Shown: in pieces, positions 1 through 64,000 of the stretch
How the letters are laid out: every line of letters starts with the position of its first letter
Numbering within the stretch: position 1 is the stretch's first letter
Made by a program: the position numbers and the translations under genes
Notes under the pieces: model-generated
What the model was told of the DNA's origin: nothing
The model's database searches: none
The model's input: the letters and a program-made list of their open reading frames with translations, nothing else
Source: Candidatus Poribacteria bacterium
GTDB taxonomy: Bacteria > Poribacteria > WGA-4E > PCPOR2b
Assembly: GCA_965116925.1 (NCBI GenBank)
Contig: OZ220744.1
Span: forward strand, 4,992,001 to 5,056,000
Length of the DNA: 64,000 bases
Direction of reading: 5' to 3'

Positions 1-942
1 ACCTCTGATTCACTGTACGTCCTGTGCGAAAATAACTTGGAGCAGATTGAATCACATATTACAGAGCTCGATCCCCGTATGGTTGTTATTGATTCGATTC
101 AAGCGGTCTACCTCCCCGGCTTACAATCTGCTCCGGGTAGCGTCGCCCAGGTTCGCGAGAGCGCAGCACAACTGTTGGTTATTGCTAAAAGTAAGAATAT
201 CCCCATCGTCCTTGTTGGGCATGTGACTAAAGAGGGTTCTCTGGCAGGTCCCCGTGTTTTAGAACACATGGTTGATACGGTTCTCTATTTTGAGGGTGAG
301 AAGCAACATATCTACCGCATTCTGCGGTCTGTGAAGAACCGATTTGGTTCGACCAACGAAATCGGAATCTTCGAGATGTTAAGCCGAGGTCTTGTCGAGG
401 TTAAGAATCCATCAGAGTTGTTTATCAGTGAGCGACAGGAGAATACCTCTGGATCAGTAGTGGTGTCGAGCATTGAGGGCACCCGTCCGTTACTGCTGGA
501 GCTGCAAGCGTTGGTTTCTCCTGCAAACTTTGGTTTTCCCCGCAACACGGCAGCGGGGGTAGATCGCCAACGAATTGCGCTGTTGATAGCAGTCCTACAG
601 AAGAGAATCGGGCTTGACATCGGTGATTCGGATGTATTTGTCAATATTACAGGTGGGATGCGCGTTGATGAGCCCGGTATTGACTTGGGTGCCGCTATCG
701 CGATAACATCGAGTCACCGAGATATCGCAATTGATCCGCGGACTGTCGTCATGGGCGAGGTCGGTCTAGGCGGAGAAGTTCGTGCCGTTGCACATATTGA
801 GAAGCGGCTACTAGAAGCTGCAAAGTTAGGTTTTAATCGCGCGGTGTTCCCCGAGTCCAATCGTAAAGGCTTAGAATTAAAGGAAGATATTGAATTGGTT
901 GGTGTCAAAGATCTTTACGGTGCACTAAGTGCACTACTATGA
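1..942 (+). CDS. radA: DNA repair protein RadA/Sms (5'-partial; frame open from base 1)
   Basis: VVIDSIQ Walker B, GHVTKEG, GPRVLEHMVDTV, KNRFG signature and Lon-like C-terminal domain. Confidence 0.97.
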   Translation, partial: TSDSLYVLCENNLEQIESHITELDPRMVVIDSIQAVYLPGLQSAPGSVAQVRESAAQLLVIAKSKNIPIVLVGHVTKEGSLAGPRVLEHMVDTVLYFEGEKQHIYRILRSVKNRFGSTNEIGIFEMLSRGLVEVKNPSELFISERQENTSGSVVVSSIEGTRPLLLELQALVSPANFGFPRNTAAGVDRQRIALLIAVLQKRIGLDIGDSDVFVNITGGMRVDEPGIDLGAAIAITSSHRDIAIDPRTVVMGEVGLGGEVRAVAHIEKRLLEAAKLGFNRAVFPESNRKGLELKEDIELVGVKDLYGALSALL

Positions 943-1016
943 GAAAGGAGGCGTTGCGAACTGTCAATATGATGTTTGAGTTATCCACATACTAGATGTA
1001 CTATTAAAGAAAGGGG

Positions 1017-2066
1017 GTGGCTCGGGTGCAAATTTGGATTATCCGCATCGTTTTTACATTGTTTGGTGCAGCGTTGGGATTTATCATCGGTGATGCCACA
1101 GGAGGTGTTATCGGTTTTTTTGCTACTATCATTCTGGTCGGAATTGAATTCTCAATTCCGCGCCCGCTACTACGGGATTTTTTCGCCTGCTTCGCTGGAC
1201 TGACATTCGGTTTGATTGTGGCCGGTCTTATCATTTATATTATTCGAGCAACAACTGGCGCAATTAGCCCGGCACTGACGGGAGGCATTGTTCTTTCATG
1301 TGCTTATGCGGGGACAATGATTGTCTATCGCAGGCGAGATGCGTTTGCCCTGTTTTCCCTCACAACACACGGTATACAATCCAAGTCTCCAACAATTAAG
1401 GTCTTGGATACGAGTGTGATTATTGATGGACGGATTTTGGATATCTGCCAAACAGGATTTATTGATGGCGTGTTTGTGATTCCCCGATTTGTCTTAAATG
1501 AATTGCAACACATCGCGGATTCTTCCGATCTACTTCGTCGCAACAAAGGACGGCGTGGCTTCGAGATTTTACGTTTGATGCAAAACAATCCGGACATCGA
1601 TGTTGAGGTAACAGAAGAAGATTTTCCCGAAGTGCCAGAAGTGGACGCTAAGTTAATCCATCTCGCTCAAGAAATAGGGGCGAAAATTATTACCAATGAT
1701 TTTAACTTGAATAAGGTGGCTGAACTTCAGGGGGTAACGGTGCTCAACATCAACGAACTTGCGAATTCTGTTCGTCCGGTCGTCGTTGCTGGTGAGGTTA
1801 TTCAGGTACGTGTTCTTCGTGAAGGAAAAGAACCGAACCAAGGGGTTGGCTATCTTGATGACGGGACAATGGTCATTGTTGAGTATGGTCGGCAATATGT
1901 TGGACAGACAATTGATGCGATTGTTACTCAAACATTGCAGACAACCGCTGGTCGGATGATTTTTACGCGTACGAAAACTGATGAAATGGACACTGATGAA
2001 CCAGAGGACGTGCGTTCTTATTCCCGCAGCTGGCCGCGGAAGCCGGATGGGTCATCATCGTACTAG
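1017..2066 (+). CDS. PIN/TRAM domain membrane protein (YacL-like)
   Basis: N-terminal TM helices, VLDTSVIIDGRI PIN motif, GKEPNQGVGYLDDGTMVIVE TRAM motif; usual radA-yacL-ispD order. Confidence 0.93.
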   Translation: MARVQIWIIRIVFTLFGAALGFIIGDATGGVIGFFATIILVGIEFSIPRPLLRDFFACFAGLTFGLIVAGLIIYIIRATTGAISPALTGGIVLSCAYAGTMIVYRRRDAFALFSLTTHGIQSKSPTIKVLDTSVIIDGRILDICQTGFIDGVFVIPRFVLNELQHIADSSDLLRRNKGRRGFEILRLMQNNPDIDVEVTEEDFPEVPEVDAKLIHLAQEIGAKIITNDFNLNKVAELQGVTVLNINELANSVRPVVVAGEVIQVRVLREGKEPNQGVGYLDDGTMVIVEYGRQYVGQTIDAIVTQTLQTTAGRMIFTRTKTDEMDTDEPEDVRSYSRSWPRKPDGSSSY

Positions 2067-2691
2067 GAAGCCGTACATAGAACTTCTTGACAAGCCGATC
2101 CTTTCGCATACGATCGGCGTATTTGATCAAAGTACTGTTGTCGATGCTATCTTTGTGATTGTTGATGAAATGGATTTTGATGCTTGCCGATCTGCTGTCA
2201 TCGAACCGTACGACTTCCAAAAGGTTGCTGGGCTAGTCCCCGGTGGCAAAACGCGCCAAGATTCTGTCTTTAACGGCTTGAAAGTGCTGCCGGAGGATAC
2301 GGATTTCGTTGTCGTGCATGATGGAGTTCGTCCTTTTGTGACCGATGAAGTGATTTTTACCTGTCTCGAAGCGGCAGCAGATTGGGGCGCCGCAGTCGCC
2401 GCAGTCCTTGTCAAAGATACCATCAAAATCACCGATAAGGACGGATTTGTCGTCGAGACACCGGATCGGAGCCAACTTTGGGCGGTACAGACACCGCAGG
2501 TATTTCGGAGGGATGTATTGATCGAAGCCCACCGACATGCCCAGCGCAAACAGATCCAGTTGACTGATGACGCAGCGCTAGTCGAGCAGCTGGGGCTTAA
2601 AGTAAAGTGTGTCATGGGTAGCTATGGCAATCTGAAGATCACGACGCCGGAAGATCTGATTATTGCTGAAGCGCTGATGAGTGAGGGTTGA
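1996..2691 (+). CDS. ispD: 2-C-methyl-D-erythritol 4-phosphate cytidylyltransferase
   Basis: IPAAGRGSRMG, GGKTRQDSV, VHDGVRP, QTPQVF, TDDA, NLKITTPEDL; start 1996 or 1981; TGA stop lies inside the IS end. Confidence 0.96.
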   Translation: MNQRTCVLIPAAGRGSRMGHHRTRKPYIELLDKPILSHTIGVFDQSTVVDAIFVIVDEMDFDACRSAVIEPYDFQKVAGLVPGGKTRQDSVFNGLKVLPEDTDFVVVHDGVRPFVTDEVIFTCLEAAADWGAAVAAVLVKDTIKITDKDGFVVETPDRSQLWAVQTPQVFRRDVLIEAHRHAQRKQIQLTDDAALVEQLGLKVKCVMGSYGNLKITTPEDLIIAEALMSEG

Positions 2692-2825
2692 CATACTCCC
2701 AAACCTAAAGGCTTGGGCTTCTCACCCGTTCCGTTAGGTGTGGAATTGCGCTATCAACAAGGACAGCTATCCGAAGATAGTCTTATGTCCTCTCCTTCGG
2801 GGGTAGATGCCCCTACCCTAAAGAT
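2688..2825 (-). ncRNA. Probable TnpB omega/reRNA scaffold of element 1 (5' limit approximate)
   Basis: Stacked hairpins over the tnpB 3' end and right end (GGGTAG/CTACCC, AGGACA/TGTCCT enclosing CTATC-TTCG-GATAG, terminal hairpin); position as known for IS605 TnpB. Confidence 0.6.
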
Positions 2826-3890
2826 ATTCATTGCAGCGTTACGGTCTCTGTCATGCACTGTGCCACAATCGTTGCATTGCCATTGTCTATCACGCAGATT
2901 CAACGTTTCATTGGTAGTGCCACAAGTTGAACAAGTTTTACTGGAGGGATACCACTTGTCTATGAACTTGATTTTAACGCCTTTTCTCTTGGCGATATAC
3001 ACCAGCTTCTTGACGAAATCGGCAAAGCCTAAGTCAGACACTTTACGTCCCCAAAGGGATTTCATGCCTTGTAGATTCAAGTCCTCAAGCCGTATCTCGT
3101 CGTATATGTCAGTCAGTTCATGGGCTAACTTCCAGTGGAAATCCTCACGTTGGCGTTCAATCTTGCGGTGCTTCCGTGCCAAGTCAAGCCGTGCACGTTC
3201 ACGATTGTTTGATTTCTGTTTAGTCCGTGAATGTTTACGATTGGCACGTTTGATAGCATTGATACTACGTTTGAAAAACTGTGGTGAGTCTATATCATGT
3301 CCATTATGACCGGTGAGATACCGTTTGAGACCGAAATCGAAGCCTGCGATTTTACCCGTCATGGCTCGATTCAAGTCAGGTTCTACATGGTCAGTTAAGA
3401 CACAGATATAGATATCTCCAACTTTATCCCGTTTGATAGTGCAGCGTTTCGGATTGCCAAACACATCACGGGATTTGAAATAGGAGTAGATACGTTTTCC
3501 TATCTTGATGCGATTGCCCGGCAGCAGTTGCCAACCTGCCTGAAGCAATGTGAAGGATTTATACTTGCGACGGGGCTTGAAACGAGGTCTGCCCCATCTC
3601 TTGCCTGAAGCACGCGCTGCAAACATGGCACGGTAGCCTTTGTCAATCCGTGCTGCTACGTCTTGTATCGCTTGACTGGGGAGTTGATTCCAATGGGCAA
3701 ATCGGTGGGTTCGCTTCAGTTTGGAGATATGGTTTATCAACCTGAACTTGCTGATATATTTGCCATAGATAGCGTAGTAGCGACGCTGAAGGGCAACACA
3801 GTGATTCCAGACGTGAGCATGACCATCTATCGTCTTATGCAACTCACGATTGCCGTGATTGGAATACAACTTGAACTTATAAGTTTTCAT
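2754..3890 (-). CDS. tnpB: RNA-guided endonuclease TnpB
   Basis: KTYKFKLY N-terminus, RuvC residues GFDFG / LEDL / RDRNAA, CxxC...CxxC zinc finger. Confidence 0.95.
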   Translation of the reverse strand: MKTYKFKLYSNHGNRELHKTIDGHAHVWNHCVALQRRYYAIYGKYISKFRLINHISKLKRTHRFAHWNQLPSQAIQDVAARIDKGYRAMFAARASGKRWGRPRFKPRRKYKSFTLLQAGWQLLPGNRIKIGKRIYSYFKSRDVFGNPKRCTIKRDKVGDIYICVLTDHVEPDLNRAMTGKIAGFDFGLKRYLTGHNGHDIDSPQFFKRSINAIKRANRKHSRTKQKSNNRERARLDLARKHRKIERQREDFHWKLAHELTDIYDEIRLEDLNLQGMKSLWGRKVSDLGFADFVKKLVYIAKRKGVKIKFIDKWYPSSKTCSTCGTTNETLNLRDRQWQCNDCGTVHDRDRNAAMNIFRVGASTPEGEDIRLSSDSCPC

Positions 3891-3897
3891 CGGAGAC

Positions 3898-3979
3898 TAG
3901 CTTTCTGGCTTTCATTTCCTGTGTGAAGGAATGTGGGAAACACCACCGGGCGGTGGCGTCATACCTTCCCACGAAAGCC
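3898..3979 (-). ncRNA. Conserved structured 5' leader of tnpB, copy 1
   Basis: GGCTTTC...GAAAGCCAGAAAGCTA frame with internal helices that covary with 27696-27780. Confidence 0.65.
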
Positions 3980-3985
3980 GAGACA

Positions 3986-4014
3986 AGTATACCACTTTTG
4001 ACCTACAAAATCAA
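3986..4014 (-). promoter_or_regulatory. Sigma70-type promoter for tnpB of element 1
   Basis: TTGATT-17 nt-TATACT with TG extension, 6 nt before the leader. Confidence 0.7.
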
Positions 4015-4094
4015 TGAGAAATCACGCTAAAGCGTGTGTATCCCAAATCTAAAGATTGGGGTTTTACACCTAAAGGATTTTTTGATAAACTACC

Positions 4095-4568
4095 ATGCGT
4101 GTAGGAATTGGTTACGATGTTCACCGATTGGGGGAAAATCGTAAATTGATACTCGGCGGGGTCACAATCCCATACGAGTTGGGGTTGATTGGACACTCCG
4201 ATGCAGATGTACTGACCCATGCCATTTGTGATGCAATACTAGGGGCAGCAGGGCTGGGTGATATTGGTCAACATTTTCCCGATACGGATGCGGCATATGC
4301 CGGAATTGATAGCTTAATCTTGCTCGGCAGAGTGAGGACATTGATTTCTGCAGATTACGCTATTGAGAACGTGGACAGCACAGTGATCATGCAACGCCCA
4401 AAATTGGCGGCTTATATTCCTTCGATGCGCCAACGCCTTGCCGAGACACTAGGGATTCCAAGCAATCGGGTAAATGTCAAGGCGACAACTTCGGAAAGAC
4501 TCGGTTTCATTGGCGAAGGAAAGGCCGCTGCCGCTGAAGCTGTTGTTTGTCTTCGTGAATTAAGGTAG
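4095..4568 (+). CDS. ispF: 2-C-methyl-D-erythritol 2,4-cyclodiphosphate synthase
   Basis: [36 protein letters not shown]. Confidence 0.97.
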
Positions 4569-4629
4569 GTGTTACTGAATAACACCTCGGTGCCCGATTG
4601 GATCGGGACCTAAATTAGAAAGAAAACTG

Positions 4630-6084
4630 ATGGCATTAAAGATTTATAATTCTCTCACAAGGCAGTTGGAGGAATTTGTGCCGTTACGTGAGGGAGAAGT
4701 TTTGATGTACAGTTGTGGGCCCACAGTCTACGATTACTTTCATATCGGTAACGCTCGCACGTTTCTAATTTCTGATATTGTTCGTCGCTATCTCGAATAT
4801 AAGGGCTATACCGTCACGTTGGTTCAAAATCTGACGGATATTGATGATAAAATTATCAATCGTGCCAATGAGCAAGGGATTGACACCTCTGAACTTGCTC
4901 AGAAATATGTAGATGCCTATTTTGAAGACTCAAACAAGCTAGGCATCCGTGCGGCTGACGTCCATCCGAGAGCGACCGAGCATATTTCGGAGATAGTTTC
5001 CCTGATTCAGACGTTAATCGACAAGCAAGCAGCTTACGAGATCGATGGGGACGTATATTACCGCGTCAATCACTTTGCGGAGTATGGCAAGCTCTCTCAT
5101 CGCAAGCCAGAGGATTTGCTTGCCGGTGCTCGCGTCGAAGTTGATGAACGCAAGGAGGATCCGCGAGACTTCGATCTCTGGAAAAAATCAAAAGCGGAGG
5201 AACCGTGGTGGGATAGCCCTTGGGGGAAGGGCAGACCGGGTTGGCATATCGAGTGTTCCGCCATGGCGATGAAACACCTCGGTGAAACGATTGATATTCA
5301 TGCCGGTGGGCATGACCTCCAATTCCCACACCATGAAAACGAGATCGCCCAGAGCGAGGTGGCGACTGGCAAAACCTTTGCCCGATACTGGATGCATGTG
5401 GCATTTTTGCAGATTGATGGGCGACGGATGGGTAAGTCAGAAAGCAATTTCATCTTTGTCCACGATGCTGTGCAGCAATATGCACCTGAAGCAATTCGCC
5501 ATTTTCTGATTTCCGCGCAGTATCGCCATCCGTTAGACTATAACTCAACGAGCTTGACTGAATCGAGCAGTGCGGTTCGACGGTTGAATAATTGTCTGGA
5601 TGCCCTACGACGGTATCGAGACGCGGACGGGGCTGCCTCTGAGGCGTTGAACGACGCTGAAGCTGCACACTTGTCCCAATCCATCCATACGATGCGTCAC
5701 GACTTTGAATCTGCAATGGATGACGATTTCAATACCGCTGGTGCATTGGGGGCGATCTTTAAGTTCGTCGGCGAGGTGAATCAGTTTCTCACCGCAACCG
5801 AAGGTCTTTCTTCGGTTGAGAGAGAAAGCGTTTTAAGTCGAGCATACAGCAGTTTGGTTGAGGTCTGTAGTGTGCTTGGCATATACGCGGAGGCGGAAGT
5901 TGCTAGCGATGAACATGCAGCGTTGACAGAGCAACTGATGGATCTCATTTTGGAGGTGCGTCAGGACGCTAGGGAACGCAAGGATTGGGCAACGGCGGAT
6001 AAAATCCGCGATCAGCTAGAGCAACTCAACGTTGAACTTCAAGATAGTCGGGCTGGAACAACTTGGAAGATTACCAAAGGGTAG
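4630..6084 (+). CDS. cysS: Cysteine--tRNA ligase
   Basis: CGPTVY, HIGN, GRPGWHIECS, FPHHENE, DDDFNT; KMSKS appears as RMGKS. Confidence 0.97.
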   Translation: MALKIYNSLTRQLEEFVPLREGEVLMYSCGPTVYDYFHIGNARTFLISDIVRRYLEYKGYTVTLVQNLTDIDDKIINRANEQGIDTSELAQKYVDAYFEDSNKLGIRAADVHPRATEHISEIVSLIQTLIDKQAAYEIDGDVYYRVNHFAEYGKLSHRKPEDLLAGARVEVDERKEDPRDFDLWKKSKAEEPWWDSPWGKGRPGWHIECSAMAMKHLGETIDIHAGGHDLQFPHHENEIAQSEVATGKTFARYWMHVAFLQIDGRRMGKSESNFIFVHDAVQQYAPEAIRHFLISAQYRHPLDYNSTSLTESSSAVRRLNNCLDALRRYRDADGAASEALNDAEAAHLSQSIHTMRHDFESAMDDDFNTAGALGAIFKFVGEVNQFLTATEGLSSVERESVLSRAYSSLVEVCSVLGIYAEAEVASDEHAALTEQLMDLILEVRQDARERKDWATADKIRDQLEQLNVELQDSRAGTTWKITKG

Positions 6085-6197
6085 AAACTGAAAGTGATCA
6101 GGTGTGAGAGTGAGAAAGTGAGAAAAACAGGTTCCGATTTATCGGATGAGCACCTTACGCATTAAGTATTACGCACTGTTTTTTCGGGGGTATAGCG

Positions 6198-6812
6198 ATG
6201 AATCGTTATTTGGGGTTATTATCCATCTGTCTTTATTTTTTAGCAATGCTTGGTTGTGCCATTGTAGCGAAACAGGAGTGGAGCGAAAATTATGCTTCGA
6301 TAACAGGGGTAAGGGCAACGAACGCAAGGATGATTGACGGCAATATCAGAACGTTTGGGGAAACGGCGTTTCGTGAAGGTTCACAAGACAATTTCGGTCC
6401 TGCTCCCACCTCACAAGCAATCGTCATGCTCCCCGAAAGAAAGGTGATTCGCCGAGTCGTCATTCATTCGGACAATTTGAAGAAATTCACTGTATATGCG
6501 GATAAAGGGAGCGAGGATTGGCAAGTCGTCAAAGAGGTTAATAATGTCAAAACCAATCCAATTGACTTGTCAGTGAATGCACCATTCCCCACGGACAAAA
6601 TCCGTATCCGCGTGCTCGGCACAACCGACGATGCCTCACTGCGTCGGGGTCAACGGAGACGGAACTTCTGGGCGAGCGGAAATCGCCGGGCACCAGCCAA
6701 GATTTACGAAATTGAACTATACGGTTATCAGGCAGCGACAGCAGCAGATGCGGAAGAACCAATGGGATCGCAGGATCAAAGCGAAGCAGAGCTTGATCAA
6801 CTGTTGAAATAG
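6198..6812 (+). CDS. Hypothetical lipoprotein, possible discoidin/F5-8-like beta-sandwich
   Basis: Hydrophobic signal ending LGC; beta-rich pattern (IRRVVIHS, WQVV, IRIRV, IYEIELYG). Confidence 0.65.
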   Translation: MNRYLGLLSICLYFLAMLGCAIVAKQEWSENYASITGVRATNARMIDGNIRTFGETAFREGSQDNFGPAPTSQAIVMLPERKVIRRVVIHSDNLKKFTVYADKGSEDWQVVKEVNNVKTNPIDLSVNAPFPTDKIRIRVLGTTDDASLRRGQRRRNFWASGNRRAPAKIYEIELYGYQAATAADAEEPMGSQDQSEAELDQLLK

Positions 6813-6873
6813 GATTAATAGGGATGAGGGGTGATGGACAGATTATCACGCCCCATGTTCTGCGTTTTTTAAC

Positions 6874-6989
6874 TATAGTGAATTCTAAAAATCAATAGTC
6901 TTTTGTACCACAATCTGTCAGATTGTGATCCAAATCCGCAAACTAACAGTTTGCGCTACAGTGTCTAGTTAATTCTAAAATCTGCCATA
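6874..6989. mobile_element. MITE-like 'shell A' with palindrome/REP cargo
   Basis: Imperfect inverted ends TATAGTGAATTCTAAAA / TTAATTCTAAAATCTGCCATA bounded by TA; 6896-6976 matches 47165-47245 at 78 of 81 nt. Confidence 0.7.
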
Positions 6990-7004
6990 CAAAGGAGGCA
7001 AAAT

Positions 7005-7604
7005 ATGCGTTTTATAGGAGTAACTTTTCTAATACTAGGGTTAGTTTCCACGCTAGGGTGTTTGGGGCCAAGTGGTCCTCCGATACAGTGGAGTCAGAAC
7101 ATCGCTCCGTTTGCGGAGTGTCAGGATCCAAAACTGAATGATGATAACGCATTTTCAGTTGGGGAAACCTCAAGGCTCATTATTGAGAAACAGACGATGC
7201 TCACCAAGGCAGACCAAGAAGAAGAGGAGAACTTTACGCAGGCAACGCTTACATGGGCGAAACCACAAACCATTCAGCGCATCGTTGTGGTAGCAGATAA
7301 AGGGAAACTTGAATTCTTCGAGGTCCAAATTGGAGACGAATCCGGGGAATGGAAAACGATTAGAAGTGTTAAGAATCACTATCAAGACCAGTTCAAGCTA
7401 CAGTTACCGGAGCCGATTCAGACCCAAAAGTTGCGCCTAAAGGTCCCCAAAAAATGGGAATCCCGGCGTGTGGGCGGGCAGAAACGCAGAACCAGAGGCG
7501 AAGGCGGTGCAGAGGTTGACATTTTTAAGCCGATTCGCGATATTCAAGTATACTATGCCTTGCCGCCCGAAGAAACGGCAGCACAGCCCGCAACAGGACA
7601 GTAA
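7005..7604 (+). CDS. Hypothetical lipoprotein, distant paralog of 6198-6812
   Basis: AAGGAGG RBS, TLGC lipobox, WSQN vs WSEN, GET, IQRIVV, WKTI, IRDIQVY pattern. Confidence 0.65.
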   Translation: MRFIGVTFLILGLVSTLGCLGPSGPPIQWSQNIAPFAECQDPKLNDDNAFSVGETSRLIIEKQTMLTKADQEEEENFTQATLTWAKPQTIQRIVVVADKGKLEFFEVQIGDESGEWKTIRSVKNHYQDQFKLQLPEPIQTQKLRLKVPKKWESRRVGGQKRRTRGEGGAEVDIFKPIRDIQVYYALPPEETAAQPATGQ

Positions 7605-7616
7605 AATTCGTAAATT

Positions 7617-8804
7617 ATGCTATCCGCTGATACGAAAAGTCTTATTCATCTCAACCTGATTCCGGGTATCGGAAATCATACCATCCGGCGCCTGTTAGCG
7701 GCTTTTGGATCTGCGGAGAAATCGCTTGCTGCAACATCAGCGGAGTTAGCCCAGATTGATGGGTTGACTCCCGATGTTCGGCAACAGCTGATTGATGGTA
7801 GATCGCACGCTCCCCTCGCGCAGGAACTTCAACTGATCGAGCAGCATCAATGTCACATCGTCACTATCAACGACGAATCCTACCCACCCCTCCTCAAGCA
7901 GATTCACGACCCACCCGTACTGCTCTATATCATCGGCGAATTTCCTCTACAGGACACACCGAGCATCGCAATCGTTGGATCGCGCAGCCCGACTGAATAC
8001 GGCAAAACGATAAGTCAGCAACTCAGCCATCAACTCGCAGAACGCGGTATAACCGTCGTGAGCGGATTTGCCCGCGGTATTGATACCTATGTGCATCGTG
8101 GTGCCCTTGAAGCCAACGGGCGTACGGTCGCTGTGTTCGGATGTGGGTTGAGTATTATCTACCCGGAAACGAATCGGGAGCTTGCAGCGGAGATTATTAA
8201 ATCCGGTGCATTGGTTTCCGAGTTTCCAATGACGATGCCACCTCGTGGAAAAAACTTTCCCCGCCGCAATCGCGTGATTAGTGGCTTAACATTGGGCACA
8301 CTTGTTGTTGAGGCGTCCGAGCGGAGCGGCTCGCTCATCACAGCGCGCCACGCCGCCGAACAGGGACGCGAGGTGTTTGCTGTGCCGGGGCAAATCTTTT
8401 CCGGGGTGTCACGAGGCACCCATTCCCTTATCAATCAAGGGGCGACGTTGATTAATAGCGTTGATGATCTACTTGATGCGCTACCCCAAGACTACACGAA
8501 GGTCTTGGCAGGGGAATCGCTCGAACCAACCCTCCAACCGCCTTCCGCAAAACAACCCGACACAATTGCCCGCCCTCAATCGGTCGAAAAAAGATCGACA
8601 CCCACCCCTCAGCCGAAGGCGAACCTCAATCTAACTCCCGATGAACAGACTGTGTTGTCGGCAATGGATGCCGATAGCGTCCATATTGATGAGATTACGC
8701 GGGTAACGCAGCTGCCGATCGGTAAGGTTTCTTCGCTGCTGGTCATGCTTGAGTTGAAAGGGGTTGTTCAGCAGTTGCCGGGGAAGCAGTTTGTGAAGAA
8801 ATAG
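7617..8804 (+). CDS. dprA: DNA-processing protein DprA
   Basis: YPPLLKQIHDPP, AIVGSR, VSGFARGID, FPRRNRVISGL, SGSLITA, C-terminal winged helix. Confidence 0.96.
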   Translation: MLSADTKSLIHLNLIPGIGNHTIRRLLAAFGSAEKSLAATSAELAQIDGLTPDVRQQLIDGRSHAPLAQELQLIEQHQCHIVTINDESYPPLLKQIHDPPVLLYIIGEFPLQDTPSIAIVGSRSPTEYGKTISQQLSHQLAERGITVVSGFARGIDTYVHRGALEANGRTVAVFGCGLSIIYPETNRELAAEIIKSGALVSEFPMTMPPRGKNFPRRNRVISGLTLGTLVVEASERSGSLITARHAAEQGREVFAVPGQIFSGVSRGTHSLINQGATLINSVDDLLDALPQDYTKVLAGESLEPTLQPPSAKQPDTIARPQSVEKRSTPTPQPKANLNLTPDEQTVLSAMDADSVHIDEITRVTQLPIGKVSSLLVMLELKGVVQQLPGKQFVKK

Positions 8805-8822
8805 ATTTATGAGCACAAAAAG

Positions 8823-8858
8823 GCGGTATCATACCCGTAAAAAAGGGTGTGATACCGC
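8823..8858. terminator. Hairpin between convergent genes, probable terminator
   Basis: GCGGTATCATACCC / GGGTGTGATACCGC stem with an A-run on its 5' side. Confidence 0.6.
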
Positions 8859-8884
8859 AATTACTAATTGATTTTTCTTATAGA

Positions 8885-9889
8885 TTAAGGGATGCGAGGG
8901 ATTGGATAGCTACCAATCCCCCGGTGATGGTGTAAGTTAGACTTAATCTCCCCCCAACGCGTTGGAACCAGTCCCTGCGGTGCAACCGGCAACCGTGGAT
9001 CCCATTCGTGAGGAGCAAAATCGGTAGCAGGACTATCCGTCAATTGTATCAACTCGTGTGTATCGAGCCGGAAACGGTAAATATCCCAATTCCCAATTTT
9101 ACCCGTTATAATGATAGATTTTCCGTCCGCGCCCCACCCGTGACCATCGGCAGCCAATAGGCGACCGGGAGGCAAAACCACCGGCTCAAACTTAATCACT
9201 TCACGATTTGACAAATGAAGTGTCGCAATGACCATAGAATACTCAAAAGCGACATCAGCAGCAAGTGGTTTCGTGATGACCGTATACAGAATCTTTTTCC
9301 CATCCGGCGACCACCCGCCCAGACGCATCGTCGAGCGGGGTACCGTTTTTGACACCTGCCATCGGTTCGTGCCATCTGCATCAATAACAAAGACCTCCCG
9401 GTTCCCGCCTAGAACCCCCTCAAAGGCAATCCGTTCGCCATCGGGTGACCACCTCAGTTTTGCGATAAATTCCGCCTGCGTTACCAACCGGAGGTTATTT
9501 CCATCCAGGTCCATTGTATAAATGCTAGTAATATCCGCACCATCTCGTCCACTACGAAACGCAATTCGTGTTCCGTCGGGGTACCAGTGGGGATAAGCAT
9601 CCAAAGCGAGATGATGGGTCAATCTCCGTTGATTGCTCCCATCGGCATCCATTACATAGACCTCCCAGTTTCCATCCCGATTGCTATCGAACGCAATCTG
9701 TTGACCGTTGGGAGACCAGGTAGGCCAACCATCGCCACCTTCATTGAACGTGAGCCAAGTTTGGTGACTACCATCTGAGTTCATCGTGTAGATTTGAGCG
9801 TTTCCATCCCGCTTAGAATAAAATACAATTTTGCCCCAAAGGGGACTCGTGGCAAGCCATAAGCAAGCCACGAGAGTGAATAGTCTCAA
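8885..9889 (-). CDS. Secreted TolB-like (PD40 repeat) beta-propeller protein
   Basis: Signal peptide, repeated WSPDG..IAF.S.RDG..IY.MD.DG.N units, AGGAGG RBS before TTG, C-terminal VAPQGLVPTRWGEIKS. Confidence 0.88.
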   Translation of the reverse strand: MRLFTLVACLWLATSPLWGKIVFYSKRDGNAQIYTMNSDGSHQTWLTFNEGGDGWPTWSPNGQQIAFDSNRDGNWEVYVMDADGSNQRRLTHHLALDAYPHWYPDGTRIAFRSGRDGADITSIYTMDLDGNNLRLVTQAEFIAKLRWSPDGERIAFEGVLGGNREVFVIDADGTNRWQVSKTVPRSTMRLGGWSPDGKKILYTVITKPLAADVAFEYSMVIATLHLSNREVIKFEPVVLPPGRLLAADGHGWGADGKSIIITGKIGNWDIYRFRLDTHELIQLTDSPATDFAPHEWDPRLPVAPQGLVPTRWGEIKSNLHHHRGIGSYPIPRIP

Positions 9890-9902
9890 GTTTACACCTC
9901 CT

Positions 9903-10214
9903 TTATAATACCCTAAATTCTATAGACTTGATACTGCGCTTATTTTTTCTCGGCTTACCTTCCGGGGGCTTTGTGAGTTCGGTACTACCCCGGTACATCG
10001 TGACCTCCGTATACGCCGTGATACGGTAAGTGCCTGCACCAGGCAAGTCAACACTTGAGTATCCTTGCTTAGTCAACTGTTGATCCCCGTGCCTTCTTGT
10101 TGCAAACCTAAAAGTTCGGAAAGTCGTATCGTGCAGGGGGACGTCAAGAGTATCACCGGTTACTACATGGCTCCACTCCCAATCGCCATTGATTCCATTA
10201 CATAAGCCAATGAC
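9903..10214 (-). pseudogene. Start-less 103-codon open frame, probable 3' gene remnant upstream of the TolB-like gene
   Basis: Hand translation VIGLCNGINGDWEWSHVV...SIEFRVL*; its stop abuts the TolB-like RBS; no start codon near the 5' end. Confidence 0.4.
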
Positions 10215-10444
10215 TTAAATGAGGGATTACACAGTTAAAACTTCGGACGAAAAACGTCACCCCAAAGTTGATTTCTAAGTTTAATCGGTGTTGCTGTGTT
10301 TGCTATACACATAAGGATTATCGTTTTATGCTTCTCTTTTTTTATACCTTCGCGGTCAGTTTAAAATAAAGGCCCGTATTGCGTCTCATTATACCGAAAC
10401 GTCGTAATCGTCTCAAGCAACAAAGGGATCCGCATGAAAATCAT

Positions 10445-10473
10445 TGATGTTCGGGCAACTTTTTGGTAAACTT
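10445..10473 (+). promoter_or_regulatory. Sigma70-type promoter
   Basis: TTGATG-17 nt-TAAACT with TG extension upstream of the cupin/TPR genes. Confidence 0.5.
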
Positions 10474-10535
10474 AGGGGTGGATTCATATAGAACAAAGTG
10501 GTGACTTCTGAATTACCCTAATATGGAGGTTGACA

Positions 10536-10856
10536 ATGCAATGGATTTCTCGCTGGCTCAAACCCGGCGAAACTGCCGATATTGATGCGTTGGAGAGTCA
10601 GTTACATTCGGAAGGTTTTGGTGCGTATCAGTGGAAAGGAACGCCCGGTGCCGCCTATCTGGACTATATCCACACACAGGAGGAGGTAGTCTGCGTGTTG
10701 TCGGGCAGAGCCGATGTATCGGTAGGAGATGAGCGTAGACAAATCCAAACTGGGGATCGCGTGGATGTGCCAGCTAATACTTATCACTCCATTACGGTGA
10801 CGAGCGAGGAACCACTAATTGTGCTAACTGGTATGCGTCATCAACATGAAACGTAA
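10536..10856 (+). CDS. Cupin domain protein
   Basis: HTQEEVVCVLSG and GDRVDVPANTYH motifs; GGAGG RBS. Confidence 0.82.
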   Translation: MQWISRWLKPGETADIDALESQLHSEGFGAYQWKGTPGAAYLDYIHTQEEVVCVLSGRADVSVGDERRQIQTGDRVDVPANTYHSITVTSEEPLIVLTGMRHQHET

Positions 10857-10867
10857 GGAGAATAATC

Positions 10868-13585
10868 GTGGCAATTCGACATTTCAAGACAAGCATTTCT
10901 CTGATTGCGATCCTGTTATTGTTGAGCGGTTGTTCGATCTTCAGTCGAGGCCAATCCGGTGAAAAGGTAATTGTCGATCCGCTGATCGAACGAAACAAGG
11001 CATGGCGCGAACAGGTCGAGGCGGGAAATCTGGCACTCCAAGATGGGGACTTGACGGGTGCCCTCGAAGCCTACCAAGCCGCACTGACGATCAAACCGAG
11101 GACTAGTCAGATTCAATTCCAGATCGCCAAGCTGTACTTCCAACAGGAGGCGTACGAAAAAGCGAGGGACGCCTTCGCCGCCACAGTAACGCTTGATCCC
11201 AAGAATATGGATGCGCGCAATTCTTTGGGCTACATCTATGAGCAACTGAACAACTATGAAGCTGCAGCACAGGTTTACGAGGATACTGTGAATGTTGAGC
11301 CGCATAACCTGTACGCCCTCAACCATCTCGGTTTGGCTTACAAGCAACTGGGTAGACTCGACGATGCTGAACGGATTTTACGAAAAGCGGTGGAGATTGA
11401 TCCAAAATCTGCACGACCTGACAGCAAGAATCTGCGTAACTATCTCGCCTTGATTTACTTAGAAAAAGGGGATATCGGTGAAGCCATCGCCGAATTTAGG
11501 GAGTCGATCCGGCTTTTCCCGAAAGATATCTGGTCCCGTCAAAACCTTGCTTCTCTCTACGAAGCGCATGGACGTTACTACGAAGCGCAGCTCCAGTACA
11601 ATAAAATTCTGGAGATAGATCCGCAGAATCTCCTCGCTCCGACACGCCTCCAAGCACTTGCACAGTTAGACCGATCTATCTCAGTATCTATTGAAATTCC
11701 GCCTGTGGATCTCATCGACATTGACATTGAAGCGGTCATCGCTGCCGCCCCTGATGCGGCGGATTACCCTGATGCTGATGCAATCATCCTGCTCAACCAG
11801 TTTAGTCACGAAGTCACCCCGTCGGGTAAATCCCGCTACACTACCCATCAGGTGGTCAAGATTCTGACGGAGAGAGGGGTGCAGAACTATGATGACATCG
11901 CTATCCCGCACACCCCCAAGGCACAATATATCACCGCCAACGTCGCGCGGACCATCACCCCCGATGGTTCCATTATTGAGCCGCCGGAGGAGGCGTTCAA
12001 CGATGTGACACCGCCGGGACTGCTCTCCTACAACCTCTATTCCGATTCGATGTGGCGAGTTATCTCAATGCCCGCCCTCAAACCGGGGGTATGTATTGAG
12101 TATCAGGTTACGCTTGAAGATGCAGGAGCGGAGTCGGTTGGGAGCACCTCGTGGTTTTGGGGTGGCTACAGTTTTCAATCTACAGATCCAACCCTGCAAT
12201 CCGCCTATGCCTTGCGTGTACCCAAAGGGACAGACTTCAAGTGGAAGGCGATTCATTGCCAACTTAATCCTCAGATACTACACGAAGAGGAAAGCAGCAC
12301 ATATCTCTGGACCTACGGCGAAACACCCGCGCTCAAGACGGAGTACAATATGCCGGCGACCAACGATATTGTGCCACGTTTGAGTTATTCATCTGTAGAA
12401 TCTTGGGAAGCCGTTTACAATTGGTACAAAGATATCGCAAAGGACCGATACACCGTTGATCAGGCGATTGAGGAAAAGGTCGAGGCACTCACCGCAGATC
12501 TTCTCACAGAGGACGACAAAATTCGAGCAATATACCACTTTGTGGCATCACGGATTCGCTATGTGGGGATTGAACTGGGGCAAGGTGCGTATCAGCCCAC
12601 GCCCGCGGATCAGGTGATCAGTGTCCTATACGGCGATTGTAAAGACAAAACCACCTTGATGATTGCGATGCTTGATCTGGTCGGTATTGAGGCGTTTCCG
12701 GTGATGCTAAATCCTGCGCCGTATCAACACATCGATCTTGAACTCCCATCGCTCGGACAGTTTAGCCATCTGATTGGTGCGGTTCCACGTGACGACGGCA
12801 ACTATATTTGGCTCGATCCGACTGCCGATACCTGCAGCTATGGCGATCTCCCCGCACGGAATAGGGGGCGCACAGGGTTTATCATCCGAAGCGAGCGGGG
12901 CGAGTTTGTTGATATTCCTATCTCTACACCGGAATCCAATCAGTTAATCATTGACACAACAATCGCACTAACAGAAGATGGGACGGTTCAGGGGACCATG
13001 CGGGTTGATACCCTTGGGCAATACAATATCGAAGCGCGGTTGGAGTACAAGCAGCTGTCGCCGAGTGTGTGGAAGGATACCCTTGCTGTTGGGCTTAGTA
13101 AGCAATTTCCAGGCGTCCAAATTGATGCGGTGCAGATTTCCGATTTGGAGGATCTCAACGTACCGGTACAGCTCAAGGTTGCTCTTACCGCCGAGAATTA
13201 CGCTGAGCCAATCGATAATCGCTTGGTGTTTCCGTTGCCAAGCGATGAGTTTTCAGACTATGCGGAGATTTTTGCAGCGGTTGAACGTCAACATCCACTC
13301 GATCTAAGTTACCCAATGCAGATGAAGAAAACAATCCGGATTGCGCTGCCGGAGGGGTGGACGGCAGCCTTCCCGCAAGATGTGCGTCTGGAAAATCGCT
13401 TTGCTAGGATGGAACGACAGTATAAACTGGAAGGAAATCAGATTCATTATGAAATCAATTTCACTATCAAGGAGTCAATTATTCCACCCGAAGACTATCC
13501 CGCAGCGAAACGTTTTTTCGATATACTAGTGCGGGAGGATCGAACGCAACTCATCTTGGAGAAACGCCCCAAACCTAAAACGTAA
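10868..13585 (+). CDS. TPR + DUF3857 + transglutaminase-like lipoprotein
   Basis: LSGC lipobox, tandem TPRs, IRYVGIELG, GDCKDK catalytic Cys, FSH and WLD triad residues. Confidence 0.88.
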   Translation: MAIRHFKTSISLIAILLLLSGCSIFSRGQSGEKVIVDPLIERNKAWREQVEAGNLALQDGDLTGALEAYQAALTIKPRTSQIQFQIAKLYFQQEAYEKARDAFAATVTLDPKNMDARNSLGYIYEQLNNYEAAAQVYEDTVNVEPHNLYALNHLGLAYKQLGRLDDAERILRKAVEIDPKSARPDSKNLRNYLALIYLEKGDIGEAIAEFRESIRLFPKDIWSRQNLASLYEAHGRYYEAQLQYNKILEIDPQNLLAPTRLQALAQLDRSISVSIEIPPVDLIDIDIEAVIAAAPDAADYPDADAIILLNQFSHEVTPSGKSRYTTHQVVKILTERGVQNYDDIAIPHTPKAQYITANVARTITPDGSIIEPPEEAFNDVTPPGLLSYNLYSDSMWRVISMPALKPGVCIEYQVTLEDAGAESVGSTSWFWGGYSFQSTDPTLQSAYALRVPKGTDFKWKAIHCQLNPQILHEEESSTYLWTYGETPALKTEYNMPATNDIVPRLSYSSVESWEAVYNWYKDIAKDRYTVDQAIEEKVEALTADLLTEDDKIRAIYHFVASRIRYVGIELGQGAYQPTPADQVISVLYGDCKDKTTLMIAMLDLVGIEAFPVMLNPAPYQHIDLELPSLGQFSHLIGAVPRDDGNYIWLDPTADTCSYGDLPARNRGRTGFIIRSERGEFVDIPISTPESNQLIIDTTIALTEDGTVQGTMRVDTLGQYNIEARLEYKQLSPSVWKDTLAVGLSKQFPGVQIDAVQISDLEDLNVPVQLKVALTAENYAEPIDNRLVFPLPSDEFSDYAEIFAAVERQHPLDLSYPMQMKKTIRIALPEGWTAAFPQDVRLENRFARMERQYKLEGNQIHYEINFTIKESIIPPEDYPAAKRFFDILVREDRTQLILEKRPKPKT

Positions 13586-13607
13586 ACAACAAAATGGAGA
13601 TTTCATA

Positions 13608-13997
13608 ATGAACACATCATTTAAACGACCCTACAGACCTGTAGATCTAAACGAACCGATGACTAAGGCGTTTCCGCTTATGTCAATGTCTGAAAAGCTG
13701 ATGGCTGAAGCGAACTCTGCCACGTCAGGACGTGCCTCATTAACGCTGGCTCACGGGGAGGAAATGACCCTCGTGCTGGTTGCCCTCAAAGCGGGTACTA
13801 CACTTGAAGAGCATCAAGCACCTGCCGCCGCCACCGTTATTACGCTTAGTGGAGACATCATATTTACAACAAGTGCTGAGAAGATCACGTTGGAACAGGG
13901 TGAGGCGGTTACCTTCACGGCGGACAGCCTACACGCTGTCTATGCCGCCGAAGATAGTGCATTCCTTATCGTTATTGGCGGGACAGGTACTGATTGA
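13608..13997 (+). CDS. Cupin domain protein
   Basis: LKAGTTLEEHQAP and LHAVYAAEDSAFL. Confidence 0.82.
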   Translation: MNTSFKRPYRPVDLNEPMTKAFPLMSMSEKLMAEANSATSGRASLTLAHGEEMTLVLVALKAGTTLEEHQAPAAATVITLSGDIIFTTSAEKITLEQGEAVTFTADSLHAVYAAEDSAFLIVIGGTGTD

Positions 13998-14040
13998 GAG
14001 ACAGAAAAACAGCGAATTGCACAAAGAAAGGATACCCTTT

Positions 14041-14763
14041 ATGACGACAAAAGATTGGAAATTTTTAGCCGAACAGTTAGATAGAGAACTCGGCTTGAAG
14101 CACACACCCATCGCTATCACATTTTCTAACGAAGCCCCTCAAGGTGTGTCTGCCCATGAGGGTGAGGTGCCAGCTCCGACGCCCGATGGTCGGAGCGGCA
14201 GGGTTTCGGCGGGATGCGTCTTTTGGAAGGAGGCTATCGATCAGACGTTTACGACGGTGCCGGAAGACCACTATAACTGTAGTGTTGGGAGTGTTACACA
14301 CGGCTTAAAAACGTTGGAAGAGGTCATGAATAACGCGGATGTCGGTGCCATTGTGGAAGTGGGGTGGGTGTCTCCCGAAGAAGCGATGCAGCTTCCATTT
14401 GTAGCAGATCGTCCGAACTACATCACCTATGGTCCCTTAGCAGATACCCCCATTGACCCCGATGTGATACTTTTGCGGGTAAACGGTTTCCAAGCGATGG
14501 TTATCCATGACGGATTTAGCGATACGGTTTTCGTTGGTAAACCGCAATGCCACATCATCCCGATCTCGAAAGAGCAGGGAAAACTCGCTATTAGTACGGG
14601 GTGTATGTTGAGTAGAGTACGGACAGGGATGCCACCGGATGAAATGACATGTACAATTCCGTCGGAACGATTGGAAGAAGTTGTCGAAAAGTTGAAAGCT
14701 AGGCGGGAAGCAAATGCAGCGGTTGCGGCTTACGCCAATGAGGATATGCGTCGATTCGCCTAA
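14041..14763 (+). CDS. DUF169 family protein
   Basis: PIAITF, AGCVFW, CSVG, PDVILL, PQC, TGCMLSR; Cys pattern of DUF169; start reassigned from 13780. Confidence 0.75.
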   Translation: MTTKDWKFLAEQLDRELGLKHTPIAITFSNEAPQGVSAHEGEVPAPTPDGRSGRVSAGCVFWKEAIDQTFTTVPEDHYNCSVGSVTHGLKTLEEVMNNADVGAIVEVGWVSPEEAMQLPFVADRPNYITYGPLADTPIDPDVILLRVNGFQAMVIHDGFSDTVFVGKPQCHIIPISKEQGKLAISTGCMLSRVRTGMPPDEMTCTIPSERLEEVVEKLKARREANAAVAAYANEDMRRFA

Positions 14764-14768
14764 TCCCG

Positions 14769-15812
14769 CTAAACGGGAACCCCAACACTTTGAGCAGTCT
14801 CAACGAGACGTTCCCATGTTGTGTCATCGAGTGGGATGCCCTCTGCCAAACGGTGTTGGCGGGTATGCGCGGAGCGTTCACCGGGGATCGAAATTTCATC
14901 GAAACCGGGGGCGGTTGAGGAGGCTTTAACGAAATCTATCATCTGTGAAACGTGCGCTTCAAAATCCACAATCTCTGTGAATTTCTCAATGTCGATGACG
15001 ATGATAAGGAAAGCGTTACCGACACCGGGCGATGATGACCGACTGCAACCGGCTTCGCACATCGCGCCGGCGAGAATATCCGTCAACATGCTTAGTCCAT
15101 AACCTTTGTGACCTGCGATGTCACCGAATGGGAGTAAGGCACCTTGCGGATGTTCGAGGTATGCGTTGGGATCGGTGCTTGGGGCCCCATCAGCGTCGAG
15201 AATCCAACCTTCGGGCAACGGTTCGCCGCGACTGCGATACGCCCGAATTTTCCCACCGGCAACGATGCTGGTGGTGAGATCGATGACCATTGGGCTGTCC
15301 TTCCCTGTAGGGAGGGCACACGCAAAGGGATTGGTGCTGAGTCGCCGGTCGGTGCCGCCCCACGGTGCAACGCCGTGGTCCCCACCATGTCCGTTAAGAA
15401 ACAGCAAGCCGATCATCTTCGCTTCGGCTGCCATCATCACATAGTCGGCAAGCCGCCCAATGTGGTTGCAATTGTAGACATTTACTGTGCTGATGGTCTG
15501 TTCTCTCGCTTTTGCAATGGCGACCTCCATCGCTTGCGTGGCGATGAATTGCCCCAGTCCGTTATGCCCATCAATGGTCGCACTGGAGGGGGTTTCGCTG
15601 ACAATCTCAATCTCCACATCTGGATCGATTGCCTTATTCTGGATGCTCAGAACATATTGCGGTAGGCGCAAGACACCGTGTGAATCGTGTCCGGCAAGAT
15701 TGGACTCGATGAGCAGGTTCGCGATCGTTTGGGCTTTGTCTGCTTTGAGCCCTATGGCGGCAAAGATATTGATGCTGATGGTTCTGAGGTGGGCGGCGGG
15801 AATCAGAGGCAT
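14769..15812 (-). CDS. Ldh_2 (malate/L-lactate dehydrogenase-like) family oxidoreductase
   Basis: GHDSHGVLRL, NHIGRL, STNP, GHKGYGL, IPGE. Confidence 0.92.
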   Translation of the reverse strand: MPLIPAAHLRTISINIFAAIGLKADKAQTIANLLIESNLAGHDSHGVLRLPQYVLSIQNKAIDPDVEIEIVSETPSSATIDGHNGLGQFIATQAMEVAIAKAREQTISTVNVYNCNHIGRLADYVMMAAEAKMIGLLFLNGHGGDHGVAPWGGTDRRLSTNPFACALPTGKDSPMVIDLTTSIVAGGKIRAYRSRGEPLPEGWILDADGAPSTDPNAYLEHPQGALLPFGDIAGHKGYGLSMLTDILAGAMCEAGCSRSSSPGVGNAFLIIVIDIEKFTEIVDFEAHVSQMIDFVKASSTAPGFDEISIPGERSAHTRQHRLAEGIPLDDTTWERLVETAQSVGVPV

Positions 15813-16879
15813 TAGTTGATGGCTTCGTAGAAGAAATTCCGTTGTTTTGGAACGAACCCTAACTCAGAGATTGTGCGCTCAATTTCTTCGATGGGCATAC
15901 AGTAGACCGTTCCCGCCTTGCTGACGACGTTCTCTTCGATCATCGTACCACCCATATCGTTTGCTCCAAACTTGAGCGACATTTGACCGATTTTCGGTCC
16001 TTGGGTGACCCATGACGATTGGAAGTTATCAAAGTTGTCGAGCATCAGTCGAGAGATTGCAAGGGTCTTAAGATATTCAAAGCTGCCTGCGGGGGGGATA
16101 TGTTCAAGGCGCGTGTTCTTGGGTTGGAGTGACCAGCAGATAAAGGCTGTGAAGCCGCCTGTTTCGTCTTGCAGTTCACGCAGGCGGAGGAGATGCTCCA
16201 CACGCTCACCATAGCTTTCGACGTGCCCGTACATCATCGTTGCGCTCGAACGCAAGCCCACGTAGTGACCTTGCCGCATTACCTCTAACCACTCATCCGA
16301 TGTACATTTTTTCGGACTGATTTCGTCACGGGCGTGGTCGGTCAAGATCTCTGCGCCGCCGCCGGGAATGGAATCTAAGCCGGCATCGCGTAAACGGGTT
16401 AAGGTCTCTTTGAGGGAGAGTCGGTTGATTTTAGCGAACCAATCAAGTTCTGGTGGGGAGAAACCGTGAATATGGATTTTATAATTTGCTTTGATCCACT
16501 GGAGAAGGTCTTCGTACCAGTCAAGTTTCAGTTTGGGGTGTAGCCCACCCTGCATGAGGATAAGTACACCGCCGAGGTCAATTGTCTCTTGGATTTTATT
16601 TCCCAACTCCTCCTTGGACATCACATAAGCATCCGGATCGGTTTTGTGTCGGTAGAAGGCACAAAAATCGCAATCGACATAGCACCAGTTTGTGTAGTTG
16701 ATATTGCGATCAACGATATAGGTGATCTGTCCTTCTGGGTGCTTCCGTTGCCGAATTGCATCGGCAGCTGCGCCAATTGACAGGAGGTCATGACTTTTGA
16801 AAAGGGTCAACCCATCATCAAAATCTAGGCGTTCGCCGGCTAATATCTTCTCCAAAATCGGTTGAATGGTTGCATCCAT
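15812..16879 (-). CDS. mqnC: Cyclic dehypoxanthine futalosine synthase (radical SAM)
   Basis: DRNINYTNWCYVDCDFCAF, QGGLHP, PGGGAEIL, QSSWVTQG, GANDMGGTMIEENVV. Confidence 0.92.
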   Translation of the reverse strand: MDATIQPILEKILAGERLDFDDGLTLFKSHDLLSIGAAADAIRQRKHPEGQITYIVDRNINYTNWCYVDCDFCAFYRHKTDPDAYVMSKEELGNKIQETIDLGGVLILMQGGLHPKLKLDWYEDLLQWIKANYKIHIHGFSPPELDWFAKINRLSLKETLTRLRDAGLDSIPGGGAEILTDHARDEISPKKCTSDEWLEVMRQGHYVGLRSSATMMYGHVESYGERVEHLLRLRELQDETGGFTAFICWSLQPKNTRLEHIPPAGSFEYLKTLAISRLMLDNFDNFQSSWVTQGPKIGQMSLKFGANDMGGTMIEENVVSKAGTVYCMPIEEIERTISELGFVPKQRNFFYEAIN

Positions 16880-16995
16880 ATATCTTAATTTCCTCGTTTC
16901 GATGGAACGTGTTGTATTTGCGGGTTCTGATGATTATCAAAATAATTATATCACGATTGTCGGAAAGTGACAACCGAAAAACCCGATGGCTCCAG

Positions 16996-18501
16996 CTAGT
17001 TGCCTTTCCTGAATACGCCGCGTAGCGTTTGGATCAGGGTGCCTTCGGCAAGCCACTTTCCAGCAACGCGCCAAACGATGCTCGAAAACGTCGGATAAAC
17101 ATGGATGATCCCTGCCAGCTTCCTTAATGGGATACCGGCGTTCATTGCCAAAACAAACTCGTGGATAACCTCGCCCGCATTTGGTCCGACTAGGTGGACA
17201 CCTAAAATTTTGCCCTTCCAGCGGGTTGCAATAACCTTGATAAACCCTTTCGTTTCTCCTTCAGCGACCGCCCGATCGACATCGTGTAGATCCACCCTGA
17301 AAACATCGATCTTCCCATGTTTTTCACGCGCCTCTGCTTCGGTCAAACCGCACCGAGCAACCTCCGGATCGCAGAACGTGGTCCAAGGGACGACGGAATA
17401 ATTTATGGCACTAGAACCGGGGAAGAATATATTCCGGACAATCTGTGTCGCTTGAAACGCTGCCACATGCGTGAAGAGGTAATGCCCGACCACATCGCCG
17501 GCAGCGTAGATATTTTTGACAGTTGTTTGCAACTTATTGTTGACCTCAATCCCCTGTTTTCCAATCTTGACACCGATCTTCTCCAGTCCCAGCCCCTCGA
17601 TGTTCGGCTTCCGTCCCGCCGCAATCAGGAGCCGATCAACGACGATTTCGCTTTCATTTCCTGTATCTGCTGCTTTGAGTTGGACCCGATACTCCTTCGA
17701 TGGCGTGGTATTTTGCGGTTCCCAGACCGCTATATCCGGATTGAGCTCTTCGTTAAGTGGAGTTTTTATCTGTTCGACCCGAACAGGATTGGTATTTAAT
17801 AGGATTTCAATCCCATCTTCTTGAAGATAACTCAACATTTTCTCCGAGACTTCGGTGTCCTCTTTCGTTAAAATTCGATCGCTGCGTTGCACAATTGTCA
17901 CTTTCGCGCCCAGACGGTGAAATGCCTGTCCGAGTTCAATCCCGATGGGACCGGCGCCTATCACCAATAGCCTCTCAGGTAATTGATCCAATTCCCAAAT
18001 ATTTTCGCTGTCCAGATAATCACCCGAATCCATTCCAGGGATATCGGGTGCAGTTGGACGGGAGCCGGTTGTAATGACAAATTTTTTGCTCTTGAGCGTG
18101 AGGGTTTGGTCGTTCTCCGTATCTTGCACCACAAAAGTTGTCGGCGACTCGAAGTGCCCTTCCCCAAAGATAACATCTACACCCATTTCGCGGAATCGTT
18201 CAGGGTTATCATGCTCTTCCTCAATGATGTGTTGGGTGCTACGGACATACGCCATGACGCGCCCAAAATCTACCTGACCGTCTTTCACAAGGAGGCCGTA
18301 TTTTTCAGCTTCTTTGATGTAATAGGCAATTTTTGCTGACTTTAGGAGGGCTTTCGATGGAACACACCCTGTCCAGAGGCAATCGCCTCCCAGTCGATGC
18401 TTCTCGACGAGGGCTGTTTTGGCCCCTAGCTTTGCACCTGCCACCGCGAGGACAAGTCCTGCGCTTCCGCCACCGATGATGGTTAGATCATATTCGTTCA
18501 T
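16996..18501 (-). CDS. Pyridine nucleotide-disulfide oxidoreductase (MerA/LpdA-like, no C-terminal Cys pair)
   Basis: IIGGGSAG, GGDCLWTGCVPSK redox disulfide, GAGPIG, GDV, HVYPT. Confidence 0.9.
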   Translation of the reverse strand: MNEYDLTIIGGGSAGLVLAVAGAKLGAKTALVEKHRLGGDCLWTGCVPSKALLKSAKIAYYIKEAEKYGLLVKDGQVDFGRVMAYVRSTQHIIEEEHDNPERFREMGVDVIFGEGHFESPTTFVVQDTENDQTLTLKSKKFVITTGSRPTAPDIPGMDSGDYLDSENIWELDQLPERLLVIGAGPIGIELGQAFHRLGAKVTIVQRSDRILTKEDTEVSEKMLSYLQEDGIEILLNTNPVRVEQIKTPLNEELNPDIAVWEPQNTTPSKEYRVQLKAADTGNESEIVVDRLLIAAGRKPNIEGLGLEKIGVKIGKQGIEVNNKLQTTVKNIYAAGDVVGHYLFTHVAAFQATQIVRNIFFPGSSAINYSVVPWTTFCDPEVARCGLTEAEAREKHGKIDVFRVDLHDVDRAVAEGETKGFIKVIATRWKGKILGVHLVGPNAGEVIHEFVLAMNAGIPLRKLAGIIHVYPTFSSIVWRVAGKWLAEGTLIQTLRGVFRKGN

Positions 18502-18513
18502 TTGGGTCGCGCC

Positions 18514-18996
18514 TCACCTCCGGCTTTTTGATTTAATCTGTCCCCACAGAGTGAGACGTTTTTCTTTCGGTTCAACTGCCACTGTCATTTCAATTGGATA
18601 GCCCGCGTCCCGCCATCCAGGAAACCCGCCTAGGAGCACCTTTATTCGCTCCGGGGGAAACCCAAACTCGTCTATTAACATTTGTGCCGCACCGGCACTT
18701 GTGGCTTCCGCCGGTCAGCTTCAGTATAAAACAATTAACCCTTCGGCGGGAAGTGTTTGGTGTCTCGTTTCAATCCCATCCGGAAATGGCATTGAGATGG
18801 CTCCGGGAATGTGTCCGAAGTTGAAATGAATCTGGCCACGCACATCAACCAGAGTTACCTTCTCTTTGGCATCTAATAGACGCTTAAGTTCTTTCGCGTC
18901 AATCCGCTCCGCTTGAGCGGCAAATACCTGAACGAGTAATTGCTGCTGAAGGAACAACACAATTATCCAAACAACGACTCTATTCAATCTTTGCAT
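18514..18996 (-). CDS. Exported rhodanese-like selenoprotein with U-S-U motif (160 aa; TGA at 18721-18723 and 18715-18717)
   Basis: AAGGAGG RBS and signal peptide; DVR, GHIPGA, IVLY-TGA-S-TGA-PAEATSAGAAQML...VLLGGFPGWRDAGYP completes the rhodanese fold; tail VAVEPKEKRLTLWGQIKS. Confidence 0.85.
18684..18698 (-). promoter_or_regulatory. Candidate bacterial SECIS hairpin
   Basis: GUGCCG-GUG-CGGCAC; G-starting loop 22 and 28 nt downstream of the two UGA codons. Confidence 0.55.
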
Positions 18997-19180
18997 CGGT
19001 TTGCCTCCTTGGTTGTGAATCGGTTTCAATTGTTCGCTATCCCTCACGCCACGGCGGTACTGTCCATGTATTGAACCAATTCCATTTCCACAGCACTTTC
19101 TTTGCCGGCATTTCCAATTCGTACTTGATACCAGCGGTAAAGGGTAGCAGCTTGGTTCTGTTGCCTACGGTTTCACGGAT

Positions 19181-19519
19181 CTATTCGATGAAGCTTAAGA
19201 CATCGGTGTTCTTGTGGATGGCAACGGATTTCCCGAAATTGTCGCCAGCCTCAGCATCATCAGCGGTGAGTTTTGCCTGCTGTATCCATGCCCTTCTATC
19301 ACGCACGAATATGCACGCAGATCCCGCCTTTTCTCCGCCCATATGAGTGTCAAGATGTGCGTCGACGATAGCAATGCCCTCACTGATGGAGACAGAAAAT
19401 GCAAACCATTCACCCTGCTGTCTATCGTCCGGTACAATTTCGACTTCGGCGGCGTAGATAATAGCCACCGTTCCGGTTCCTAAAATCAGACAAACCATAC
19501 AAATAGGTAAGGTTTTCAT
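19181..19519 (-). pseudogene. Truncated secreted FG-GAP repeat protein
   Basis: Signal peptide then about 1.5 FG-GAP_2-type repeats (AGSACIFVR..WIQQAKLTADDAEAGDNFGKSVAI), then abrupt end. Confidence 0.7.
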
Positions 19520-19816
19520 CGAGAACTCCTTTTAATGTAGGTGCCCATTGGGTTCAAGCACATTTTTGCAACCGGTGCTGTCAGTAATCAAAATATATCA
19601 TATCACGGTCTTAACTCCCTTTTCAAGGGTATATTTCGGCGGCAGTAAAGGCTCGGAACTACTCGCTGTGATGGTTGAGCACTAGGGTTAATTGGTTGAT
19701 GCGGTTTTCAATCGACAGTGCGGACCAACTGTTTTACGAACAGGAGCGTGGAAGGTAACACCGTTCCTAAAAGGGGATAAAGGAAAAATTGGAGTTATTT
19801 GGAATGAAGGACTTTG

Positions 19817-21241
19817 TTAATCATTTTCCGCCCCTATCTTTGCCGCAACAGTATATGCCCACCAAGGTCCCGAACTTCGACCAAGAAACGTAGCCCAATA
19901 CCATGCAGAGACATCGCTCCAACACTTGCCATCAGCATCGACAATTTGCTCGTAAACACGAAGGGTTTGATCCGAACGCCGTGCCCGGAAGCTGCCCCAA
20001 TGTGAATCATCAGCATCAATGTACATTGGGGCAGGTTCAATTGTGTAACCGATACCACGAAAACAGTCCGAGGCGGGATGGAGTTTCCGCGTCGCTTGCG
20101 TTACCCACCGTATCACTATTTCACGCTCACCGTTGGTGAAACGTCCTAACATGCCCGGAAATCCTTTGCCAAATGCTTGTTCTCTATCCGATAACGGCAA
20201 GGGTTGTATCGGCTGATTGTTAAATGTTTTCGGCCAGCCGGGAAACTGTGTTAGGTCATACACTGTATGCTTTGCAGGGGTAATTGCCGGCATTAAAGCG
20301 GCAAGGCTGCAGAGAATGACAAATACAACACGCGATGCCTGACGCGTGAAGCGTGAGATGTGGAACGTAAAATATGTCTGTCGTATTTTGCTGATTCGTC
20401 TCTCCGTCCATTCATCGATTTCTGTTCTTTCTCGAATACACTGAAGACTATACACGATCGCTGCTGCCGTGAACGCGAAAACAACCAGACCGATACCGCT
20501 GTGCCACCATGAAGGGGTCTCCAGAATTTCCGCTTCAATATAGAACAGGCTTGATGCTCTCAATACATTGCCGAGCAAGACAGCGATTATACCAATCGCG
20601 ACCGATGCCGTAAGCCTTAGCCATCCGAAACCGTAATAGGCTGCAAGGGTAAATGTCACAAACAGACCTGCCCACAGCATTCGTACGCCGCTGCATGGCG
20701 CATCGTATTGTATCATCTGGTCATTCCACACGAGCGCGGTGCCCGTTTGATCAACGGCAAGGCCGCCGAGCTTGAGAATCGGTACAGTCAACTTACCAGC
20801 GATAACTCGCGCCGGATAACCCAGATAGAATTGCATGGTAGAAGCAACTGGCAAAGCCAGCAGAAAGAGTGCCCATACAGACAACTGTGGCAATCGCCCG
20901 AAATACAAGAGATGCAGCGTCGTTCCTAAAGCGGTCACAGCGAAGGCTGCACGAATCAGCGGTGGAACAAAAGGATACAAACACACGTAGAGACCAACAA
21001 ACAGAATGACGGGTATTAAAGGGAGGTACGCCCTTTGCGGTATTCTCGGCTGCGTACACAGTAAGGCAGATGCAGTGATGAGAATCAGGAGGCCGAATAG
21101 GTCCGCTGGCGATTCCCACACACGATTCACATACCATGTCCATACGCGCCAGAATGCAATAATCTGCAAGGCGATTACGCCGATATGCCAGATGATGACC
21201 GTGCGCTGACGTGATGATTTTGGTGTCGAAGTGTGAACCAT
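19817..21241 (-). CDS. Exosortase/archaeosortase family protein with C-terminal soluble domain (XrtQ-like; start uncertain)
   Basis: Multiple TM helices; DAPCSG, GNVLR, WWH give the Cys-Arg-His triad; LHPASDCF in the C-terminal domain. Confidence 0.85.
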   Translation of the reverse strand: MVHTSTPKSSRQRTVIIWHIGVIALQIIAFWRVWTWYVNRVWESPADLFGLLILITASALLCTQPRIPQRAYLPLIPVILFVGLYVCLYPFVPPLIRAAFAVTALGTTLHLLYFGRLPQLSVWALFLLALPVASTMQFYLGYPARVIAGKLTVPILKLGGLAVDQTGTALVWNDQMIQYDAPCSGVRMLWAGLFVTFTLAAYYGFGWLRLTASVAIGIIAVLLGNVLRASSLFYIEAEILETPSWWHSGIGLVVFAFTAAAIVYSLQCIRERTEIDEWTERRISKIRQTYFTFHISRFTRQASRVVFVILCSLAALMPAITPAKHTVYDLTQFPGWPKTFNNQPIQPLPLSDREQAFGKGFPGMLGRFTNGEREIVIRWVTQATRKLHPASDCFRGIGYTIEPAPMYIDADDSHWGSFRARRSDQTLRVYEQIVDADGKCWSDVSAWYWATFLGRSSGPWWAYTVAAKIGAEND

Positions 21242-23649
21242 ATGATAAACAAAAGTGCAATTAGTAATAGTGCCCATACTTCGGGCTCAGGGATAGTTGG
21301 AACACTGTCTCGATCCACAGGAGTGAGCGAATTCGCCTCGTATTGCTGCGCGGTTTCCAAAACAACGGCGCCGCTGACCGGGGTGATAATATGATACCTC
21401 GAAGCAAGCTGGATTGCCTCCGACCGATTGCCTGCTGCATCTGTGCCGAGCGTGTGGAGAACTTCTTCTTTCGCCCACAGTGGTGTGATGTGATGTGAAC
21501 GCGGGTTGCTGGATAGCTCTTGGTCTACCTCGTATACTGGAATCCGCTTTCGTTTAATCTCAAATGTCGCCTGTTTTCCGTCTATCTTCTCAAAATATCG
21601 GTGTAGATCTGCTTTGATATCGCCAAGCCGAGGGATCACAGTCGCCTCCATTGCCCACTCCGCTTGATCCAAGAGACGGTTTGGACCGGCGGCTACAGAT
21701 AGAAGCGCAATGTCAGGGAATCTAACGAGACGCGCTATCGCTTGATCGAGCGTCGCATGGGTATTTTCAAAAGGCACGGGTTGAGGCCCATGAATCCATA
21801 ACAGCGTCCCCGGATCATAAGCTTCAAGAATCTGCATCGCAGATGCCAGGCCTGGCGCGTTGTTTTGTCCGCCGACCAGCCTGTACTTTCTCAGCATCTC
21901 GACAATTCTCCGCTTTTGATTTTCGTTCCAAGCTGACGGCTGAATCTGAGCCAGCGTGTCCGAAGCAATAATGAACCCGACTTCCACACCGCTGGGAATC
22001 GCGTTTAACCCCTCAATAATATCTTGAACCGATGGCTTGACCAGTGCTGAACCATCGAGCACGATGACTAAACCATCCGGTACTTCAGGCGTAGTCTCTG
22101 CTATCGTCTGGACAATTGCAAACCCTCCCTCATCCACCGAATCGAGTGTCCACGTTGTGTTGATGCTTGCATCACGAGCAACCGTAATGAATGCACTGGG
22201 CGAAGCAAGATCTTTGTCTCTGACCTCTCTGCTTAGACGATAGTGGTTGTGTGCGACGCGGCGGCTGTGCAAAGCGAGTCGAGTGCTTGTCTCCAGGGGT
22301 TGCTTCCCCTCGATCCAAAGGGTATGCCGAAAATCGTCTCTGAGATTGAAGTTCTGACTAACGAAAGTCGGCAAAACTAATCGTCCCTCATCAAGGTTTG
22401 CAAGATCAAGAGGTGCCGTTATGCCGATACGGTAGCGAAGTGTGCCGCCGTTGGGAGGCACAGGAAACGCTTGCGCGAGAATCCGCTCAGGTCCCTGCGT
22501 TGTCACTAGCAACGGATCCTGTCTTTTCATGACAACGCTTTCGTAGGCACGACGGACCTGTGCTCTGCCAGCAAACGCCGCTTCACGTTCCTCACCGTTC
22601 ACCCAGAGTGTGGCGCGTGAAACGACAGCGCCGGGCGGCAAGACAATCTGTGCGCGTGCCTCATGAGCCCGCGTTGCATTATTGCGAAACGTCATCGTCC
22701 ATTCGAGGTAGGCAAGGGCGCTATCGCCATCAACGGAACCATCAATGCGAGAAGATAGTAAATACAAGTCTCGGAGGCGGCTGCCAACTTGCGTGCCGCC
22801 TTGATTCAGGTCAAATTGAAAATCATTCAATATCTGCCAGGTGCCCCCAGCGTAGGGGGAGGGTCGTGAATTGAAGGGCTCACCTGTCACGCGGTAAAAA
22901 ACTTCACGTATCTTCGGCGTTGGGATATGTCTTCCGTTGATGTTAAGAAGCGAGGCAATGAGGCTCCAAGGCCCGCCTGCCAGACCCGTACGACTATAAC
23001 AGTAGCGTAGTAAGGCATCTTCGTCGCCAAACCTACGTAATAACTGAACGCCTCGTCTGTTGACTTCTGCTGAGGGTGCTGTCGCCCATCGGATGCCTGT
23101 TTTTGTAATTATCGTGGGTAACTCCAAGAGAATCAGCATACCAAATGCCACAGCAAGCCCTTTCCATAAGGGTGATTTCTGAGGTTCGATCTTTGTACGT
23201 TCTCGTTTACGCAACTGCTTGTATAGAAGACTTGCAGTAGTAAGCGAGACGAGCGGCGCCAGCGGAAGCAAACCGATACCGTAAAACACCACAGCGAACA
23301 CCGCCATTGGAAATATTGGCAAAAAGAGAAGCGTGTAAAATGCGGCGACACCAATAGCAGTTGCACCAAGAAATGCTAACAGCCGTGTGTGTTGGTTCAA
23401 TGCCCCACTTAATCTCCACCAGATGAAGCCATTTGCCGCCGGCACCAAACTCACTAACAGCACATGCCAGATCGTCGGGATTGGATTGAATAAAATTTTC
23501 GCACACATACGGGTCACCAGTTCAAATCCGATGACGCCTGCGGGGTAGAACACTCCTAGTAGGAGCATAGCCACGCTTGATTTTTTATTAGCGTTCGTTT
23601 TTTGATGGTTCTCTGTCTTTGAATTGCTTAATTGGTTTTGATTGGGCAT
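21175..23649 (-). CDS. Membrane VIT-domain protein with PEP-CTERM-type sorting signal
   Basis: N-terminal TMs; AYLEWTMTFRN..EARAQIVLPPGAVVSRATLWVNGEEREAAF; DPLLV; C-terminal TIPEPEVWALLLIALLFIIW then RH. Confidence 0.88.
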   Translation of the reverse strand: MPNQNQLSNSKTENHQKTNANKKSSVAMLLLGVFYPAGVIGFELVTRMCAKILFNPIPTIWHVLLVSLVPAANGFIWWRLSGALNQHTRLLAFLGATAIGVAAFYTLLFLPIFPMAVFAVVFYGIGLLPLAPLVSLTTASLLYKQLRKRERTKIEPQKSPLWKGLAVAFGMLILLELPTIITKTGIRWATAPSAEVNRRGVQLLRRFGDEDALLRYCYSRTGLAGGPWSLIASLLNINGRHIPTPKIREVFYRVTGEPFNSRPSPYAGGTWQILNDFQFDLNQGGTQVGSRLRDLYLLSSRIDGSVDGDSALAYLEWTMTFRNNATRAHEARAQIVLPPGAVVSRATLWVNGEEREAAFAGRAQVRRAYESVVMKRQDPLLVTTQGPERILAQAFPVPPNGGTLRYRIGITAPLDLANLDEGRLVLPTFVSQNFNLRDDFRHTLWIEGKQPLETSTRLALHSRRVAHNHYRLSREVRDKDLASPSAFITVARDASINTTWTLDSVDEGGFAIVQTIAETTPEVPDGLVIVLDGSALVKPSVQDIIEGLNAIPSGVEVGFIIASDTLAQIQPSAWNENQKRRIVEMLRKYRLVGGQNNAPGLASAMQILEAYDPGTLLWIHGPQPVPFENTHATLDQAIARLVRFPDIALLSVAAGPNRLLDQAEWAMEATVIPRLGDIKADLHRYFEKIDGKQATFEIKRKRIPVYEVDQELSSNPRSHHITPLWAKEEVLHTLGTDAAGNRSEAIQLASRYHIITPVSGAVVLETAQQYEANSLTPVDRDSVPTIPEPEVWALLLIALLFIIWFTLRHQNHHVSARSSSGISA

Positions 23650-24336
23650 CGTTAGGTCTCCCTAGCGTACTTGTAACCGTTGGGTATGATACAGTTTTGA
23701 GTAGCCGAATTGGTGCTGTCACTCAGCAACGTCTGATTGTTATGGCTAATCAGTTCAATTTTCGTATTGGGAATCCGATTCAGCAAAGAGAGCGAGTGGT
23801 CCCACACCCACAACACCTCCGTCGCTCGTTCATAATACCGATGTCAGTGCTTATAATCCACTGCGTCGCTCGGTACCAACGCCGGTCGGTATCACGCGAG
23901 TTACCTCAAAGATGCCGATACGGTCGTCGGATTTGACAAACTGTGCGAGCAATTTGAGTGCCAAATGGGTAAAATGGGGCGTTGAGAGATGACGATACAC
24001 ACTGAATAGCAAGCAGGGATTTATTCCAAGACCATTCGTTGGTGGTGGGTACAGAGGCGTGGGCCTATGGGTTACAGTGTGTGCACTAAACCACATAAGC
24101 TGTTTTGATAAGACCACACCCACTCCCTCTGTAGTTGAATGGCACTACCTTAAGGATTTTGGTGCTGAGAAAATTCCGTTGACACCTGTCATCGAAAGCG
24201 GCTTTAGGGTCAAATAAGAGTATTTATGAGGCGGTCGGAATGAGACGGTCTGCCCCATTTTCGCCTTTGATCGTCGTTTGGGTTAATGAATAGAACATCT
24301 TGCTAATGGACGAATCGTGCACCCTCTAAGAGCGTG

Positions 24337-26028
24337 CTAATCGAACTGCGTCATCTCAACAGCGAACCACAATGCCAAACTCCCTGTGCGGTCATCATAG
24401 CCGCTCAGTGCCTCTCGAACGATGTAATCCTGTTCCGTCTCTAATGCGCCTGTCCCTGTGCAGCCGTCAACCACATCGCCTGTTTCAGTAATCCTCGTTT
24501 TAGCCCCATTCCATAGGGATGATAGGGTTGGGAGATAGGATTGATCCAACACCCCCAATTTAATCCCTCTGGCAACCCCGTAACCGATCATGCAGGTGCT
24601 TGTCATTTCTTGATAACTACCCGGTAGGGTGATAACTTGATGGTAGCAACCCGATGGATCCTGATATTTTAACAACCCGTTCAACAATTTCTGATACATC
24701 AAAAGTATATCGGCGTATAGGGGATGAGATTGCGGCAGATAGGTCAATGCCTCTGCAAGCCCTAAAGCAGCGAACCCATTGCCCCTGCCCCAGTAAAAAG
24801 GGGTTTCTCTATCATGCCAATACAGTCCTGAAATCTGTTGTGTGCCCATTTCGACGAGGAAATTGGTCAGGAGGTCTAGATATTGCCCTTCTTGGGTCAG
24901 CGCATAGCTCCTCCCCATCATCGACCCAAGCATGAACATATCCTCCGTCCTCCATTTCGGATCTGCTGGAGCAGGGGGATTTGATCCGCTTAAATCAAAC
25001 CGATTTGCCAAATCTAAGAGGTAATTTTTATATCTTGGATCTTTGGTCACTCGGAACAGATCATCTGCCCATACCACTCCAGCAAGCGAGGCAGAACCGG
25101 GGGCATCGCCAAAACTGGTGGAAGGATCATCAACATAAGGATCGACCAACTGAAAAATATCATCGGGCACGTCTTGATTCATATGTTCCGCCAATCGAAT
25201 CCTGCCACTCACACCGACACCTTGAATGTAGTTGATCGGGGAATCTAGCTTATACCCAAACTGCGAGGCTAATACCTCACTCACCTCTTGTGCAGTTCGA
25301 TCCCTCCGTTTGCGGATTGCGGCTGCGGCAAGACTCGATGAAGATTGATCTGTGCCCCCAGAATCTATCACTTTGTGTAATAACTCAACTGTCTTTGATG
25401 CAACTTGCTCACTTGTTCCCACAATCCGGACTCCCGGTATCGATCCCAGATTGGATTCATGTTTCCGTCCCAGTGCTCCAATTAGACTGTCGTCGGAGAT
25501 AGGACTCGCTGCATCCACATCAGCCATAAAATCGGGAGCAGCCTCATTGGATTCAATCCTAGTTGATTCTCCAAGGGATAACTCAATCACTAAATCGGGA
25601 GCTTGGTAGGACACCCACCGCCAGATGTACCTACTCTCTGGTACTTCTGAATCAAAGAAGTAGTTTCCGTCGGGTGGGAATCCGTGCGTTAATTTTCCTT
25701 GAACTTCAGAGGTTTGTGAATTACCTATATATGTGTCATAGTCCAGACAGGGAATGTAGCTGATTGAAAGCGCGTTGAAACCATTGTAATGATTCGTAAC
25801 TGTGTCAATTACATTAAGGGCTAACTGAACATCAGCATCCCTCCCATTGCCCCCTCCGATAACCAGTATTCGGGTACAATCCCCAGAGAAATCGTAGGCA
25901 CTCTTATCAAGAAGGACGGGGATTTGGCAGCCATTTTTAGTTATCCCGCAATAGCTGATGTCTGAAGCAACTATCCCTTGTCGTACCAAGTTGTGTAGTG
26001 TTGATTCCAATGATTTATTTAAGGGCAT
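24337..26028 (-). CDS. GH88/GH105 family hydrolase with N-terminal degenerate M14 peptidase-like domain
   Basis: AGGAGG RBS; EDMFM, WGRGNGF, QDPSGCYHQV, EMTSTCM; N-terminal PESRYIWRWVSYQAPDLVIEL. Confidence 0.75.
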   Translation of the reverse strand: MPLNKSLESTLHNLVRQGIVASDISYCGITKNGCQIPVLLDKSAYDFSGDCTRILVIGGGNGRDADVQLALNVIDTVTNHYNGFNALSISYIPCLDYDTYIGNSQTSEVQGKLTHGFPPDGNYFFDSEVPESRYIWRWVSYQAPDLVIELSLGESTRIESNEAAPDFMADVDAASPISDDSLIGALGRKHESNLGSIPGVRIVGTSEQVASKTVELLHKVIDSGGTDQSSSSLAAAAIRKRRDRTAQEVSEVLASQFGYKLDSPINYIQGVGVSGRIRLAEHMNQDVPDDIFQLVDPYVDDPSTSFGDAPGSASLAGVVWADDLFRVTKDPRYKNYLLDLANRFDLSGSNPPAPADPKWRTEDMFMLGSMMGRSYALTQEGQYLDLLTNFLVEMGTQQISGLYWHDRETPFYWGRGNGFAALGLAEALTYLPQSHPLYADILLMYQKLLNGLLKYQDPSGCYHQVITLPGSYQEMTSTCMIGYGVARGIKLGVLDQSYLPTLSSLWNGAKTRITETGDVVDGCTGTGALETEQDYIVREALSGYDDRTGSLALWFAVEMTQFD

Positions 26029-26059
26029 ATAACCTCCTAAGAGGATGTTTTGAAAAGTG

Positions 26060-26593
26060 CTATGTCTTCTCGGTGCACTCACCTGACGCTGCGAGTTGCA
26101 GAATACGCTCAACAAATGGAGATTTTTCGTCCTGATATGCTTGTCGGTTGGTCGGGAACTGTTGAGCCAGTTTCAATTTGAGTTTGGCGTATTCTTCAGC
26201 TAACTCTGAATGCTGGATGAGATAATCTCTAAAGAGCAGCATATTTCTCCATCTATAACTATGCACCTCTAACATATGTATGTGATGGGTCCTCGGACTA
26301 CCTTTGACGAAATAATGTCGTCGGGGTATCCCGTATTCACCTCTATATTCATAGCCGAACTTCTCAATTGGTTTTATACAAATCGTAGCTTCCTCAAAAT
26401 TATGGATGGCTATACCTATGTCTAAGATCGGTTTTGCTGCCATCGTTGGAATAGAAGTGCTGCCTACATGCTGAATGTCCAAAACATAATTGCCAACAGC
26501 AGCTTGCAGCCGAGCTTTCTCTTGATTAAAAAGGTTTTTCCATTCCGACGTATAGGGAACAATTTTGATAACGCCTGCTTGTAAGCCGATCAT
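26060..26593 (-). CDS. GrpB (UPF0157) family nucleotidyltransferase-fold protein
   Basis: IQHVGSTSIP, AKPILDI, HHIH, FRDYL, YAKLK. Confidence 0.92.
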   Translation of the reverse strand: MIGLQAGVIKIVPYTSEWKNLFNQEKARLQAAVGNYVLDIQHVGSTSIPTMAAKPILDIGIAIHNFEEATICIKPIEKFGYEYRGEYGIPRRHYFVKGSPRTHHIHMLEVHSYRWRNMLLFRDYLIQHSELAEEYAKLKLKLAQQFPTNRQAYQDEKSPFVERILQLAASGECTEKT

Positions 26594-26676
26594 GCAGACC
26601 TCCTGCTACACTTTTTAGAAATAGTAGTAACCGGAATAGTTGCAAAGATTTCCAAGGTTCGCAGCGGCAGCACATT

Positions 26677-27480
26677 TCATACGACCTGCTCGCTTTCAAA
26701 ACCTTCAAACAGCGATGGGAAGAAGCGATGGGGATCCCCGGGCTCGCTGAAGAGAATCTCCTGACGGGGTGTCAATTCCACATTCTCCGGCGGTTGTACA
26801 CGTCGGGAGGTCCACACCATGTGTGACACACTATATTTGTACAGCAGGGTCCGCCTCTCGTGCTTGCCGCGCCACGCTGCTGTTCCATGCGTCAATGCCT
26901 CGGTAAATAAGATCGCTGAACCGGCTGGTGCCTTTGGAATAATGACACACGGTGCGTCTTCAGGAGCCTGATCGATCTGTGGTGGCAGCTTAAAGTTACT
27001 TTTGTGGCTGCCGGGTATACAGCAAAACCCACCGTAGTCGGGACCTGCATCAGACAGCACCCATGTCACCACGACAAACCCGTTGGTTACTTGATTATCG
27101 CGGAAAGGAAAGTATTCCCCCGGTTGAGAACCGGAGGTTGGGGAGGTGGCGCCGTAATCAGCGTGCAGTCGCCCTCTTGGCATTCCCTCGCGCATGTACA
27201 TCCCGTAGATCCGATCGAGGCGGAAACAGTCGCCCAGCCGGAATCGAATAACCGGCATAACCGCATCATGGGTCAATAGATCACAGAACGGTTTTCCCCA
27301 AGCAAGAAATCCCGATCCGTCTGGCGCACTGCCAAATCGTTGAACCTTTCCCGGCGTGGGCAGTTCTTGTTCGTCAATTGACCGATTGAGCGTTGCGAGT
27401 TCTTCTGGACTCAAGACATTTTCAATTACCAAGTAGCCTTGTACATCGAACAGATACTGCTGCAGTTCAAGATCGTTCAT
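26677..27480 (-). CDS. Phytanoyl-CoA dioxygenase (PhyH) family protein
   Basis: GYLVIENVL, LHAD, IPGSHK, AGSAILFTEALTHG. Confidence 0.9.
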   Translation of the reverse strand: MNDLELQQYLFDVQGYLVIENVLSPEELATLNRSIDEQELPTPGKVQRFGSAPDGSGFLAWGKPFCDLLTHDAVMPVIRFRLGDCFRLDRIYGMYMREGMPRGRLHADYGATSPTSGSQPGEYFPFRDNQVTNGFVVVTWVLSDAGPDYGGFCCIPGSHKSNFKLPPQIDQAPEDAPCVIIPKAPAGSAILFTEALTHGTAAWRGKHERRTLLYKYSVSHMVWTSRRVQPPENVELTPRQEILFSEPGDPHRFFPSLFEGFESEQVV

Positions 27481-27500
27481 AACGCTGTCCTCCTATCAAT

Positions 27501-27570
27501 ATGCCTTGTAGTTGCCTGATTTATCAGGCGTTGTTTTTCCTAATGCCTTGTAGTTGCCTGATTTATCAGG
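27501..27570 (+). repeat. Two tandem GTAG-type REP copies (42-nt period)
   Basis: ATGCCTTGTAGTTGCCTGATTTATCAGG at 27501 and 27543. Confidence 0.85.
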
Positions 27571-27660
27571 TCAGGATTTTTGATGATAACTTGTTTCATC
27601 AACTTTTCGCAGTGGAGACCCCGTTCTTTAGAGCGGGGAGGAAACTGCGCTCCTTTTTCG

Positions 27661-27689
27661 TTGAAAAGTTGTGTGAAATATGGTACAGT
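27661..27689 (+). promoter_or_regulatory. Sigma70-type promoter for tnpB of element 2
   Basis: TTGAAA-17 nt-TACAGT with TG extension, 6 nt before the leader. Confidence 0.65.
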
Positions 27690-27695
27690 TCTTAT

Positions 27696-27780
27696 GGCTT
27701 TCGTAGGGGATTTCTACCATCCCGAACCCTTCGGGATGTCCCCTACACCTCGTAGAAAAGGAATGAAAGCCAGAAAGCTA
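27696..27780 (+). ncRNA. Conserved structured 5' leader of tnpB, copy 2
   Basis: Same architecture as 3898-3979 with different but complementary helix sequences. Confidence 0.65.
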
Positions 27781-27786
27781 ACCCCT

Positions 27787-29013
27787 ATGAAAAAGAGTTA
27801 TGAATATCGCGCCTATCCTACGACGAAACAGCGACATACTTTTTTGGTTTGGCTTGCCTTGTTGCGCAATCTCTACAATCAAGCGTTAGCGTGGCGGATA
27901 GAGGCTTACCAGCAAAATAACGATTCTGTCAAATGGACGACCCAAGCCAACGCCTTACCTGACTTGAAAGCAGCCTCCAAGGCTTATGCAGGACTTCACG
28001 CGGATGTTCTCCAAGATGCGATGCGCCGTTTGGATAAAGCGTACAAAGCATTCTTCCGCCGTGCCAAGAACGGGGCGGCACCGGGCTTCCCCCGCTTCAA
28101 AGGCGAAGGGCGATACCGGTCAATGACCTTTAGCCACCTATCCAAGCATCTGGTCCGGAGTGTACATCGTAAGTTTGCCAAAGTCGTTGTTCCGAAAATA
28201 GGACACCTCAAGATCCGTTATCACCGCCCCTTAGCCGATGGCAACATCAAGAATCTGACGGTCATCAAGCGAGCCAGCGGTTGGTATGTAACTATCTGCG
28301 TCGAAGTGCCAGATCCTATAGAAGTCCCTGTCCACACAACGATCGGCGTAGACGTGGGACTTAACTCGTTTGCCGTAGATTCGGATGGCGAACATATCCC
28401 AAACCCCCGCCATTATCGTCAGTCTGAAAAACGCCTTGGTAAACATCAACGCGTATTGTCTCGCCGCAAAAAGGGGAGCCGCCGCCGGGCAAAACAACGT
28501 GAGATTGTCGCCCGTTGCCATGAACGGATAGCGAATCAGCGCAAGGATTTCCAGTTCAAGGCAGCCCATCGTATCATTCAACGGTGCGACGAGGTTGCTG
28601 TAGAGAATCTGACCATCACCAATATGTTGAAGAACCACTACCTCGCCAAGAGTATATCTGACGCGGGCTGGGGTAGCTTTCGATTGAAACTGCAAAGCAA
28701 GGCTGCAAGTGCCGGCAAGCAGTTCACCAAAGTGAAGCCTCACCATACCAGTCAGAAATGCTCCGGTTGCAATGAAGTTGTGCCTAAACAGTTGTCGGAT
28801 CGTCTCCATGATTGTCCCCATTGTGGGTTGGTCCTCAATAGAGACCATAACGCTGCGATAAATATCAAAAAGGCTGCTGTAGCCTTGCGTGAAGGTGCGT
28901 CGGTTGCAAACGACCCCGAAATCCCCTGTCCGGGGACAGAAGCGCGAAACTTTGTAAGACCCGTTGGACGGACGTTTCAAACAAGCACCGTCCCTTCAGG
29001 GCGGGGTAACTGA
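27787..29013 (+). CDS. tnpB: RNA-guided endonuclease TnpB (alternative start 27763)
   Basis: SYEYRAYPT, GFPRFK, GVDVG / VENL / RDHNAA RuvC triad, zinc finger; frame runs through the right end. Confidence 0.95.
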   Translation: MKKSYEYRAYPTTKQRHTFLVWLALLRNLYNQALAWRIEAYQQNNDSVKWTTQANALPDLKAASKAYAGLHADVLQDAMRRLDKAYKAFFRRAKNGAAPGFPRFKGEGRYRSMTFSHLSKHLVRSVHRKFAKVVVPKIGHLKIRYHRPLADGNIKNLTVIKRASGWYVTICVEVPDPIEVPVHTTIGVDVGLNSFAVDSDGEHIPNPRHYRQSEKRLGKHQRVLSRRKKGSRRRAKQREIVARCHERIANQRKDFQFKAAHRIIQRCDEVAVENLTITNMLKNHYLAKSISDAGWGSFRLKLQSKAASAGKQFTKVKPHHTSQKCSGCNEVVPKQLSDRLHDCPHCGLVLNRDHNAAINIKKAAVALREGASVANDPEIPCPGTEARNFVRPVGRTFQTSTVPSGRGN

Positions 29014-29063
29014 CCATGAATTCCTTTCCGGCGAATCAGAAAATTGCTGTAAACGGCTCCGAC

Positions 29064-29149
29064 GCCCGATAAATCGGGCAACTACAGGTCACGATGCCTG
29101 ATGAATCAGGCAACTACAAATTCCGATGCCCGATAAATCGGGCAACAAC
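29064..29149 (-). repeat. Three GTAG-type REP copies (32-nt period), inverted relative to 27501-27570
   Basis: GCCYGATRAATCRGGCAACWAC at 29064, 29096 and 29128. Confidence 0.85.
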
Positions 29150-29225
29150 AATATAAATTTTCGCGTTGCTGTCGAATTTAGTGTGGTAGATTCAGCATCG
29201 CCGCGTTTGAGATGTTGTCACACTG

Positions 29226-30119
29226 CTAATCTCGATTAAGCATCTGCAACCATGTATCCACGACCGCCCCTTGTAGCGATATTGCTTCAGCATGGATAGA
29301 GTCCTCGGTGAGTGTGTAGCGGACGTAACACTGTCGTTCATCTAGAACCTGACAATACTGATTCGGTTGATACGGCATCAGATCCGGGTAAGCAACCCCA
29401 TAGGCACCAGCCATCACTTGGCTCAACTGACCATACTGTGTCCGCTCATAGGTGTGTAGATGACCGCAAAGATAGAGATCGACCCCACCTTCGAGCAGGA
29501 TGGGAAGCAGAACCCCCTCTTGCCCGGTGCGTTCATCATAACATAGGGACGAATCCGAAAACCGCCCGTAAAAATCGGGAGACAGAAAGATCGGGTAATG
29601 GCCAACCGCAATGAGGCATCTGACTTGAGGTAAACGGTTCAGCTCCTGCTTCAACCACACCTCTTGTTCAGATCCCTCGGGAAAACCTCCCCGGTGCAGA
29701 CCTGAAACGATGTCTAGACATACAACATGCACGTCTTGAATCGTCGCTGCATAGTACGACGGCTCACCCTCTCTTCCTGTTTCTAGGCAGTACCGCTCCA
29801 TAGACAGATCCTCACGCGTCATGTCGTGATTGCCTGGGGCAGAAAGAATGGGCACCTTCTCTTTGAGCGGTTTCACAGTTGCTTGATAGTCCGACCAGTA
29901 CTCCGCAATCGTTTTGAGCGTCTGATCCGCGTGTGCGCCATGGATGAGATCACCCGAATTGATGACGAAATCCACCTCCTCAGACACAACCTGCTCGATG
30001 AGCCTCCAGGCGTTAGTATCATTGTCATTGTCGGCAGACTTGCCAAAGCCCAATTGTAGGTCTGTAACGTGGATCCAACGAACCATCTGGCATGAGGTTT
30101 GGGAGTCGGTTGACCTCAC
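29226..30119 (-). CDS. Calcineurin-like metallophosphoesterase
   Basis: TDLQ, SGDL, PGNHD, GHYP, GHLHTYER. Confidence 0.88.
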   Translation of the reverse strand: MRSTDSQTSCQMVRWIHVTDLQLGFGKSADNDNDTNAWRLIEQVVSEEVDFVINSGDLIHGAHADQTLKTIAEYWSDYQATVKPLKEKVPILSAPGNHDMTREDLSMERYCLETGREGEPSYYAATIQDVHVVCLDIVSGLHRGGFPEGSEQEVWLKQELNRLPQVRCLIAVGHYPIFLSPDFYGRFSDSSLCYDERTGQEGVLLPILLEGGVDLYLCGHLHTYERTQYGQLSQVMAGAYGVAYPDLMPYQPNQYCQVLDERQCYVRYTLTEDSIHAEAISLQGAVVDTWLQMLNRD

Positions 30120-30163
30120 AAGTTCCTCCTCTCGTGGGCGGCTGTCCTTGTCATCGATCCCAC

Positions 30164-31315
30164 CTACCAGTTGGTATAGGATCCATCGCGGCGCCGCCAG
30201 TGCGGAGCCTCCCAGAATGTAAAGGTCTGATTCGCTACCATCTCTTCGTTGAACTCAACACCAAGCCCCGGCGTATCGGGCACCACGAAGCGGTCCCCCT
30301 CAAGTTTTGGTTGGATCGGGAAAAACTCTTCATCGTAAAATCCGCTCTGTTCTGTTGGTGAGACGCGCACCTCCAACCAAGCAAAGTTGGGAACTGCTGC
30401 GGCTAGGTGTACTGTTGCCGCTGTGCAGATTGATCCCAACGGATTATGCGGCATCAGGTCGATATAGTGCGTTTCCGCCAAACTTGCCACTTTCATCGCT
30501 TCTGTTAATCCCCCAACATTACAGACATCAATGCGGGCAAAATTGGTAATCCCCCGTTCTAGATAAGGCAAAAAATCCCATTTGCTGGAAATTTCTTCTC
30601 CGATTGCAAATGGAACATCAACCATCTGGCGCAAAGATTCATACGCCGCCGGCGTCTGGTCGCGAATCGGTTCTTCGAGAAAGTCGAGGGTGCCGCTGGG
30701 CATACGCTGGCAAAAAGATGCCGCTTCTGCGACACTCAAACGGTGGTGGTAATCGATACCTAGGACGGGCGCGGGACCGACCGCTTCCCGAAGCTGCGTC
30801 AACTGGCTAGCGGTTATGGCAATCGACTCCCGCGGCTCAAAAATTGTTGGATCGTCGTCTTGAACTGGTGCTGTGCGGATAACATTCCAGCCGCTTTCGA
30901 TTAGCAAATTGGTATCCTCAATCAACTGTTCAAGCGATTCGGCAAAGGTGGTGGCAAAACAAGGGACAAAATCCCGCTGTTTCCCGCCGAGCAATTGATA
31001 GACCGGCACACCGAGCGCCTTGCCCGCGATATCGTAAAGTGCGATGTCAATGGCGGCGATAGCGGCGGTCAAGATACGCCCGCCCTCAAAATATTGGCTT
31101 CGATACATCTCCTGCCAGAGTCCGCCAATGTGCATGGGGTCGCGACCAATGAGGAATTCGCGATAATGCTGAATCGCGCCAACGACAGCCAGTTCACGAC
31201 CCGATACCCCGGATTCTCCCCAACCGTAGATCTCTTGGTCTGTTTCGACTTTAACTATCAGTTGGTTTCTGTGTCCGATCTGTACTGGGATCGGTTTAAT
31301 GTCGGTAATTTTCAT
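30164..31315 (-). CDS. Mandelate racemase/muconate lactonizing family enzyme (galactonate dehydratase-like)
   Basis: MKITDIK, GWGE, DIALYDIAGK, DYH, EEP, GEE, PHNP, PGLGVE. Confidence 0.92.
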   Translation of the reverse strand: MKITDIKPIPVQIGHRNQLIVKVETDQEIYGWGESGVSGRELAVVGAIQHYREFLIGRDPMHIGGLWQEMYRSQYFEGGRILTAAIAAIDIALYDIAGKALGVPVYQLLGGKQRDFVPCFATTFAESLEQLIEDTNLLIESGWNVIRTAPVQDDDPTIFEPRESIAITASQLTQLREAVGPAPVLGIDYHHRLSVAEAASFCQRMPSGTLDFLEEPIRDQTPAAYESLRQMVDVPFAIGEEISSKWDFLPYLERGITNFARIDVCNVGGLTEAMKVASLAETHYIDLMPHNPLGSICTAATVHLAAAVPNFAWLEVRVSPTEQSGFYDEEFFPIQPKLEGDRFVVPDTPGLGVEFNEEMVANQTFTFWEAPHWRRRDGSYTNW

Positions 31316-31370
31316 TGAAATTCTACTCCTTGTCATGAGATGCGAGAAAACGAAAGATTGTCTGACAAAC

Positions 31371-32888
31371 TCATTCCTTTAGCTCATTCGCTTTAAGCGC
31401 GGCAAATTCGCTCTCGGCATCCTCGACGAAAACTCCGAAACGTCCTTCCTTATAGTCGTGAACAGCACGCGAGATGACGAGCCTGTCGTTCAGGTAAACG
31501 TCTAAGATATGTCTATGGAGCAAAACTTTTAACGCCATGGGTTGATTATAATCAACATCGGGCGTAATCTTCATCGCCATCGGGCGGGAGATCACCCATG
31601 GTCTGGGATATCGCCATAGCGAAATGACGCTTGTTCTAGGCTCTAAACGCAGGAAGTAACCCGCTTCGCCGGTTTCGCTCCCGCGGAGAATCAAACCTGC
31701 TGCGGCACCTCGCTTCATCGTTATTTCGCAAGAGAGAATAAAATCCGTTCCGCCGGCGGAAAGCATCCCTCGCACCAGCCCTTGAGAAGAAGCAGCGGAG
31801 AGGCTCCCTGATGCCCCTTTCCACTCTCCCCGTTCCGAGCGTACCTGCCTCAATAAACTCGGATCTAGCAACGCCTCGCCTGCCAAGCAATCGACGATGT
31901 TTGGATAAAACAGACCGATTCCTCCATCCGGTAGGGGCCGAATATGTTGGGGAGTTCCCAGCACTCCGCCCCAAGCGTATCCCTCTTCACCCCATTCGGG
32001 TTGGTAATCATCGTTACCACCGATACGGTCCGCAGCCCAAGGCACGAGATAACGATCGCCACCCATCATAGCGGTTCGAGGTGCATACATATAGCTCGGC
32101 AGAAGAACGTCATCCTCAGGGCAGAGATAGGGACCTTCCAACCGTTCTGCGACGCGGTAGCGCGTGGTATTCGTCTCTCCATGGCAGAAGATCAGATAGT
32201 AACGCCCTTCCATTTTAAGGATTTCTATAACCTCAAGGGCTGCCCCGATAAAAGGACTGTAAAGGGGTGGTTTCACCTCCCAGTTTTTTAGGTCTTTGCT
32301 AACAGTCCAAGCCACGCAGCCGCGTTCCCGCAACGGTCCGTGGTTGAGCCGGGCGGTGGTGACCATCACATACTGTTCACTCGGATCATCGTAGAACAGA
32401 AACGGATCCCGCCACGCTGTAAACAGGTAGGGATCTTCTACAGGGGCATCGTGGGGGACGTACCAGCGCGGATCCGGAACAATTATCGGGCGCAGGGGGG
32501 AGTCTTTCTCCCATGTGATTAGGTCATCGCTGCGAGCGTGGTAGATCACTTGAGGGTTGGTGCCGGCGTAGAACATTTGGTACTTCCCCGCGGAATACGC
32601 TATCGTCGCGCCACCGATTCCGTCATCATCTGGCTCTCCTGGCTGCCCCGGCAGCAACGCCGGCGGCAGCTGCTCCCAATGAAGAAGATCAGTGCTCACC
32701 GCGTGGTCGAGCTCACAACGAGGTAGTCGAGGCGGATCGTCGTTTCTTTTGCTTAGATAGAAAAGGTGGCACTCGCCGTCCCGACAGAAGAAAGATGCGT
32801 CCCCGACGAGCGCATCTTCGGGACGAAAGTGCAAAGTGTAACACGGTGCGAAGTCTTGACGATCGAGAGCGTGTGAATGTGATTCCAT
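31371..32888 (-). CDS. GH32-like beta-propeller glycoside hydrolase with C-terminal beta-sandwich
   Basis: VGD, HLFYL, HAVSTDLLHWE, WRDPF, YAP. Confidence 0.8.
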   Translation of the reverse strand: MESHSHALDRQDFAPCYTLHFRPEDALVGDASFFCRDGECHLFYLSKRNDDPPRLPRCELDHAVSTDLLHWEQLPPALLPGQPGEPDDDGIGGATIAYSAGKYQMFYAGTNPQVIYHARSDDLITWEKDSPLRPIIVPDPRWYVPHDAPVEDPYLFTAWRDPFLFYDDPSEQYVMVTTARLNHGPLRERGCVAWTVSKDLKNWEVKPPLYSPFIGAALEVIEILKMEGRYYLIFCHGETNTTRYRVAERLEGPYLCPEDDVLLPSYMYAPRTAMMGGDRYLVPWAADRIGGNDDYQPEWGEEGYAWGGVLGTPQHIRPLPDGGIGLFYPNIVDCLAGEALLDPSLLRQVRSERGEWKGASGSLSAASSQGLVRGMLSAGGTDFILSCEITMKRGAAAGLILRGSETGEAGYFLRLEPRTSVISLWRYPRPWVISRPMAMKITPDVDYNQPMALKVLLHRHILDVYLNDRLVISRAVHDYKEGRFGVFVEDAESEFAALKANELKE

Positions 32889-32963
32889 ATTCTGTATTCC
32901 CAGCGTGCCTCTATGAATGTTGCAAAGCAAGCAATCGTGCTCACCGATAGCTGTGGGGTGCTT

Positions 32964-33635
32964 TTACACCTCTGGTTGAACGGCAATCACACGAGCGGGC
33001 GCACCGTCCGATTCCAGGATCTTCAACGGGAGCGCGTAGAGTTGGGTGTAGGGGGTTGTTAACTGGTGCAAGTTACAAAGGTACTCAATCATGATCACGC
33101 CGTTACGGAGCAACACATCATGTGTTACAAATTCAGAAATCGGCGCAACCTCTTTGCTAAGCAGCTTTCGGATAGGGTAATCTTGGGGAAAATCGTAACC
33201 AACCGCTTTAATCTGACGTGATAAAAGCCACTCGCACGCCGGTCGGGTCATGTAGGGTGCAGTCGTCCAGAATTCTGGGATCTTTGGCGAGGTCACCTCA
33301 TCCCAACAGGTCTTCAGCAGGACGATGTCGCCCGGATTGATGTGTTCACCGGCGTCACTGACTTGGGTTTCAGTAATCGCTGAATTGGATTCGATGCCGG
33401 TGAGGTCGACAACTGCCGCTCTGCCCACAATATTGTTGAGTGAAATATCGCTCGTTGTCTGACCGTTGGGATCGATATGTCTCGGCGCGTCGATATGCGT
33501 AAATCCGTGAACCGCCCAGCCAACCCAAGTCACTTGGAAGGCACTGCCTGTGTTGAAGTCCTCTTTGAGTTGCCGATCTACGGGCCACCGAAAATGGTTC
33601 TCGATCGGCATTGTCAGGTCAATAATCTGATTCAT
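32964..33635 (-). CDS. Cyclase family protein (kynurenine formamidase-like)
   Basis: HGFTHIDAPRH, IEYL, DGAPARVIA. Confidence 0.92.
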   Translation of the reverse strand: MNQIIDLTMPIENHFRWPVDRQLKEDFNTGSAFQVTWVGWAVHGFTHIDAPRHIDPNGQTTSDISLNNIVGRAAVVDLTGIESNSAITETQVSDAGEHINPGDIVLLKTCWDEVTSPKIPEFWTTAPYMTRPACEWLLSRQIKAVGYDFPQDYPIRKLLSKEVAPISEFVTHDVLLRNGVIMIEYLCNLHQLTTPYTQLYALPLKILESDGAPARVIAVQPEV

Positions 33636-33706
33636 CTACCCTCTGTCCCCTCTAGTGATTCAATACAATCGTTTAGGGGTTCATGAGTTCAAAAGCGCGA
33701 GTTTCC

Positions 33707-33733
33707 TTCACGTTTTACGCATCACGTTTCACG
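33707..33733. repeat. Degenerate heptamer tandem repeat (TTTCACG-like)
   Basis: ttcacg ttttacg catcacg tttcacg; similar units near 50254-50290 and within the exosortase gene. Confidence 0.55.
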
Positions 33734-33735
33734 TC

Positions 33736-34536
33736 TCACATAATTGATCGAAGATAGTTCAACGCTTTCCGCATCGACTCCACCCGATCGGACTCACCTT
33801 CGTAAACCACCGACAGGCAGCCGTTATAGCCGATTCCACGAAAAATATCAAGGATGCGCGGATAGTCAAGCCACTTCTCCACACCGCTGTCTATCTGATA
33901 GAACTTCGTGCGAGCGTACACCGCGTAAGGGGCCGTCTTTGCGATGCTATCGTAGCAGTCGTAATTCGGGTGAGCCGAACCCCGGTGACCGCTTGCGCCG
34001 GGCGAACCGGCGTACTGTCCGGTATCGACGATGTGTGTGAAGTAGGGGTGATCCGTTTCACGGAGGGCGCGAAGTAGATCATCGCCGGTGCGGGTGACGT
34101 TGTTGTGATTGTGATTCTGTAAACCGACGAGGATCCCTTTTTCGTAGCCATACTCCGCAACTTCCTTGAACCCAGCAATCATCGGTGGCCAAAGTTCCTC
34201 TTCATCTTCGTGCTCTTCTCGGAGGTATGCGGCGAAGACGCGAACCAATGGACAACTCATGAAATCTGCGACATCAATCCACTTCTTGATTAACGCAATC
34301 TGATCCGGATGTTCCTCGATCGGACATCCAAAATCGTTGCTGATTCCGATGTATCCGAGCGGCAATCCCTTCTTCATCAGATCTTTTTTCACTTCTCGTA
34401 GATAATCAATGTCAGTAGATTCAAACGCGCTTGAATGCAACTCAATCATATCATATCCCAAGTCATAGACAATTTGTGCAAAGGCGGTAGCGGTTGTATC
34501 CCTGACATTCAAAGACATGGCACCAATTTTCATCAT
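33736..34536 (-). CDS. Sugar phosphate isomerase/epimerase (AP endonuclease 2 TIM barrel)
   Basis: LVRVF, LQNHNH, DTGQ, GYNGCLSVVYEG. Confidence 0.85.
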   Translation of the reverse strand: MMKIGAMSLNVRDTTATAFAQIVYDLGYDMIELHSSAFESTDIDYLREVKKDLMKKGLPLGYIGISNDFGCPIEEHPDQIALIKKWIDVADFMSCPLVRVFAAYLREEHEDEEELWPPMIAGFKEVAEYGYEKGILVGLQNHNHNNVTRTGDDLLRALRETDHPYFTHIVDTGQYAGSPGASGHRGSAHPNYDCYDSIAKTAPYAVYARTKFYQIDSGVEKWLDYPRILDIFRGIGYNGCLSVVYEGESDRVESMRKALNYLRSIM

Positions 34537-34774
34537 AGTAACTACTCCGTATATAGAAACAATTTTTCAAAAATAAATTTTCATGTTAATGTCGAGTTTA
34601 GCACAGAACATGCACCCCGTCAACTCAAAAGCAAGTTGGTGGTAGGGCTATTTAATGTTGGGATTCGGAGATCCTCCTACAAGATTGCTAAATGCTCCTA
34701 AATTGGGAAATTTTTTGCTTGGCACTCACATCACAGCTGGTTGTATACTGTCTCAGCCACACGCGCAAATTTTG

Positions 34775-34803
34775 TTGAGTTGTGATCCCAAACATGGTAA
34801 GAT
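34775..34803 (+). promoter_or_regulatory. Sigma70-type promoter
   Basis: TTGAGT-17 nt-TAAGAT with TG extension upstream of the bicupin gene. Confidence 0.5.
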
Positions 34804-34854
34804 ACCTTTCGATTGACTTTGAGGATTCTAGCGACAAGGAAGGAGAAAATAGCC

Positions 34855-35676
34855 ATGCGTATTGCTCATGTGCAGAGGGATGAATTGAGTGTGTCAGAAG
34901 GTGTCCATGGCGGGGCAGGTCATCTTTTGATTAAGGGACTGTGGGGTGAAGACGCTTTTCAGACGCCGTGGTGGTTTGTCCATTTCGCAATTCTGCCCCC
35001 CGGTGGCGGGATTGGTCATCACCGTCATGATGAGTGTGAGGAGATGTTCACGATTCTGGACAACGCCGCGCAGTTCACTCACAACGGCAGAACGGCGGAG
35101 GTGGTTGGGGGTGCGACTGTCCCCTGCCGAAAGGGGGAATCGCACGCCATCTACAATCATACAGACAAAGAGACTCGGTTTATGAATTTCTGCGTTGCAA
35201 ATCCGGAGGGCGGATATGACTGCACAGACTTCGGGGATGACCGTGTCGGTGCACCGTTGGAGACGGTTGATAGACTGCCCGTTGGACGGCTTGACCGCAA
35301 TCTACTGACTTTTACCTCAAACTTCCACGAAGGCAAGGGAAGTGTAGGGGTGAGACAGGTTTGGGGGCATCAGGATTTCCGAACAAATTGGGGGTTAGTT
35401 GGCCACTGTGTGGTTCCACCCGGTGCATCAATCGGGTATCATCGCCACGACGTGATAGAGGAGACATATATCATCATGGCGGGCAGCGGCAGGATGACAA
35501 TGGACGACGAAACAGAAGAGGTACATGTGGGCGACGCCATCCCCAACCGCTTGGGCGGGTCGCACGGAATTTACAACCACACGCCAGACGACTTGGAAAT
35601 GCTTGTAATGGCTGTTTGTATGGAACGCGGACAATTCGATGGCTATAACTTAGGAGACGATTTGACTGCGCGATAG
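34855..35676 (+). CDS. Bicupin protein
   Basis: Two repeats of PPG.SIG.H.H...EE...H.IYNHT; AAGGAG RBS. Confidence 0.88.
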   Translation: MRIAHVQRDELSVSEGVHGGAGHLLIKGLWGEDAFQTPWWFVHFAILPPGGGIGHHRHDECEEMFTILDNAAQFTHNGRTAEVVGGATVPCRKGESHAIYNHTDKETRFMNFCVANPEGGYDCTDFGDDRVGAPLETVDRLPVGRLDRNLLTFTSNFHEGKGSVGVRQVWGHQDFRTNWGLVGHCVVPPGASIGYHRHDVIEETYIIMAGSGRMTMDDETEEVHVGDAIPNRLGGSHGIYNHTPDDLEMLVMAVCMERGQFDGYNLGDDLTAR

Positions 35677-35697
35677 TGGATTTGAAAGGAGAGATTG

Positions 35698-36438
35698 ATG
35701 GGACAACTTGAGAATAGAACTGCCATTGTTACCGGCGCGAGCCAAGGGATCGGGAGAGCGATTGCGCTGGCATTCGGTCAGGAAGGTGCTAACGTCGTCG
35801 CTACCGCCCGCACGACAACGGCGATTGAAGCGGTCATCGCTCAGGTCGAGGAGGCGGGTTCGGCAGGGTTGGCGGTGACAGCGGATCTGGGCGTTGAGCG
35901 AAACATCCAACGCATCGTAGATGAAACGACCACAAAGTTTGGAGGGGTTGATATCTTAGTCAACAACGCTGCCATTATCCACCCGCCCATAGATCTAGTG
36001 GACTTAGATGCCGATCTGTGGCGACAGGTCATGGATGTGAACTTGACCGCCGCTGCATTACTCACAAAATTCGCCCTGCCGAGCATGATCGAAAACCGTT
36101 ACGGCAAAATCATCAATATCTCAAGCATTGGTGGGCGCAAAGGGGGCAAGGGTCGGACGGCGTATCGGGTGACAAAAGCTGCGCTGATCAGCCTGACAGA
36201 GAGCGTCGCAGCCGAGGTCAAGCAGCACGGTATTGATGTCAACTGCATCTGCCCCGGTGGGGTTGACACGGAGGGTTTCCGCGAGGCATTCGGGAGCGGG
36301 GGCAGAGAGGAAAATCCGAAGCTGATGCTGCCCGAAGAGATTGCAGCCCTCGCCGTTTTCCTAACCTCCGATACGAGTTCAGCCGTTACGGGAACAGCAG
36401 TGGACGCATTCGGCACAACCAACCCGCTCTTTGGTTAA
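35698..36438 (+). CDS. SDR family oxidoreductase
   Basis: TGASQGIG, NNAA, YRVTK. Confidence 0.93.
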   Translation: MGQLENRTAIVTGASQGIGRAIALAFGQEGANVVATARTTTAIEAVIAQVEEAGSAGLAVTADLGVERNIQRIVDETTTKFGGVDILVNNAAIIHPPIDLVDLDADLWRQVMDVNLTAAALLTKFALPSMIENRYGKIINISSIGGRKGGKGRTAYRVTKAALISLTESVAAEVKQHGIDVNCICPGGVDTEGFREAFGSGGREENPKLMLPEEIAALAVFLTSDTSSAVTGTAVDAFGTTNPLFG

Positions 36439-36444
36439 CGGGTG

Positions 36445-37785
36445 TCAAAGTTCAGCTTCCAATTGGCTCAGACCTTCATCAATCATGGCAATCACGTCGT
36501 CGATCTGGCTGCGTGTGATAATTAGCGGCGGATAAAAGCGCAAATCGTCACCGTTCACCCAATCTGCCGTACCGCCGCCACTCCCTGTGGACAAGCCCTT
36601 GTCCAGTAAAATCTTGTTGAGCCGTTTGTGGAAGCCAAGCGATGCAGGGAAGGGCTCCTTCGTATCTTTGTCGCGTACCAGTTCAATGCCGAGAATCAGC
36701 CCAAGCCCTCGAATCTCGCCGACGCTTGGGTGTGCGTCTAACGCGCTCGCCTTTTCTAACAGATACGCGCCCATCTCCGCGGTATGCTCAAGGATACCTT
36801 CCTCTTCGATGATGTCTAACACCTCTAACCCAACCCGCATTGCTATGGGATTATTGACATAGGTGAAGACATGGGCGAAGGGGGTGCCGCCCGCTGCGAA
36901 GGTATCACGAATGCTATCCTTGATAATCACGCCGCTCAAAGGGGCGTAACCGCTGCTGGCTGCCTTTCCAAAAACAATCATATCCGGGACAACATCCCAG
37001 TGCTCAATGGCGAAATATCGTCCGCTGCGCCCGAAACCGGTGATGATTTCATCTGCAATGAATAGGACATCGTATTTATCGCAAATTTCGCGGACAAGCG
37101 GATAGTAATCCCTAGGCGGTATCGCCGCAGCAACTCCTCCGAGCACCAACGGTTCCGCCACAAATGCCGCCACATTCTCAGGACCGGTCTGCAAGATCAT
37201 CTGCTCCAGTTCATGGGCACAGGTCAGATTGCATTTCCCTTCACAACCTGCAAACACGCAGCGATACGGGTAGCAAGGTGCGATGTGCGGGAAATTGGGA
37301 AGCAAGGGTGCGAAAAGGTCGCGCATCCCCGGTGTACCTGTGACACCTAAAGCACCGAGTGTCGCGCCATGGTAGCCGCGCCAACGGGAGATGACTTGAT
37401 GCTTCTGTCCATTCCCGCGTTGCACATGGTACTGCCGGGCAATCTTGATCGCTGTTTCAATCCCCTCCGAACCGCCCGAAACGAAGTAGGCGTGGTTAAG
37501 GTCGCCGGGGGCTATTGCAGCAACCCGATCAGCTAAGTCGAGGGCCGGCTGGGTCGTAAAATGGGTGGCGAAGCAGTAGGCGAGTGTTTTGCCCTGCTCT
37601 GCCATCACATCGGCGATACGTTGACGGCCATGCCCTAAAGTGACATTGCTCGCGCCGGCGGCGCCGTCGATGTAGCGTTTGCCTGTTTCATCGTAGAGGT
37701 AGATCCCTTCCCCGCGCACTATGAGGGGATAGTCGTAACTCAAATCGCGGTGGAACAGTGCTTTTTTTGCATCGGTGTTTGACAT
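36445..37785 (-). CDS. Class III PLP-dependent aminotransferase
   Basis: SGGSEG, YHGAT, ADEIITGFGRSG, FGK. Confidence 0.93.
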   Translation of the reverse strand: MSNTDAKKALFHRDLSYDYPLIVRGEGIYLYDETGKRYIDGAAGASNVTLGHGRQRIADVMAEQGKTLAYCFATHFTTQPALDLADRVAAIAPGDLNHAYFVSGGSEGIETAIKIARQYHVQRGNGQKHQVISRWRGYHGATLGALGVTGTPGMRDLFAPLLPNFPHIAPCYPYRCVFAGCEGKCNLTCAHELEQMILQTGPENVAAFVAEPLVLGGVAAAIPPRDYYPLVREICDKYDVLFIADEIITGFGRSGRYFAIEHWDVVPDMIVFGKAASSGYAPLSGVIIKDSIRDTFAAGGTPFAHVFTYVNNPIAMRVGLEVLDIIEEEGILEHTAEMGAYLLEKASALDAHPSVGEIRGLGLILGIELVRDKDTKEPFPASLGFHKRLNKILLDKGLSTGSGGGTADWVNGDDLRFYPPLIITRSQIDDVIAMIDEGLSQLEAEL

Positions 37786-37854
37786 TTTGCTGTCTCCCAA
37801 AGTCAAATCAGGATAATTGTCTGAATCAGGATTTTCAGGATTGCGAGAAGCAAC

Positions 37855-38880
37855 TTAGAACCCGGAGATGAATTGCCCAAATTGTGTTTCCCATCTTGCT
37901 GCCAACGCTAGCTCGTCCTCCCGATATTCATAGCCCTCTGAATTGTCTCCCTCGTACTGCTCTTGATACCAGTCTACCGTTGTCTGAATCCACTCCTCTA
38001 CAGGTGTGGTACTAAAACCGAACTCGCGCTCGGCTTTGGACAGATTGTAGAGGTATGAAGCAGCCCGACTCATCGGTGGGGCGTAGGTGTCTAGGTGGGG
38101 CTGCTTATGGATAATTTCGCTTGGAACATAGGTAATCTGGGGTTCGTGACCCGCTGCCTCCCAAATCAGGCTTGCCCAACGCTCAATGGTCATTATCTCT
38201 TGCATGGCGATGTGATACGTTTGGTTAGCAGTCTCCGGTACATCGAGGACACGGATGAAAGCCCCCGCAGCATCAGCGGAATATAGGGTGCGGAACAGTC
38301 CACGGTTTTCTAACGGAATAACCACGCCGCGCCCGTCCAATGCCCGTTGGACCCACCACCACATCCGTCCGGTTGGGTCGTCCCAGCCCATGACCGCCGG
38401 GATACGGACGATTGTGTACGGGATATTGCTGTTTTCTTGAAGCCACTTCTCGCAGTGTCGTTTGCCGACGCCGTAAGGGTCTTCTCCTGCGGGGTAGGTA
38501 TAATCAATGGACGACCAATCCACGACCGATTCTTGGAACGTGCAGTGCTTGGAGAAGTCTACCGCGCCTTCCAGATATACCGATCCGGTGCTGACGATGA
38601 CGTAACGACCCACGTTTCCATCGAATGCCCCTATAGCAGATTCGACATCTTCCTTACGGTAAGCCTGCGTATCAATAACCGCATCAAAAGATTTCCCCTT
38701 CACTTTTTCTGCAAAGTCTGCCCGATCCTCACGGTCTCCCTGAATATGTTCGATCTGCTCCCACCATTCGGGTTGGGTGGTCCCTCTGGAGAAGATGGTG
38801 ACCCTGTCCCCGCGTTCAAGCAGTCTCTGCACAACAATCCGACCCATGTATCGTGTGCCACCGATGATAAGAACGTCCAT
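37855..38880 (-). CDS. NAD-dependent epimerase/dehydratase family protein
   Basis: IIGGTRYMG, STGSVY, YGVGK; start reassigned to MDVLII. Confidence 0.88.
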   Translation of the reverse strand: MDVLIIGGTRYMGRIVVQRLLERGDRVTIFSRGTTQPEWWEQIEHIQGDREDRADFAEKVKGKSFDAVIDTQAYRKEDVESAIGAFDGNVGRYVIVSTGSVYLEGAVDFSKHCTFQESVVDWSSIDYTYPAGEDPYGVGKRHCEKWLQENSNIPYTIVRIPAVMGWDDPTGRMWWWVQRALDGRGVVIPLENRGLFRTLYSADAAGAFIRVLDVPETANQTYHIAMQEIMTIERWASLIWEAAGHEPQITYVPSEIIHKQPHLDTYAPPMSRAASYLYNLSKAEREFGFSTTPVEEWIQTTVDWYQEQYEGDNSEGYEYREDELALAARWETQFGQFISGF

Positions 38881-38899
38881 TTTTCTTCCCCATTGATTT

Positions 38900-39592
38900 T
38901 CAAACTTCCGGTTCTGCGTCCGACTTATCCTGTGGGTGGTAGTCGATGACCTGCCGTCCATGTTCCAAATCGTAGAGTGCCCATGTGCTATCTGAAACAC
39001 CGAACACAACCTCGAACTTCACCCCCGGCTGTGTGACCGCCTGCTCAAATACAAGAGCCGCGTCGCCGTGGCTCAGTTGATGTGGGTGGGTGGGCAAGTC
39101 ACGGTCCCGCTTGAAATTGCCGATCCGAACCGAGACAAATTCCATATCGAATCGGGCTGAATACATATACCCTAAGTTTTCTCCGAAAACCTTGCTGATC
39201 GAATAGTAGGACTCCGGTCGAGGGGTCATATCAACCGTCCGCATGATGTCCTTTGGGTAAGGCGCAAGCAGTCCGGCACGGCTGGCGAAGGCGATACGAC
39301 GGACACCGTTTTGTCGTGCAGCTTCAAAGACATTGTAGGTGCCGATAATATTGTTCTGGAGTATATCTTCCCACGGTGCGCCGCCGGAGGGGTTGCCTGC
39401 GAGGTGAATCACCGCCTCCATGTCTTGGGTAGCTTTCAGTACGGTGTCGAAGTCCGTGACATTCCCGACAATCGCATCTTTGATATCCGGCATCGGTACA
39501 CGGTCAAACCCACGCAGCGAATATCGGTCTTTCAGCCCTTTCACGACCGCCGTACCAACTGCCCCGGCAGCACCGGTGACAAGGATTCTCAT
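38900..39592 (-). CDS. NAD(P)-dependent oxidoreductase (uronate dehydrogenase-like)
   Basis: TGAAGAVG, NIIGTYNVFEAA, YSISKVFGE, VRIG. Confidence 0.88.
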   Translation of the reverse strand: MRILVTGAAGAVGTAVVKGLKDRYSLRGFDRVPMPDIKDAIVGNVTDFDTVLKATQDMEAVIHLAGNPSGGAPWEDILQNNIIGTYNVFEAARQNGVRRIAFASRAGLLAPYPKDIMRTVDMTPRPESYYSISKVFGENLGYMYSARFDMEFVSVRIGNFKRDRDLPTHPHQLSHGDAALVFEQAVTQPGVKFEVVFGVSDSTWALYDLEHGRQVIDYHPQDKSDAEPEV

Positions 39593-39607
39593 CTGCTTGC
39601 TCCTTTT

Positions 39608-40501
39608 CTAACGCCAAATCTCTCTGAGTCTGGGTATGAGGATTTCCGTATTCCGGTCATGGATTTCGCCACACCAAACGTTATTCGTCTCAGGGCTGGA
39701 TTTGTCGTACGATTCTTGGATAAGTGTTGGTAGCGGGAGTTGATGAAATTGTGTCTCAAAATATCCATCGTCCCGGAGTTGAACCTCACGAAACCCCATC
39801 GGGAAACCGATCAAACACGCAGTGTCAACAGTGAGGAAATCACGGTACATCCGGATACGGTTGGTATGCCGGTGCCCTGTAAAAAGCGCGACGATGGCGG
39901 GACTCTGTTTCACAGTTTCCAACAACCGATTTGCACCGTCGAGGGTTCCCTTTCCCTCTTCATGGCTTGGAAGCGCCCATGCATGGATAAACAACAGCAT
40001 CGCGTGCCCTTCGTCATACGCTTTTTCCGCTTCCTCACGGAGGGCATTGTCGAGGGTATCGGTCCAAACGCCGCTGCCGTCTTCGATTGGATCGCATTGG
40101 TGATAGATGTTGGCGATCGCGAGACGGAGGCGTGGGGCGGCATCAACGACCTTGAGCGTTTCGGGGATGTCGAATCTTTCCGCGAACGCTTCAAAGGATC
40201 CATGTTGTGCATCGGAGTCGTGATTGCCGGGGACACAGTATAGCGGTGCCTCAAAGTCGGCAAAGGCTGCCGCAACGTCTTCAATGGATTGCAGGTATGT
40301 CGTCCACGGCAGCTCGAACGAACTTCCGCCGCAAAGGAAATCGCCGCCGTGAACGATGAACTCAGGTTTGATCGGATTGACCGCTGGCACAATCGCGTCA
40401 AGAACGGTCTTGCTCTGTGTCAGCATTTTCGGTGCGCCGTAATCCTTTGGTGCCCCGGGGTAATAGTGGCTGTCAGTCAAAAAGACGAAACGAGTAGACA
40501 T
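39608..40501 (-). CDS. Metallophosphoesterase
   Basis: TDSH, GGD, PGNHD, GHRH. Confidence 0.88.
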   Translation of the reverse strand: MSTRFVFLTDSHYYPGAPKDYGAPKMLTQSKTVLDAIVPAVNPIKPEFIVHGGDFLCGGSSFELPWTTYLQSIEDVAAAFADFEAPLYCVPGNHDSDAQHGSFEAFAERFDIPETLKVVDAAPRLRLAIANIYHQCDPIEDGSGVWTDTLDNALREEAEKAYDEGHAMLLFIHAWALPSHEEGKGTLDGANRLLETVKQSPAIVALFTGHRHTNRIRMYRDFLTVDTACLIGFPMGFREVQLRDDGYFETQFHQLPLPTLIQESYDKSSPETNNVWCGEIHDRNTEILIPRLREIWR

Positions 40502-40511
40502 AATGTCTCCC

Positions 40512-40561
40512 AAGCACGGAGAGAAACCGAGTTTTTGTCAAAAACTCGGTTTCGGTTGCAC
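40512..40561. repeat. Palindromic repeat, copy 1
   Basis: GAAACCGAGTTTT..AAAACTCGGTTTC; reverse-oriented copy at 62116-62169. Confidence 0.8.
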
Positions 40562-40584
40562 GATTTCTTTACATGAGTAAAAAC

Positions 40585-41178
40585 TTAGATATGTGGTCCG
40601 CGTTCCCGAATGATTCTCATTGCCAGATCGGGATCGATTTGGAAAATCATTTCAGGCTCGATCTTGCAGTTTCCCGGTAGGTCATAGCCCGCGACGGCAC
40701 TTCGTGCGTGCCAGCCCGATAGCGATGAGTCCATGCCGTCGTCAGCCGATTCGGATAGCGGTCCGCCGAACACATCGTGAAACGCCTTCGTATAGCCATC
40801 CACAACTTGGGGTGATTTTGTAAAAGCCCCGCCGCCGTGTGAGTTGACCATCCCGATACACTTAACGCAGTACCAGACATCGTTCAAGTTTCCGAAAGGT
40901 TCCAATCCCCAGTGCAGGGAAAGGATGTGGCTGATGCCTGCCTCCCGACCGGCTTCGTAACCGTCTTCCACATCTTGATCATCGTTGGTCACCGGTCCTG
41001 TGCCGGCGCCTGTCCCCGAAGCGAAGACCAGACCGGACGGAGTAAAGGTGAGGTTACAGATACGCCGACCACGGGGATCGGAAATTGCATCGGCTTTTGT
41101 CCCTAGATCAATGCCGAGCGCGTTGAGTCTGTCGTATACATCGAAATCACGTTGCCAAGAACTATGTATCTCTGCCAT
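40585..41178 (-). CDS. RidA/YjgF-like family protein
   Basis: LVFASG, GYEA, GMVNS, PQVVDG, HARSAV, LPGN. Confidence 0.75.
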   Translation of the reverse strand: MAEIHSSWQRDFDVYDRLNALGIDLGTKADAISDPRGRRICNLTFTPSGLVFASGTGAGTGPVTNDDQDVEDGYEAGREAGISHILSLHWGLEPFGNLNDVWYCVKCIGMVNSHGGGAFTKSPQVVDGYTKAFHDVFGGPLSESADDGMDSSLSGWHARSAVAGYDLPGNCKIEPEMIFQIDPDLAMRIIRERGPHI

Positions 41179-41272
41179 TTTGTTTCCTCCATAGGAAATT
41201 TAGATTTTGATGAAATAATTCAAAGTTAAGATGTCGAGATATGAATCTCGACCTACAAAAATTAGGGATCCG

Positions 41273-42181
41273 CTATTGGATAATACTTTCGGGTGAGAAG
41301 GCTTCCACCGCTAACCGAGAGATCTCCGCAATCGCCTCATCCCCACGGATACCATCATCGCTGGCAAGTGCAAACGCAGAGATGACAAGAGGACCCGTTG
41401 AGAGAAAGACAAGACCCACATCCCCCTTAATGCGCCCACTCGATCCAATCTTGTGCGCGGTTGGGATGTCAGGTTTTAAGTCGCGAGGGATCATACGGCG
41501 GTCATTGCAAAGCCGAAGCATCTCGATCATCGCCGCGGAGGCTTGCGGACTGACAATCTGACCGGCGTAGAGTTGCTTCAGGATACTCCCCATATCCCTT
41601 GGGGTGGCGACATTGTTCTCCAGAGAATCCTGAAAGGACAGGCTGTTGAAGTTCGTGCCATGCGTCTGTGCTCGTTTGTGCTGCACCACATCGTTTTCTC
41701 GGTTGCACGGGACATCATCCATACCGAACATCCGATAGTGATAACGACCAAGAGTCACGCTGGTTCGGGTGTTGGGGAAGCCCATCGCATCTAGCGTGGC
41801 GTTGACCGATTCTAACCCAACTACTCCTAACAGGAAATCGGTCGCCATATTATCACTGATACTGATCATCAACCGACAATAGTCGCGCAGGGTCAATTCC
41901 GGCGCATCTTCCATCAACTTTAGTGTTCCTGAGCCGTGGGTAGAGATATTCCCTTGCAGCCGATGGCGATCATCAAGCGAAAGAGTGCCTACCTCAACCT
42001 GACGAAACAACTCGATCATCACCGGAACTTTGCAGACACTCGCAGTAGGGAAGCGTTGATCTGCGTTGTGCTCATGCGCGATGCCGGTGGTCAAGTCTTC
42101 AATGTAGAAGCCGATACATCCGTGAAAATCCGTCGCAATTTTGTCACATGCTGCTGTTGGAAACTGCTTGCTCGTTTGCAT
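41273..42181 (-). CDS. Serine hydrolase, class A beta-lactamase-like fold
   Basis: ASVCK (SxxK), SDN, HKIG; no signal peptide. Confidence 0.88.
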   Translation of the reverse strand: MQTSKQFPTAACDKIATDFHGCIGFYIEDLTTGIAHEHNADQRFPTASVCKVPVMIELFRQVEVGTLSLDDRHRLQGNISTHGSGTLKLMEDAPELTLRDYCRLMISISDNMATDFLLGVVGLESVNATLDAMGFPNTRTSVTLGRYHYRMFGMDDVPCNRENDVVQHKRAQTHGTNFNSLSFQDSLENNVATPRDMGSILKQLYAGQIVSPQASAAMIEMLRLCNDRRMIPRDLKPDIPTAHKIGSSGRIKGDVGLVFLSTGPLVISAFALASDDGIRGDEAIAEISRLAVEAFSPESIIQ

Positions 42182-42236
42182 GTGTTCGACAATATTTGTT
42201 AGCAGCGAAAAAGAGGTTCGCTAGGTAAATTTCGGA

Positions 42237-42264
42237 GTAGGGAACGCAGATCTGCGTTCCCTAC
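42237..42264. repeat. Perfect 28-bp GTAG...CTAC palindrome
   Basis: GTAGGGAACGCAGATCTGCGTTCCCTAC, identical at 47005-47032. Confidence 0.9.
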
Positions 42265-42285
42265 AAATCCCAAATCAGAACCGAA

Positions 42286-43398
42286 TTAACCGGCGAGCAG
42301 AGCTCTCAACCGTTGGGCGATGGTATGTTCATCGCCTTCCTCTAGGTTGTCCACCCGGATAACGACGGCATTTTCACCTTCGCCACCAACTTTGATGCAG
42401 GGGTCACCGGCATCAAGTTCCGTAATTAGTTCGCTGGCACTCCGCGCCGATTCCGCTGCATTAACGACGACGTGGAGCTCAACGCCCCAATATCTCTGTG
42501 TGGAAACCTCTTTTGTCTCTTCCACACCGGGAGCGCCTTCGATTGCACGCTCAATGACAGCGAACTTTTTACGGTATTCGTCGAAGCGTTCCTCATGGTC
42601 CATGGTGAACCATTGGTCGAGGGCGACGGTCAGTCCGATGATTTCCTGTCGGTCTATTTTCATCCCGCGTCCCAAGGGACGGGGTCCGATAAATCCGTGG
42701 GCTGCGACTGCTTGAATCAGGTCCTTCTTTCCAGCCACAAACCCAGCCGAATGGGGACCGTGGACATATTTGCCACCGAAGCAGACCAAGTCCGCCGATG
42801 TGGCGGTGTCCTGAAAGTAGTCAATCGGGAAGATCTGCGAAGCGGCGTCAGCGATGACATATACATTATGTGCGTGTGCAATTCTGACCGTATCTTCGAG
42901 TGAGACAACGGTGGTGTCCGGGTCAGGGCTGACAAAGTGGATAACCGCTGCGGTCTGGGGACCGATTGCAGCTTCCAACTGCTCCGCTGTACACCCGCTT
43001 TCGTCGCCGGCTATCACGAGCTTGCTACCCGGTATGGTGTAAGCCCTATCAAATCCGTATCGCTGCTTTGCTTGGATAATAACTTCGTCTTTCATACCGG
43101 TAGTATCTGGCAGCTGATCCATTTTCTCCTGATCGTTGCCGGTCATGCACGCAGCGGTGGATAGCACCATAGCAGCGTAACAGCCAGCCGTAACATAAGC
43201 AGCCTCAGCACCCACCAGAGAAGCGATGTGATCCCCGGACTTTTCGAGTAGTTCCTCCATATCTACGAAGTACTCTTCCGCCTCTTCCATCGCCTGTTTA
43301 ACTATCGGAGTGGGGGTTGAGCCGCCCATAGCGGTAGAGTTGCCCGCAGCGTTGATGATGGGTACTGCACCCAATCTTGAGTAAACATTTTCGGCCAT
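42286..43398 (-). CDS. SelA-like / DgaE-type PLP-dependent enzyme
   Basis: INAAG..T.MGGS, DAA, FGGKYVHGP, GRGMKIDRQEI. Confidence 0.82.
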   Translation of the reverse strand: MAENVYSRLGAVPIINAAGNSTAMGGSTPTPIVKQAMEEAEEYFVDMEELLEKSGDHIASLVGAEAAYVTAGCYAAMVLSTAACMTGNDQEKMDQLPDTTGMKDEVIIQAKQRYGFDRAYTIPGSKLVIAGDESGCTAEQLEAAIGPQTAAVIHFVSPDPDTTVVSLEDTVRIAHAHNVYVIADAASQIFPIDYFQDTATSADLVCFGGKYVHGPHSAGFVAGKKDLIQAVAAHGFIGPRPLGRGMKIDRQEIIGLTVALDQWFTMDHEERFDEYRKKFAVIERAIEGAPGVEETKEVSTQRYWGVELHVVVNAAESARSASELITELDAGDPCIKVGGEGENAVVIRVDNLEEGDEHTIAQRLRALLAG

Positions 43399-43481
43399 TG
43401 TAATCTCCTTGATTATGTATTGTGTTCAGATTCCGATGTAGGGAACAGCGATCATTGTCCCTCACGGAATCTCCAAAAGGA

Positions 43482-44288
43482 CTAAGCGGCAAGCAATCCG
43501 CGTAGATACTTAGCCGCTCGCCTGAAGGTTTCCTTATCATCGCATTCGTTGACATCTTTGCCTTCAAATGTGATGGACATACAGCCGTTAAAATTCGCTG
43601 CTTTCAGAATTTCAACAATGCGCTCATAATCTAGCCACTCCTCACGTCCACTGTCCACTTTATAAATTTTGGCACGGACATACGCAGCGTAGGGAGCGGT
43701 CTGTTCCATAAATTCGTAGGTATCTATGTCCGGATCGGGAACGCCTTGGGTCCGAGAAGGAGAGCCGACCCACTGACCGGTATCCAGAATAAAGGTAAAG
43801 TTTTCACGATCTGTTTCACGTAGGAGTTGCAGGACACCCTCGCCGGTACACGGATGGTTCTGGACCCCGACGATGATACCCTTTTCAGCGGCGGCATCAC
43901 AAAGTTCTTGGAAACACGCAACTTCGCGCGCTTGCCCCTCGTCGGTCTCCGGGGTGGGCCCACAGAAAGATCTGACCATCGGCGCACCGAGGAAAACCGC
44001 TGTATCCAGATCCGCTTTACACCGATCCATTTTCTGCGCTAATTCCTCTTCCGTTCCCACAAAATGGCCGCCGGTCGCTAGGTAGCCGATGGGGAGTCCG
44101 GCTTTAAGGCATTTAATCTTGATAGCGCGCAGATAATCGGGATCCTGCGAGCGAAAACCCACGTCGGCGCGGAAATCAACGACATCGAGTTTCAACTCGT
44201 AGGCAAAATCGACCACATCTTCAATATAGGGAAGTGTTTTTGGATCATCCTTGCCGAAATATGAACCGTACATACCGAGCTTAATCAT
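43482..44288 (-). CDS. Sugar phosphate isomerase/epimerase, paralog of 33736-34536
   Basis: GLPIGY, VQNH, DTGQWVGSP, TAPYA, WLDY. Confidence 0.85.
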   Translation of the reverse strand: MIKLGMYGSYFGKDDPKTLPYIEDVVDFAYELKLDVVDFRADVGFRSQDPDYLRAIKIKCLKAGLPIGYLATGGHFVGTEEELAQKMDRCKADLDTAVFLGAPMVRSFCGPTPETDEGQAREVACFQELCDAAAEKGIIVGVQNHPCTGEGVLQLLRETDRENFTFILDTGQWVGSPSRTQGVPDPDIDTYEFMEQTAPYAAYVRAKIYKVDSGREEWLDYERIVEILKAANFNGCMSITFEGKDVNECDDKETFRRAAKYLRGLLAA

Positions 44289-44313
44289 AAGAACTCCTTA
44301 ACGATAATATAGA

Positions 44314-44393
44314 TAGGACTTACGCGTTTCCTCTTAAAGTCCCCCTGACAAGGGGGATTTAGAGGGTTAAATGCAACCATTGCATAAGTCCTA
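44314..44393. mobile_element. MITE-like 'shell B', short copy
   Basis: TAGGACTTACGC / GCATAAGTCCTA ends, ATAGA duplicated on both flanks, cargo AAGTCCCCCTGACAAGGGGGATTT. Confidence 0.82.
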
Positions 44394-44417
44394 ATAGAGA
44401 AGGATTGCGTTACCGCA

Positions 44418-44786
44418 CTACGACTCAACAGGTGCACTGATATTCAAATACTCAATTTCATCTTCGCCGTCGTTGATGACCCCATGCTTTGTCTTGGGCG
44501 GCAGATGCACGGCATCACCTGCGGTCACCGGGTATTCCTTACCATCAATCAACATCTTGCCACGCCCTTTGATAAAGTAGTAGACCTGTTCTTTGTCCTG
44601 ATGATCGTGGTAATCCGTAGTGATACGCCCTTGAACGACATGGCGTGTGAAGTTGGTCAGCCCTAGCAGACACGCTGTCTCCGGTGGATCGGCGTGTTCG
44701 CTTCCAGTGCGTGTCAGTATGGGCCAAATAATTTTGCTCTCGTGCCCGACGTAAGGAATTGAGTCACGCCAGTTTCGTATAATCAT
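44418..44786 (-). CDS. Cupin domain protein
   Basis: HDHQDKEQVYY, GDAVHLPPKTKHG; AGGAGG RBS. Confidence 0.88.
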   Translation of the reverse strand: MIIRNWRDSIPYVGHESKIIWPILTRTGSEHADPPETACLLGLTNFTRHVVQGRITTDYHDHQDKEQVYYFIKGRGKMLIDGKEYPVTAGDAVHLPPKTKHGVINDGEDEIEYLNISAPVES

Positions 44787-44923
44787 GATGACCTCCTGCT
44801 TGGTTTGTGAGGTTGTTGTTTATTGGATAGGGTAATATTTGCTCAGTCTTAATTATCAATGTGTTTTGTCAAGTCCATGACTATAACACCACAAAAGACT
44901 ATAACACTACAAAACAAAAAGTT

Positions 44924-45151
44924 TCAAGCAAACACCTCAACCGCATCGTGTCGTAAGTGCACCTCTAGTTGAGGATTCTTTGCATCTAACATCAATTCCA
45001 AAACTTCGCGCATATTACGGATGGTTTCTTGGAGTGTCCTTCCTTGTGTGAAACAGGATTTTTCCTCAAGACACTGAGCAACGAAGAAATTCCCATCTCG
45101 TTGAATTTCTACTATGAAACGTTCTATGCTTAATGCGTCTTTGTTGCTCAT
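44924..45151 (-). CDS. HicB-family antitoxin-like protein (short form, no adjacent hicA)
   Basis: FVAQC...CFTQGRTLQETIRNMREVLEL. Confidence 0.78.
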   Translation of the reverse strand: MSNKDALSIERFIVEIQRDGNFFVAQCLEEKSCFTQGRTLQETIRNMREVLELMLDAKNPQLEVHLRHDAVEVFA

Positions 45152-45177
45152 GGGTTTTCCAATCGGACATCTCACTC

Positions 45178-46041
45178 CTATTCCCGCACGGAATGGGCGA
45201 TCGGATTTTCGCCGATCCAACGCTCATCCACCGGCTCCGATGCCAATTGGTAGCGCGTGTCCGAAGATAGCCGAATCCGATCCGAGCGATTATCCAGCGA
45301 GCAGTGCATCGTATACATACTGAACACCAGCAGATCTCCGGCGCGGAAGTCTGTTGTGAGCCAGCGGCACCCAAGCTCCTTCTGAATCGCTGCGGGATCT
45401 TTACCGTAACTTCCTCCCGTTTTTTTCCAGTTACCTTTCTTGTCTACGTCCATCTGCCCATAGGGCGCTTTGAGTGCTGCCAGACGGTGAGACTTCTCCA
45501 GCACCATCAGCGCGGCATCGCTCAAGGGAGCGTCCCCCAACGGCGTCCACGAGGTGTATAGGTTCGTGGTGCCGCGTCCCATATACACGATGTCGTAGTG
45601 CGGTGCACTTGATCGACCGGGACCCATCACGCGCATCCAGATGAAATCAAACGATCTGACCTCACCGCCGAGGAATGCGGTGTAGAAATCGATCATCCGA
45701 CCGGAATGCACCAACCTCCGCACAGCGGGCAACTTCCCCAACGCTGCATGACTGCCAATCGCGGATCGAAATTTGCCGTTATCGCTCTTTGCCGCCCGTG
45801 CCTCCATGAGGGGTTGGTTTTCATCGACCATCTCATGCTCCGCTAACACCTCAAGCACGGATCGCCGGGCGTCCATCACCCGCTCCAGATCCAAGTAGTC
45901 GCGGAGCAAGAGATAACCATCTTCTGCCATTCGCTCCCTCAAAGCGCGGCTGTCATCAAGCAGATCATTTGAGTCACGCAGCTCACCGAATGCCTCCGGC
46001 GACATATCTAGCGGTATGCCGTTTGAAGTCAGTTGCTTCAC
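45178..46041 (-). CDS. PhyH family dioxygenase
   Basis: DGYLLLR, PHYDIVYMGRGT, AGDLLVF, HCS. Confidence 0.9.
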   Translation of the reverse strand: MKQLTSNGIPLDMSPEAFGELRDSNDLLDDSRALRERMAEDGYLLLRDYLDLERVMDARRSVLEVLAEHEMVDENQPLMEARAAKSDNGKFRSAIGSHAALGKLPAVRRLVHSGRMIDFYTAFLGGEVRSFDFIWMRVMGPGRSSAPHYDIVYMGRGTTNLYTSWTPLGDAPLSDAALMVLEKSHRLAALKAPYGQMDVDKKGNWKKTGGSYGKDPAAIQKELGCRWLTTDFRAGDLLVFSMYTMHCSLDNRSDRIRLSSDTRYQLASEPVDERWIGENPIAHSVRE

Positions 46042-46176
46042 TTTTCTTACCTTTCCTATTCCAGTACGCTAAAAGTAGTAGGCACACTCCGTGTGCCGTA
46101 ACTCCGCGAATAAGGTGTCTGACCCCACTCATTCATCGTGTCCAATTAATTCTAAAATCTACCATAATTCATGCCG

Positions 46177-46944
46177 TTAAACCGCAGTCCATCCGCCATC
46201 GACAAGATGTGTGTGTCCGGTAACCATACCCGCTATGTCGCTAGCGAGGTAGATAACCGCCGCCGCGATTTCTTCCGGTTCTGCGATCCGCCCCATCAGC
46301 ACATTTTCGGTTACCATCCTCTGAAATTCAGGGTTTTTCAGGGCCCCTTCTGAAAGGGGCGTGCGGGTGACGGTCGGTGCGACCGAGTTGACCGTAATGC
46401 CGTGCGGTGCCCATTCCGCGGCTAACGATTTGGTGAGTAGGCAAACAGCACCTTTCGCACCGCTGTAGGGGGCTCGAAGCGGTCCACCGACAACGCCAAC
46501 CTGCGAACTGATGTTGATGATACGCCCCCGAATACCTCCTTCAATCATCGACTTCGCCGCTATCTGGCTCATGAAGAATGTGCCCTTAAAGTTTACATCC
46601 ACGATGTAATCGAAGTCTTCTTCGGTGACATCAAGCGCGGGCTGAACTTTGTTCACTCCGGCATTATTAACTAACACATCAATTCTACCAAAGGCATTGA
46701 GGGTTTTCCCTACAAATCCCTCAATGCTTGAAACCTCCGCAACGTCCAGCTGCCACGCTTCTGCGCGTTGACCGGTTTTGCGAACCTCTTCCGCTACCTG
46801 TTCAACCTCACTGACAGTGCGGCTCCCTGCAACGATGTCCGCGCCTGCACTCGCACACGCCAGCGCGATTTCTTTACCGATGCCTTTCCCTGCACCAGTG
46901 ACAAGAACGACCTTGTCGGTCAATGAAAAATCAATTGATGCCAT
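46177..46944 (-). CDS. SDR family oxidoreductase
   Basis: TGAGKGIG, NNAG, YSGAK, VDGG. Confidence 0.93.
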   Translation of the reverse strand: MASIDFSLTDKVVLVTGAGKGIGKEIALACASAGADIVAGSRTVSEVEQVAEEVRKTGQRAEAWQLDVAEVSSIEGFVGKTLNAFGRIDVLVNNAGVNKVQPALDVTEEDFDYIVDVNFKGTFFMSQIAAKSMIEGGIRGRIINISSQVGVVGGPLRAPYSGAKGAVCLLTKSLAAEWAPHGITVNSVAPTVTRTPLSEGALKNPEFQRMVTENVLMGRIAEPEEIAAAVIYLASDIAGMVTGHTHLVDGGWTAV

Positions 46945-46959
46945 CTATTCACTTCCTTC

Positions 46960-47245
46960 TATAGTGAATTCTAAAAATAAATAGACTAGGAGTTACGCAC
47001 TTCAGTAGGGAACGCAGATCTGCGTTCCCTACGAACTCCTTGAGGGTGTTTCGGCTGTAGTTGCCCGATTCATCGGGCGTTGGGACGGGTGTGCAGAGGC
47101 GATAAATCGCCGAGCTACAAAACGTTGAACATTCAACTGCGTAAGTCCTATAGACATTAAAAGGTAGTCTTTTGTACCACGATCTGTTAGATTGTGATCC
47201 AAACCCGCAAACTAACAGTTTGCGCTACAGTGTCTAGTTAATTCT
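46960..47245. mobile_element. Shell A element interrupted by a nested shell B element (right end degenerate)
   Basis: Left end TATAGTGAATTCTAAAAAT as at 6874; 47165-47245 nearly identical to 6896-6976. Confidence 0.75.
46987..47150. mobile_element. MITE-like shell B carrying three GTAG-REP palindromes
   Basis: TAGGAGTTACGCA / TGCGTAAGTCCTA ends with TAGAC duplicated on both flanks. Confidence 0.85.
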
Positions 47246-47294
47246 GAATTCAGTCTGAATCCCCGATATATAAGGAAATTGTGCGAGAATCCGA

Positions 47295-48107
47295 TTAAGT
47301 CCCTAGTGCGCCCTCAAGATAGCGACGAAACGCATCAGGGTCATAAATCAAGGGTCTCTGAATTTCCATTGACGGCAGACGATAAGAGGGCGAATCCTTC
47401 GTAATATAACGCGCCGCCATCGGCGGTCCCCCATCCTCTTCGTCGGGTCCATCAACCCCAACAAGATCGGCATATCGCATTGTCTTACCATCAACCTGAT
47501 ACTCTGTCCCCACAATCCAGAGCCTGCCAAACCGGTATCTTTTTGAGACCTCGCGCTCTGCGATGCTGCTCCAACTCGTGCCTGTAAAAGCGAAATCTTG
47601 TGGCGTAATTCCGAGATGCTTTTTCAATGTTTCATCACACTGCTCCAACTCCGCACGTAATTTTTCGCCGGACGCATCCGCTAGGGAGAGTTCAGACAGG
47701 TTCGGATGCGTCACCGTGTGTGCCCCGATATGCCAGCCGCTTTCTATGAGTTGTCCTATCTCGTCCCAGGTCATGATTTCACGGAGGGAATCCGGTGGCA
47801 TGGGCTTGGCGTAAAGTTCATCCACCGGTCCGGTGTTGATAAATAGATTTCCTGCATAGCCGTACTTGCCCAAGACATCGTGAATCTCATAACGCATCGA
47901 CTTCACGGGGTGATCAAAGTCGAACATGATCGGTCGAGGGGGTAATTTCCCTCGTTCTCGAAACCATTGAGAAAGCTGATTGTAATCAATGGATTCAAAG
48001 TTCAGTTCGGCAGCAATTTTCACCAGTCTATCGAGACGGTCCGAGGTCAATGGGTAGTCGCCATCGTGCCTAATGCCGTGACACATGGTAATTGGGATTC
48101 GGACCAT
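47295..48107 (-). CDS. Polysaccharide deacetylase family protein
   Basis: MFDFDH, MTWDEI, IGAHTVTHPNL. Confidence 0.82.
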   Translation of the reverse strand: MVRIPITMCHGIRHDGDYPLTSDRLDRLVKIAAELNFESIDYNQLSQWFRERGKLPPRPIMFDFDHPVKSMRYEIHDVLGKYGYAGNLFINTGPVDELYAKPMPPDSLREIMTWDEIGQLIESGWHIGAHTVTHPNLSELSLADASGEKLRAELEQCDETLKKHLGITPQDFAFTGTSWSSIAEREVSKRYRFGRLWIVGTEYQVDGKTMRYADLVGVDGPDEEDGGPPMAARYITKDSPSYRLPSMEIQRPLIYDPDAFRRYLEGALGT

Positions 48108-48129
48108 AGAGGAATTCCTTTGAACGGGT

Positions 48130-49002
48130 TTATTTTATTTGGGGCCAGCGATAACGTGGCCATTCGGGGTATCTGTTTGCCTTCTCTTCAACGCGCTCAA
48201 CTTCGACGATCCACGCCTCGCAGTTGGGGGTCTCCAATTCAGGGTTTGAACGACTCCGGGCGACAAAGCCGGGAACATACCAACGTCCAGTCGGTTTCCC
48301 AAGTGCTTGGTAGCGCAGGTCCATACTCCAGCGGATGGTATCCGTGTGATTGACCAGCGAACCGTGCGGGGTCATACTGCTGAACATCACCATGCTGCCT
48401 GCCTTTGTGGGAACTGGCTGCCGCTCCGCCTCTGAGACCTCTTCGGGAGAGATATTTAGACCATCCTCTTCCCAGAGATGCCGTAAAACACCCTCTTTAT
48501 GCCGGCGCGGGGCAACCCATAGGCACCCATTCTCAAGCGTGGTATCCACGAGGGGTATCAAGCACGCCAGAATCAACGTCTCATCGCCATCGGGCAGGTA
48601 AAATCCCGCATCCTGATGCGGACAGGTATACCCTCCCGGTAGGCGTGGGTGGATGTTGTAGGAGGGGTGACATAAAATATCGGAACCCACCATCGACTCA
48701 ACCCGATCAAGAATTTTGGGATGCTTCAGGAACTGAAAAAACGCTTCGTCTTTATGGGCACGGGTTTGTAGTGCCGAAGTCGCTTCAGGTGCTTCGGCAG
48801 CAATTTTTGCCAACCGCTGCTCAAATGACTCGTTTTCGTACAAATCGCTCACCCGCCCGGCTTGATAGAGTTGCTGCGCCTGCGCTTCGACGACAGCACT
48901 GAACTCATCCTTCACCGGGCGTAGGTCATCTTCGGTGAACAGGTTCTCGATAATCAGGTAGCCTTCTTCTCTGAATGTCGCAATCTGTGAATCGTTAAGC
49001 AT
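48130..49002 (-). CDS. PhyH family dioxygenase
   Basis: EGYLII, HQDAGF, ENGCLWV, TPHGS, RWSMDLRY. Confidence 0.92.
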   Translation of the reverse strand: MLNDSQIATFREEGYLIIENLFTEDDLRPVKDEFSAVVEAQAQQLYQAGRVSDLYENESFEQRLAKIAAEAPEATSALQTRAHKDEAFFQFLKHPKILDRVESMVGSDILCHPSYNIHPRLPGGYTCPHQDAGFYLPDGDETLILACLIPLVDTTLENGCLWVAPRRHKEGVLRHLWEEDGLNISPEEVSEAERQPVPTKAGSMVMFSSMTPHGSLVNHTDTIRWSMDLRYQALGKPTGRWYVPGFVARSRSNPELETPNCEAWIVEVERVEEKANRYPEWPRYRWPQIK

Positions 49003-49148
49003 GTCGCAAATGGTCCCTCGCTCATTTTGCGTCGAATAACTCCATTGATCGGACAGACATTATAGCACGATTGGAAAAAAAAGGGGAAAAAAATCAGATC
49101 GAATCAACAAACGACTTGCGATCTATTTCCCAAATGTGTAATATAGTA

Positions 49149-49375
49149 TAGGACTTACGCACTTCAGTTCTAAGAGCAGATAGGGACGCAGATTTCGCTG
49201 ATTGTCGCAGATAAAAAGAGAAAAAAGGATAGAAACCTGTGTGCAACCCCGTTTATCAGTGCTATTTGAATCTAGGACGGACGCACATTCAGTACACGGC
49301 GCGCGATTTTTTTATTTTAAACCCCCTAAAGTCCCCCTGATCAGGGGGACTCGTGAACCAACTGCGTAGGTCCTG
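49149..49375. mobile_element. MITE-like shell B, long copy
   Basis: TAGGACTTACGCA / TGCGTAGGTCCTG ends with ATAGTA duplicated; cargo includes the CCCCCTGA..AGGGGG palindrome. Confidence 0.8.
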
Positions 49376-49451
49376 ATAGTAGATGATCACGCACAAAGTG
49401 TATGGATTGGAAATGGCGGAACGCTGCTCATCAGCGCAGAAAGGAGTCGGT

Positions 49452-50162
49452 ATGGCAAACGTATTGGCGAATATAGGAGGCGGTGCAGAGCTTTTAGAAC
49501 ACGGCATCCGATATGTTCAGGTGGGTGCCCCCGAACCTGATAAGGTCGAAGAACTTCAAGCAGAGCTCAAGGCACAGGGACTGCAAGCGATTGGACTGAC
49601 CGCGTTGTATCTTGAAGAGGATACTGTTGCCACTGAGGCGGCGAGCGAAGCGTGGGTAAACGCCTTTGATGCAGCGGTCAAAATGGGCGTGGATCTCGCA
49701 CTCAGTAGTATCAAAGCCGATGAAGAGATGAGACCGAAGGTCTGCGACTGGCTGAAGACGATGGGCGATGAGGCGGCGCAACGCGGCATCACCGTTGCGC
49801 TCGAAACGCACCCGTCCCTCGTTCATAATGCCGAGGTTGCTTTGAAGACGATGGAGGCGACCGACCATCCGAACATCAGAATCAACTTCGATACGGGGAA
49901 TATCAGTTTCTACACGGATGGGACAGATGCGGTCACGGAACTGAAAAAGATTGCACAGTATGTTGTGAGCACCCATTTGAAGGATCACAGCGGTAATTTT
50001 GACGAATGGGATTTCCCCACACTCGGCGCAGGGTCGGTGGATTTTGCGGGTGTCAAGCAAGTTCTTGAAGGCGTCGGTTTTCAGGGACCGTGGATTATGC
50101 AAGCACCCGGGGATATGAAGCAAGCCGTCGCCCATCTCCGCAGTCTGGGATTCGGTCAGTGA
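49452..50162 (+). CDS. Sugar phosphate isomerase/epimerase
   Basis: AAGGAG RBS; LETH, NFDTGN, HLKD, LGAGSVDF. Confidence 0.87.
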   Translation: MANVLANIGGGAELLEHGIRYVQVGAPEPDKVEELQAELKAQGLQAIGLTALYLEEDTVATEAASEAWVNAFDAAVKMGVDLALSSIKADEEMRPKVCDWLKTMGDEAAQRGITVALETHPSLVHNAEVALKTMEATDHPNIRINFDTGNISFYTDGTDAVTELKKIAQYVVSTHLKDHSGNFDEWDFPTLGAGSVDFAGVKQVLEGVGFQGPWIMQAPGDMKQAVAHLRSLGFGQ

Positions 50163-50278
50163 AACCTATCTTAACGCAAAGACGCAAAGAAACAGAAAAC
50201 CGGATAACGGGAAGACGGGATAACGCGACAAGGACTTCAGCTCGTCTTCTCGTTTTCACGCTTTCTCGTTTTTTCCCA

Positions 50279-51550
50279 CTACGTTTCACGTTCGACGCTT
50301 CCGCCCAACCACGCCGCCCACAGCACCGCTGGGATCACCGTCAAACCCGCCATCCACCAGAAAATTGCGGAGATGCTGAGTGACGCATCGAGTGCCCCGC
50401 CAGCAACCGCAGAACCGACAGCGCTCATCAGCGTGAAAAGGGCAAAATCGGTGGCGAATACCCGTCCCCGAACTGCATCAGGAGCGAGATGCAATAGCAG
50501 TTGTGTCGAGAACACCCAGATAATTCCCCCACCAATCCCGCGGAGAGTGACCCCCAAAAGCACCCAGCCGAAGTGAGCCATCGGCGCGACGATAGCGAGC
50601 CCCACAGCCCCCATCAGGTAGCCCAAAATGATGGCGTTCCGCAACGGGCGATCCCGATCTCCGGTGAAACGACGGGCGACGATTGGACCCACACCTGTCC
50701 CAACGCCGCCCAGCGCGAGCATAAGACCAAGACTGATACCCCCACCCTCTCCGATTACAAAGATATCTTCGGCGATGGCGACCATCGCCACCTGAGACCC
50801 GGAACCCATCACCAGCGCACTGGCGCCCTTATGCAGCGCAACGACCAGTGTGTCGGTGTGCCTGCCGAGATAACGCAAACCGTCAAGGTACTCTCTGAAA
50901 GCACCGCCCATGGTTTTATCCGACCCAGCGAGATCTGGCACCACATCAAGTTTAATCTGGGCGATGAATACGGCTGAGAGGAGAAAGGTCAAGCCGTCGA
51001 TGACAAAGGCGGGGTAGATGCCCCATGCGCCGGACACAATTCCACCGATGGCGGCACCCAAGGCGAGCATAACCGACCAAGTCGCGGATCCCAAAGCGTT
51101 GGCAGCACCGAGTTCCTGTGATGATACAATATCGGGCAAGATCGCATTTCGTGTGGGAAAGAAAAAACCGCCGATCCCAAGTTGGAGGGCGGTCAGGACG
51201 TAAAGCAGCCAGACATCGTCCGCGGTCCGAACCAGAAGGAAGCCGAATGCAACGACGACACGCGCCAAGTCCGTTATGATGAGGGTATATTTGCGGTTAT
51301 AGCGGTCGGCGACCACGCCGGCGATGGGACTGATGAAGAATGGGGCGAGCATACGGACGACGAAGAGGCTGCCGACCGCGAACCCAGACTGGGTCAGTAT
51401 TGCGATGAGCGAAGCGGAAGCGACAAAGTTGAACCAATCCCCTAGGAGACTGATAATCTGTCCAAGCCAGAGCAGGCGAAAATTGCGGTTACCACGAATC
51501 AGTGCACGGTATCCAATCGATTCGCTGCTGTTGGCTGTTGTTGTGCTCAA
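50279..51550 (-). CDS. MFS transporter (MFS_3/DHA3-like)
   Basis: FRLLWLGQIISLLGDW, GVVADRYNRK, RGRV; about 12 TMs; TTG start after AGGAG. Confidence 0.9.
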   Translation of the reverse strand: MSTTTANSSESIGYRALIRGNRNFRLLWLGQIISLLGDWFNFVASASLIAILTQSGFAVGSLFVVRMLAPFFISPIAGVVADRYNRKYTLIITDLARVVVAFGFLLVRTADDVWLLYVLTALQLGIGGFFFPTRNAILPDIVSSQELGAANALGSATWSVMLALGAAIGGIVSGAWGIYPAFVIDGLTFLLSAVFIAQIKLDVVPDLAGSDKTMGGAFREYLDGLRYLGRHTDTLVVALHKGASALVMGSGSQVAMVAIAEDIFVIGEGGGISLGLMLALGGVGTGVGPIVARRFTGDRDRPLRNAIILGYLMGAVGLAIVAPMAHFGWVLLGVTLRGIGGGIIWVFSTQLLLHLAPDAVRGRVFATDFALFTLMSAVGSAVAGGALDASLSISAIFWWMAGLTVIPAVLWAAWLGGSVERET

Positions 51551-51897
51551 GGAGAATCTCCTAGGCTGGTTTAACAAGCTCAGAAAGGTCAGAATCAAAC
51601 AGTGACCACCCCAATGTCCAGTCCACCGCTGCATAAATCTAACAGATGCAATCCGAAATCAAACATCCCCACGAGGTGCTTAACCACCACGACACACAGA
51701 TTGATTAGCAGAACAGTGAACTCCTGAACCAACTCCCACCACCTCACCTCTACCTGACAGGGAGAATCAGCAAATGGATTGCGAAGTTCTTTCAACCCAC
51801 CTTTGACCAGAGCAACGAGTTTAACTTCCAGAATGTCTGATAATGAATTTTATCGGATATTTTCATCGTCTCGAACAGCATTTTTAATATTATCTAA

Positions 51898-52050
51898 TAG
51901 GAGTTACGCAGTTCAGTTTGTAGTAACGCAATTCATTGCGCGTCCGGACGGACGATAAATCACCCTACTACAAACCTAAGGTCTTACTGTAGTTGCCCGA
52001 TTCATCGGGCGTTGGCAACGATGTCTAACGGCGATTCATCGCCGAACTAC
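51898..52050. repeat. Shell B left end with REP cluster, right end missing
   Basis: TAGGAGTTACGCA at 51898; GTAG/CTAC palindromes at 51920, 51989 and 52030. Confidence 0.75.
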
Positions 52051-53594
52051 TGATTTCGATTACGATAAAAAGTAGAATTTTTAGGGTCAAGTTGTATCGC
52101 CTTGTTATGGTCTGCCATAGCGCGGGGATGGTCCCCTGTTATTGCGTAAGCAGAGCCCCGATTGCTATAAGCCTCTGCAAAATCAGGTTTAAGTTGTATC
52201 GCCTTGTTAAAGTTTGCTATAGCGCGGGGATAATCCCTTGTCATTGCGTAAGCAGAGCCCCGATTGTTATAAGCTAGTGCATCATCAGGATTAAGTGCTA
52301 TCGCCTTGTTAAGGTTTGCTATAGCGCGGGGATAGTCCCCTGTTCTGGAGTAAGCGTTACCCCGATTGTTATAAGCATCTGCATAATCAGGTTTAAGTTC
52401 TATTGCCTTGTCATAATCTGCTATCGCACTATCGTAATCACCGAGGTCACTATAGATATTACCACGATTATAATAAGAAATCGGATAACTTGACCGAAGT
52501 TCTATCGCCTTGTTATAGTCTGCCATAGCGCGAGGATAATCTCCCTTGTTGTAATATTGTGCCCCACGGTTGACATAAGTAGGCGCAAAATTGGGTGCGA
52601 GTTCTATCGCTTTGTCATAATCTGCTATCGCACGACTACGCTGTGTATTACCATAAACAGCCCCACGATTGTTATAAGCTAGCGCAAAATCAGGTGCGAG
52701 TTCTATTGCCTTGTCATAATCTGCTTTTGCACGACGGAAATCGCCTTGATCTTTGTAAAAGTTTCCACGATTGTTATAAGCCAGTGCAAAATCGGGGGCG
52801 AGTTCTATCGCCTTGTCATAATCTGCTTTCGTACGCTGGGAATCGCCCTGATCTTTGTAAAAGTTTCCACGATTGTTATAAGCCAGTGCAAAATCGGGGG
52901 CGAGTTCTATCGCCTTGTCATAATCTGCTTTTGCACGACGGAAATCGCCTTTGGTCGCATAAGCAAGCCCCCGATTGCAATAGGCTACGGCATTATCCGA
53001 CTCAAGTTCAATTGCATGTGAGTAACTTTCTATGGCTCTATCTATTTGTTCCGCCATCATTTGATGGTTTCCTTGTTGTATGGCGTTATGAGCTTGATCC
53101 TCCCCCGTATCGTCGGTGTTTTTCTGTTGAGTCTGCATTGCATCAACGGCTTTTCGGATTCCATCTACCACCTTTTGCCAACCTTCGTCTTCAAGTCCTT
53201 GTTGCTTCCATTTGCTAATAGGAGTATCTCCGCTAGGAAGGGCTTGGAAGCCACTCAATTGATGATGTAGCCAATCACAATAGTTCAAGATGATGGGGAG
53301 GATCTCTAATCCTGCGCGTCCCGCTTCAGCGAACTCAGCTTTACAGCCTTTAGAGGCAATGCTATCAGCAGAAACGAGATAGAGAAAAATATCCGAGGAG
53401 GCAACCTTTCTAAGGATAGATTCTTGAGATGCGTTACCTCCCGGAATGATGTTGCCATCATGCCAAATTGCTATTTTGCCTTGCTCCACCATTACATCTA
53501 GGAAGGTTATTAACCTGCACTTCGCCTCGCAATTTTTATGCGAATAGGAAATAAACACTTGTAGCGGTTTGCTCATTCTATTTTTTTCTTTCAT
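52047..53594 (-). CDS. TIR domain + TPR repeat protein (start 53594 or 53576)
   Basis: VFISYSHKN, IWHDGNIIPG, LVSADSIASKGCKAE; about 10 AYNNRG..Y...GDY..A.ADYDKAIEL repeats. Confidence 0.92.
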   Translation of the reverse strand: MKEKNRMSKPLQVFISYSHKNCEAKCRLITFLDVMVEQGKIAIWHDGNIIPGGNASQESILRKVASSDIFLYLVSADSIASKGCKAEFAEAGRAGLEILPIILNYCDWLHHQLSGFQALPSGDTPISKWKQQGLEDEGWQKVVDGIRKAVDAMQTQQKNTDDTGEDQAHNAIQQGNHQMMAEQIDRAIESYSHAIELESDNAVAYCNRGLAYATKGDFRRAKADYDKAIELAPDFALAYNNRGNFYKDQGDSQRTKADYDKAIELAPDFALAYNNRGNFYKDQGDFRRAKADYDKAIELAPDFALAYNNRGAVYGNTQRSRAIADYDKAIELAPNFAPTYVNRGAQYYNKGDYPRAMADYNKAIELRSSYPISYYNRGNIYSDLGDYDSAIADYDKAIELKPDYADAYNNRGNAYSRTGDYPRAIANLNKAIALNPDDALAYNNRGSAYAMTRDYPRAIANFNKAIQLKPDFAEAYSNRGSAYAITGDHPRAMADHNKAIQLDPKNSTFYRNRNQ

Positions 53595-54622
53595 TGATTC
53601 AGTTTTGTCCGTAGCTCCTCTACCGTTCCCGTCCCAAAGTCCACGAGCAGCTGCGAATCATCACCACTCCGCTCTTGAAGAATAATGCCAGGGGTTGACG
53701 AAGATTGAACATCGTCGGAAAGTATAACTGGAAAGATTTCATCTAACGCTGCCTGCATATCCCCTTCAAAGGGCTGACAAGGAATTGATAACGCCGTTAG
53801 GACCCGCTCAAACCGCTTGTAACCGTTTTCATCTCGCAGCTCTACCCAATGGATGTCTGAATCGTCGAGTTGTGCTTTATTCAGGTCGGAGAGTTTATCC
53901 GCAACAAAAACTTGGCTGCTACGGGCATGTACAGCATCCGCACTTTCCGGATTCCCTCTGCCCATCAGCTTCACTTCGCAGCGGTGCCTCAATCCAGCGT
54001 TATCGACCAGATAGAAATCTGCTTCACGTTCCACTTCGCCTGTTGACGCAGAAGAAACAGATTGATTAAAATACCTCAGTGGGACACGGAATAGAGCACA
54101 AAGTGTTGTCATCAACGGTTTCTCAACCTGTTTTCCCGCTGTACTCCATAATCCACCTCGCAACGCGGCGCGTTTGACAGCAAGTGTGTTGATAACGATT
54201 AAACTTTCGTTAATGTTGAGATCTACACTGACCGTCCGAAATTTTATCGTCAACGAGACATCAACATCGCTTTGTTCCGTCAAATCCTGAATCGCATTAA
54301 GTAAGACATCATAATGCTCAGTAGAGGCATCAAGTACAATCTGTTTCGCTGAAGATTCGTACATATTCGTGATTGTTTCCAGGTTCAAACCTAAATGTAC
54401 AGCAATATTCGATTTGTCAAGCTTTGGATTGAGGGATTCCTCTTTGTACCAATCAACTGTCACGGCGTGATTTTTTAACTTTGCATCAACAACGCGACCG
54501 AAAAAATCGACGACATATTGCAAAAATTCGGCATCAATAAGCGCAACAATCTCAGCGCGGTAATCCTCACCCGCTAACAATTTACGGATAATATTCTTTA
54601 TAACAGCACCGGTAATAGTCAT
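53591..54622 (-). CDS. CfrBI-family restriction endonuclease-like protein
   Basis: INTLAVKRAALRGGLWSTAGKQVEKPLM, READF, CEVKLMGRGNPESADA recognised as CfrBI-like PD-(D/E)xK. Confidence 0.78.
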   Translation of the reverse strand: MTITGAVIKNIIRKLLAGEDYRAEIVALIDAEFLQYVVDFFGRVVDAKLKNHAVTVDWYKEESLNPKLDKSNIAVHLGLNLETITNMYESSAKQIVLDASTEHYDVLLNAIQDLTEQSDVDVSLTIKFRTVSVDLNINESLIVINTLAVKRAALRGGLWSTAGKQVEKPLMTTLCALFRVPLRYFNQSVSSASTGEVEREADFYLVDNAGLRHRCEVKLMGRGNPESADAVHARSSQVFVADKLSDLNKAQLDDSDIHWVELRDENGYKRFERVLTALSIPCQPFEGDMQAALDEIFPVILSDDVQSSSTPGIILQERSGDDSQLLVDFGTGTVEELRTKLNQ

Positions 54623-54664
54623 CGTTCTTTTCCCTTGTTGAGTGTCGCTCTGAATTCAGCCAAG

Positions 54665-54799
54665 TTAAAACATCTTCTCAAAATCCTTAATGCTCATACC
54701 AAGGCTTAATCCATAGTATGCCTCTGGAAATGGGGTTCGCGGAGAAGGACCACAACTTTGCATAAGCAGGAGAAACATCACTATCACTATTCTAATCAT
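54665..54799 (-). CDS. 44-aa lipoprotein-like ORF, probably truncated
   Basis: Hand translation MIRIVIVMFLLLMQSCGPSPRTPFPEAYYGLSLGMSIKDFEKMF; start resembles 55028-55327. Confidence 0.45.
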   Translation of the reverse strand: MIRIVIVMFLLLMQSCGPSPRTPFPEAYYGLSLGMSIKDFEKMF

Positions 54800-55027
54800 C
54801 TTTCACCCCATCAGAACCGCATAGCGGTGAAAGGTTCAACGCTGTCTCAATAGCCTTTACCTCATCCATCACAATGGGGAGGCGATCAGCCGATTGCATA
54901 CGGTGAGGTTGTCCGTTCACATCAAACACAATTGGCATCGGTTTAAGTCTACTCACACGACGTTCCAATGTTCGCATCCGCTCCGGTTGTTTCAAGGTTG
55001 CTCGGACAATACGGATAATGCGTTGGG

Positions 55028-55327
55028 TCAGTCAAATTCCCACTCTCCTTTGCTCATGTAGTATTCCACTTCATTGGGGGAGGGTTGTCTCATGGTTATC
55101 TGCCAAGCCCCTTTTTTTTCGTCATAACGAGCCATCAAGATTCTGCCGTTGAGCGTGAGGTATTTGACATAGTTGTTGTGCTGACTTCTGCCTAACTCCT
55201 TGACGTTAGGATAGTCTGTGTTGAAGGTTTCCAGACTAAGATATTGCCCAATGAATTGGGGTTCAGGTTCAGGTGGCATAGCACAACCCACAAGCAATAC
55301 AAGAATTACTATCGCTATTCTAATCAT
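55028..55327 (-). CDS. Small hypothetical lipoprotein
   Basis: GGAGG RBS, MIRIAIVILVLLVGC lipobox. Confidence 0.62.
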   Translation of the reverse strand: MIRIAIVILVLLVGCAMPPEPEPQFIGQYLSLETFNTDYPNVKELGRSQHNNYVKYLTLNGRILMARYDEKKGAWQITMRQPSPNEVEYYMSKGEWEFD

Positions 55328-55485
55328 CTTTTCCTCCATTAGACTTGTGCGTACCATTTTCACCGCACATGGCTGCCCAATCATACTGTGTTAAGGTAGG
55401 TATGGCTGTCGTCTTTAATCCGTGTAATCCGTTAATCCGTGTTAATCCGCGATTCAGACAATAATATCCGGAGAATTAAATGACC

Positions 55486-57585
55486 CTAAATTCGGGTCAA
55501 GATCAGATTGCCGAACCTATCAACCTGTGCACGGTAGCCGGGGTGGATAACAGTGGTGGAATCGATCTCCTCGACGATTGCCGGTCCTGTCAAGACGCAG
55601 CCGGGACCCAGAAGGTAGCGGTCATAGATGGGGCATTCAACATAGCCGTGGCTTTCGGCAAAGTAGACGGATCGGGTGGCTTTCTGCGCTGCAGCGATGT
55701 CTGTTTTTTCCCCTTCCAACTCGCGCAGCCGGGGTTTGGCGATTTTGCCGATTGCGGTGAGGCGTAGGTTCACGAACTCAACCGGCTCTGTCGGCGCGCT
55801 ATAGCCGTAAGCGCGGTCATGCTCGATATGAAACTGTTCGAGCACACGGTCAATCTTTGAAGCGTCTAACTGTTCCGCCGGTAACGGTACTGTCAGCTCG
55901 TAGCTTTGTCCGATATAGCGCGTATCCACCTGCCGGAGGAAGTTGATGTCCTCCGGACGCACACCCTCCCGCTCTAGACTTGCACCGCCCTGCGCCTCCA
56001 ACTCTCGGTAGGTCGCCTCCACCGCCGCCGTATCCAATTGATCGACGTGCTGGATGAGGGTCGTGGAGTAGTCATGCTTGAGGTCAGTCACTAACAGACC
56101 CATGGCTGAAGTTGTGCCGGGACTCATGGGGATAATCGTGGTGGGTGCGTCAATCTCTGCCGCCAAACGGTTGGCGTGTACCGGACCTGCACCCCCAAAC
56201 GCGGTTAGTACGAAATCTCTGGGATCGTAACCGCGTTGGACGGAGACGAGGCGTAGGGCGTTGACCATTGCAGCGTTGGCGATTTCCACGATACCGTGAG
56301 CGGCCTCCACAAGGTCAAGGTTCAACGGATCGGCGCATTTCTCTTGGATTGCCCGACGCGCCGCCTCAACGTCCAATTCAATCTCACCGCCCAAGAAGAA
56401 GCTGGGGTTGAGTCGTCCCAACACCAGATTGGCATCGGTGATGGTCGGTTCTGCCCCGCCCGCTCCATAACACACCGGGCCCGGATCCGCACCCGCGCTC
56501 TGCGGTCCCACGCGCAGCACCCCGCCGGAATCTACCCATGCAATTGAGCCACCGCCGGCACCAATCTCCACAAGATCGATGACAGGGGTGCGGATGGGAT
56601 AACCCGCACCGCGAGAGGCACCCACGCCGGTTTGCGCGGCTGTTCCTACCTCGTAGTCTTTGGTTATCGTTGGCGTACCGTTCTGAATAAGTCCCGCCTT
56701 CGCTGTGGTGCCGCCCATGTCGAAGGAAATGACATCCGGGCAGTCCAACGTCGTGCCGAGATAGGTCGCAGCGATAACGCCTGCTGCGGGCCCCGATTCC
56801 ACCATGAAGACCGGTTTTTCGCTCGCTGCTGCAAATGTGAAGACCCCGCCGCTGCTCTGCATCACCAGCAACTCTGCCTCCAATCCTTCCGCACGTAGCC
56901 GCGCTTCGATGCTCTGGAGGTAACGCCCAACGACGGGTCTGATGGAGGCGTTGATGACCGTTGTACTTGCCCGGAAATACTCCCGAAACTCCGGCGCGAC
57001 CTCCGACGAAAGGGAGATGATGGTATCGGGAAGAATTTCACGGAGAATCTCCCCTGTCCGTTTCTCATGGCTCGGATTGATATAGGCGTGAAGGAAGCAG
57101 ACAGCGATGGATTCCACATCCTCTTGGCGAAGTTGGTCCGCCGCATTCCTGACTGCGGACTCGTCAAGCGGGGTGAGCACATTCCCTTGAGCATCCAACC
57201 GTTCAGGGACACCGAAGCACAGGTAACGCGGCGTCAGGGGACGCGGCTTTTCAAAGTGTAAATCGTAGAGCGATGGTCGAATCTGACGCTGAATCTCTAG
57301 CAGATCACGAAAGCCGTCGGTTGTAACGAAGCCGGTGCGGGCGACCTTCCCTTCGATGATTGAGTTCGTTGCCACAGTCGTGCCGTGAACGACATAACCG
57401 ACCTCGTCCGGCGACACATCGGCTTCGCGTAGTATACGGTGGGTTGCCTCCATAAAACCGTGTGACGGGTCTTGGGGTGTCGAAGGCACTTTGCCGACGC
57501 GGATCTCACCCGTTTCCTCGTTAATCAGGGTTGCATCGGTGAACGTTCCCCCGATGTCTACTCCCAGACGATACCTAAAAGCCAT
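55486..57585 (-). CDS. Hydantoinase/oxoprolinase family, subunit A
   Basis: GVDIGGTFTD, HGTTVATN, ESGPAAG, DMGGTT, IGAGGGSIA, PTITDANL. Confidence 0.95.
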   Translation of the reverse strand: MAFRYRLGVDIGGTFTDATLINEETGEIRVGKVPSTPQDPSHGFMEATHRILREADVSPDEVGYVVHGTTVATNSIIEGKVARTGFVTTDGFRDLLEIQRQIRPSLYDLHFEKPRPLTPRYLCFGVPERLDAQGNVLTPLDESAVRNAADQLRQEDVESIAVCFLHAYINPSHEKRTGEILREILPDTIISLSSEVAPEFREYFRASTTVINASIRPVVGRYLQSIEARLRAEGLEAELLVMQSSGGVFTFAAASEKPVFMVESGPAAGVIAATYLGTTLDCPDVISFDMGGTTAKAGLIQNGTPTITKDYEVGTAAQTGVGASRGAGYPIRTPVIDLVEIGAGGGSIAWVDSGGVLRVGPQSAGADPGPVCYGAGGAEPTITDANLVLGRLNPSFFLGGEIELDVEAARRAIQEKCADPLNLDLVEAAHGIVEIANAAMVNALRLVSVQRGYDPRDFVLTAFGGAGPVHANRLAAEIDAPTTIIPMSPGTTSAMGLLVTDLKHDYSTTLIQHVDQLDTAAVEATYRELEAQGGASLEREGVRPEDINFLRQVDTRYIGQSYELTVPLPAEQLDASKIDRVLEQFHIEHDRAYGYSAPTEPVEFVNLRLTAIGKIAKPRLRELEGEKTDIAAAQKATRSVYFAESHGYVECPIYDRYLLGPGCVLTGPAIVEEIDSTTVIHPGYRAQVDRFGNLILTRI

Positions 57586-57620
57586 GCGTACTCCCTCTTA
57601 TGTTCGCTATTATCAAAAAC

Positions 57621-57757
57621 TATGGTGAATTAGAGAAATAAGTAAACATTACCAATAACTCCGACCTGCGCGAAGTTTCCAAAGTCCCCCTGATAAGGGG
57701 GATTTAGGGGGTTAGCTGTGCATTGAGAGTGTCTCATTAATTCTAAAGTCCACCATA
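57621..57757. mobile_element. Shell A element with different cargo
   Basis: TATGGTGAATT / TTAATTCTAAAGTCCACCATA ends bounded by TA; cargo AAGTCCCCCTGATAAGGGGGATTTAGGGGGTT. Confidence 0.75.
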
Positions 57758-57817
57758 AATCCACACTGCCATGCTCAACCAAATGTCCCATACACAACGG
57801 TTGATTCGTACACCATC

Positions 57818-58705
57818 TTAGTTTCCGTTGGTCATTGAAGTTAGGGTCTGTTTGAATTCATCAAGATTTGGAGCTTGCACGGCCGAGCGAAGTAACTGCT
57901 TGAGATGTTGCAAATCTTCAATCGTTTCAATGGTAGGCTTTAAGGTTTCAGCCTCACTTGAATCAAATCGCATTCCCAAAATGTCAAGAATAGATTCAAT
58001 ACCTTGTTGTCTTTGCCCCTGCTGAATACCTCTTTCGGTAAAGTGTTGGACAATAGATGATTCGTACATGGTTTCCTCCGAAATAATAGTGGTAATGGTT
58101 TGAGAATCGTGAATTAACCCGCTGAGGATAGCGATGTCTGTGAAAAAATTTGATTTGTTCGTGCTGTCCAAAGGCAAGGTGTCTGCGGTTTGAACACATC
58201 GTCGCAACCACTGTTCGGCGACCATCCCTTGAGGCGGTTTCATTAGTGGCACGAAGGGAAGCAGTCCCCAGAGCTCTTGCTCGATAACCGCTTGCCCTTC
58301 AATTTCGATTAATCTTATGACCTTGTACTGAATGACTATACGATACCCAACCCTCTCCTGCACGTATTGTCCCGCATCTCTTTGTCCGGCATCCGGACGA
58401 AGGTAAATAACGTTGGAGTAGATCGGAAGTCCATAGGTTTCAATCGCTCGACCAATATATCCCGCCATTCGGCGTGACATTGGTGGATTCGTGCTGTCCC
58501 CCGTTTGAAATTCATTATGCACCAATGCGTCCTCACCATGGATTCGTACCCGTATAAGGCTATCCATTGATCGGGATTCGACAGTGGGTTGCTCGGTGTC
58601 AATGACTTCCAGAACTTCGATGCCTTCTTGTTCAAATGTGAATCGAACGAAATCCGCGGGATAATTTTTAACAAGTTGTTTGGAAACAATATCGAATTCT
58701 GCCAT
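57818..58705 (-). CDS. Rpn/YhgA-like PD-(D/E)xK nuclease
   Basis: FDIVSKQL, MDSL, HNEFQT, MSRRMAGY, VIYL, ERGIQQGQRQ tail. Confidence 0.78.
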   Translation of the reverse strand: MAEFDIVSKQLVKNYPADFVRFTFEQEGIEVLEVIDTEQPTVESRSMDSLIRVRIHGEDALVHNEFQTGDSTNPPMSRRMAGYIGRAIETYGLPIYSNVIYLRPDAGQRDAGQYVQERVGYRIVIQYKVIRLIEIEGQAVIEQELWGLLPFVPLMKPPQGMVAEQWLRRCVQTADTLPLDSTNKSNFFTDIAILSGLIHDSQTITTIISEETMYESSIVQHFTERGIQQGQRQQGIESILDILGMRFDSSEAETLKPTIETIEDLQHLKQLLRSAVQAPNLDEFKQTLTSMTNGN

Positions 58706-58772
58706 GTCATCTTTCTGCATTCTGACTAAAAACCGTACGAAGTTTTAACACCATTGTACAGATACTGCTGTC

Positions 58773-59603
58773 TCAAGCAAAGGGCCCCGGACGATGCTCA
58801 CCCAACAGCCGACGCTGGCGCGGCGTTGCTTTCGATAGAATTTCTGGATCAAACTGAAAACTCAGAAAAGGTGGAAATCGTTGCGCGATCCACCGATTCG
58901 CGTAATGCACCTGCAGCAGGTAGCGGACCTGATCGGTACGATTGGCACCCCCGCGATGCCACACATCACTCCTGAAAACAATCACATCACCCGCTTGGCA
59001 GAGGATCGATTGTTCCTCTGTGCCGTTCCACCTGTCCTGATCCCGTTCAGGTCTTACGCCAGCACGATGGCTGCCGGGAACGACACGCGTGGGTCCAAGG
59101 GCTTCATACATATCATCTAGATAAAAGTGGGCGGTCATAATCAGTGGCGGGATCTTGACCCGCGGATCGATCGCCACGTCATCGGGCAGCAGGATCGGCT
59201 TCCAATCCGCGTGCATCTTCTGTTCCTCCCGCTTTCCTGTGTTCCACTGAGTCATCTGAATGATATGACAATCTTCGCCCAGTGTGTCTTCGACCAATTC
59301 GATGACGCCCGGTTTGTCTAGAAATTCGAGATAGAGCGGATCTCGATTAAACGCATTCTGAATCGTTTTAATCCCGCTGCCTTCTGGATCGATAAAATCC
59401 CATCTCGGTGCTGCCACGCTTTTGATGCGGTCAGAACATTCGCGCAATTCTTGAACCTGTGCGGGACTGAGAACCGCGGGCAGAAAAACAAAGCCGTCAC
59501 GCTCCATCGCCTGCGCCCGTTCTTCTCGACTCTCGTAAGGGGTCAATTCGGCGGATAGCTTTGAGGGCACCTCTGCTGTTGAAGTCTGCTGTGTTGGTTG
59601 CAT
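58773..59603 (-). CDS. PhyH family dioxygenase
   Basis: DGFVFL, MHAD, GPTRVVPGSH, WHRG. Confidence 0.92.
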   Translation of the reverse strand: MQPTQQTSTAEVPSKLSAELTPYESREERAQAMERDGFVFLPAVLSPAQVQELRECSDRIKSVAAPRWDFIDPEGSGIKTIQNAFNRDPLYLEFLDKPGVIELVEDTLGEDCHIIQMTQWNTGKREEQKMHADWKPILLPDDVAIDPRVKIPPLIMTAHFYLDDMYEALGPTRVVPGSHRAGVRPERDQDRWNGTEEQSILCQAGDVIVFRSDVWHRGGANRTDQVRYLLQVHYANRWIAQRFPPFLSFQFDPEILSKATPRQRRLLGEHRPGPFA

Positions 59604-59629
59604 CGGTCAATGCTCCTTCCTATGATCTC

Positions 59630-60463
59630 TTAAGCCAGTCCGGGCGGTAATCCTTCGGTCGTGTTATAACCGCCCCCAGCGGTGATGGGCCAAGATTGAC
59701 CTCCCTTGAACTCGAAATCATCACCGAGTCCGCACAACCACTGGAACAATCGGGCGACGTGAATGGAGTCGTACCACTTTTCAAGCACTGAAACGTCTGG
59801 CATAAACTTCGTTTCCATAAAGTCGGTAGAGGGATCAACCACCCAATCGCGCTGCGGCGGGACTGTGCGCCAATAGTTATATTTAAGCAGATTGCGGATG
59901 CCGCTGCCCGTGGAGGAGGTGGCGCGGTGCCAAATACTGTAGTGCGTGATAAAAATTGAGCCCGCAGGTGCCGCCGTTTTTACGCCTACTCGGATGTTGC
60001 CGTAGTGACTCATGAATCGGCGTTTGGCGCGGACTAAGTGTGAACTCGGCACCAATTCGGTCGGTCCCATCTCTTTCGGTGTGTCTTGAGGATAGTAAAA
60101 CACCTGTAAAAATTCGAGCCGTGTCGCGTCGATGGCACCGCCATCACGATGCCAACCGCAGCTCAAAGTCCTAGGACACTCGACACGGTGGTTGCTCATA
60201 ATCATCGGCAGCTTGAAGTTTTTTCCCAGCAGCGACCGCACCGCACCCGCCGCCTGCGGATTTTTGAGAACACCTTCGACAAACCAGTCTTCAGCGAGGA
60301 TTTCGACCGGTTCTAAGTGGGAATGCTCAGCCATAAAGTCCGAGACGCGGCGATTAATTTCATCCGACACCACGCCTTCGAGGATGATAAATCCCTTCTG
60401 ACAAAATTCGATTACCTGTTGATCCGTTAGCGTCGGTTCGCAATCGTATGTTTGATCGATCAT
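59630..60463 (-). CDS. PhyH family dioxygenase
   Basis: GFIILEGV, WHRDG, GPTELVPSSH, IWHR. Confidence 0.9.
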   Translation of the reverse strand: MIDQTYDCEPTLTDQQVIEFCQKGFIILEGVVSDEINRRVSDFMAEHSHLEPVEILAEDWFVEGVLKNPQAAGAVRSLLGKNFKLPMIMSNHRVECPRTLSCGWHRDGGAIDATRLEFLQVFYYPQDTPKEMGPTELVPSSHLVRAKRRFMSHYGNIRVGVKTAAPAGSIFITHYSIWHRATSSTGSGIRNLLKYNYWRTVPPQRDWVVDPSTDFMETKFMPDVSVLEKWYDSIHVARLFQWLCGLGDDFEFKGGQSWPITAGGGYNTTEGLPPGLA

Positions 60464-60501
60464 CGGTAAAATCCTTTCATGGAAGTGCTACGGTTGTAGG
60501 T

Positions 60502-60870
60502 TCACTTTTCGAGGATAAATTCGCAGCCGAGCCCATAGGTTTCATTTTCCCCCACTAACATCAGTGTCATTTCGGGAAACTTGACGATACGCCAACCGTC
60601 GAGCATTGCCTCATGTACAGTCTGGTAGGGCCAATCGTCGGGCTCATCGGGACCGTTGTGTACGCCGTCACCATCCACAATTGACATTCCCTCAACCGCC
60701 GAGGTAACCGACGTATTTGTGGCTTGAAGATATAGCAAGCGTTGTGGTTTTGCCGCCGCCTCCAACTTGCTGTTGACGTTTCCCAACGCTTGCTGCAAAT
60801 CCTCCTCTGTCAGCGTACCCGCACGAAATTTATCCAAACACTGTTCTAACTGTTCCTTCACTTGAATCAT
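60502..60870 (-). CDS. Hypothetical protein
   Basis: Clean 122-aa ORF inside a co-oriented cluster, GAGAGG RBS; WPYQTVHEAMLDGWRIVKFP segment. Confidence 0.7.
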   Translation of the reverse strand: MIQVKEQLEQCLDKFRAGTLTEEDLQQALGNVNSKLEAAAKPQRLLYLQATNTSVTSAVEGMSIVDGDGVHNGPDEPDDWPYQTVHEAMLDGWRIVKFPEMTLMLVGENETYGLGCEFILEK

Positions 60871-60927
60871 GTCTAAGCCTCTCTCAGTTTAGCAATCTTT
60901 TATGATCGACAACGTTCTGTTGTTTTA

Positions 60928-62082
60928 CTATCCACTTATGAACCGTTCGGGACGATATGGAGCAAGCATTTCAACATGGGCACCATCAACAATTTCTACC
61001 GTTGCCAATTCTCCCACCAAGGGTGCCAACGTGACCCCGCTGTGCATCAAAGCGATATACAGATTGGGTGCTGCTTCACAAAATCCTATAACCGGCAACT
61101 CATCAATCGGCATTGGACGATAGCCCACTGGTGTTGGAATCGCTTGTGCACCGGCGAGGGCTGGCAGATAATGGACAGCGCGGCTTAACAGGTCATCTGC
61201 ATGTTCTTGGGAGTCGTCTCGATCTACACTCTCCTGTGAGCCTTGACCGATGGCAAGCGTCCCGCCAGCGGATTGTCGCAGATGAATTTCATGCCGATTT
61301 TCGTCAATGGGTGGTAGATGAAGCACTGAAACGTTCTGTAATATCGGCGGCTGCGGATCGGTACGAATCACCACACCGGGGCTGTGCTGTTGGGGAATGT
61401 GGACACCGGCGGTGGCGGCAAGTTCTGTTGTATCAGTCCCACTTGCCAATATCACTACATCACAACCGATTTCTCCACTAGGAATATTAACCGCCTCTAC
61501 CTTTCCCCGTTCATCAAGGCGTAATTCGTTGACCGGGGTATGGGTATGCACCGCGGCTCCCGCCTCACACGCACGTTGTAGACAAGCTTCAATCACTTTG
61601 AATGGGTCCACCCGCCCGTCAATCTCCGAAAAGGAGGCTGTCGTCACGGGACCGGGGGAAAGACCGGGCTCAAGTTCACGGAGTTCGCCCTTTGAAATGA
61701 TGCGGGTAGGATATCCTCTCGCTTGTAGTATCTTAATACGTTGACGCAGTGCCTCGGCTCGGTCCGGGGCGTGTTCCCACCGGAGTTCACCGCCCCAGTG
61801 TAGGTCGAGATCCATCCCCAATCTGCGAGCAAATCGATCCCAGATGTCCATTGATCGACGGTTGAAATGGTGATAGCTCACGGGATCTTTGCCGAAAGAG
61901 TTCAACCATGCAAAGGAGTGTCCTGACGCTCCTGTACACGGTTCATTCCGCTCAAGGACAGTCACAGCAACATCTTTGCGACGCGACAGGTGATAGGCTA
62001 TTGATGCCCCAACAATCCCCGCGCCTACCACGATAACGCTTAACTTTTTCGCGTCAGAATAACCTCGCTTGACTGTTACCAT
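60928..62082 (-). CDS. FAD-dependent oxidoreductase (DAO family)
   Basis: VVGAGIVG, ASGHSFAW, GYRPMP, HSGVTLAP. Confidence 0.92.
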   Translation of the reverse strand: MVTVKRGYSDAKKLSVIVVGAGIVGASIAYHLSRRKDVAVTVLERNEPCTGASGHSFAWLNSFGKDPVSYHHFNRRSMDIWDRFARRLGMDLDLHWGGELRWEHAPDRAEALRQRIKILQARGYPTRIISKGELRELEPGLSPGPVTTASFSEIDGRVDPFKVIEACLQRACEAGAAVHTHTPVNELRLDERGKVEAVNIPSGEIGCDVVILASGTDTTELAATAGVHIPQQHSPGVVIRTDPQPPILQNVSVLHLPPIDENRHEIHLRQSAGGTLAIGQGSQESVDRDDSQEHADDLLSRAVHYLPALAGAQAIPTPVGYRPMPIDELPVIGFCEAAPNLYIALMHSGVTLAPLVGELATVEIVDGAHVEMLAPYRPERFISG

Positions 62083-62115
62083 CTCAATCCTTCACAACAA
62101 CAAAAAAAAGATTTA

Positions 62116-62169
62116 GTGCAAAGAAACCGAGTTTTTTTTGAAAACTCGGTTTCTCTTCGTGCTTTGCAC
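62116..62169. repeat. Palindromic repeat, copy 2
   Basis: Reverse complement resembles 40512-40561. Confidence 0.8.
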
Positions 62170-62318
62170 TTTCTGTTTACATGAACCAAAAAGAAAACGG
62201 GAAAACAAGGGAGCGAGGAAACCTGTGTTTTCACTCGTCTCCTCGCCTTCTCAAAACCCCGTCCCCACACTTCCAATCCCGTTTTCTCGTTCTCTCGTTT
62301 TCTCGTTTTCTCCACTAC

Positions 62319-64000
62319 TCAACCCAACATCTCCAGATTCGTTACTAATTTCTCCCGCTCCGATTCAAGGACTGCAAGGCGGGCGCGTTTCTGCTCGACA
62401 ACCGCTTCCGGCGCCCGGTCAAGGAACTTCGGATTGTCTAACGTTTTCTGGGTGCCGGTGAGTTCTTTGAGAACTTTGTCCAACCGTTTCTGCAAGCGAT
62501 CTTTCTCCTTCTCAATGTCGATGATACCCGCAAGCGGGATATAGATCACAATATCGCTAATCACCGCTACGGCAGCGGCGGCAGGTTTCTCCTGATGTTC
62601 AGCGATGGAGATTTGTGAGAACCGTGTGAACGCCGGCAGGTATTCTTCCAAATGTTCGCCGAGAAGTTCAGCCGTTTCCGGATTCGGGACTTGAATCCGT
62701 ATTTCAACCTCGCTGGAAGGTGGCACATTCATCTCACCCCGGACACTGCGGATGCTATCAATAACATCCATGATTGTCTGCATCGCTTGTTCCGCCTTCG
62801 CATCCGTATCGGTCCCTTGCGGTTCGGGCCAAGTGGCGACCATGATGCTATCACCTTTATAGGAGAGACGCTGCCAGATTTCTTCCGTGATGAACGGCAT
62901 GATCGGGTGCAGCATTCGCATTGTGCCTTCAAGAATTTCAGAGGCAACCGCCTGTGCGGTATGTTTCGCTGTTGGATCATCGGTATAGTAAAGACGCTGC
63001 TTGATGAGTTCAACGTACCAATCACAATACTCGTGCCAGAGGAATTCATAGAGCGCATGCGCTGCGTCACTAAATCGGAACTCTTCAAGACATGTCGTCA
63101 CCGTTTCCACGGTTGCGTTATAGCGGCTGCGAATCCACTGATCGCACAAGATAGGATCCGTCGGCTGTCCGGACTGAAAATCATCGAGATTCATCAGTAG
63201 CAAGCGCGAGGCGTTCCAGATCTTGTTGGCAAAACGCTTCCCCGCCTCGATTTGGGACTCAGCTAACGCAATATATGGATTCGGCACAGCGGAGAATACA
63301 AGTGCGAATCGAAACGCATCGGCACCGTATTGGTGGATAGTAGGCACAGGATCAATCGCGTTCCCTTTCGACTTGCTCTGTTTCTGACCGTGTTCATCGG
63401 CTACTAGTGCATGGAGATAGACGTGGCGGAACGGCACTTCGTCCATACACTGAAGACCGAGCATAATCATTCGAGCCACCCAAAAGAAGAGGATATCCCA
63501 ACCTGTTACGAGGACAGAAGTCGGGTAAAACGTCTTGAGTGCTTCTGTCTCATCGGGCCAACCCATCGTCGAGAAGGGCCAAAGTCCCGAACTGAACCAT
63601 GTATCGAGCACCTCCTCATCTTGCCAAATCTTCTCAGAATTACAGTGAGCGCATTGATCGGGAGGAATCACCGCTACCGTGAGTTCTTCGCAAGTATCGC
63701 AGTGCCAGATTGGGAGTTGGTGCCCCCACCAGCGTTGGCGGGAAATGGGCCACGGTTCGATATTTTCCATCCATTGGTAAAACCGCTTCGTCTCACGCTC
63801 CGGGAGAAATACCACATCCCTACGTCGTGCAGCTTCAAGTGAACGTTCCGCGAGCGGTTTGACGTTAAGATACCACTGCGGCGAGATGTACGGTTCAATA
63901 ATCTGATTGCACCGATCATGATGTCCGACCGCGTGGGGATGCGGTACAATCTTAATTAGATACCCCTGTTCACCCAGATCTTCGACCAACGCCTTACGAC
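62319..64000 (-). CDS. valS: Valine--tRNA ligase (5'-partial)
   Basis: WPISRQRWWGH, DTWFSS, DILFFWVARM, KQSKS (KMSKS variant), FANKIWNA, C-terminal coiled coil. Confidence 0.96.
   Translation of the reverse strand, partial: RKALVEDLGEQGYLIKIVPHPHAVGHHDRCNQIIEPYISPQWYLNVKPLAERSLEAARRRDVVFLPERETKRFYQWMENIEPWPISRQRWWGHQLPIWHCDTCEELTVAVIPPDQCAHCNSEKIWQDEEVLDTWFSSGLWPFSTMGWPDETEALKTFYPTSVLVTGWDILFFWVARMIMLGLQCMDEVPFRHVYLHALVADEHGQKQSKSKGNAIDPVPTIHQYGADAFRFALVFSAVPNPYIALAESQIEAGKRFANKIWNASRLLLMNLDDFQSGQPTDPILCDQWIRSRYNATVETVTTCLEEFRFSDAAHALYEFLWHEYCDWYVELIKQRLYYTDDPTAKHTAQAVASEILEGTMRMLHPIMPFITEEIWQRLSYKGDSIMVATWPEPQGTDTDAKAEQAMQTIMDVIDSIRSVRGEMNVPPSSEVEIRIQVPNPETAELLGEHLEEYLPAFTRFSQISIAEHQEKPAAAAVAVISDIVIYIPLAGIIDIEKEKDRLQKRLDKVLKELTGTQKTLDNPKFLDRAPEAVVEQKRARLAVLESEREKLVTNLEMLG

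Follow-up and report, generated by a model that had tools for sequence, protein, structure and literature searches.

Two in-frame UGA codons and one conserved hairpin in an apparently exported rhodanese of Poribacteria

RESULTS

A rhodanese reading frame that continues through two TGA codons

The stretch of DNA analysed here (the window) comprises 64,000 nucleotides from the genome of a Candidatus Poribacteria bacterium, which is assembled as a single contig of 6.47 Mb. On the minus strand of the window, a coding sequence runs from an ATG at position 18996 to a terminal TGA at 18514-18516 (18514..18996), preceded by an AGGAGG ribosome-binding site (19004..19009, minus strand) 7 nt 5' of the start codon. 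The frame consists of 91 codons, the triplets TGA-AGC-TGA, 66 further codons and the terminal TGA, and would give a protein of 160 aa with both internal TGA codons read as selenocysteine (Sec); its orthologues have the same frame and a similar length. The in-frame context is Y-TGA-S-TGA-PAEATSAGAA, in which the first codon (UGA1, 18721..18723) would specify Sec92 and the second (UGA2, 18715..18717) Sec94. A program-made list of ORFs ends this one after ...GLIVLY, at the first TGA, and the public protein collection carries the same 91-aa truncated form; the 160-aa read-through form with Cys at both sites was not found in that collection. A first-pass annotation of the window had proposed a hidden frame through two in-frame TGA codons that standard annotation would miss, and our analysis confirms both the frame (160 codons plus the terminal TGA) and its omission. 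Contigs from three other sequencing runs cover the gene, and the TGA codons are unchanged among the 40 matches listed. Contigs from RNA libraries also lie over the gene, which does not in itself demonstrate transcription.

The two TGA codons fall within a rhodanese domain (18607..18897, minus strand; residues 34-130; Pfam PF00581, E 2.1e-14), which scored 54.2 bits against a gathering cut-off of 22.2. The match crosses both codons, and the read-through part holds the second half of the domain, as had been proposed. An AlphaFold2 model built from a 140-sequence alignment gave a confident rhodanese fold (mean pLDDT 91.9; 65-74 in the C-terminal tail), and its best Foldseek matches were rhodanese domains. 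In the alignment, codon 92 occupies the canonical catalytic-Cys column of rhodaneses and is Cys in other family members, while position 94 is Sec in every Sec-containing member seen.

Residues ~1-27 (18916..18996, minus strand) were recognized by eye as a probable signal peptide with a basic N-region, a hydrophobic core and a V-F-A-A cleavage region, and a crude hydropathy rule detected a hydrophobic N-terminal stretch in 48/48 orthologues. Both observations support the signal peptide of the first-pass annotation, and the protein is probably exported by this route. Export is not required for the U-x-U arrangement (UxU), since UxU members of ~105 aa without a signal peptide exist, for example at loci L086, L106, L127 and L154. 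At the other end of the protein, within the last 20 residues, lies a tail of the type A-V-x-P-x-x-K-x-x-x-x-W-G-x-I-K (18532..18579, minus strand) that is common to other signal-peptide proteins of the host. The tail is ~17 residues long, with the general form [AS]V-x-P-x-x-K-L-x-x-x-W-G-x-[LI]-K, and is present in 40/48 Poribacteria orthologues. By a strict pattern, 42 host ORFs end in it and none has it solely internally; 37 of these 42 are signal-peptide-like, compared with 823 of 3869 long ORFs. The tail-bearing host proteins are mostly signal-peptide proteins of ~300 aa (LamG-like, TolB-like propellers), and in four proteins tested the tail had no Pfam or NCBIfam match. The accessible passages of a study on Poribacteria (PMC3909097) mention only a possible TIGR04183-like C-terminal domain, which might correspond to the rhodanese tail. 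We regard the tail as a candidate lineage-specific envelope-sorting signal, apparently undescribed. Since it is encoded 3' of both UGA codons, only a protein made by read-through would combine the signal peptide with the tail.

The next gene (16996..18501, minus strand), 12 nt downstream, resembles FAD-dependent disulfide oxidoreductases (PRK06370/MerA/LpdA-like) with scores below every cut-off shown, and is treated here as a neighbour only. The encoded flavoprotein ends without a Cys-Cys pair, and it is adjacent to the rhodanese gene in 11/48 loci, all in the host genus. No conserved operon was found among 118 neighbour ORFs of 64 UxU loci from outside Poribacteria, whose families recur in few loci at most; since the neighbours are not conserved, they indicate no pathway. 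A GH88-like gene is the immediate upstream neighbour of the rhodanese gene in 18 close relatives; in the host it is 5.3 kb away (24337-26115). The intervening segment (19030-24330, minus strand) holds a VIT-domain protein whose end by eye resembles PEP-CTERM, a gene that matches exosortase Q below the cut-off and an FG-GAP fragment. The contigs of related strains depart from the host sequence at 19027, and the segment looks like a recent insertion. Further along, an ORF at 27580-29013 (plus strand) resembles an IS200/IS605-family TnpB nuclease by eye. Two divergent members of the family, L063 (genome G008) and L061 (G007), lack the tail and lie beside ORFs that by eye resemble heavy-metal efflux and YHS-type proteins; L063 has a long extension at its C-terminus that contains HEAT-like repeats.

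The host encodes the selenocysteine machinery

A double-Sec reading presupposes a Sec machinery in the same genome. Profile searches found selA, selB, selC and selD, all above curated cut-offs, with selA, selB and the tRNA-Sec gene adjacent to each other; the tRNA-Sec (76.6 bits) has a TCA anticodon, and selD itself contains an in-frame TGA with a hairpin. Among 176 Poribacteria genomes, 163 have selA above cut-off. TGA is the terminal stop of 484 of the 1611 long ORFs of the host, which rules out a genome-wide reassignment (tables 4 or 25). In the host genome, a coarse scan gave 65 TGA read-through candidates, and most of the 20 examined (L066-L085) lie in known selenoprotein-type domains or have the TGA at Cys-like sites, three (L070, L082 and L084) being doubtful. 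With their SECIS-like hairpins, they include formate dehydrogenase alpha, SelW-like, AhpD-like and several peroxiredoxin/thioredoxin types as well as PrdB-like, MoeB, HMA, DUF3179 and DUF5069 types, a DUF4159 pair and a SnoaL fusion. A MetE-like enzyme beside selD is also among the host candidates.

Conservation and selection within Poribacteria

The 176 Poribacteria genomes contain 48 orthologous loci in 47 genomes, host included, at 42-99% identity. The orthologue is present in 18 of the 19 other genomes of the host genus, and close orthologues occur in named Poribacteria records. The UGA1 column holds TGA in 39 loci and TGY in nine, and the UGA2 column holds TGA in 48/48, giving 39 U-S-U and nine C-x-U loci; neither C-x-C nor U-x-C was seen among the 48. 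Neither the rhodanese query nor the pattern found an orthologue in family f4 (112 genomes). Most of these genomes have retained selA, and a lineage-wide loss of the UxU rhodanese is possible there. Three C-x-C pattern matches checked in family f4 are not rhodaneses (HNH nuclease-like by eye), and the paralogue L014 was dropped as a member with one TGA because only its terminal stop fell inside the match.

In 19 sequences of the host genus, dN/dS was 0.19 before the UGA codons and 0.19 after the hairpin described below; in 10 sequences of a second genus the values were 0.12 and 0.24. By contrast, dS was 0.036 in codons 95-105, across the hairpin, versus 0.49-0.56 elsewhere. Thus, two results that could have spoken against the first-pass annotation came out in its favour: all 48 loci carry only TGA or TGY at both positions, and selection is not relaxed downstream of the UGA codons.

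A conserved hairpin downstream of the two codons

A hairpin (GUGCCG-GUG-CGGCAC; 18684..18698, minus strand) lies where the first-pass annotation had placed it. As a 6-bp stem it has a folding energy of -8.0 kcal/mol and its loop starts 22 nt past UGA2 and 28 nt past UGA1; in the 5-bp family consensus, with a loop N-G-(U/G)-N-N, the distances are 21 and 27 nt. The folding energy alone is within chance (z -0.5 to -1.5). The hairpin nevertheless exceeds chance, since it is conserved and covarying and since such a hairpin follows only one of 484 ordinary TGA stops of the host genome at that spacing. The minimum-energy fold in the host is a long alternative stem that includes UGA2; it is not common to the orthologues and was rejected.

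In 98 distinct sequences, the five pairs from +17:+31 to +21:+27 (numbered from UGA2) were formed in 99.2% of 490 cells, compared with 21-63% for control stems slid along the alignment. The stem shows 34 double-sided changes, a number that none of 500 shuffles reached, although kinship among the sequences inflates this covariation and the codon counts given below. Of all column pairs, +18:+30 has the highest mutual information, both positions being synonymous third bases. The loop G (G+23) is present in 98/98 sequences, although the codon to which it belongs specifies Arg, Gly, Ser or Trp. The complete set of five pairs is found in 91/94 CxU and 31/32 UxU genes, but in only 3/23 CxC genes, and the position is identical in CxU and UxU genes (21 nt past UGA2, 27 nt past UGA1). 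The best G-loop hairpin starts 21-22 nt past UGA2 in 71 of 73 UxU genes collected with a pattern that excluded the loop and 3' arm. The published bacterial SECIS model has a loop of 3-9 nt with G in its first two positions, a stem of 4-16 bp, a spacing of 16-37 nt and an MFE of -7.5 or lower, as given in the accessible text of PMC13188914; the present hairpin, with its 6-bp stem, GUG loop, spacings of 22 and 28 nt and -8.0 kcal/mol, falls within it. Judged by its covariation, the invariant loop G and the low dS, the hairpin is a real SECIS.

Just 8/117 UxU and 3/102 CxU sequences have a further G-loop hairpin 16-24 nt past codon 1. A small hairpin N-GC-NGAA-GC-N, with its loop 11 nt past UGA1, seemed to covary within the Poribacteria UxU genes, but was rejected as a SECIS for UGA1: in the 98 sequences only 44.9% of its cells are paired and its double-sided changes are no more frequent than in shuffles. 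As the search for a second SECIS found none, a single element probably acts for both UGA codons. The first-pass annotation had raised this as a possibility, and the fixed hairpin in CxU and UxU genes alike supports it. In other candidate selenoprotein genes of the host the spacing is 16-26 nt, and UGA1, at 27-28 nt, is just outside this range. UGA1 may therefore be poorly read, and much of the product may end at residue 91.

Distribution of the UxU, CxU and CxC states

A search of GTDB (one genome per species) with the DNA pattern [YF]-U-x-U-P-x-E-x-[ST]-S gave at least 119 stretches, of which at least 107 are rhodaneses by a profile made from the orthologues (E<1e-5). Among the matches listed, the verified UxU loci fall into Thermodesulfobacteriota (31), Chloroflexota (27), Poribacteria (13), a Myxococcota label (8), Nitrospirota (7), Pseudomonadota (3), Binatota (1) and Nitrospinota (1), with 16 unlabelled; UxU rhodaneses thus occur under at least eight phylum labels. 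Four of five such GTDB genomes checked have selA. With C or U allowed at both sites, the 120 metagenome matches listed comprise 94 CxU, 23 CxC (both sites Cys) and three UxU stretches, and no UxC. Two class-wide samples of 201 genomes each gave 21 matches (6 UxU, 15 CxU) and nine matches (2 UxU, 7 CxU), counts that each include the centre genome, picked for having UxU, and whose 30 matches carry no profile check. Non-rhodanese pattern matches, truncated loci and, as a guard against double-counting, named Poribacteria records were left out of the counts. Overall, U-x-C is found in none of 198 loci (48 orthologues, the 120 metagenome matches listed and 30 class-sample matches). The combined counts make UxU a minority state overall and the majority state in Poribacteria. 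With at least 107 verified GTDB loci, UxU is less rare than the first-pass annotation had supposed.

In a FastTree phylogeny of 211 rows with both sites masked, which is unrooted and built from few columns, position 1 requires at least 22 changes, four of them forced by starred branches, and position 2 requires nine. One clade of 63 rows has no UxU members; five of six scanned members of this clade have a weak partial VTT/DedA match upstream. Many fusions of VTT/DedA and rhodanese with C-x-U and the same SECIS were also seen in metagenome loci (e.g. L211, L236, L237 and L245), and a long open upstream frame accompanies 30 CxU and 15 CxC matches. Such membrane-fused C-x-U selenoproteins would appear as truncated in annotation.

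The nucleotides next to codon 1 differ between the two states. A U directly follows UGA1 in 1/117 UxU sequences and follows TGY in 21/102 CxU sequences. Outside Poribacteria, the ratio of Ser codons is AGC 6 : TCN 1 after TGA and AGY 6 : TCN 24 after TGY. UGA followed by U is a strong stop context, and the near absence of U after UGA1 fits selection against termination there. An apparent preference for C before UGA1 (TAC in 38/39 Poribacteria UxU genes) was not upheld more widely: C precedes codon 1 in 86/117 UxU and 73/102 CxU sequences.

DISCUSSION

Two selenocysteines or one

We conclude, with a probability of roughly 0.9, that the gene encodes a double-Sec U-S-U rhodanese, as the first-pass annotation proposed; the Sec machinery, the TGA/TGY conservation, the pattern of selection and the SECIS all agree with Sec insertion at both codons. 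That the locus is a pseudogene or an assembly error, the 91-aa product being everything, is extremely improbable. The 91-aa entry in the public collection would fit it, but the same two TGA codons recur in 39 loci of separate Poribacteria genomes and in at least 107 GTDB loci, purifying selection persists downstream of them and the hairpin covaries; conservation across independent assemblies refutes it. A more serious but still very unlikely alternative is that only UGA2 encodes Sec, UGA1 being read as Cys or Trp by a near-cognate or suppressor tRNA or mostly terminating translation as a selenium-dependent throttle. The long distance from UGA1 to the loop relative to the host's other candidates and the frequent switching of position 1 between TGA and TGY are what such a role would lead one to expect. 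Yet 27 nt is within the 16-37 nt range in the accessible text of PMC13188914, TGA is an ordinary stop in the host, position 1 alternates with Cys codons alone in many phyla, and the SelB-loaded hairpin would be present while UGA1 is in the A site.

In the mechanism that we propose for the double-Sec protein, SelB-GTP-Sec-tRNA on the one hairpin would supply Sec at UGA1, with the loop 27 nt away, and would deliver it a second time at UGA2, two codons further on and 21 nt from the loop. UGA2 would be the primary Sec site, through which selection maintains the hairpin, while UGA1 would arise from a Cys codon only where the hairpin already exists, as an opportunistic second use. The chain would exit via its signal peptide, and the lineage-wide C-terminal tail probably sorts it to the envelope. 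We consider it fairly likely that this holds for the family as a whole, that is, that one SECIS fixed by UGA2 recodes UGA codons 6 nt apart, that the first Sec came and went often but, in the listed loci, never stood alone and is missing from the 63-row clade with the membrane-fused VTT/DedA forms, and that these proteins form a widespread, unannotated and mostly exported diselenide class.

Possible chemistry of the U-x-U site

The active-site loop C/U-x-C/U-P-x-E-x-x-S is invariant in the family; compared with the common rhodaneses in the alignment it has two additional residues, and it contains an invariant Glu but no Arg. In GlpE-type sulfurtransferases the active-site loop is short and a basic residue follows the catalytic Cys, a feature that is absent here, and the match to NF001195 reached 24.4 bits against a cut-off of 102. 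Outside Poribacteria, 11 of 64 UxU loci are fused to a multihaem cytochrome with eight CxxCH motifs. These loci (L090, L091, L093, L096, L101, L108, L109, L116, L136, L141 and L163) come from deltaproteobacterial genomes; the UxU rhodanese is fused N-terminally to the multihaem part, which matches PF13447, with a weak match to hydrazine dehydrogenase. Standard annotation would split such fusions at the TGA codons.

The multihaem fusions point to electron-coupled extracytoplasmic chemistry. By a narrow preference, we suggest a redox pair of Sec92 and Sec94 at the rhodanese site, as a diselenide or selenyl-persulfide, which would act on extracytoplasmic sulfane-sulfur or selenium species in transfer or reduction, and not as a thiosulfate:cyanide rhodanese. 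The rhodanese fold and the place of Sec92 in the canonical catalytic column would also suit a classic thiosulfate sulfurtransferase, with Sec92 as the carrier of the sulfane sulfur and Sec94 in an accessory role. The two extra loop residues, the invariant Glu and the missing Arg argue against such transfer, and the position that is always Sec in Sec-containing members is 94, not 92, which makes this role unlikely. Equally doubtful is a U-x-U site that binds and hands over soft metals (Cu, Ag, Hg) on a rhodanese scaffold. Loci L061 and L063, in heavy-metal efflux-like clusters with CusA-like and YHS-like ORFs (by eye), a few other UxU loci with HMA/P-type ATPase, cupredoxin, multicopper oxidase or YHS neighbours and the MerA-like gene downstream in the host would be in keeping with it. 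However, only a small fraction of the 118 scanned ORFs are of the metal type, thioredoxin-, DsrE- and disulfide-reductase-type neighbours are about equally frequent, the downstream flavoprotein has no terminal Cys-Cys pair and is adjacent in just 11/48 loci, and the multihaem fusions fit electron transfer better.

Significance and comparison with known systems

Bacterial SECIS elements are usually taken as one hairpin per UGA with a narrow spacing. The family offers more than 100 natural cases in which one small hairpin seemingly serves two UGA codons 6 nt apart; CxU and CxC genes provide matched controls, and the spacing tolerance of SelB is therefore directly testable. If the reading is true, Sec decoding in bacteria has a natural experiment in this family, with relevance for the production of multi-Sec proteins in bacteria. 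The gene is one more member of a large, hidden selenoproteome in Poribacteria, and a double-Sec reading corrects the annotation error that the 91-aa fragment in public collections represents.

Single-domain rhodaneses such as GlpE (1GMX), BH2092 (3NHV) and Alr3790 share the fold (TM-score ~0.7 to 3NHV) and have their nucleophile in the column of Sec92, but they lack the C-x-C/U-x-U-P-x-E loop and no Sec occurs among the matches shown. No solved structure of the UxU/CxU rhodanese family was found. The best NCBIfam match is NF041203 (rhodanese_LYCAU, E 8.1e-20), with the Y-C/U-x-U-P-x-E-x-x-S loop common to both; of the 140 aligned relatives, 63, including UxU ones, match this model at E<=1e-25. 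Sec at the second position of this loop is found in 48/48 orthologues, the first position being U here and C in nine. The present protein differs in having two Sec instead of one and an extra C-terminal tail, and it scores 70.8 bits, below the cut-off of 115. By that model, it is a related subfamily and not a member of the NF041203 equivalog.

SelL likewise has two close Sec in a redox motif (UxxU), and its genes reportedly use one SECIS for both Sec, with a diselenide formed. SelL has a thioredoxin fold with UGA codons 9 nt apart, whereas here the fold is that of a rhodanese and the distance is 6 nt. UxxU proteins with two Sec and TsoB, a rhodanese/DsbD fusion with UxxxxU, appear in the accessible text of PMC13188914 (2026), which lists the rhodanese family itself as CxU with one Sec, as does that of PMC9312934 (2022) for CxU; the UxU loci correct the current list of one Sec in the former.

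The closest precedent is a UxU form of a rhodanese-related sulfurtransferase from Olavius algarvensis symbionts (PMC1976440, 2007), which shares the rhodanese family and the second Sec that gives UxU, and a UxU member from an Olavius Delta 3 genome (L155) was recovered in our GTDB scan. UxU in this family is therefore not new. We found no other report of a UxU rhodanese, its SECIS or its occurrence in Poribacteria in the accessible literature, whose supplements could list members, and the accessible parts of PMC2398784, PMC10778597 and bioRxiv 2022.07.06.499078 hold nothing on a UxU rhodanese. The Olavius protein was described as one new form, in passages that are silent on a SECIS. In Poribacteria, by comparison, UxU is the majority state in the 47 genomes with the gene, and comes with a signal peptide and a lineage-specific tail. 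The present analysis adds the breadth of the family, the tail, the asymmetry of U-x-C and the evidence for a single SECIS, for which CxU and CxC genes served as controls.

What the first reader, a model, noticed from the sequence alone, without database searches (positions are those of the whole stretch)
27661..27789. Covarying structured RNA leader shared by two divergent tnpB elements (second copy 3891-4014, minus strand)
Seen: the two TnpB proteins, end hairpins and target motifs differ, yet each gene is preceded by a TTGA..-17 nt-TGnTA...T promoter and, 6 nt later, an 82-85 nt leader of identical architecture. P1 is GGCUUUC/GAAAGCC in both. P2 is GUGGGAA/UUCCCAC versus GUAGGGGA/UCCCCUAC. 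P3 is CGCCACCG/CGGUGGUG versus CAUCCCGAA/UUCGGGAUG. P4 is UUCCU/AGGAA versus CCU/AGG. The bulge between P2 and P3 is complementary to the P4 loop (UUUCUAC/GUAGAAA; GUAUGA/UCACAC with one mismatch), giving a kissing pseudoknot. An invariant AUGAAAGCCAGAAAGCUA follows, and its second GAAAGCU offers an alternative partner for P1. The MKARKL it encodes is in frame with tnpB in element 2 but out of frame in element 1, so the conservation appears to act on the RNA. Known: the TnpB guide RNA comes from the right (3') end; I recognise no named 5' motif like this. Inference: a translational switch or autoregulatory TnpB-binding site, or a second RNA component of this TnpB group.
Basis: partly seen in the sequence, partly recalled or inferred. 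Interest (0 to 1): 0.8.

Follow-up and report, generated by a model that had tools for sequence, protein, structure and literature searches.

The report
Two-state folded leader of tnpB transposons
The flagged stretch is a real, intricately folded RNA at the start of a transposon nuclease message in sponge-symbiont Poribacteria; its first bases can pair in two ways, one of which hides the ribosome landing site, so it most likely switches nuclease production, yet it also persists in copies that encode no protein, and its trigger is unknown.

Summary
Confirmed, and larger than reported. Both leaders fold as described, and every helix, including the bulge-loop kiss, covaries (34- and 58-sequence alignments). 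A covariance model finds the RNA in 105 of 150 Poribacteria genomes. It was not found beside 80 viral tnpB genes and has no Rfam match.

The 5' strand has two covarying, near-isoenergetic partners. The distal one is the Shine-Dalgarno site in this family and contains the AUG in a second family, which supports a translational switch.

TnpB autoregulation looks unlikely: the leader sits on 8 TnpB families and its identity does not follow TnpB identity.

The fold is also kept with compensatory changes in ORF-less guide-RNA-only elements and is 91% conserved between families behind sigma-54-type promoters. This suggests a second role (5' protection or guide-precursor handling) or a host-wide circuit.

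No start site, switching or trigger is shown. The scan noted this RNA family before on other DNA of this genome (e1-7797088).

The parts
27595..27599 (+). TAM of element 2 (TTCAT); the element runs 27600-29014
   Evidence: a contig that joins 27599 to 29015 (empty site) and loose ends at 29014/29015
27617..27640 (+). left-end subterminal hairpin of element 2
   Evidence: sequence; shared by copies of the element
27661..27689 (+). sigma-70-type promoter with extended -10 (predicted); +1 inferred at about 27696
   Evidence: same spacing in homologues
27696..27702 (+). P1 5' strand (switching strand)
27703..27746 (+). P2 (27703-10/27739-46), bulge = kissing strand (27711-17), P3 hairpin (27718-38)
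27748..27761 (+). P4 hairpin; its loop (27752-58) pairs with the bulge
27765..27771 (+). proximal P1 partner (P1a; inferred ON state)
27772..27779 (+). AGAAAG Shine-Dalgarno site and distal P1 partner (P1b, 27773-79; inferred OFF state)
27787..29013 (+). tnpB of element 2, 408 aa; its 3' end overlaps the presumed omegaRNA and the right end
   Evidence: Pfam OrfB_IS605, Cas12f1-like_TNB, HTH_OrfB_IS605
4085..4089 (-). TAM of element 1 (TTTAT); the element runs 4084 to about 2688
   Evidence: shared left ends in copies; right end inferred from the TCAA after the end hairpin
3986..4014 (-). sigma-70-type promoter of element 1 (predicted)
3899..3979 (-). leader of element 1: P1 5' 3979-73, P2 3972-65/3940-33, bulge 3964-59, P3 3958-41, P4 3931-16, P1a 3913-07, P1b 3905-3899
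2754..3890 (-). tnpB of element 1, 378 aa
   Evidence: Pfam

Best explanation
A portable promoter-plus-leader cassette of Poribacteria IS200/IS605 tnpB elements that acts in cis as a two-state translational switch. SHOWN by sequence comparison: a three-way junction (P1, P2/P3, P4) clamped by a 5-7 bp bulge-loop kiss, whose 5' strand has two mutually exclusive partners, the distal one lying on the ribosome-binding site or the AUG. INFERRED: transcription starts at P1; the proximal helix forms first and leaves the initiation site open; strand exchange to the distal partner hides it and limits TnpB synthesis, while the same transcript carries the guide-RNA precursor at its 3' end. INFERRED, weaker: the balance is set by a host-level cue that reads the fold (a host RNA-binding protein, or folding kinetics against ribosome loading) and not by the cognate TnpB; the paired, compact 5' end also shields the transcript from RNase J, which would explain its retention in ORF-less copies.
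For: Structure: 91% of cells paired, 27 of 32 pairs with two-sided changes, slid controls 35-48%; kiss 93.5% paired in 58 sequences with a model that held no pseudoknot; 47 of 52 distinct bulge/loop pairs give >=5 bp against 10% of cross pairs. Two registers: distal helix 95% paired, 4 of 7 pairs two-sided; a second register of >=6 bp in 63 of 66 against 17.4 expected; RNAalifold chose the distal register unprompted; median ddG -0.1 kcal/mol, 39 of 52 within 3. Initiation site: the 16S gene ends ...CACCTCCTTTCT; AGAAAG occurs 93 vs 5 times in the SD window of 2142 long ORFs and GAAAG peaks 9-10 nt before ATG; in the tnpB leaders it lies 8-10 nt before ATG in 30 of 46; in 22 family-f2 leaders the distal helix covers the start codon in 15 and ends 8-10 nt before it in 7. 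Host-level reading: 8 TnpB families; 90% leader identity at 22% TnpB identity and 62% at 85%. RNase J is present.
Against: No TSS, probing or reporter data; the RNA runs are contigs only. The fold, kiss included, is kept in ORF-less elements whose start codon has decayed and in sigma-54 copies, which translational control of tnpB cannot explain. In six f2 leaders the distal strand is not SD-like. In family f1 the two partners are an 8-nt tandem repeat, so slippage could keep them alike. Five of 77 elements with intact tnpB have lost the bulge precisely and three elements of the element-2 clade lack promoter and leader, so it is dispensable. For the two window copies the proximal state is favoured by 2.8 kcal/mol, pseudoknot energy excluded. 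CsrA and Hfq were not found, so no obvious host factor is at hand.
Confidence: 0.55

Rival explanations
1. The main job is RNA-level: a 5'-end stabiliser or folding/processing module for the tnpB-omegaRNA precursor; RBS masking is secondary.
For: P1 begins at the predicted +1. Twenty of 21 ORF-less elements found by a downstream hairpin pattern carry the leader in front of an omegaRNA-like region and right end, and the kiss is 98% paired with 3 of 7 pairs two-sided in the 17 aligned. The sigma-54 copies keep 91% core identity between families against 55-59% in their promoter region. RNase J is present.
Against: It does not explain why the distal partner tracks the SD or AUG in two different arrangements. 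The variation in ORF-less elements could be inherited from several ORF-bearing parents that I did not find. In 16 sigma-54 copies the fold lies 62-82 nt behind the -24 box, behind another hairpin.
Confidence: 0.2
2. TnpB binds the leader of its own mRNA and stabilises the OFF register (autoregulation).
For: 25 of 30 tnpB-like loci of the genome carry it; TnpB binds structured RNA and processes its own mRNA (PMC10278001, abstract and passages).
Against: Near-identical leaders serve TnpBs of 22-31% identity; copies lie away from any tnpB; no fixed-place match of the kiss key elsewhere in the element (top bin 3 of 21 keys).
Confidence: 0.08
3. A metabolite/ion riboswitch or a small ribozyme.
For: Three-way junction with a kissing contact and an expression platform; invariant G-C at the base of P2 (58 of 58) and a 98% conserved C in the P3 loop.
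Against: Only one unpaired base is >=95% conserved and the junction linkers are 0, 1 and 2-3 nt; no Rfam riboswitch or ribozyme matches even at E <= 10 or E <= 1; the hammerhead core is absent from the sequence; no metabolic gene context.
Confidence: 0.08
4. The kiss forms between two transcripts, so that the 6-7 nt key is an identity code and the switch senses copy number.
For: The key is the most variable helix, with 43 distinct bulges among 52 pairs; elements are multi-copy; P4 joins P2 through a single base, which may strain an intramolecular kiss (inference).
Against: Free variation is also expected of a purely structural helix; P2 length is held at 7-9 bp, as an intramolecular fit would need; unrelated elements share keys.
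Confidence: 0.06
5. A single-stranded-DNA structure for transposition, or a neutral passenger of the left end.
For: IS200/IS605 elements move as ssDNA (established knowledge); precise bulge deletions look like palindrome correction in DNA.
Against: Elements without it exist at three loci; it is tied to the promoter and the start codon, not to the end; G-U exceeds A-C 83 to 38; two-sided changes run through all helices.
Confidence: 0.03

Closest known systems
IS200 tnpA 5'UTR structure with art200 and Hfq (PMC4513863; abstract and section list seen)
   Same: IS200/IS605-family element whose 5'UTR structure represses translation initiation
   Different: That controls TnpA, uses an antisense RNA and Hfq; here the gene is tnpB, Hfq was not found, and the RNA is a pseudoknotted junction with two registers
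TnpB omegaRNA and mRNA cis-regulation (PMC10278001; abstract and passages seen)
   Same: Same transcript; RNA-level control of TnpB
   Different: The omegaRNA comes from the 3' end and the inhibitory region lies inside the coding sequence; this RNA is at the 5' end and has no guide
PATEs that encode omegaRNAs (PMC10055086; passages seen)
   Same: ORF-less IS605 derivatives that carry an omegaRNA used in trans, as in L199-L219
   Different: The passages seen describe no structured 5' leader; here the ORF-less elements keep the pseudoknotted leader plus one or two AACCAA-loop hairpins
IS605-orfB-I RNA (Rfam RF03065; named in PMC11451735 passages)
   Same: Structured RNA associated by name with IS605 orfB (tnpB)
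   Different: 214-position model; no match in this genome at E <= 1 (the control rang nowhere) nor in the window scans
Translational riboswitch expression platforms and kissing three-way junctions (SAM-III, purine riboswitch, hammerhead, pistol; recalled)
   Same: Alternative pairing over the SD; junction closed by a loop contact; pistol also pairs a hairpin loop with a bulge
   Different: No Rfam match, no conserved ligand or catalytic core, different strand order; switching is by a duplicated P1 strand

Membership tests
Any Rfam 15 family (riboswitches, ribozymes, IS605-orfB-I, HEARO, HgcC) | match at the gathering score | tested here: not met
   0 in the window; only chance-level hits at E <= 10; none on the motif in 12 other loci; RF03065 none
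TnpB omegaRNA | scaffold at the right end followed by a guide from flanking DNA | tested here: not met
   lies 96-180 nt inside the left end and is followed by the tnpB AUG
Translation-controlling leader (RBS sequestration) | covarying helix over the SD or AUG | tested here: met
Translation-controlling leader (RBS sequestration) | alternative, energetically close conformation that frees the site | tested here: met
   (nearest-neighbour energies without the pseudoknot)
Translation-controlling leader (RBS sequestration) | transcribed from a start upstream of the helix | tested here: inconclusive
   promoter predicted; RNA-library contigs cover the leader but cannot show starts
Translation-controlling leader (RBS sequestration) | measured change of translation | not testable with these tools
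   needs reporters or toeprinting
Riboswitch | conserved ligand-binding nucleotides and a coherent gene context | tested here: not met
   one unpaired base >=95% conserved; contexts are tnpB, ORF-less elements and unrelated genes
Riboswitch | ligand-dependent structural change | not testable with these tools
   needs in-line probing
Small self-cleaving ribozyme | conserved catalytic core of a known class | tested here: not met
   no Rfam match; junction bases vary
Small self-cleaving ribozyme | self-cleavage | not testable with these tools
   raw reads were not available
Autoregulatory protein-binding leader | confined to, and evolving with, the regulated gene family | tested here: not met
Leader-peptide attenuator | conserved uORF and terminator | tested here: not met
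   upstream AUG in frame 11, out of frame 28, absent 25 of 64; no terminator-like site after the leader
IS200/IS605 tnpB-only element (the carrier) | tnpB, subterminal hairpins, TAM, precise empty site | tested here: met

The most novel reading that the evidence does not exclude
A phylum-wide RNA device, passed between unrelated TnpB elements, that uses a kissing clamp and strand exchange between two copies of one helix strand to choose between 'make nuclease' and 'supply guide RNA'. It is read by a host factor or by other copies of the RNA, is kept by guide-only parasites that replace the ribosome site with protein-binding-like hairpins, and has been domesticated behind sigma-54 promoters. 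This would be a dedicated regulatory layer for RNA-guided homing that couples selfish nucleases to host physiology.
Probability: 0.25. Interest if true: 0.88.

Novelty: new variant of a known kind. Interest (0 to 1): 0.68.

Why it matters
How cells and elements limit TnpB, a DNA-cutting nuclease whose mRNA is also its guide precursor, is largely open; the work I read deals with the 3' end and the coding region. This RNA gives a concrete handle: a 90-nt module with dozens of natural compensatory variants, natural bulge-deletion mutants, leaderless sister elements and ORF-less carriers, so each hypothesis has ready-made test pairs. A switch built on a duplicated helix strand with a freely re-codable 6-7 bp kiss could also serve as an orthogonal riboregulator scaffold.

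Tried and rejected
Rfam at gathering and E-value thresholds: nothing on the motif; the HgcC hit (E 0.0037) is on the left-end hairpin. Outside Poribacteria: 12 pattern matches in viral contigs lay in unrelated sequence without the fold; 1 metagenome match and 80 viral tnpB loci gave no model hit at E <= 5; the genome-collection scan with the element-1 TnpB returned only Poribacteria, so other cellular phyla were not screened with the model. uORF MKARKL: frame not conserved. Helicase-gene copy as a conserved host regulator: absent before 4 of 4 orthologues. Partner for the kiss key elsewhere in the element: none (the first attempt picked the wrong strands and is disregarded). CsrA-type decoy for the GGA-rich sigma-54 copies: CsrA not found; Hfq not found. 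RNA runs: only contigs; they cover the element including the leader in 4 runs of 2 studies but cannot show start, strand or level; one low-depth contig that skips P2/P3 (27700-27750) was not interpreted. The two-state energies over-extended P1 and were replaced; the pseudoknot columns were mis-set and replaced. Literature: searches found no description of this RNA; I recall a 'Poribacteria-1' motif from Weinberg 2017 (PMC5737381), whose main text does not name it and whose supplement could not be read, so a description there or in similar supplements is not excluded.

Full report
1. Observation. The window is G000:C1:4992001-5056000; relatives of the element-1 TnpB come from records titled Candidatus Poribacteria. 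Both elements are tnpB-only IS200/IS605 elements: 27600-29014 (+; TAM TTCAT; 408-aa TnpB; an empty-site contig joins 27599 to 29015) and 4084 to about 2688 (-; TAM TTTAT; 378 aa). The proteins are about 30% identical. Both leaders fold into P1-P4 with z = -4.8 and -4.05. Rfam gives nothing on the motif.

2. Family and structure. Of 30 tnpB-like loci in the genome, 25 carry promoter plus leader; three intact elements of the element-2 clade (59-67% identical TnpB) lack both, and two are 5'-truncated. In 34 distinct leaders 91.1% of cells pair, 27 of 32 pairs show two-sided changes, none of 500 shuffles reaches this and slid controls give 35-48%. The kiss is the most variable helix: 93.5% paired and 126 two-sided cells in 58 sequences aligned to a model without the pseudoknot (the count of pairs with a two-sided change does not beat the shuffles there, 194 of 500). 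Of 52 distinct bulge/loop combinations 47 give at least 5 bp, against 10% of 2618 cross pairs. The sequences are related, so these are not independent events, and R-scape was not available. Primary conservation is thin: the G-C pair at the base of P2 is invariant, and a C in the P3 loop (98%) is the only unpaired base at 95% or more. The second model matches 105 of 150 Poribacteria genomes: f1 23/25, f2 76/99, f3 5/10 and 0 of 15 in the other families; it was trained on f1-f3. It matches none of 80 viral tnpB loci.

3. Two registers on the initiation site. The P1 5' strand has a proximal and a distal partner. The distal helix is 95% paired with 4 of 7 pairs two-sided, a second register of 6 bp or more exists in 63 of 66 leaders against 17.4 expected, and RNAalifold chose the distal one. 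In the 52 of 58 leaders with two registers the median energy gap is -0.1 kcal/mol and 39 lie within 3 kcal/mol; both window copies favour the proximal state by 2.8 (no pseudoknot energy). The 16S gene ends ...CACCTCCTTTCT. AGAAAG is found 93 times in the SD window of 2142 long ORFs and 5 times in a control window, and GAAAG peaks 9-10 nt before ATG; in the leaders it lies 8-10 nt before ATG in 30 of 46. In family f2 P1 has entirely different letters. All 22 leaders examined have two registers; the distal helix covers the start codon in 15 (one of them, L076, by a less convincing helix) and ends 8-10 nt before it in 7, and in most of the 15 an AAAGG-type SD lies between the two copies. That arrangement is not a tandem repeat, so slippage alone cannot keep it. 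Against a simple reading: in six of the seven the distal strand is not SD-like, and some leaders have lost one partner. The MKARKL frame is not conserved: in frame 11, out of frame 28, no AUG 25 of 64.

4. Not tied to one TnpB. Among 26 ORF-bearing elements in 8 TnpB families (50% single linkage), leader identity reaches 90% at 22% TnpB identity and falls to 62% at 85%. The MYTT/MYIT TnpB family carries an f1-type leader in f1 genomes and an f2-type leader in f2 genomes. The cassette therefore follows the host lineage and is exchanged between elements, which fits a host-read signal better than a TnpB-specific site. No fixed-place partner of the kiss key was found elsewhere in the element.

5. 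Copies without tnpB. (a) ORF-less elements: a pattern for a hairpin behind the leader gave 21 places in 8 of 27 genomes. None has a TnpB match, 20 end in a right-end-like TCAA within 184-236 nt, and 20 carry the leader, one with P4 deleted. The region behind it matches the 3' end of the tnpB at G000:3016079, the presumed omegaRNA. In 17 aligned copies (L199, L207, L212, L213 left out: no leader or a different length class) the kiss is 98.3% paired with 3 of 7 pairs two-sided, while the start-codon relic varies. The distal strand still follows P1 but is closed in a hairpin with an AACCAA loop. I did not show that these form one clade, so inheritance from several parents is possible. ORF-less elements that encode omegaRNAs are known as PATEs (PMC10055086, passages). 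(b) Sigma-54-type copies: 16 loci have a TGGCAC box 62-82 nt upstream; core identity is 0.90 against 0.65-0.69 for the promoter region, and 0.91 against 0.55-0.59 between families f1 and f3. Palindromic enhancer-like sites lie further up. Their tails resemble a decayed tnpB start, some with a 5-codon mini-ORF, and they precede unrelated genes: proteins with signal-peptide-like N-termini, a PAS sigma-54 activator, a Cas_NE0113 protein, a DEAD helicase. (c) Sporadic orphans, for example before a UvrD-like gene, not conserved in 4 orthologues, and before a GIY-YIG gene.

6. Mechanism. Shown by comparison: the fold, the kiss, two registers and their position on the initiation site. Inferred: +1 at P1; co-transcriptional formation of the proximal helix gives an open state; strand exchange to the distal partner closes it; the kiss or a factor that binds the clamped fold sets the balance. 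Retention in ORF-less and sigma-54 copies needs a second property, most simply 5' protection (RNase J is present) or binding of a host factor (CsrA and Hfq not found). The leader is dispensable for an element: five of 77 loci with intact tnpB lack the bulge precisely, and leaderless elements exist. RNA-library contigs cover the element and its leader in 4 runs of 2 studies but cannot show starts or levels. Odds: translational switch 0.55; stabiliser or precursor module 0.2; TnpB autoregulation 0.08; riboswitch or ribozyme 0.08; intermolecular kissing 0.06; ssDNA or neutral 0.03.

7. Known systems and novelty. It works like the IS200 tnpA 5'UTR (PMC4513863, abstract and section list) and like riboswitch expression platforms (recalled), but it is a member of no Rfam family tested and is not an omegaRNA. 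TnpB RNA-level control in the paper I read concerns the 3' end and the coding region (PMC10278001, abstract and passages). A review of OMEGA systems gave no passage on such a leader for the terms tried (PMC13565253), and an archaeal atlas proposes repression at a tnpB 5' end by SmAP1 and an antisense RNA (10.1101/2022.08.31.505529, passages). Searches found no description. The Weinberg 2017 supplement was unreadable and may bear on novelty. The scan noted the same family on another copy in this genome (e1-7797088); my reading was stated before I saw it, and it is not independent evidence. Verdict: a real, apparently undescribed RNA family; a new variant of a known kind (cis-regulatory leader); interest 0.68.

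Noticed in passing
window 2688-2691 and 4085-4095: Element 1 sits in reverse between ispD and ispF; the ispD stop codon TGA is supplied by the element's right-end TCAA on the other strand, and the TAM lies 5 nt before the ispF ATG.
   Followed up: partly
L199-L219 (for example L208:1399-1760): A family of ORF-less leader+omegaRNA elements with one or two hairpins whose loop holds AACCAA, placed where SD and AUG would be; possibly a protein-binding or processing signal.
   Followed up: partly
L067-L072, L074, L176-L196; G000:322172, 338630, 3117419, 3232565: A repeated ~400-bp module with palindromic enhancer-like sites and a sigma-54 box drives the leader and precedes secreted-type proteins, sigma-54 activators and CRISPR-associated genes.
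   Followed up: partly
L085, L111, L120, L132, L159, L066: Precise loss of the kissing bulge that perfects the P2-P3 hairpin, in several leader subtypes; tnpB is intact in the five tnpB elements. Natural mutants for tests.
   Followed up: partly
G000:1037390(-), 4090995(+), 5977551(+); L135, L146: tnpB elements without internal promoter or leader, with an AT-rich stretch and no clear SD before the ATG.
   Followed up: partly
G000:863250-863640(+), 4656950-4657400(-), 3968950-3969620(-): Other ORF-less IS605 derivatives with the same kind of promoter but different or diverged internal structured RNAs.
   Followed up: no
G000 whole genome: Only five weak Y1 transposase matches (best 67.5 bits) for about 30 tnpB elements; the mobilising TnpA is not evident.
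   Followed up: no
L098, L108; G000:322172, 3117419, 3232565: Extra hairpins inserted between the two P1 partners or between P4 and the first partner, with the rest of the fold kept.
   Followed up: no
window 27500-27575 and 29060-29150: Short palindromic repeats (REP-like) flank element 2; contigs show neighbouring rearrangements across them.
   Followed up: no
L186:980-1462(-): A leader copy lies 40 nt before a GIY-YIG/NUMOD3 endonuclease gene.
   Followed up: partly
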